DNA of 21,640 nt, taken from assembly GCA_011388275.1 (NCBI GenBank), contig DSAB01000082.1, positions 1-21,640 on the forward strand. The letters are read 5' to 3'. The stretch is from a bacterium (GTDB taxonomy: Bacteria > Zhuqueibacterota > QNDG01 > DSAB01). The notes beneath the pieces were generated by a model. That model saw nothing but the letters and a program-made list of their open reading frames with translations. It was not told the origin of the DNA and ran no database searches. This document shows, piece after piece, positions 1 through 21,640 of the stretch; the first letter of the stretch is position 1; each line of letters begins with the position of its first letter. A program made the position numbers and the translations under genes.

Positions 1-42
1 ATTCAGTATTTTAAAGAATATCAATGGTCCAACATTCTTGCC

Positions 43-942
43 ATGATTCGGAACAATGGCCGGGATCCCCAAATTTGTACAGACTCTTTTAAAGACAAAT
101 GGGTCGTCATCACCGGCGCGACATCGGGCATCGGGCGTGTCACCGCACGGAAATACGCCTTTCTAGGCGCCAATCTCCTATGCGTCAATCGCAATCCGAA
201 GAAATCGGAGGCGCTGCGCCGTGAAATCGAGGGAGAATTCGGCGTCCAATATCGGGATATCATTGCTGATTTAAGCCTCCTGGGGGATATTCACCGGGCC
301 GCCGAAGAACTGTCGAATATCAGGACTCCCATCGATGTGCTGATCCACAATGCCGGTGTGTATCTGACCAAAAGAGAACTCACTCCGGACGGCATCGAAA
401 AACTCTTCGCCGTTCATTATCTCTCGTCGTTCATCATCAATTACAAGCTGATGGACAAGCTGAAGTCTCAGAAAAGGGGCAGAATTATCCTGGTGAATTC
501 CGAGGGTCATCGCTTTGCCGCCTGGGGACTGCATCTGGATGACCTGAACTGGAAAAAACACCGATATTCCGGATTAAAAAGCTACGGGTCCGCCAAGACC
601 GCCCAGCTTCTGTCCATGATTGTTTTCGATGAAAAGTTCATCGGGTCGGGTGTCACCATCAACGCCATGCATCCGGGCGCGGTGAAAACGGATACCGGCC
701 GGGAAAACGGGCCGGTTTACCGTTGGATTAAAAGAAATGTTTATGATAAAATTTTACAGTCGCCGGAAGGTTCGGCCGAAGCCTTATACTATCTTGGCGT
801 ATCAAAAGATGTGGAAAGTCTCAGCGGAAAATTTTTCAATCTGACAACCAAGGAAGAGCCCGCGCCGCCGGCCCGGGACCGGGAAGTGGCGATTGAAGTG
901 TGGCAAAAGAGCTTGGAATTGGGCGGATTGCAAGAGATCTGA
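43..942 (+). CDS. Short-chain dehydrogenase/reductase (SDR) family NAD(P)-dependent oxidoreductase. No in-frame stop lies between window position 1 and the ATG at 43, so the true start may be upstream of the window.
   Basis: N-terminal Rossmann motif VVITGATSGIGRVTA (TGxxxGIG), NAG motif LIHNAGV and catalytic Y-x3-K in YGSAKTAQ. 299 aa is typical for SDRs. Codon usage is consistent with neighbours. Confidence 0.85.
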   Translation: MIRNNGRDPQICTDSFKDKWVVITGATSGIGRVTARKYAFLGANLLCVNRNPKKSEALRREIEGEFGVQYRDIIADLSLLGDIHRAAEELSNIRTPIDVLIHNAGVYLTKRELTPDGIEKLFAVHYLSSFIINYKLMDKLKSQKRGRIILVNSEGHRFAAWGLHLDDLNWKKHRYSGLKSYGSAKTAQLLSMIVFDEKFIGSGVTINAMHPGAVKTDTGRENGPVYRWIKRNVYDKILQSPEGSAEALYYLGVSKDVESLSGKFFNLTTKEEPAPPARDREVAIEVWQKSLELGGLQEI

Positions 943-1023
943 ATGGGTTGACTATTTTTTATCACCCGGGATACGGCAAGGGGTAAAAACAGACAAGGAA
1001 ACAGCGGATTCGGGTAAAAGAAT

Positions 1024-2628
1024 ATGACTGAATATAAATACGACACCATCATAGTCGGGGGAGGCATCGCGGGGCTGACAGCGGCGGCCTATCTGTCCCG
1101 TGAAGGCCAAAAAGTCCTGCTGATTGAAAAAAACAGGGAATGCGGCGGGCTGGTGAATTCCTTCACCCGGGATGGATTTCATTTTGACGCCGGAGTACGG
1201 GCCCTGGAAGACGCGGGTATTATTTCCCCGATGTTGAAAGACCTGGGAATCCATCTGGAAGTCGTGAAGAGTCCGGTCTCTCTGGGCATCGAAAATGAGA
1301 TGCTGCACATTGAAGGTTTGGAGAGTCTGGAGCAATACAGGGACCTTCTGGCGAGATTATACTCGGGAAGCGGGGAGGAGATCGATGCAGTCTTAAGAAT
1401 AATACGGAAAATCATGAAGCACATGGATGTGCTCTACGGGATCGAGAATCCGGTGTTTAAAGATCTGAAGGGTGACACGGACTTCATCTTTAAGAAACTG
1501 CTGCCCTGGCTGCCGAAATTTATCTTTACCGTGGGAAAGATCAATCGCATGAACATGCCCGTTGAGGATTACCTGGAAACCCTGGTGAAAAATCCTTCCC
1601 TTAAGGATATCATATCCCAGCATTTCTTTAAAAAGACACCGGCCTTTTTCGCGTTGAGCTATTTCTCGCTTTATCTGGACTATTTTTATCCCAAAGGCGG
1701 CGTTGGGAAACTGGCCGATATCGTAAGAGACAAAATCACCGAATGGGGGGGAGAAATTCGGACAGAGACAATGATCGTTGAAGTACTGGCTGAGCCCCGT
1801 GAGGTTAAAGATCAGAATCATGAGACCTATGCGTATGATCATCTGATCTGGGCGGCTGACTTGAAGACTTTGTATGCCCTGACAAAAACAGACGGCCTGC
1901 TACCGAAGATCCGGAAAAAATTTACGGAGACCAAAACGAATATGATGAAAAGCCGGGGCGGCGACTCGGTCTTTACCCTGTTCGTCGAAGCGGATGAGCC
2001 TCTGGAGAGTTTTCGTAAAATCGCCCACGGCCATTTTTTCTATACGCCATCCAGAAAAGGACTGGGGGAAACGCACTGGATGAAACTGAGCGATCTGCTT
2101 CGCAATTTTGACAGGGTGAAAAAAGAAGAAATCTTCGCCTGGCTGGACAAATTCACCCAATTGAATACCTACGAAATCTCCATCCCCGGACTCAAGGATC
2201 CGGATCTGGCTCCTCCGGGGAAAACCGGTCTGATTATCAGCCTCCTCGCGGAGTATGATTTGTTCAAAAAAGCTCAGGAAGCGGGATGGGTTGATGAATT
2301 GACCCAGGCCCTTGAAGAACGCATGCTGAATGTCCTGTCCCGGTCCATATATCCCATGCTGAAGAACAAGACCATTAAACATTTTGCTTTTACACCTCTG
2401 AGCATAGAAAACCGGATTGCCAGTTCCGAAGGCGCCATCACAGGATGGTCCTTTGAAAAGCCTGTTCCGGTGGTCAATAAAATCCAGTTCTCCGACCGGT
2501 CGGTTTTGACGCCCATTCCTTCCATTTACCAGGCAGGACAATGGGCTTACAGTCCCGCGGGTGTTCCCATGTCGATTCTCACGGGGAAACTGGCCGCTGA
2601 TAAGATTCTCAAGAAAAAAAGAAAATGA
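1024..2628 (+). CDS. FAD-dependent oxidoreductase of the phytoene desaturase/amine oxidase superfamily (CrtI-like or retinol-saturase-like)
   Basis: Dinucleotide-binding motif DTIIVGGGIAGLTAAAYLSREGQKVLLIEKNRECGG at the N-terminus. 534 aa is typical of CrtI-family proteins. Transcribed in the same direction as the upstream SDR, 81 bp downstream. Confidence 0.8.
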   Translation: MTEYKYDTIIVGGGIAGLTAAAYLSREGQKVLLIEKNRECGGLVNSFTRDGFHFDAGVRALEDAGIISPMLKDLGIHLEVVKSPVSLGIENEMLHIEGLESLEQYRDLLARLYSGSGEEIDAVLRIIRKIMKHMDVLYGIENPVFKDLKGDTDFIFKKLLPWLPKFIFTVGKINRMNMPVEDYLETLVKNPSLKDIISQHFFKKTPAFFALSYFSLYLDYFYPKGGVGKLADIVRDKITEWGGEIRTETMIVEVLAEPREVKDQNHETYAYDHLIWAADLKTLYALTKTDGLLPKIRKKFTETKTNMMKSRGGDSVFTLFVEADEPLESFRKIAHGHFFYTPSRKGLGETHWMKLSDLLRNFDRVKKEEIFAWLDKFTQLNTYEISIPGLKDPDLAPPGKTGLIISLLAEYDLFKKAQEAGWVDELTQALEERMLNVLSRSIYPMLKNKTIKHFAFTPLSIENRIASSEGAITGWSFEKPVPVVNKIQFSDRSVLTPIPSIYQAGQWAYSPAGVPMSILTGKLAADKILKKKRK

Positions 2629-2762
2629 ATTCGTCTTGATATGAATTGTCGACTCTCAGGAAATGGAGTCAGGCGGATCATTTCACGTTCTCGCGGTGTT
2701 TCTATTTTCGAATAATCCGCCTGTTATTGTTCCTGTACCAATACTAAAAGGCTGCCTGCAGT

Positions 2763-3686
2763 ATGTCCAGCGTGAGGAGTTATTTCTTCAGGGCCCTGTC
2801 AAAGGCCGTTTCCCTGCGAATGAATGCCTTGGGCTCCGTTTCCAGGCTGCGAAGATTTTCCGAGAGGATTTCCCGTCCTCTGAGGCTACCCCGGAGAACC
2901 GTGACGCATCTTCTGACAATCAGGGGGGTGTCTGCCGAATGGATTCTTCCCGGTTCTGTATCCTCTCAACCGGTCATTCTGTATCTGCATGGAGGAGGAT
3001 GGGTCCTGGGATGGTATCAGAGTCATCGTGTCCTGTCGGCCCATATCGGGAAGGCATCCCAAAGCCGTGTTTTGGCGGTGAATTACCGGCTGGCTCCCGA
3101 GAATCCTTTTCCGGCGGCTCTGGAAGACTGCCTGGCGGCCTATCACTGGATTGTGAATGAGAACGTGGCGCCGGATCGAATCGTTATCGCCGGGGATTCG
3201 GCCGGGGGGAATCTGACGCTGGCCATGCTCATGGTCCTGCGTGACGCGGGTGATCCCCTGCCGGCCGCCGCCGTATGTATCTCCCCCATGACGGATCTGG
3301 CTTGCACGGGCGAGACATTCCATGCAAACCGGGATGCGCTTCTGACGGCCGAATTTGCCGCGTCCATGGCGCGTTATTATAGAGGTGAACGGGATCCGTG
3401 CCTGCCGCTGATCTCACCCCATTACGGTGATATGAGAGGCCTTCCACCCTTGCTGATCCAGGCGGGCGAATATGAAATTCTGCTGAGTGACGCGCAGCGG
3501 ATCGCGGATAAGGCCCGCAGCGCCGGTGTGCATGTGACTCTGACCGTCTGGCCGAAAATGTGGCATGTGTGGCATGTCAACACCCCCTGGCTTCCCGAGG
3601 CCAAACAGGCGGTGGATACCATCGGCTCGTTTATTCGAAAGCATACCGAGAGGGCCGGGAGAAGAAATGATGGGGATGCGGTTTGA
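2763..3686 (+). CDS. Alpha/beta-hydrolase fold esterase/lipase, family IV (hormone-sensitive-lipase-like)
   Basis: HGGG oxyanion-hole motif (LYLHGGGWVLG), nucleophile elbow GDSAGG, a C-terminal His (MWHVWH) and about 75 aa of N-terminal cap. The start is uncertain: ATG 2763 has a weak SD and ATG 2820 is an alternative. Confidence 0.8.
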   Translation: MSSVRSYFFRALSKAVSLRMNALGSVSRLRRFSERISRPLRLPRRTVTHLLTIRGVSAEWILPGSVSSQPVILYLHGGGWVLGWYQSHRVLSAHIGKASQSRVLAVNYRLAPENPFPAALEDCLAAYHWIVNENVAPDRIVIAGDSAGGNLTLAMLMVLRDAGDPLPAAAVCISPMTDLACTGETFHANRDALLTAEFAASMARYYRGERDPCLPLISPHYGDMRGLPPLLIQAGEYEILLSDAQRIADKARSAGVHVTLTVWPKMWHVWHVNTPWLPEAKQAVDTIGSFIRKHTERAGRRNDGDAV

Positions 3687-3891
3687 ATCAACGGGACTCA
3701 CGGAGTTTGCCCAGGCCATGCCGGAGCCGTACAGGGTGCCCGGAGATCCGGTGCAGGCCTATCGCAACTTTTATGTCGGCGAGAAACTGCGTTTCGCCCG
3801 ATGGACGAGAAGAAGACCGGCATGGATAGAGAAAATCCTGCGGGAACAATCGGCCTCAGGAGAGGGCGATGGCGTTCCGTCCGGGCCGTAA
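3667..3891 (+). CDS. Hypothetical small protein (74 aa). Its start overlaps the last codons of the esterase gene.
   Basis: ATG ATG at 3667 is preceded by GGGAGAAG (SD-like). The ORF ends 23 nt before the next gene's RBS and GC3 looks coding-like. I recognise no motif, so it could be spurious. Confidence 0.3.
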   Translation: MMGMRFESTGLTEFAQAMPEPYRVPGDPVQAYRNFYVGEKLRFARWTRRRPAWIEKILREQSASGEGDGVPSGP

Positions 3892-3914
3892 CCTGGAAAA
3901 GGAGGAATTAGAAA

Positions 3915-4634
3915 ATGTCAGAAAACAATAAATACCATTCGATCATCCTGGGCGTGTGCCTTGTAATCGGCCTGGCATTGCTCGGTTCTCTGATCGGTAA
4001 TGCGCTGATCAGGTTCAAACAGTTTGAACGTACTGTTACCGTAAAAGGATTGTCCGAGAGAGAGTATGAAGCCGATATCGTTATCTGGCCGATTCAGTTC
4101 ACTGTGGCAGGCAACGATCTGGGGGAGATGTATCATTCCATTGATAAAAGCTCGGAAAGAATTCGAACATTTCTTGAAAAGGCCGGTATCGACAGGGAGG
4201 AGATCACGGTTTCGACTCCGGCGGTTTTCGACCGATCCGCTCAGCAATACGGAAGTGATTCAAGTCCCGGATTTCGCTTTGTTGCCTCGCAGACGGTTAC
4301 GGTGTATTCGGGCCATATCGCAACCGTAAGAAAGGTGATGAGCGAATTGTCTGAGCTGGGGAAGCAGGGTATTGTATTGACCGGCGAAAATTATGAATCG
4401 CAGACAGAATATATCTTTACACGACTCAACGAAGTGAAGCCGGAGATGATTGAGGAGGCCACGAGACAGGCCCGTGAAGTCGCAGAAAAATTTGCATCCG
4501 ATTCAAAGAGTCGGTTGGGAAAAATAAAATCGGCATCACAAGGTCAGTTCAGTATCAGCTCAAGAGACAAGAACAATCCTCACATTAAAAATATTCGCGT
4601 TGTGTCAACGATTTCATATTATTTGTCGGACTAA
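3915..4634 (+). CDS. SIMPL domain (DUF541) protein, of the periplasmic/immunogenic 26 kDa protein family
   Basis: Strong SD GGAAAAGGAGG 8 nt before the ATG. N-terminal TM/signal anchor HSIILGVCLVIGLALLGSLIG followed by a family-typical layout (TVKGLSERE...ADIVIWPIQFTV...FLEKAGIDREEI...). 239 aa. Confidence 0.75.
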   Translation: MSENNKYHSIILGVCLVIGLALLGSLIGNALIRFKQFERTVTVKGLSEREYEADIVIWPIQFTVAGNDLGEMYHSIDKSSERIRTFLEKAGIDREEITVSTPAVFDRSAQQYGSDSSPGFRFVASQTVTVYSGHIATVRKVMSELSELGKQGIVLTGENYESQTEYIFTRLNEVKPEMIEEATRQAREVAEKFASDSKSRLGKIKSASQGQFSISSRDKNNPHIKNIRVVSTISYYLSD

Positions 4635-4751
4635 GGGGTTGTGGCCCTCACAGCGGCATTTAAGCCAGCTGTCAGCGGGATGATTCGCCGCCGAACGACT
4701 CGGCCCGGTGGTATTTTGGGCTGACAGCCACGGATTTATGAATCGATCGGT

Positions 4752-5699
4752 TTATTCGATTGACATCAGATATCCCATCATGGCATTGATACTGCCTATG
4801 GCCAGGGCAATGCTCGTATCCGCGGCACCGTAATACAGATTCAGAGTATCGCCATCCGGGGCGATGGTATAACCGCACGGAAAAACCACATGGTCTACAT
4901 CGCCGCGTCGCTCGTAAGGTTCTTGAGGTCCGAAAATCCACTCGTCACTGCGTTTGATACAAATCTCCGGTCTGTTTAAATCAAACAGGGCCAGACCGAG
5001 CCGGTAGATAGAACCTGCTGCGTTTTGCCGCACACCGTGGTAGATGACCAGCCAGCCTTTTTCGGTTTTAATCGGAGGAGGAGAGAGCCCGATCTTATTC
5101 GCGTCCCACCAAGACCCGCGCCTGGCTTTCAACATGAGCCTGTGATCCCCCCAATGATGCAAATTGGACGAATAAGATATCCATATGTGAGCTCCGCTGT
5201 GATGGGAACTAACCGGACGATGGATCAGGGCCCAATTTCCATTGATCTTTTCAGGCAGAAGAACCGCGTCCTTATCTTCCGGCTGCAGGATCAGGCCATA
5301 CCGTTCGAAATTGTAAAAATCCTCAGTAAGCGCCAGGGATACACCCGGGCCTTCACGCGTGAAGGAGGTGTAAACAACAGCGTACTTGTTGAACGTTTCA
5401 AGAAAAGTAATACGCGGATCTTCAATACCCCATATTTCTTCCGGGTATTGCTTCGGATCAGGCATCAGCGTCGGCTCGGTATCGATCTTCCAGCCGTTGA
5501 TTCCATTATCGGAACGGGCTGCACATAAGTGAGAATGTCCGCGTCTGTCCTCGACACGGCACAAGAGCAGTGTCACGCCGTCGGGCAGCAATACTGCGGC
5601 GGGATTGAACACACTGTTGACCGGGTACGGCCACTGGGCGGCGGTCAGAATGGGGTTGTTTTCATGTCTTCGAAAGAGCTCGGAATGTGGATTCGTCAT
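4752..5699 (-). CDS. Glycoside hydrolase family 130 protein (beta-mannoside phosphorylase / glycosidase-related)
   Basis: N-terminus FRRHENNPILTAAQWPYP...VFNPAAVLLPDGVTLLLCRVED...GIEDPRITF is the characteristic GH130 five-bladed beta-propeller start. 315 aa. Its start overlaps the upstream gene's stop in ATGA (translational coupling). Confidence 0.8.
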   Translation of the reverse strand: MTNPHSELFRRHENNPILTAAQWPYPVNSVFNPAAVLLPDGVTLLLCRVEDRRGHSHLCAARSDNGINGWKIDTEPTLMPDPKQYPEEIWGIEDPRITFLETFNKYAVVYTSFTREGPGVSLALTEDFYNFERYGLILQPEDKDAVLLPEKINGNWALIHRPVSSHHSGAHIWISYSSNLHHWGDHRLMLKARRGSWWDANKIGLSPPPIKTEKGWLVIYHGVRQNAAGSIYRLGLALFDLNRPEICIKRSDEWIFGPQEPYERRGDVDHVVFPCGYTIAPDGDTLNLYYGAADTSIALAIGSINAMMGYLMSIE

Positions 5700-7978
5700 G
5701 TGCTTGGGGTCTCCTGTTTGATGAAATTATTGCTGGCCAACCGTAGTTCCAGCAGGGCCTGAAGAAAGGCCAGAGTCGATTCCGCGCCCTGGTTTCCGTT
5801 CGCACTATCGGGATGCAAACCATCCCGGCAGCCTCCTGTCACCGGATCGTAGAGAGGAAGGTTCAGGTCATTGCGTCCGAGGAACCACTCAAAGGCGCGG
5901 CGGGCTTCATCACGCCAATGTTTATCGGCAGTTATCCTGTAGGCCTCCAGACAACATGAGACCATTGTCTGTGCTTCGACCGGCTGTTGATCGAAACGGG
6001 CTTGTTCTCCACCTTTCATATAAAACCCATTGGATCCAACGGGAACAAAATGTCCCTGGTCCGCGTGTTGCAGGGCGGCCAGCCACTGAAGTGAATCCAA
6101 TCCGGCTTCAGTCATTGTCGTATCCGATAATGTTTTACCGCACAAGAGCAGGGCGTGGGGCAGTACGGCGTTACAGTACGTCAACCGGTCTTCATACCAG
6201 CGCCACTTATCCGTTCGATGGTTTTGATACAATGTCAGCAGCCGCCCGGATAATTCTTCGCAGACCTGGTAAGCCCGGCGGTCACCGGCAAATCGTTGCA
6301 AATATTCCTGAATACCCATGATTGCGAAAGCCCAGGCACGGGGGCTGGAGGTGTTGAGAATGGCGGGTAAGGCTTGCTCGAATACCCAGCCTGCCATACT
6401 GTGCAAAGCACTTGTGTTCGATTTGCCCAACACCGTGCCCAAAGCCCACAATGTACGGCCGTGGCTGTCGTCGGAACCGGTTTCTTCAATCCATCGGTGC
6501 TGGTAATCCATAAAGTTGCGGAACCGCCCGTTTTCTGTGTTAAAGGCATACCAGATGAAAGCCAGATAGCGCGTACCCAGATGTATCGCCGCTTCGTTAT
6601 CCAGGACTTCCAGGTATGTGCTGACAATAAGTGCGCGGGCGTTGTCATCAATCGTATACCCTTCACGATAGTTGGGGATGGTGAAAATGGCATGCTGCAT
6701 AATGCCGGTTCCATCCGTCATATGATGCAGATGGTCCAGTTTAAGAGGCGGCAACTCACCTGGACGTTTATCCAGTGGTTTGACCGCAAAGCCCGAATGG
6801 GCAAAATGCCGACGCTCCCTGCGTGTGCGTTCAAAACTTTCCATATAGCGGTTCGCTACCTGGGGCCAGATCATCTTCCGGGTAAACACATAGGCTTTCT
6901 TGCGCATGGCGTGACGCCGGGATTCACTGTCCAGAAGGCCGATCACCTGATCAGCCAGGGCGGCCGGGTCCCGGAACGGCACGAGCTTTCCCCGTCCGTC
7001 GGCAAGCATTTCTTCAGCATACCAGTAGGGTGTTGAAACCACCGCTTTACCGGCACCCAGTGTATAGGCGAGAGTCCCGGAGGTGATTTGTGCCTCATTG
7101 AGATAGGGTGTGATGTAAATATCCGCAGTACTGATAAATTCAATCAGCTCTTCCGTGCTGACAAATCGATTGTAGAAGATGACCTGACCTTCCACACCCT
7201 GGTCCCTGGCAAGCCGTTCCAGTGACAGCCGGTATGTTTCACCCTCATTCTGTAACACATGAGGGTGTGTGGCCCCCAGGACCATATATACAACATTCGG
7301 ATGCCGGGTCAGAATGGCGGGAAGCGCAGAGATGACATTTTCAATGCCTTTGCTTGCCGAAAGCAAGCCAAAGCTGAGAAGAACGATTTTCCCCTCGACT
7401 CCAAACAAATCTTTATGATAACTGGAGTCGACAAAGGGAACATCCGGGATGCCGTGATGAATAAAATCGATTTTCTCCGAAGGCACGCCGTAGATATCCC
7501 GCAGAAATTCTGCGCCCCGTTGACTCATGACAACGAGCCGGTCAGACAGTTCGGCGATTTTTTGCAGAACGCATTTTTGATCGCGATCGGGCTCACGCAG
7601 AATGGTATGCAGCGTTGTGACGATGGGTACACGCAAATTATGAAGGAGCTCCAGGATGTGACTGCCCGCGGTTCCCCCAAAGATACCGTACTCATGCTGC
7701 AGGGATACGAGATTCACATTGTTGATGTTCAGGAAGTCAGCCGCACGGCGATAGGAATGGATGTCTTTCTCCTGAAGTTCAAAACGGACACGCGCCGGAT
7801 AGGCATAACCGGCCTTGGTATCATTGACCGGCAGGGCAATGCAGGTGGTTTGACGATATCGGGTGGCGATGGACTCACACAGATCAGTGGTGAACGTGGC
7901 GATGCCGCATTGCCGCGGCAGGTAATTACCGATGAACGCGATACGATCGAGCATGGAACGATTTGAATTTTGGTTCAT
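5696..7978 (-). CDS. Two-domain protein: an N-terminal GT4 glycosyltransferase (about 410 aa) fused to a C-terminal (alpha/alpha)6-barrel glycoside-hydrolase-like domain (about 350 aa). The ORF runs to 7984 with a TTG. I prefer ATG 7978, which sits 9 nt after AAGGGG.
   Basis: GT4 C-terminal signature YLNEAQITSGTLAYTLGAGKAVVSTPYWYAEEML (E-x7-E-like / G-rich donor-binding) and N-terminal RIAFIGNYLPRQCGIATF. The C-terminal half (DNARALIV, GRTLWALG, QGAESTLAFLQALLEL) resembles GDE_C/GH63/GH100-type toroid hydrolases. The exact family is not resolved. Confidence 0.7.
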   Translation of the reverse strand: MNQNSNRSMLDRIAFIGNYLPRQCGIATFTTDLCESIATRYRQTTCIALPVNDTKAGYAYPARVRFELQEKDIHSYRRAADFLNINNVNLVSLQHEYGIFGGTAGSHILELLHNLRVPIVTTLHTILREPDRDQKCVLQKIAELSDRLVVMSQRGAEFLRDIYGVPSEKIDFIHHGIPDVPFVDSSYHKDLFGVEGKIVLLSFGLLSASKGIENVISALPAILTRHPNVVYMVLGATHPHVLQNEGETYRLSLERLARDQGVEGQVIFYNRFVSTEELIEFISTADIYITPYLNEAQITSGTLAYTLGAGKAVVSTPYWYAEEMLADGRGKLVPFRDPAALADQVIGLLDSESRRHAMRKKAYVFTRKMIWPQVANRYMESFERTRRERRHFAHSGFAVKPLDKRPGELPPLKLDHLHHMTDGTGIMQHAIFTIPNYREGYTIDDNARALIVSTYLEVLDNEAAIHLGTRYLAFIWYAFNTENGRFRNFMDYQHRWIEETGSDDSHGRTLWALGTVLGKSNTSALHSMAGWVFEQALPAILNTSSPRAWAFAIMGIQEYLQRFAGDRRAYQVCEELSGRLLTLYQNHRTDKWRWYEDRLTYCNAVLPHALLLCGKTLSDTTMTEAGLDSLQWLAALQHADQGHFVPVGSNGFYMKGGEQARFDQQPVEAQTMVSCCLEAYRITADKHWRDEARRAFEWFLGRNDLNLPLYDPVTGGCRDGLHPDSANGNQGAESTLAFLQALLELRLASNNFIKQETPST

Positions 7979-8016
7979 ATACAAAAACCCCTTGTTTGAA
8001 GACCGGTTTCTGTCTT

Positions 8017-8250
8017 CTATTTTTCTTTCATCGTAATGATATCCTGCGGGGGAACGTCCATGGCAACGGTTCTCAAACTCACCTTCACCATGCGGTCGAT
8101 GAAAGGGATGAGTAAAATCAATCCGGGTCCTTTAAACCCGATCATTCGGCCCAGACGGAAGATTACACTCCTCTCATATTCTTTCAGAATACGGATTGCA
8201 CTCGCTATAATTAACAGGATGATTATAATAACAGGAATTAGCCATGTCAT
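8017..8250 (-). pseudogene. Truncated stomatin/SPFH (band-7) family gene. Only the first 74 codons are present.
   Basis: The N-terminal TM helix [16 protein letters not shown] followed by [53 protein letters not shown] is the canonical start of the SPFH domain. An in-frame stop follows after KEK. Full-length stomatins are at least 250 aa. SD AAGGAG and the ATG are intact. Confidence 0.7.
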
Positions 8251-8394
8251 GACAGGCTCCTTGGTTACAGGTGAATGTTTGCAGATTCACACACAGCAAG
8301 ATGCCGCATGCGTCTCAAGTGCAATCCTTGCACAAATACATTCGAAGGACCGGTAAGATCCTGATAAATCGTATGATTGGAAAATCCGGTTTCG

Positions 8395-8679
8395 CTAGTA
8401 ACGCCGGTCTCCGGCCCGGGTTTTTCCGAATCGTTCAGACCGTGCATGGGCCTCGTTGACCTTAAGGTTTTGTCCGATTATCTCCTTGCCGTTCAGACCA
8501 TCGATTGCGGACTGAGCTTCTTTTTTTGAAGGCATCTCTACGAAACCAAACCCGCGGGGTTCGCCGCTGTGTTTATCCTTAATCACATTGACAGTTCCAA
8601 CCTGCCCGAAAGCCTCAAAGGTTTTTTTCAGGATATCTTCGGTGACACTGCTTGCCAGATTGCCTACATAAATTTTCAT
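8395..8679 (-). CDS. RNA-binding protein with a single RRM (RNP-1/RNP-2) domain and a Gly/Arg tail
   Basis: RNP-2 IYVGNL and RNP-1 RGFGFVEM. 94 aa with a C-terminal RSERFGKTRAGDRRY tail. SD AAAAGGAG 6 nt before the ATG. Confidence 0.9.
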   Translation of the reverse strand: MKIYVGNLASSVTEDILKKTFEAFGQVGTVNVIKDKHSGEPRGFGFVEMPSKKEAQSAIDGLNGKEIIGQNLKVNEAHARSERFGKTRAGDRRY

Positions 8680-8693
8680 GATATGCTCCTTTT

Positions 8694-8797
8694 AAAATGA
8701 TCATTTGGGGGTAATTGCCCTGTTTCGTGATAAATAACTTTCGTTCGCAGTGAAGTATATGCATAAATTTTGAATGTTTTCGCAAAATGATCATCGG
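8694..8797. repeat. Two copies of AAAATGATCAT(TT), 90 bp apart, in the rbp promoter/5'-UTR region. The first copy (8695-8706) is a 12-bp perfect palindrome AAATGATCATTT.
   Basis: Direct reading: copies at 8694-8707 and 8784-8797. The first lies between the SD and the upstream leader of the RRM gene, the second about 100 nt upstream. Confidence 0.3.
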
Positions 8798-8824
8798 AAT
8801 CCAGCTGTTATCGTGTCGAATGGT

Positions 8825-9208
8825 TCATTCTTTATTGTTATTGGCAGATTCATCCTGCAGGCACCTTCGGATGGCATCGAGAATCGTTCGTTCAGAAGGG
8901 CTTTCGATTTGTTTTCTGGGTGAACCGGATTGATAAATATAGACAGCTCTACTTTCTGCTGTCACTATTAGAATGATCAACGCAGGATGTTCTTTAAATA
9001 GTTGAGCGCAGATTCTTGGGTTCCCGTTCACTTTCTGCGGTGTGATGATGACCACATCCGCGGGTGTCTTCCTGAGAGCAAAAATGAGTTCGATGGGATC
9101 AACAACTTCTCCCGCCACTTTCATGTCCGGCTGACGTTCGATTAAATTCCGAATTACTTCCGATAACAATATCGGCCGGCTCGAAAACATGATATGAATT
9201 TTTTGCAT
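8825..9208 (-). CDS. Receiver (REC)-like single-domain protein lacking the phospho-acceptor Asp and the acidic pocket (pseudo-receiver)
   Basis: The alternating beta/alpha pattern aligns with a CheY-like fold (IHIMFSS / DVVIITPQ / LIILIVTAES / AVYIYQSG). The DD pair is replaced by SS and the phospho-Asp by T/P, while the conserved beta4 Thr is retained. SD GAGGA 8 nt before the ATG. Confidence 0.45.
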   Translation of the reverse strand: MQKIHIMFSSRPILLSEVIRNLIERQPDMKVAGEVVDPIELIFALRKTPADVVIITPQKVNGNPRICAQLFKEHPALIILIVTAESRAVYIYQSGSPRKQIESPSERTILDAIRRCLQDESANNNKE

Positions 9209-9376
9209 GGCACTATCCTCTATCAGCTGTAAGGTAATATCCGCAATTACAGCCGGAGAGTCAATAGACCGGAAGATTCAAAATAGATCCAGGCGAGGGA
9301 CCAGAAAGACAACAGACCTGATCATGTTTACGCATAAGAAGTACTGGGCCTTTGAGTCGGGAAAACCATTTGAAAA

Positions 9377-10045
9377 TTATTTCTTATTCAGGAGTTTTCT
9401 TTCGCGGGCATATTGAACGGCTTCAAAGCGGCTATGCAGCTGGAGTTTTTCGAGGATATTATGGACATGATTTTTAACAGTCTGTGTTTCGATGAAAAGC
9501 CGCCGGGCAATTTCCTTATTGGATATACCTTCGGCAATCAGATTAATGACATCCAGCTCACGTCCGGTCAGCTTGACGGAATCAAGAGATGTTTGCGTCC
9601 TGCCTGCACTCGTTAGCTCCGCGATACGCGAAAACAGCGAAGCGGCCATCCGTGGTGAGCAAAACGCTTCATTCCGGTGAACCGATTGGATGGTTTCGAC
9701 CAGGTGGTCGAATGAAGATTCTTTCAATACATAACCGGAAGCTCCGGCTTCGATACAAGCCATGATTTCATCAGTCAGATCGATCAGACCGAGGATAATC
9801 ACTTTGACTTCGGGTGAATCTTGATGAAGGGCTTGTATGACTTCCAGCCCGTCCTTGTCGGGCATGCCGATGTCGATTAATGCCACTTCCGGCCGCAGGT
9901 CTTTGATCTGTTCCAGGGCTTTAAGACCGTTTGGTGCCGTACCCGCCACGATGAAGTCTTCTTTTTCACCCAGCATGGTGACAAGTCCTTCAAGGAGCAG
10001 ACAGTTGTCATCTGCAATAAAAATTCGGATGGATGCTTTGCTCAT
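9377..10045 (-). CDS. Two-component response regulator of the NarL/FixJ (LuxR-type HTH) family
   Basis: Canonical REC (IFIADDN, ALIDIGMPDKDG, YVLKES) followed by a LuxR HTH (LTGRELDVINLIAEGISNKEIARRLFIETQTVKNHVHNILEKL). 222 aa. No histidine kinase is present in the window. Confidence 0.9.
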   Translation of the reverse strand: MSKASIRIFIADDNCLLLEGLVTMLGEKEDFIVAGTAPNGLKALEQIKDLRPEVALIDIGMPDKDGLEVIQALHQDSPEVKVIILGLIDLTDEIMACIEAGASGYVLKESSFDHLVETIQSVHRNEAFCSPRMAASLFSRIAELTSAGRTQTSLDSVKLTGRELDVINLIAEGISNKEIARRLFIETQTVKNHVHNILEKLQLHSRFEAVQYARERKLLNKK

Positions 10046-10152
10046 TGAAGCTGCCTTTGAATGGATGAATTTAAACTTAGTTCAGGATCCCGAGAATGAA
10101 ATGATTTCTCGGATCAAATTCAACAAATAAGATCTTGTTTATTCAAGGTGCC

Positions 10153-10172
10153 TGATTTTTTTCAAAAAATCA
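10153..10172. promoter_or_regulatory. 20-bp AT palindrome TGATTTTTT-tc-AAAAAATCA in the divergent RR/helicase intergenic region, flanked by CAAGG direct repeats
   Basis: Seen directly. It is a 9-bp perfect inverted repeat with a 2-nt spacer, and could be an operator or UP-like element. Confidence 0.25.
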
Positions 10173-10360
10173 AGGAGAATTCTGCGATTTGAAGATGAGA
10201 AACCTGTCCGGTCGTTCTGTGTCAACCTGATTCAGCGATACAGCAGCCGTGCATGCCGTGCCCATGTGATCAAAACGATGCATTTAACAAACCTCGCAGT
10301 ACACACTTAAATCATCGCCTTGTCCATTCCGCTGGCTTTTCTCCCAAAAATAGCATACAT

Positions 10361-10403
10361 TATAATTCTTGCGTGAACAAATATCATTCAAGCTCGGTAT
10401 AAT
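10361..10403 (+). promoter_or_regulatory. Two consensus -10 hexamers TATAAT (10361-10366 and 10398-10403) upstream of the helicase. The second has TGAACA 18 nt upstream. This implies a 5'-UTR of about 70-110 nt.
   Basis: Hexamers read directly. The -35 elements are weak. The long leader is consistent with cold-inducible DEAD-box genes. Confidence 0.25.
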
Positions 10404-10481
10404 CTATCAAACAACCCGATTTCTCATGCCGGAGATGAAAAACCGCTTCGGTCTGCGAATAGAAAAGGAGTTTAGTGTATC

Positions 10482-11777
10482 ATGACGTTTAATCAATTTA
10501 TTCTGGATTCACGTATCCATCAGGGCATTAAAAATTCAGGTTATATAACCCCAACACCCATCCAGGAAAAGGCCATTCCCCTGGTTCTGAGCGGTAAGGA
10601 TATACTCGGGCTGGCTCAGACCGGAACTGGAAAAACAGCGGCTTTTATTCTGCCGATTCTTCAACGATTGCTCCAAGGACCGAAAAAGCGGGTTCGCGCT
10701 CTGATTCTCGCTCCGACCCGGGAGCTTGCCGAACAGATCTTTCAGGCCGGTGTCGATCTGGGGAAACACACGGGGATACGCAGCCTCTCCATATATGGCG
10801 GAGTCAGCAAGAGTCCCCAGCTGGCTGCACTGAAACGGGGCGTAGAGATCGTTGTCGCCTGTCCGGGCCGTCTTCTGGATCATCTGAGGGAGGGGAACAT
10901 CGATCTGTCGCATGTGGAGGTCCTTGTTCTGGATGAGGCCGACCGGATGTGCGACATGGGCTTTCTTCCTGACATACGGAGGATTCTGAAGGCTCTTCCT
11001 TTCGAGAGACAGACCCTGTTCTTTTCCGCGACCATGCCCGATGAGATACGCGGTCTGGCTGATCAGATTCTGCGTAATCCGGAGACGGTTCAGATCGGAA
11101 TGATCGCGCCGGCTGCCACGGTCTCTCATGCTGTATATCCGGTTTCGGTCGATTTGAAAAAGCCGTTGCTCTTTGCAATTTTAAAACAGACGGCTACAGG
11201 CCGTGTGCTGATTTTTACACGGACCAAACACAGGGCCAGGACACTGGCCGCGCAGCTGGGCAAGAGGGATTATAATGTTTCGGCTCTTCAGGGGAATATG
11301 ACTCAGAACCGCCGGCAGGAGGCCATCAATGGATTCCGCAGCGGCAAGTACGACATCCTCGTCGCCACGGACATCGCTGCCCGGGGCATCGATGTGTCCG
11401 AGGTCTCTCATGTGATCAACTATGATATGACAGACACCGTGGATGCCTATACTCATCGTATCGGTCGAACGGGAAGGGCGTTGAAAAACGGAGATGCTCT
11501 TACTCTGGCAGTCAGGGAGGATGAGCCGCTGCTCAGAAGTATCGAAAAAGTCCTGGGTGCTCCTATCAGGCGGCAGCGTCTGGCGGGTTTTGATTACGGG
11601 TCCTTTATCCCGGAAAGTCAGTCTGTCCGGAAACCTGTGTTCAGGGGAACGGGCAGCAGGAAACCGAAGCATGGATCTGCGCCTTCCAGCGAGCCGGGTA
11701 CCAGGACGCGTATTCAACACGGCCATGGAAAGCGCCGGAATCATTCGGGCCGCAGCGTTGTACGGCAACCTAATTGA
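10482..11777 (+). CDS. DEAD-box ATP-dependent RNA helicase (RhlE/CsdA-like) with a basic C-terminal tail
   Basis: Q-motif region, motif I AQTGTGKTAAF, Ia PTRELA, II DEAD, III SAT and VI HRIGRTGR. 431 aa with an Arg/Gly/Ser-rich tail. SD AAAAGGAG. Confidence 0.92.
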   Translation: MTFNQFILDSRIHQGIKNSGYITPTPIQEKAIPLVLSGKDILGLAQTGTGKTAAFILPILQRLLQGPKKRVRALILAPTRELAEQIFQAGVDLGKHTGIRSLSIYGGVSKSPQLAALKRGVEIVVACPGRLLDHLREGNIDLSHVEVLVLDEADRMCDMGFLPDIRRILKALPFERQTLFFSATMPDEIRGLADQILRNPETVQIGMIAPAATVSHAVYPVSVDLKKPLLFAILKQTATGRVLIFTRTKHRARTLAAQLGKRDYNVSALQGNMTQNRRQEAINGFRSGKYDILVATDIAARGIDVSEVSHVINYDMTDTVDAYTHRIGRTGRALKNGDALTLAVREDEPLLRSIEKVLGAPIRRQRLAGFDYGSFIPESQSVRKPVFRGTGSRKPKHGSAPSSEPGTRTRIQHGHGKRRNHSGRSVVRQPN

Positions 11778-11913
11778 TTTTGACTGGTGTGAAGTCTGAA
11801 TACCACCCGCAGTCACGGGCCTCTTCCGGAGGAGACGGTGTCCCTCTATGAAACGGTCTTTTCATTTTTTCACTCAAAGATTTGTGAATTAATTCAGGCT
11901 AAATATTGAAAAC

Positions 11914-11927
11914 TTGACATATATCAA
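11914..11927. promoter_or_regulatory. FNR/CRP-family (HcpR-type) binding site TTGACATATATCAA upstream of hcp, with a -10 TATATT at 11950-11955
   Basis: 9 of 10 match to TTGAT-N4-ATCAA. The site centre is about 41.5 bp upstream of the TSS predicted from the -10, which is class II geometry. hcp is a known FNR/HcpR/NsrR target. Confidence 0.45.
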
Positions 11928-11987
11928 TGACAGGATGTTGATCGGTGTGTATATTTCTCCCAAACACCAATCAGGAGGGCCAGGAAC

Positions 11988-13661
11988 ATGGAAAAAACCT
12001 TGATGTTCTGTCACCAGTGTCAGGAAACAGCCGGGAACAAGGGCTGTTCCATGAAACAGGGTGTGTGCGGCAAGAAAGCGGAAGTCGCCAATCTGCAGGA
12101 TCTGCTGATCTGGATTCTGAAAGGCATTTCAGTCTGGGCGGTGGCCGGGAAAAAACGCGGCATCTATGATGAAGATGCGGCCTACTTTGTCGATAAACAC
12201 CTGTTTACCACAATCACGAATACCGATTTTGCCAGGGACAATTTTATCGGTTACATTCAAAAAGCTGTCGAAATTCGAGACGCTTTGAGAAAGCAGGTTC
12301 TAGAGAAAGAAACCATCGATACGAACCATCTGCCTTCTTGCGCGATCTGGAGCTATGAATCCGCTGATGCGATTGTTGAGAAAGCCGAATCCGGCGAAAC
12401 AGGATGGCTGGCCATTGAAGATGAAGATATCCGTTCGCTGAAAGCGGTTGTTCTGTACGGGTTGAAAGGAATTTCCGCGTATCTGGAACATGGATATCAA
12501 ATCAGCGGTGAAGGCACTGGCAGGGAAATATTCGAATTTCTGTTCGAGGCGCTGGCTGAACTGGCGGATGACCAAGCCGACCGGGAGAAACTGCTGCAGC
12601 TGGTGATGAAAACCGGTGAAATGGGTGTGGCTGTCATGAAATATCTGGACGACTCGAACGCTCATTACGGCGAACAGGAAATGACAGAAGTCAATCTCGG
12701 GGTCAGAAACAATCCGGGGATTCTCATTTCAGGCCATGATCTGGTTGACCTGGAAGAGCTGCTGGATCAGACTCGGGGTACGGGCGTTGATGTGTACACG
12801 CACAGCGAAATGCTGCCCGCACATTACAGGCCCTTCTTCAAAAAGTATGAGCATCTGGCGGGCAATTACGGCAATTCCTGGTATTTACAGAAGGCGGAGA
12901 TTGAAAGTTTCAAGGGTCCGGTTCTGTTCACTTCAAACTGTCTGGTTCCGCCGAAACTCGAGCATACAGACAGAATCTTTACGTCCGGGCCTGTGGGTTT
13001 TGAGGGTTGTGTCCATATTCCGGACAGGCCCAAAGGCGGACACAAAGATTTTTCGAAAATCATCGAACGCGCGAAACAATGTCCGCCGCCGGAACAACTG
13101 GAAACCGGAAAGATTGTCGGCGGATTCGGCCATGGGCAGGTTCTCAAGCTGGCCGACCAAATCGTTGAGGCCGTAAAAGCCGGCAGGATCAGCCGATTCG
13201 TGGTCATGGCAGGCTGCGACGGCAGACACAAATCGAGAGATTATTTCACGGAGGTGGCCCGGACATTGCCGAAAGACACCATCATTCTGACGGCAGGCTG
13301 CGCGAAGTACAAATATATCAAACTGGATTTGGGAGATATCGACGGGATTCCCAGGGTGCTGGACGCGGGCCAGTGCAACGATTCCTATTCACTGGCGGTT
13401 ATCGCGCTCAAATTAAAGGAAGCGTTCGGCCTGGATGACGTCAACAATCTGCCGCTTTCGTTTGATATTGCCTGGTATGAACAAAAAGCGGTTCTGGTAT
13501 TTCTGGCCCTGCTGTCTCTGGGCTTCAAAAACATTCGGCTGGGGCCGACACTTCCCGGATTCTTGTCGGAGAATGTCGCGGAATATTTAGTGGAGAATTT
13601 CGGAATCAAAAAGATTACAACCGCCGAACAGGATGTGTCGGCCATGATGGAAGGAAAATAA
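11988..13661 (+). CDS. hcp: Hybrid cluster protein / hydroxylamine reductase (Hcp)
   Basis: N-terminal Cys motif FCHQCQET...GC...GVCGK is diagnostic. 557 aa matches full-length class-I Hcp. SD GGAGG. Confidence 0.92.
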   Translation: MEKTLMFCHQCQETAGNKGCSMKQGVCGKKAEVANLQDLLIWILKGISVWAVAGKKRGIYDEDAAYFVDKHLFTTITNTDFARDNFIGYIQKAVEIRDALRKQVLEKETIDTNHLPSCAIWSYESADAIVEKAESGETGWLAIEDEDIRSLKAVVLYGLKGISAYLEHGYQISGEGTGREIFEFLFEALAELADDQADREKLLQLVMKTGEMGVAVMKYLDDSNAHYGEQEMTEVNLGVRNNPGILISGHDLVDLEELLDQTRGTGVDVYTHSEMLPAHYRPFFKKYEHLAGNYGNSWYLQKAEIESFKGPVLFTSNCLVPPKLEHTDRIFTSGPVGFEGCVHIPDRPKGGHKDFSKIIERAKQCPPPEQLETGKIVGGFGHGQVLKLADQIVEAVKAGRISRFVVMAGCDGRHKSRDYFTEVARTLPKDTIILTAGCAKYKYIKLDLGDIDGIPRVLDAGQCNDSYSLAVIALKLKEAFGLDDVNNLPLSFDIAWYEQKAVLVFLALLSLGFKNIRLGPTLPGFLSENVAEYLVENFGIKKITTAEQDVSAMMEGK

Positions 13662-13678
13662 CACTCAAGTATTCAGAC

Positions 13679-13711
13679 ATGAGGGGACGGAAACCGGTTC
13701 CGTCCCCTCAT
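13679..13711. terminator. Bidirectional GC-rich hairpin between the convergent hcp and peptidase genes
   Basis: ATGAGGGGACGGAA-ACCGG-TTCCGTCCCCTCAT is a perfect 14-bp stem with a 5-nt loop, sitting exactly in the 70 bp gap between the two stop codons. There is no clear U-tract on either side. Confidence 0.5.
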
Positions 13712-13731
13712 GAAGTGATACCGCAAATTCT

Positions 13732-16431
<2,700 letters not shown>

Positions 16432-16678
16432 TTAATCCTCCATGATTCAATGGATCGATGTGTAACGGGCAGACCGGAACTCCAATCCGGTCGCGGTTCG
16501 TTTCGGTGTCATAACATAACCGGACAGAATATTATATATTTACGTCAAAGTCAAGGAAAAAGTTGCCGAGTGAGGCGCTTTTATGAAATTGAATTCGGTC
16601 GATAGACGGTTGCATAAATCATTCGAAATGACGACATTACAGGAACGGAAGCCGGAAAACAGGTCATTCAAACAATTT

Positions 16679-16702
16679 GGGTCGGAATAAAACCCGTTTT
16701 TT
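16679..16702 (+). promoter_or_regulatory. Short hairpin plus U6 tract in the leader of the P-type ATPase gene (candidate attenuator/terminator)
   Basis: GGGT-cggaataaa-ACCC-g-TTTTTT lies about 40 nt upstream of the ATG at 16738. The stem is only 4 bp, so this is weak. Confidence 0.25.
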
Positions 16703-16737
16703 CGAACCGGCACTCAGAATAAAAAGGAAGGAGATCG

Positions 16738-19479
16738 ATGAAATCCGAAGACAGATCCCTGTTCCAGATCAAGAAACCTCATGCGCGGTCTGTTGAGGAT
16801 GTGCTCAGGCAGCTGAAAGTCTCTTCGAAGGGACTTGCCGCCGGTGAGGCCGCCGAAAGAATCGAAGCGGCCGGTCCCAACCGTCTGCCCGCTCCGGAGA
16901 AGGAGGGTCTTCTTAAGAGATTCCTTAAACATTTTCAGGATCTGCTGATCATTATTTTGATCGCCGCGGCGGGGATCACGGCCGCGCTCGGACACTGGAT
17001 AGACACCGGAGTGATTCTCGGTGTCGTGCTGATCAACGCGGTTATCGGTTTTATTCAGGAGGGCAAGGCCGAAAAGGCCCTGGAGGGCATACGTAAAATG
17101 CTTTCGCCGCGGGCCGCCGTGCGCCGGGACGGAAAATGGACCGAGCTGGACGCGGAAGATTTGGTTCCCGGAGACATCGTGCGGCTGCGCAGCGGCGATC
17201 GCGTGCCCGCAGACATGCGGCTCATCGAAGCTGTGAACCTGCGCATCGAGGAGTCCATGCTGACCGGAGAATCCGTGCCCACGGACAAACACATCGAACC
17301 CGCGGCGGAACAAGCCGGTTTGGGAGATCGCAGCAGCATGGCGTTTTCGGGTACGATGGTGACTGCCGGACGCGGAACCGGTGTGGTCACGGCCACGGGC
17401 ACGGCCACGGAGCTGGGCCGAATCAACAAGATGATTGCTGATGTCGAAAAACTGGCTACGCCTCTGACCCGCCGGATGAACCGTTTCGGCAAGATTCTTT
17501 CCGCGGTGATTGTGGGCATGGCTGTATTGATTTCACTGGCCGGCCGGCTGCTGCATGACTTTACAATTGCCGAGCTGTTTCTCGCGGCAATCGGGTTCGC
17601 GGTGGCCGCGATTCCGGAAGGTCTTCCGGCGATTCTCACAATCACGCTGGCCCTGGGAGTGGAACGCATGGCCCGCCGGAACGCCATCACGCGCCGGCTC
17701 AATGCCGTGGAAACACTGGGTTCTGTCACGGTCATCTGTTCGGATAAAACCGGTACGCTGACGCGCAATGAAATGACTGTGCGTCACGTGATCACTCGAG
17801 CGGGGCGTTATCACGTCGAGGGAACGGGATATGCGCCTGAAGGCCGAATCAGGAGTGATCAACAGGAGGTCACATCCAAAGAGCGTGAGGATCTGTATGA
17901 GCTTGTCGAGGTCATGGCGCTGTGCAATGACTCGGAGATCGAGGAACATGACGGTCAATGGAAAGTGATGGGTGAGCCTACCGAAGGTGCGCTGCTCAGC
18001 CTGGCCGTCAAGGCGGGATTCGATGACCGGGAGGGATACAAACGTATTGCGGCGATTCCTTTCGAGTCGGAAAACAAGTACATGGCCACACTTCACCGCC
18101 TGCCCGGTGGAGACTCGCGCGTTCTGGTCAAAGGCGCGCCGGACCGGCTTCTGGACCGATGCGGACTGCAGCGGTCCGGCGATAAAGATACGGAACCTCT
18201 CAATCGTGCTTTTTGGGAAGAGCGGATCAATGAGTTAAGCGGGCAGGGCCTGCGGGTTCTCGCCGCGGCGATGCGCGGGGCGGATGGCGAGAAACACGAC
18301 ATCAATCCGGAAGACCTTGATGAAAAGATGATCTTTCTCGGCATTGTGGGGATCATCGATCCGCCCAGACCCGAGGCCGTAAAGGCCGTTCAGGTCTGTC
18401 ATCAGGCCGGAATCCGGGTGAAGATGATCACCGGTGACCATGCGAGTACGGCCCTTGCCATCGGCCGTGAAATGGGCATCGGTGACGGTAAAAGCGCCGT
18501 GACAGGCGCCGAAATCGAGGATGCCTCAAATGAAGAACTGCGCCGAATGGTTCTCGAAAATGACATTTTCGCCCGAACCAGTCCGGAGCATAAACTCCGG
18601 CTGGTCAAGGCCCTGCAGGCCGAAAATGAAATCGTGGCCATGACCGGAGACGGCGTAAACGACGCGCCCGCGCTCAAACGCGCCGATGTGGGCGTGGCCA
18701 TGGGCATCAAGGGAACCGAAGCGACCAGGGAGGCTGCTGATATCGTGCTGGCGGATGACAACTTCGCTTCCATCGAGCGAGCCGTGGAGGAAGGCCGTAC
18801 CATCTATGATAATCTGCGAAAAGCGATTCTCTTCATTCTGCCTACAAACGGGGCGGAGGGGCTGGTGATCCTTGCTGCTGTTCTTTTCGGGCTGGTTCTG
18901 CCGTTGACTCCGGTGCAGATCCTGTGGGTCAACATGGTGACCGCGGTGACGCTGGCATTATCGCTGGCCTTCGAGCCCGCGGAACCCGGTATAATGAGCC
19001 GGCCGCCCCGGGATTCAGGCGAGCCGATTCTGGGGGGTGTTTTTCTCTGGCGTATTGGCTTTGTCTCTCTGTTTATCGGCGGAGCGACCATCGCCGTGTT
19101 TATGATCGAGAAAGATCTCGGCATGCCCATTGACCAGGCGCGTACTCTGGCGGTAAACACGCTTGTCTGCGGCCAGGCGTTTTATCTGTTTAACAGCCGC
19201 TATCTGCGTGAATCCAGCCTGAAGATCAGACGGCTGCTGGCCAATCGTTTCGCGTGGCTGGCTGTCGGCGTGCTGGCCGTCCTGCAGCTCGCTTTTAACT
19301 ACGCGCCGTTCATGAATCTGTGGTTCGGTTCGGCCTCTTCGGAACTTCGATACTGGCTGCTGCCCGTGAGTATCGGAGCCGGGGCGTTTTTGATGATCGA
19401 GGCGGAGAAGGCGGTTACCCGGTGTTTTTTCATGTGGCAAAAAAAGCCGGCGGATCAAGAGATCCCGAGCGGCGCATAA
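16738..19479 (+). CDS. Cation-transporting P-type ATPase of P2 type (SERCA/PMCA-like, probably Ca2+)
   Basis: TGES, phosphorylation motif DKTGTLT, hinge TGDGVNDAPAL and M4 motif AIPEGLPA (PEGL is typical of P2A Ca2+ pumps). 913 aa. SD AAGGAAGGAG. Confidence 0.92.
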   Translation: MKSEDRSLFQIKKPHARSVEDVLRQLKVSSKGLAAGEAAERIEAAGPNRLPAPEKEGLLKRFLKHFQDLLIIILIAAAGITAALGHWIDTGVILGVVLINAVIGFIQEGKAEKALEGIRKMLSPRAAVRRDGKWTELDAEDLVPGDIVRLRSGDRVPADMRLIEAVNLRIEESMLTGESVPTDKHIEPAAEQAGLGDRSSMAFSGTMVTAGRGTGVVTATGTATELGRINKMIADVEKLATPLTRRMNRFGKILSAVIVGMAVLISLAGRLLHDFTIAELFLAAIGFAVAAIPEGLPAILTITLALGVERMARRNAITRRLNAVETLGSVTVICSDKTGTLTRNEMTVRHVITRAGRYHVEGTGYAPEGRIRSDQQEVTSKEREDLYELVEVMALCNDSEIEEHDGQWKVMGEPTEGALLSLAVKAGFDDREGYKRIAAIPFESENKYMATLHRLPGGDSRVLVKGAPDRLLDRCGLQRSGDKDTEPLNRAFWEERINELSGQGLRVLAAAMRGADGEKHDINPEDLDEKMIFLGIVGIIDPPRPEAVKAVQVCHQAGIRVKMITGDHASTALAIGREMGIGDGKSAVTGAEIEDASNEELRRMVLENDIFARTSPEHKLRLVKALQAENEIVAMTGDGVNDAPALKRADVGVAMGIKGTEATREAADIVLADDNFASIERAVEEGRTIYDNLRKAILFILPTNGAEGLVILAAVLFGLVLPLTPVQILWVNMVTAVTLALSLAFEPAEPGIMSRPPRDSGEPILGGVFLWRIGFVSLFIGGATIAVFMIEKDLGMPIDQARTLAVNTLVCGQAFYLFNSRYLRESSLKIRRLLANRFAWLAVGVLAVLQLAFNYAPFMNLWFGSASSELRYWLLPVSIGAGAFLMIEAEKAVTRCFFMWQKKPADQEIPSGA

Positions 19480-19519
19480 TAGAAGAAAAGCATGATTGAT
19501 TTGATCGAAGGGGAAAGGA

Positions 19520-21382
19520 GTGAGTTTCATGTTGGATCCTGCTTGTGATATCAGGAATGTTCTGGTTGTGGGCAGCTGGGCCAAAGAGCAGATTACGCTG
19601 GAAAACCTGAACCGGTACGGTCAGTACAATCTCTATGCCTATATGGACACATCCAATCCGGCCGTTATCCGGCTGGTTCAGGACCATGCGATCGGAAAAT
19701 TTTCAAATATACAGCGCATCGCGGATTTTGCCCGGGATAAAGAGATCGATATTGCCCTGATTACCGCGGCCGCGCCTCTGGATGCGGGGCTCACCGATCT
19801 TTTGGAATCCCGGGGAATCACCTCTTTCGGGCCTGACCGCAGGGCCGCGCAGCTCGAGGCCAACAAGGCGTTTACCCGGCGCCTCATGAAAAAGTATGTT
19901 CCCAGGGCGATTCCCGAATTCGAGGTTTTTTCAAGCGCCGAAGATGCCGTCGATTACGCGCGGCAGATGGACTGGAAAGTGGCCGTGAAACCCCTGGGGC
20001 TGACCGACGGCCTGGGTGTTCGGGTTTATGGCGAACAGCTGGAAAACGCGGAAGCCATAGCCGATTATATCCACTATATTATCGATGAAGCCTATTCCGG
20101 ACACCCGGAAGTCATTATCGAAGAGAAGCTGGAAGGAGAAGAGTTCACGCTGCAATGTTTGGTGAACGATCTGTCGCTTGTGAATACGCCTTCGGTGCAG
20201 GATTTCAAGAAGCGGTTGCCCGGCGATCGGGGTGTGAACACGGCCAGTATGGGTTCCTGTTCGGACACGGATCATATGCTGCCGTTTCTGGGTTTCGCCG
20301 ATTATCAGGAGGCTTTTCGAATTATGCGGGAGACCCTGCAGGCATTCAGGAAAGAGACAGGGGGCATCTGCCGGGGGTTTCTCTACGGGCAGTTTATGAT
20401 CACGGATCAGGGCGTCAAGCTCATTGAATACAACTTCCGGCCCGGCGACCCGGAGTGGATCAATGTGATGTTTCTGCTGGAGGAAGACCTGCTGAACGGA
20501 GTCAAGGCGGTCTTACGGGGAGAGGAGACCAAGCTGAAATTCAGGAGGCGGGCAACCGTGTGCAAGTATATCGTTCCTCCTGAATATCCCATGAAACTCT
20601 ATCAGACTCTGGACGTGGCTTTTGATGAGGAGGAATTGAATCGTTCCGGAGCCCGTGTTTTTTTCAGCTGCGGTCAAGACAGCAGCGAGCGGCTTCAGGT
20701 GGGTTCGGAACGCGGTCTGGCGTTTATCAGTGAGAGTGAGAAAATTTACACGGCGTATAAGCGGGTCGAACGGACCATCCGCATGGTGCAGGGAGATTTT
20801 TATCACCGCCGCGATATCGGAACGCAGGCCATGGTCCGCAGAAAGATCCGTCATATTGAAAAAGTCCGGAAAGTGCGGGTACAAGAGCCGGTTTTTCAGC
20901 GGGCATCGGAGGCGGATTTTCTCGAGGTCTTTGATATGGTGTCGAAAATGCCTCCTCTGGAACCGTATCAACCGCATTTATTCAAGATCATTCTGAGATA
21001 TTTTCAAAACACCTGTTTTGTCGCCCGGTGCGGAGACCGTCTGGTCGGTTGGGTGATGGGTTTCCGTGACCAGACAAACCCTGAAACCTATTTTCTGTGG
21101 CAGATCGGCATTCTGCCGGCGATGCAGGGCAGCGGATTGGGCACGAGTCTGATGAAATATGTCGTGAAAGAGATGGCGGAAGCCGGTGCCGGGCGGATCG
21201 AGGCAACCATCGATCCGGAAAACACCGCGTCTCAAAAATTGTTTGAAAAACAGGGATACCGGAATATCAGCCGTTGTATCGGTGAAACGGCCAGTCTATG
21301 CGGCAATCAGGCGGTGATCGATTATTACGGGCCGGGAAGACATTTTATGGTGTATGAAAAAATCCTGCAAGAAACGAAGTGA
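19520..21382 (+). CDS. Fusion protein: a complete PurD-like ATP-grasp ligase (GARS N/A/C domains, about 450 aa) joined to a C-terminal GNAT N-acetyltransferase domain (about 160 aa)
   Basis: Segments align to E. coli PurD as I remember it: FGPDRRAAQLEANKAFTRRLM, VIIEEKLEGEEFTLQ, QDFKKRLPGDRGVNTASMGSCS and GFLYGQFMITDQGVKLIEYNFRPGDPE. The PurD GxGGREHA motif is replaced by GSWAKEQI. The C-terminus carries GNAT motif A (MQGSGLGTSLM) and a CoA-binding core. SD GGGGAAAGGAG, 40 bp after the ATPase stop. Confidence 0.85.
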   Translation: MSFMLDPACDIRNVLVVGSWAKEQITLENLNRYGQYNLYAYMDTSNPAVIRLVQDHAIGKFSNIQRIADFARDKEIDIALITAAAPLDAGLTDLLESRGITSFGPDRRAAQLEANKAFTRRLMKKYVPRAIPEFEVFSSAEDAVDYARQMDWKVAVKPLGLTDGLGVRVYGEQLENAEAIADYIHYIIDEAYSGHPEVIIEEKLEGEEFTLQCLVNDLSLVNTPSVQDFKKRLPGDRGVNTASMGSCSDTDHMLPFLGFADYQEAFRIMRETLQAFRKETGGICRGFLYGQFMITDQGVKLIEYNFRPGDPEWINVMFLLEEDLLNGVKAVLRGEETKLKFRRRATVCKYIVPPEYPMKLYQTLDVAFDEEELNRSGARVFFSCGQDSSERLQVGSERGLAFISESEKIYTAYKRVERTIRMVQGDFYHRRDIGTQAMVRRKIRHIEKVRKVRVQEPVFQRASEADFLEVFDMVSKMPPLEPYQPHLFKIILRYFQNTCFVARCGDRLVGWVMGFRDQTNPETYFLWQIGILPAMQGSGLGTSLMKYVVKEMAEAGAGRIEATIDPENTASQKLFEKQGYRNISRCIGETASLCGNQAVIDYYGPGRHFMVYEKILQETK

Positions 21383-21640
21383 TCATACCGGCGAGACGTT
21401 TTGATGGTCTTGATTTCTTCGAATTTCCGCTTTCGCGCAGATGACATTTTGATTTGCAACAAAGCCTGTTTTTTATTGATTTTACGGATTTCAATCATTA
21501 TTTTTAAATATAGACATTTTCGTCCATTTTTAATATTTGCAGATTGATTGAGAATAATCTTTCAGTCGATCGATATGCCGTTCATTGCCGGAGAGAGAAC
21601 CGGATCTTAACCGGCTGCGGGTTATTGCAGGGACGGCGGC

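Follow-up and report, generated by a model that had tools for sequence, protein, structure and literature searches.

What does a locus do that joins a glycosyltransferase and a toroidal enzyme domain in one polypeptide, and overlaps the gene for that polypeptide with one for a GH130 enzyme? An earlier note, made from the letters of the DNA, had read such a locus as a compact module for glycoside synthesis or turnover. We followed up this idea in the window in which the locus lies, that is, the whole stretch of 21,640 nucleotides that was analysed (contig DSAB01000082.1, from a bacterium of the Zhuqueibacterota). The features concerned are as follows.

5696..7978, minus strand: fusion gene of GT4 and a YPO2471-type (alpha/alpha)6 domain, 760 aa (open reading frame, translation).
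6809..7978, minus strand: GT4 domain (GT-B fold, retaining family), about aa 1-390 (Pfam matches).
5699..6796, minus strand: (alpha/alpha)6 six-hairpin domain, aa 395-760, of an uncharacterised family related to PDB 7TEM.
4752..5699, minus strand: GH130 family gene, 315 aa (PF04041), encoding a putative beta-mannoside phosphorylase of the cytoplasm that bears a beta-1,2-type signature.
5696..5699, minus strand: ATGA overlap of the fusion-gene stop and the GH130 start (read from the sequence).
5711..5715, minus strand: AGGAG Shine-Dalgarno-like motif for GH130, within the 3' end of the fusion gene, with an 11-nt spacer to the ATG.
8017..8250, minus strand: truncated stomatin/Band_7 gene, 77 aa, directly upstream (context, outside the module).

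The coordinates of the earlier note were borne out, with reading frames at 5696-7984 and 4752-5699 on the minus strand, as was the ATGA in which the fusion gene ends and the GH130 gene begins. A single GT4 fusion polypeptide was likewise upheld, but its given length of 762 aa is that of the longest reading frame, counted from an upstream TTG; an AAGGGG Shine-Dalgarno-like motif 9 nt 5' of the ATG at 7978, together with a database protein of the same 760-aa sequence (P0001, identical to the fusion protein), makes that ATG the likely true start. An Rfam scan matched zero RNA families, and scans for promoters and terminators gave about as many hits as in shuffled sequence.

The module had also been said to sit where a stomatin gene appears to have been disrupted. 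The truncation itself is real: PF01145 aligned with the 77-aa fragment over profile positions 2-54 of 176 (the N-terminal part only), and the fragment is 81% identical to residues 1-73 of an intact 260-aa stomatin in a relative (L004). In that relative, however, the intact stomatin and a KH-domain gene are the immediate upstream neighbours of the same module. Its insertion into the stomatin gene was therefore rejected, and a deletion that cost the window about 1.2 kb is most likely; the intergenic DNA of the window and of the relative does not align.

For the N-terminal half of the fusion protein, the GT4 assignment (CAZy GT4; Pfam Glycos_transf_1 and Glyco_transf_4) was supported by both Rossmann-domain HMMs, which passed their gathering scores between residues 25 and 363 (PF13439 at residues 25-177, 42.5 bits versus a cut-off of 28.5; PF00534 at residues 193-363, 63 bits versus 26.4). 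The top PDB sequence match of this half was PimA (1.4e-8), a GDP-mannose mannosyltransferase. K210 (in SASKGIENV), invariant in 25 homologues, aligned with K202 of PimA (in RKG), the phosphate-binding Lys. E295 fell one position off PimA E274, and PimA E282 aligned without gaps to an invariant Tyr305, so that the EX7E motif lacks its second Glu. In this motif the first Glu (PimA E274) lies near the sugar and the second (PimA E282) binds the nucleotide ribose. With Tyr305 in place of the ribose-binding Glu, the GT4 may use an atypical donor; its assignment to the fold and family, as judged from sequence, stands all the same.

The C-terminal half had been described as a toroidal, glycoside-hydrolase-like domain of the GDE_C/GH63/GH100 kind. 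HMM annotation, a check that the earlier note had proposed, recovered the GT4 and GH130 families and returned zero Pfam or NCBIfam matches for this half of the window's protein, even at E<=1, its fold coming instead from structure prediction. A full-length AlphaFold model from a shallow alignment (78-83% identity) was poor (pLDDT 54) and was replaced by a model of the domain on a diverse alignment (pLDDT 94), which is a six-hairpin (alpha/alpha)6 barrel with twelve helices in a double barrel, as in the six-hairpin superfamily. The toroid thus held in the model, but the proposed identity was rejected: PF06202, PF03200 and PF12899 (GDE_C/GH63/GH100) matched neither the window protein (E<=1) nor any of 40 diverse members (E<=10), and among characterised structures the barrel has its nearest neighbours in epimerases and isomerases rather than in hydrolases. 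Given a predicted (alpha/alpha)6 toroid and no HMM match, 'glycoside-hydrolase-like' is valid at the fold level only. Similarity to PDB 7TEM (YPO2471) was significant by sequence and by structure; the barrel is homologous to 7TEM and belongs to a YPO2471-like family, which is uncharacterised, has no curated HMM and counts a single solved relative, itself unannotated.

Across the barrel family, invariant residues (domain numbering: D50, D51, R54, D110, R114 and R153; W198, W200, E202, D269, Q270, Q271, D325, N335 and E339) lie where every other helix begins at its N-terminal end, or in the loop that leads into it; six-hairpin enzymes have their active sites there. Among the 40 diverse members, scanned at E<=10, the only matches were sub-threshold ones to the six-hairpin clan (C5-epim_C, GH88 and GH76), and those to C5-epim_C were not recovered in a follow-up scan of 10 members. 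GH76 alpha-1,6-mannanases use an adjacent Asp-Asp as their catalytic pair, of which the invariant D50 and D51 may or may not be the counterpart. Alternatively, the barrel could epimerise or isomerise a sugar, or carry out some other non-hydrolytic reaction, and so prepare or convert the GH130 substrate, as cellobiose 2-epimerase does when it turns beta-1,4-mannobiose into mannosyl-glucose for the GH130 mannosylglucose phosphorylase. We regard this as quite unlikely. Its structural neighbours are of that kind, as noted above; membership of the AGE superfamily was rejected, with no GlcNAc_2-epim match at E<=10 in the 40 members and with catalytic histidines that appear unconserved (the invariant residues at predicted helix starts are of the types D, E, R and W, whereas conserved His, H22 and H35, occur only ahead of the barrel).

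The GH130 assignment of the second gene was confirmed by PF04041 (8e-54; 183 bits versus a cut-off of 26; residues 26-310 of 315). Its top PDB match was TM1225 (2e-52), a beta-1,4 enzyme, with a phmmer score of 182 bits versus 158-165 bits for Lin0857, Teth514_1788/1789 and Uhgb_MS. All NCBIfam equivalogs scored below their cut-offs (NF050092, 227.6 versus 550; NF052550, 194.5 versus 450), which indicates a distinct, uncharacterised GH130 subgroup, as far as sequence scores can define one. D94 (in EDPR) aligned with the DPR of TM1225 and Uhgb_MP and the EDAR of Lin0857, its counterpart in Uhgb_MP being the catalytic Asp D104. The HRP, KIG and YHGV motifs and the Tyr that follows, which we take to be the phosphate-site residues of GH130, aligned with their counterparts in TM1225, Uhgb_MP and Lin0857.

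All of 104 orthologues have E93-D94 and K143, and E93 and K143 also occur in Lin0857 and Teth514_1789, with Y/R instead in TM1225 and Uhgb_MP. By the published determinant, an E/K pair marks beta-1,2 and beta-1,3 enzymes (E136/K184 in Uhgb_MS, with the Lys at the position of Uhgb_MP R150) and Y/R marks beta-1,4 enzymes. The protein therefore carries the +1-subsite signature of beta-1,2-mannoside phosphorylases (GH130_4 / GH130_6); since its best overall match is the beta-1,4 enzyme TM1225, the predicted linkage specificity rests on two residues. The absence of a signal peptide has served as a criterion for phosphorylases rather than hydrolases in GH130 (PMC7660257), and the N-terminus here has no evident hydrophobic stretch, as expected of the phosphorylase type. 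Hydropathy revealed no transmembrane segment or signal peptide in either protein, and both look cytoplasmic. The length of loop L2 was rejected as a predictor of GDP-mannose use, because the long type found here is common to Lin0857, Uhgb_MS and Uhgb_MP and does not discriminate.

Whether the two genes belong together was assessed across genomes, as the earlier note had suggested, and the pair proved syntenic. Databases hold more than 8000 homologues of the fusion protein, and GH130 lies directly downstream of the fusion gene in 66 of the 73 species genomes that could be evaluated, which span more than 10 phyla (carriers include Chloroflexota, Acidobacteriota, Bacteroidota/Ignavibacteria, Fibrobacterota, Leptospira, deltaproteobacteria and others, and among cultured species Anaerolinea thermolimosa and Leptospira ainlahdjerensis), so the pairing of GT4-barrel and GH130 is far beyond chance. 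The genes overlap by 4 nt in 33 of 67 orthologous loci and by 1 nt in 8 more. The module occurs in at least 570 species-level genomes of many phyla, with protein identities of 60-83%, and the six-hairpin domain family comprises about 5000 clusters at 50% identity.

Rearranged versions retain the same link between barrel and GH130: one locus has the split order barrel, GH130, GT4 (L085); two have a stand-alone barrel followed by GH130 (L168 and L171); in a sister clade (clade B), 16 of 33 loci have a downstream GH130-like gene of 485 aa, with a second GT4 or a second GH130 next in several (7 and 4 of the 33, respectively); and in one lineage (L172) class I phosphomannose isomerase, GT4 and barrel are joined in a triple fusion, with GH130 next. 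Stand-alone barrel genes with neither GH130 nor GT4 nearby were found in two further loci (L169 and L086). One protein considered as a GH130-GT4-barrel triple fusion (P0184) was rejected as such, its extra N-terminal domain being phosphomannose isomerase. The mannose-supply genes phosphomannomutase and guanylyltransferase are otherwise unlinked, the isomerase fusion in one lineage being the exception.

All open reading frames of 80 genome loci and 33 clade-B metagenome loci were clustered in search of a third conserved neighbour. Besides GH130 and, in clade B, the second GT4, none occurred in more than about 10 of the 80 loci (the most recurrent were regulators, RRM proteins and stomatin), and no conserved transporter, guanylyltransferase or phosphomannomutase was found among the loci clustered. 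This bears on a catabolic role, in which GH130 would phosphorolyse imported beta-mannosides to mannose-1-phosphate, which would pass via GDP-mannose to glycoconjugate synthesis by the GT4. The same pathway was proposed for a Thermoanaerobacter cluster of GH130, GT4 and mannose-1-phosphate guanylyltransferase (PMC4264767), and the characterised GH130 phosphorylases have all been described as catabolic or salvage enzymes (PMC7660257, PMC8950772). However, no conserved transporter, extracellular glycosidase or guanylyltransferase accompanies the pair in 80 genome and 80 metagenome loci, the pair stays constant while its surroundings vary, and salvage leaves both the GT4-barrel fusion and its translational coupling to GH130 unexplained; we consider it unlikely.

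A part in cell-envelope or exopolysaccharide biosynthesis seems to us improbable. LPS, EPS and glycolipid pathways often contain GT4 enzymes, and many homologues bear the automatic JGI name 'glycosyltransferase involved in cell wall biosynthesis', but the similarity to the NCBIfam models for EpsE, WcaI and PEP-CTERM glycosyltransferases is weak (20-47 bits versus cut-offs of 260-620), neither protein has a membrane segment, GH130 phosphorylases depend on phosphate in the cytoplasm (PMC7660257), and no conserved flippase, polymerase, polyprenyl-phosphate transferase or other envelope gene was found nearby.

The reading that we prefer, tentatively and with somewhat less than even confidence, is that of a self-contained cytoplasmic operon of two genes and three catalytic modules. 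Its product, both made and turned over by the operon, would be an oligosaccharide or glycoside that contains mannose and serves inside the cell as a reserve or protects against stress. A compact, mannose-linked module for synthesis and turnover, as a general idea, fits the beta-1,2-type GH130 signature, the phosphomannose isomerase fusion and the lack of transporter or envelope genes. For its donor, acceptor, product, barrel chemistry and physiological role, we infer the following scheme. The GT4 would make an alpha-linked primer or cap from a nucleotide sugar, most plausibly GDP-mannose; GH130 would reversibly add or remove beta-linked mannose, probably beta-1,2, using alpha-mannose-1-phosphate and phosphate and possibly, weakly, GDP-mannose; and the fused (alpha/alpha)6 domain would process that glycan by hydrolysis or transglycosylation, trimming it, recycling it or limiting its size. 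A retaining (alpha) GT4 and an inverting (beta) GH130 cannot share a linkage, so a mixed or primed glycan is assumed.

A bolder reading, which we find possible but doubtful, is that environmental bacteria of many phyla run a hitherto overlooked intracellular mannoside cycle in which a new six-hairpin family of carbohydrate-active enzymes always works with a new GH130 subfamily of the beta-1,2 type, as its obligate partner, with GT4 as primer or capper. In bacteria this cycle would correspond to Leishmania mannogen or to the methylmannose polysaccharide of mycobacteria. More radical variants would make the barrel a transglycosylase or cyclase, or have the GT4, which lacks the ribose-binding Glu, take the mannose-1-phosphate made by GH130 directly.

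If the preferred reading of a cytoplasmic mannoside operon is true, the six-hairpin domain defines a new carbohydrate-active enzyme family and a large, uncharacterised GH130 subgroup gains a physiological role. That GH130 is coupled to a glycosyltransferase, with phosphomannose isomerase added in one lineage, speaks for a genuine function in biosynthesis or cycling, a question that the operon makes testable, and the breadth of its distribution suggests a common intracellular sugar in soil, sediment and groundwater bacteria. There is also a practical interest, as glycan synthesis seeks enzymes that form beta-mannosides.

Literature searches found no publication on a module of GT4-barrel and GH130 and, in the library searched, no paper on YPO2471 of Yersinia pestis, a stand-alone, structural-genomics 'putative exported protein'; the barrel here differs in its cytoplasmic location, its fusion to GT4 and its coupling to GH130. 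In the mycobacterial methylmannose polysaccharide system, a GT4 (ManT, a GDP-mannose alpha-1,4-mannosyltransferase) works alongside an (alpha/alpha)6 hydrolase (MmpH, an endo-mannosidase) that recycles the polysaccharide (PMC9883506), but the genes are separate, methyltransferases are present, GH130 is absent, all linkages are alpha and MmpH is not a sequence relative of the barrel. Leishmania mannogen is an intracellular beta-1,2-mannan reserve handled by GT108 mannosyltransferase/phosphorylases, which have a GH130-like fold and use GDP-mannose or mannose-1-phosphate (PMC10913872, PMC12814180); that cycle is eukaryotic, belongs to family GT108 and has no GT4 or (alpha/alpha)6 partner. The cyclic beta-1,2-glucan synthase Cgs also combines a glycosyltransferase (GT84), an (alpha/alpha)6 cyclisation domain and a phosphorylase (GH94), but is a membrane protein acting on glucose, with a single linkage type for its three modules and no sequence relationship. 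Compared with cellobiose 2-epimerase and its mannosylglucose phosphorylase, the barrel here lacks AGE sequence or HMM similarity and, it appears, the catalytic His, and the GH130 lacks the beta-1,4 signature. The GH130 systems of the Thermoanaerobacter type differ in that the module here has a GT4-barrel partner and no ABC transporter, GH5 or guanylyltransferase. Lin0857, Teth514_1788/1789 and Uhgb_MS share with the GH130 of the window the family, the catalytic Asp, the +1-subsite E/K pair and a cytoplasmic location, and in Thermoanaerobacter GH130 is genomically linked to a GT4, as here (PMC4264767).

The two coding regions of the module lie on the minus strand and are joined by a stop/start overlap, directly downstream of a truncated stomatin gene:

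4752-5699, minus strand: GH130 open reading frame, 315 aa
5696-5699, minus strand: ATGA, fusion stop overlapping the GH130 start
5696-7984, minus strand: GT4-barrel fusion open reading frame, 762 aa counted from TTG
5711-5715, minus strand: AGGAG motif
8017-8250, minus strand: N-terminal stomatin (Band_7) fragment, 77 aa, cut after residue 73

The overlap described in the earlier note is thus read directly in the sequence. The 762-aa length given there holds for the open reading frame from TTG, but ATG 7978 is the more likely start, giving 760 aa; an AAGGGG motif lies 9 nt upstream of this ATG (but just 3 nt from the TTG), and an identical 760-aa protein is already held in public databases (P0001, 'MAG TPA: glycosyltransferase [bacterium]'). 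Kyte-Doolittle hydropathy revealed neither a hydrophobic N-terminus nor a membrane-spanning segment in the fusion or the GH130 protein (maximum over 19 residues, 1.5), so a soluble, cytoplasmic state is predicted for each. Elsewhere in the window, a 620-aa PurD-like (GARS) ATP-grasp enzyme carries a C-terminal GNAT acetyltransferase domain, an unusual fusion (19520-21382, plus strand), and an 899-aa S9 prolyl-oligopeptidase-family protein (13732-16431, minus strand) has an extra precomputed DUF3108 match on the corresponding public contig.

Fusion and GH130 genes proved to be conserved together across genomes, a point that the earlier note had proposed checking. More than 8000 homologues of the fusion are present in databases, the best 120 of which are 78-83% identical to it and carry labels from many phyla, and a scan of 185,579 species (one genome each) confirmed at least 570 encoded relatives. 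Among the best 80 of these species relatives, 73 had at least 1 kb of downstream sequence, and 66 of the 73 encoded a GH130 orthologue (65-76% identical to that of the window) within 250 nt downstream on the same strand; in one further locus the GH130 gene was 1.1 kb away. Of the 67 loci whose alignment begins at residue 1, 33 show a gene overlap of exactly 4 nt and 8 one of 1 nt. Clustering of flanking open reading frames, with GH130 genes and the sister clade's (clade B) second GT4 set aside, found no other family in more than about 10 of the 80 loci (the recurrent ones being regulators, RRM proteins and stomatin), so the pair is a self-contained unit in variable surroundings. Fusion identity across the 80 species genomes was 59-79% (69% in Leptospira); such conservation (60-83% between phyla) could stem from frequent horizontal transfer or from strong constraint, for example on a member of a large complex.

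Close upstream of the module is an RRM-type RNA-binding gene (8395-8679, minus strand), with a DEAD-box helicase gene nearby (10482-11777, plus strand); no more than a few genes away from the module, RRM genes occurred in 8 of the 80 loci and stomatin in 5. These surroundings may be a weak signal of a stress-related neighbourhood. The truncation of the stomatin gene noted earlier is real, but the reading of an insertion by the module is not favoured by a related locus, L004, which is about 72% identical in nucleotide sequence across the module. There an RRM protein gene is followed by genes for an intact stomatin of 260 aa, a KhpA-type KH protein of 92 aa, the fusion and GH130 (stomatin and KH region, 4507-5775), and in the window by stomatin residues 1-73, the fusion and GH130. 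Insertion into stomatin was therefore rejected: the module already adjoined stomatin, and the most likely event in the window lineage is a deletion of about 1.2 kb that removed the remainder of stomatin together with the KH gene. Intergenic DNA of the window and L004 does not align, so the deletion junction is not defined.

The enzymatic assignments of the fusion's N-terminal half and of its partner agree with the first reading. Residues 25-363 of the fusion matched two GT4-type Pfam models, both above gathering scores, and the nearest solved sequence, at only 1.4e-8, was PimA, a GDP-mannose-dependent mannosyltransferase. The phosphate-binding lysine is retained (K210); in the EX7E motif, a gap-free alignment places an invariant tyrosine (Tyr305) where PimA and MshA have the second glutamate, their ribose-binding residue (PMC9883506). 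The 315-aa protein matched GH130 (PF04041) at 8e-54, reached none of the NCBIfam equivalog cut-offs, and was about equally distant from characterized enzymes of either linkage (bit scores of 182 for TM1225 and 165 for Uhgb_MP, both β-1,4; 165 for Lin0857 and 164 for Teth514_1789, both β-1,2). Alignments show that it retains the catalytic aspartate (D94) and the HRP, KIG and YHGV motifs.

Linkage in GH130 enzymes is determined by the residue preceding the catalytic aspartate (E136 in Uhgb_MS versus Y103 in Uhgb_MP) and a paired position (K184 versus R150), with the glutamate orienting the +1 mannose such that a β-1,2 bond forms (PMC12814180). The window GH130 has E93 and K143, the pair also found in Lin0857 and Teth514_1789 (TM1225 and Uhgb_MP have tyrosine and arginine), and both residues are invariant among 104 orthologues; from this two-residue signature, specificity for β-1,2 (or β-1,3) mannosides is predicted. 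GDP-mannose is reported to be a weak additional substrate of every β-1,2 GH130 phosphorylase tested, with doubted physiological relevance (PMC12814180); loop L2 of the window enzyme is of the long type, so its length does not predict GDP-mannose use.

The C-terminal half of the fusion (residues ~395-760) had no Pfam or NCBIfam match even at E ≤ 1. Its single relative among PDB sequences by phmmer was 7TEM, the 'putative exported protein YPO2471' of Yersinia pestis (E = 5e-9, or 2e-24 when a family profile was used). When 1.84 billion representative proteins were searched exhaustively with HMMER, 4985 clusters matched at E ≤ 1e-3; of the best 150, 59 have the length of the fusion (700-830 aa) and another 59 that of a stand-alone domain (330-470 aa). 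Stand-alone members that bear a source name are labelled 'hypothetical protein'. A Pfam scan of 40 diverse members at E ≤ 10 gave only sub-threshold matches to the six-hairpin clan (C5-epim_C, 5; GH88, 5; GH76, 2) and none to GDE_C, GH63, GH100 or GlcNAc_2-epim.

Modelling the full-length fusion from a shallow alignment gave a poor result (pLDDT 54), and a barrel-domain model from 40 diverse sequences reached pLDDT 94.2 and pTM 0.92, with twelve helices, one short N-terminal and eleven long, forming an (α/α)6 barrel. Its structural neighbours scored as follows:

7TEM: 39.2 (r.m.s.d. 2.2 Å, 329 residues)
cellobiose 2-epimerases: 30.4 and 30.1
glucose 2-epimerase: 29.2
GH76 α-mannanase, GH9 and mannose isomerase: 28.9 each
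AGE and YihS: 28.6
MmpH: 24.9
GDE: 21.5
GH100 invertase: 21.1
GH63 (YgjK and GgH): 20.8 and 20.2
Cgs cyclization domain: 20.0

Given these neighbours, the earlier note was right about the toroidal fold class, but its GDE_C, GH63 and GH100 suggestions are outscored by other families. Invariant or near-invariant residues (domain numbering) are D50, D51, R54, D110, R114, R153, W198, W200, E202, Y207, N209, D269, Q270, Q271, W304, D325, N335 and E339, the majority of which map in the model to the N-terminal ends of every second helix or to the loops leading into them, the face that bears the active site in six-hairpin enzymes. This carboxylate-, arginine- and tryptophan-rich pattern fits a sugar-processing pocket. 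A role for the barrel as an epimerase or isomerase working with GH130 would suit its high-scoring epimerase neighbours; the barrel-helix histidines of AGE epimerases are absent from the invariant pattern, and we consider such a role quite improbable, inferring instead a hydrolase or transglycosylase.

Fission and fusion variants argue that barrel, GH130 and GT4 share one pathway and that this pathway involves mannose. On a 919-kb metagenome contig (L085), the order is a 381-aa stand-alone barrel, a GH130 gene that shares 4 nt with it and is 67% identical to that of the window, and a separate 459-aa GT4 (51% identity to the fusion's N half); a GH130 gene also follows stand-alone barrels in L168 and L171, though not in L169 and L086. 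In L169 (742-3610) the barrel sits between genes for a universal stress protein and an OpuAC glycine-betaine-binding protein, an osmotic-stress context with no GH130 or GT4 close by. Sister-clade fusions, with C-domains about 50-53% identical to that of the window, lack the orthologous downstream GH130; in 16 of 33 loci the next gene encodes a GH130-like protein of 485 aa, extended N-terminally by roughly 250 aa, then comes a 345-aa GT4 in 7 of 33, and afterwards a second, 311-aa GH130 in 4 of the 14 loci listed in full, completing a four-gene operon (L089, L110, L147 and L130, for example L130 4729-10563). The barrel is also fused to a GFO/IDH/MocA oxidoreductase or a BD-FAE/alpha-beta-hydrolase esterase (P0188, L173 6001-8283; P0178). 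Two proteins of 560-570 aa, as called (P0126 and P0130), join the N-terminal Rossmann half of GT4 to the barrel, with the donor-binding half missing.

In one lineage a phosphomannose isomerase has been added to the module: P0184 (1122 aa) is a triple fusion of an N-terminal class I mannose-6-phosphate isomerase (1QWR at 2.9e-13; TIGR00218 at 4.6e-11, under its cut-off), GT4 and barrel, followed by a 369-aa GH130 (L172 6001-10579, on a 264-kb NCBI contig of GCA_022843145.1). Fragments of a PfkB sugar-kinase gene lie close by. Catabolic salvage feeding GDP-mannose is a role that we think unlikely for a module with no linked transporter genes.

The operon combines a retaining glycosyltransferase, a predicted inverting β-mannoside phosphorylase and a six-hairpin domain, with no transporter or envelope genes linked. 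Synthesis of an envelope polysaccharide could employ the glycosyltransferase, and with two predicted cytoplasmic proteins it seems very unlikely. The best-supported reading, which we advance tentatively, is that the operon serves to synthesize and turn over a mannose-containing oligosaccharide or glycoside within the cell: GT4 would use a nucleotide sugar to make an α-linked primer or cap, GH130 would add or remove β-mannose via mannose-1-phosphate and phosphate, and the barrel would trim or recycle the glycan.

The GT4 and GH130 families and the six-hairpin fold are already known. New are the uncharacterized YPO2471-like barrel family, which is without a curated model, the deep, widespread linkage of this family to GH130, and the fused, translationally coupled architecture; a literature search found no description of the module, which lets a biosynthetic role of bacterial GH130 enzymes be tested directly. 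Among known systems, cyclic glucan synthase is a precedent for combining a glycosyltransferase, an (α/α)6 domain and a phosphorylase. Others are the mycobacterial recycling pair of ManT (GT4) and MmpH ((α/α)6) (PMC9883506), the mannogen cycle of Leishmania (PMC10913872) and a Thermoanaerobacter cluster with GH130, GT4 and a guanylyltransferase (PMC4264767).
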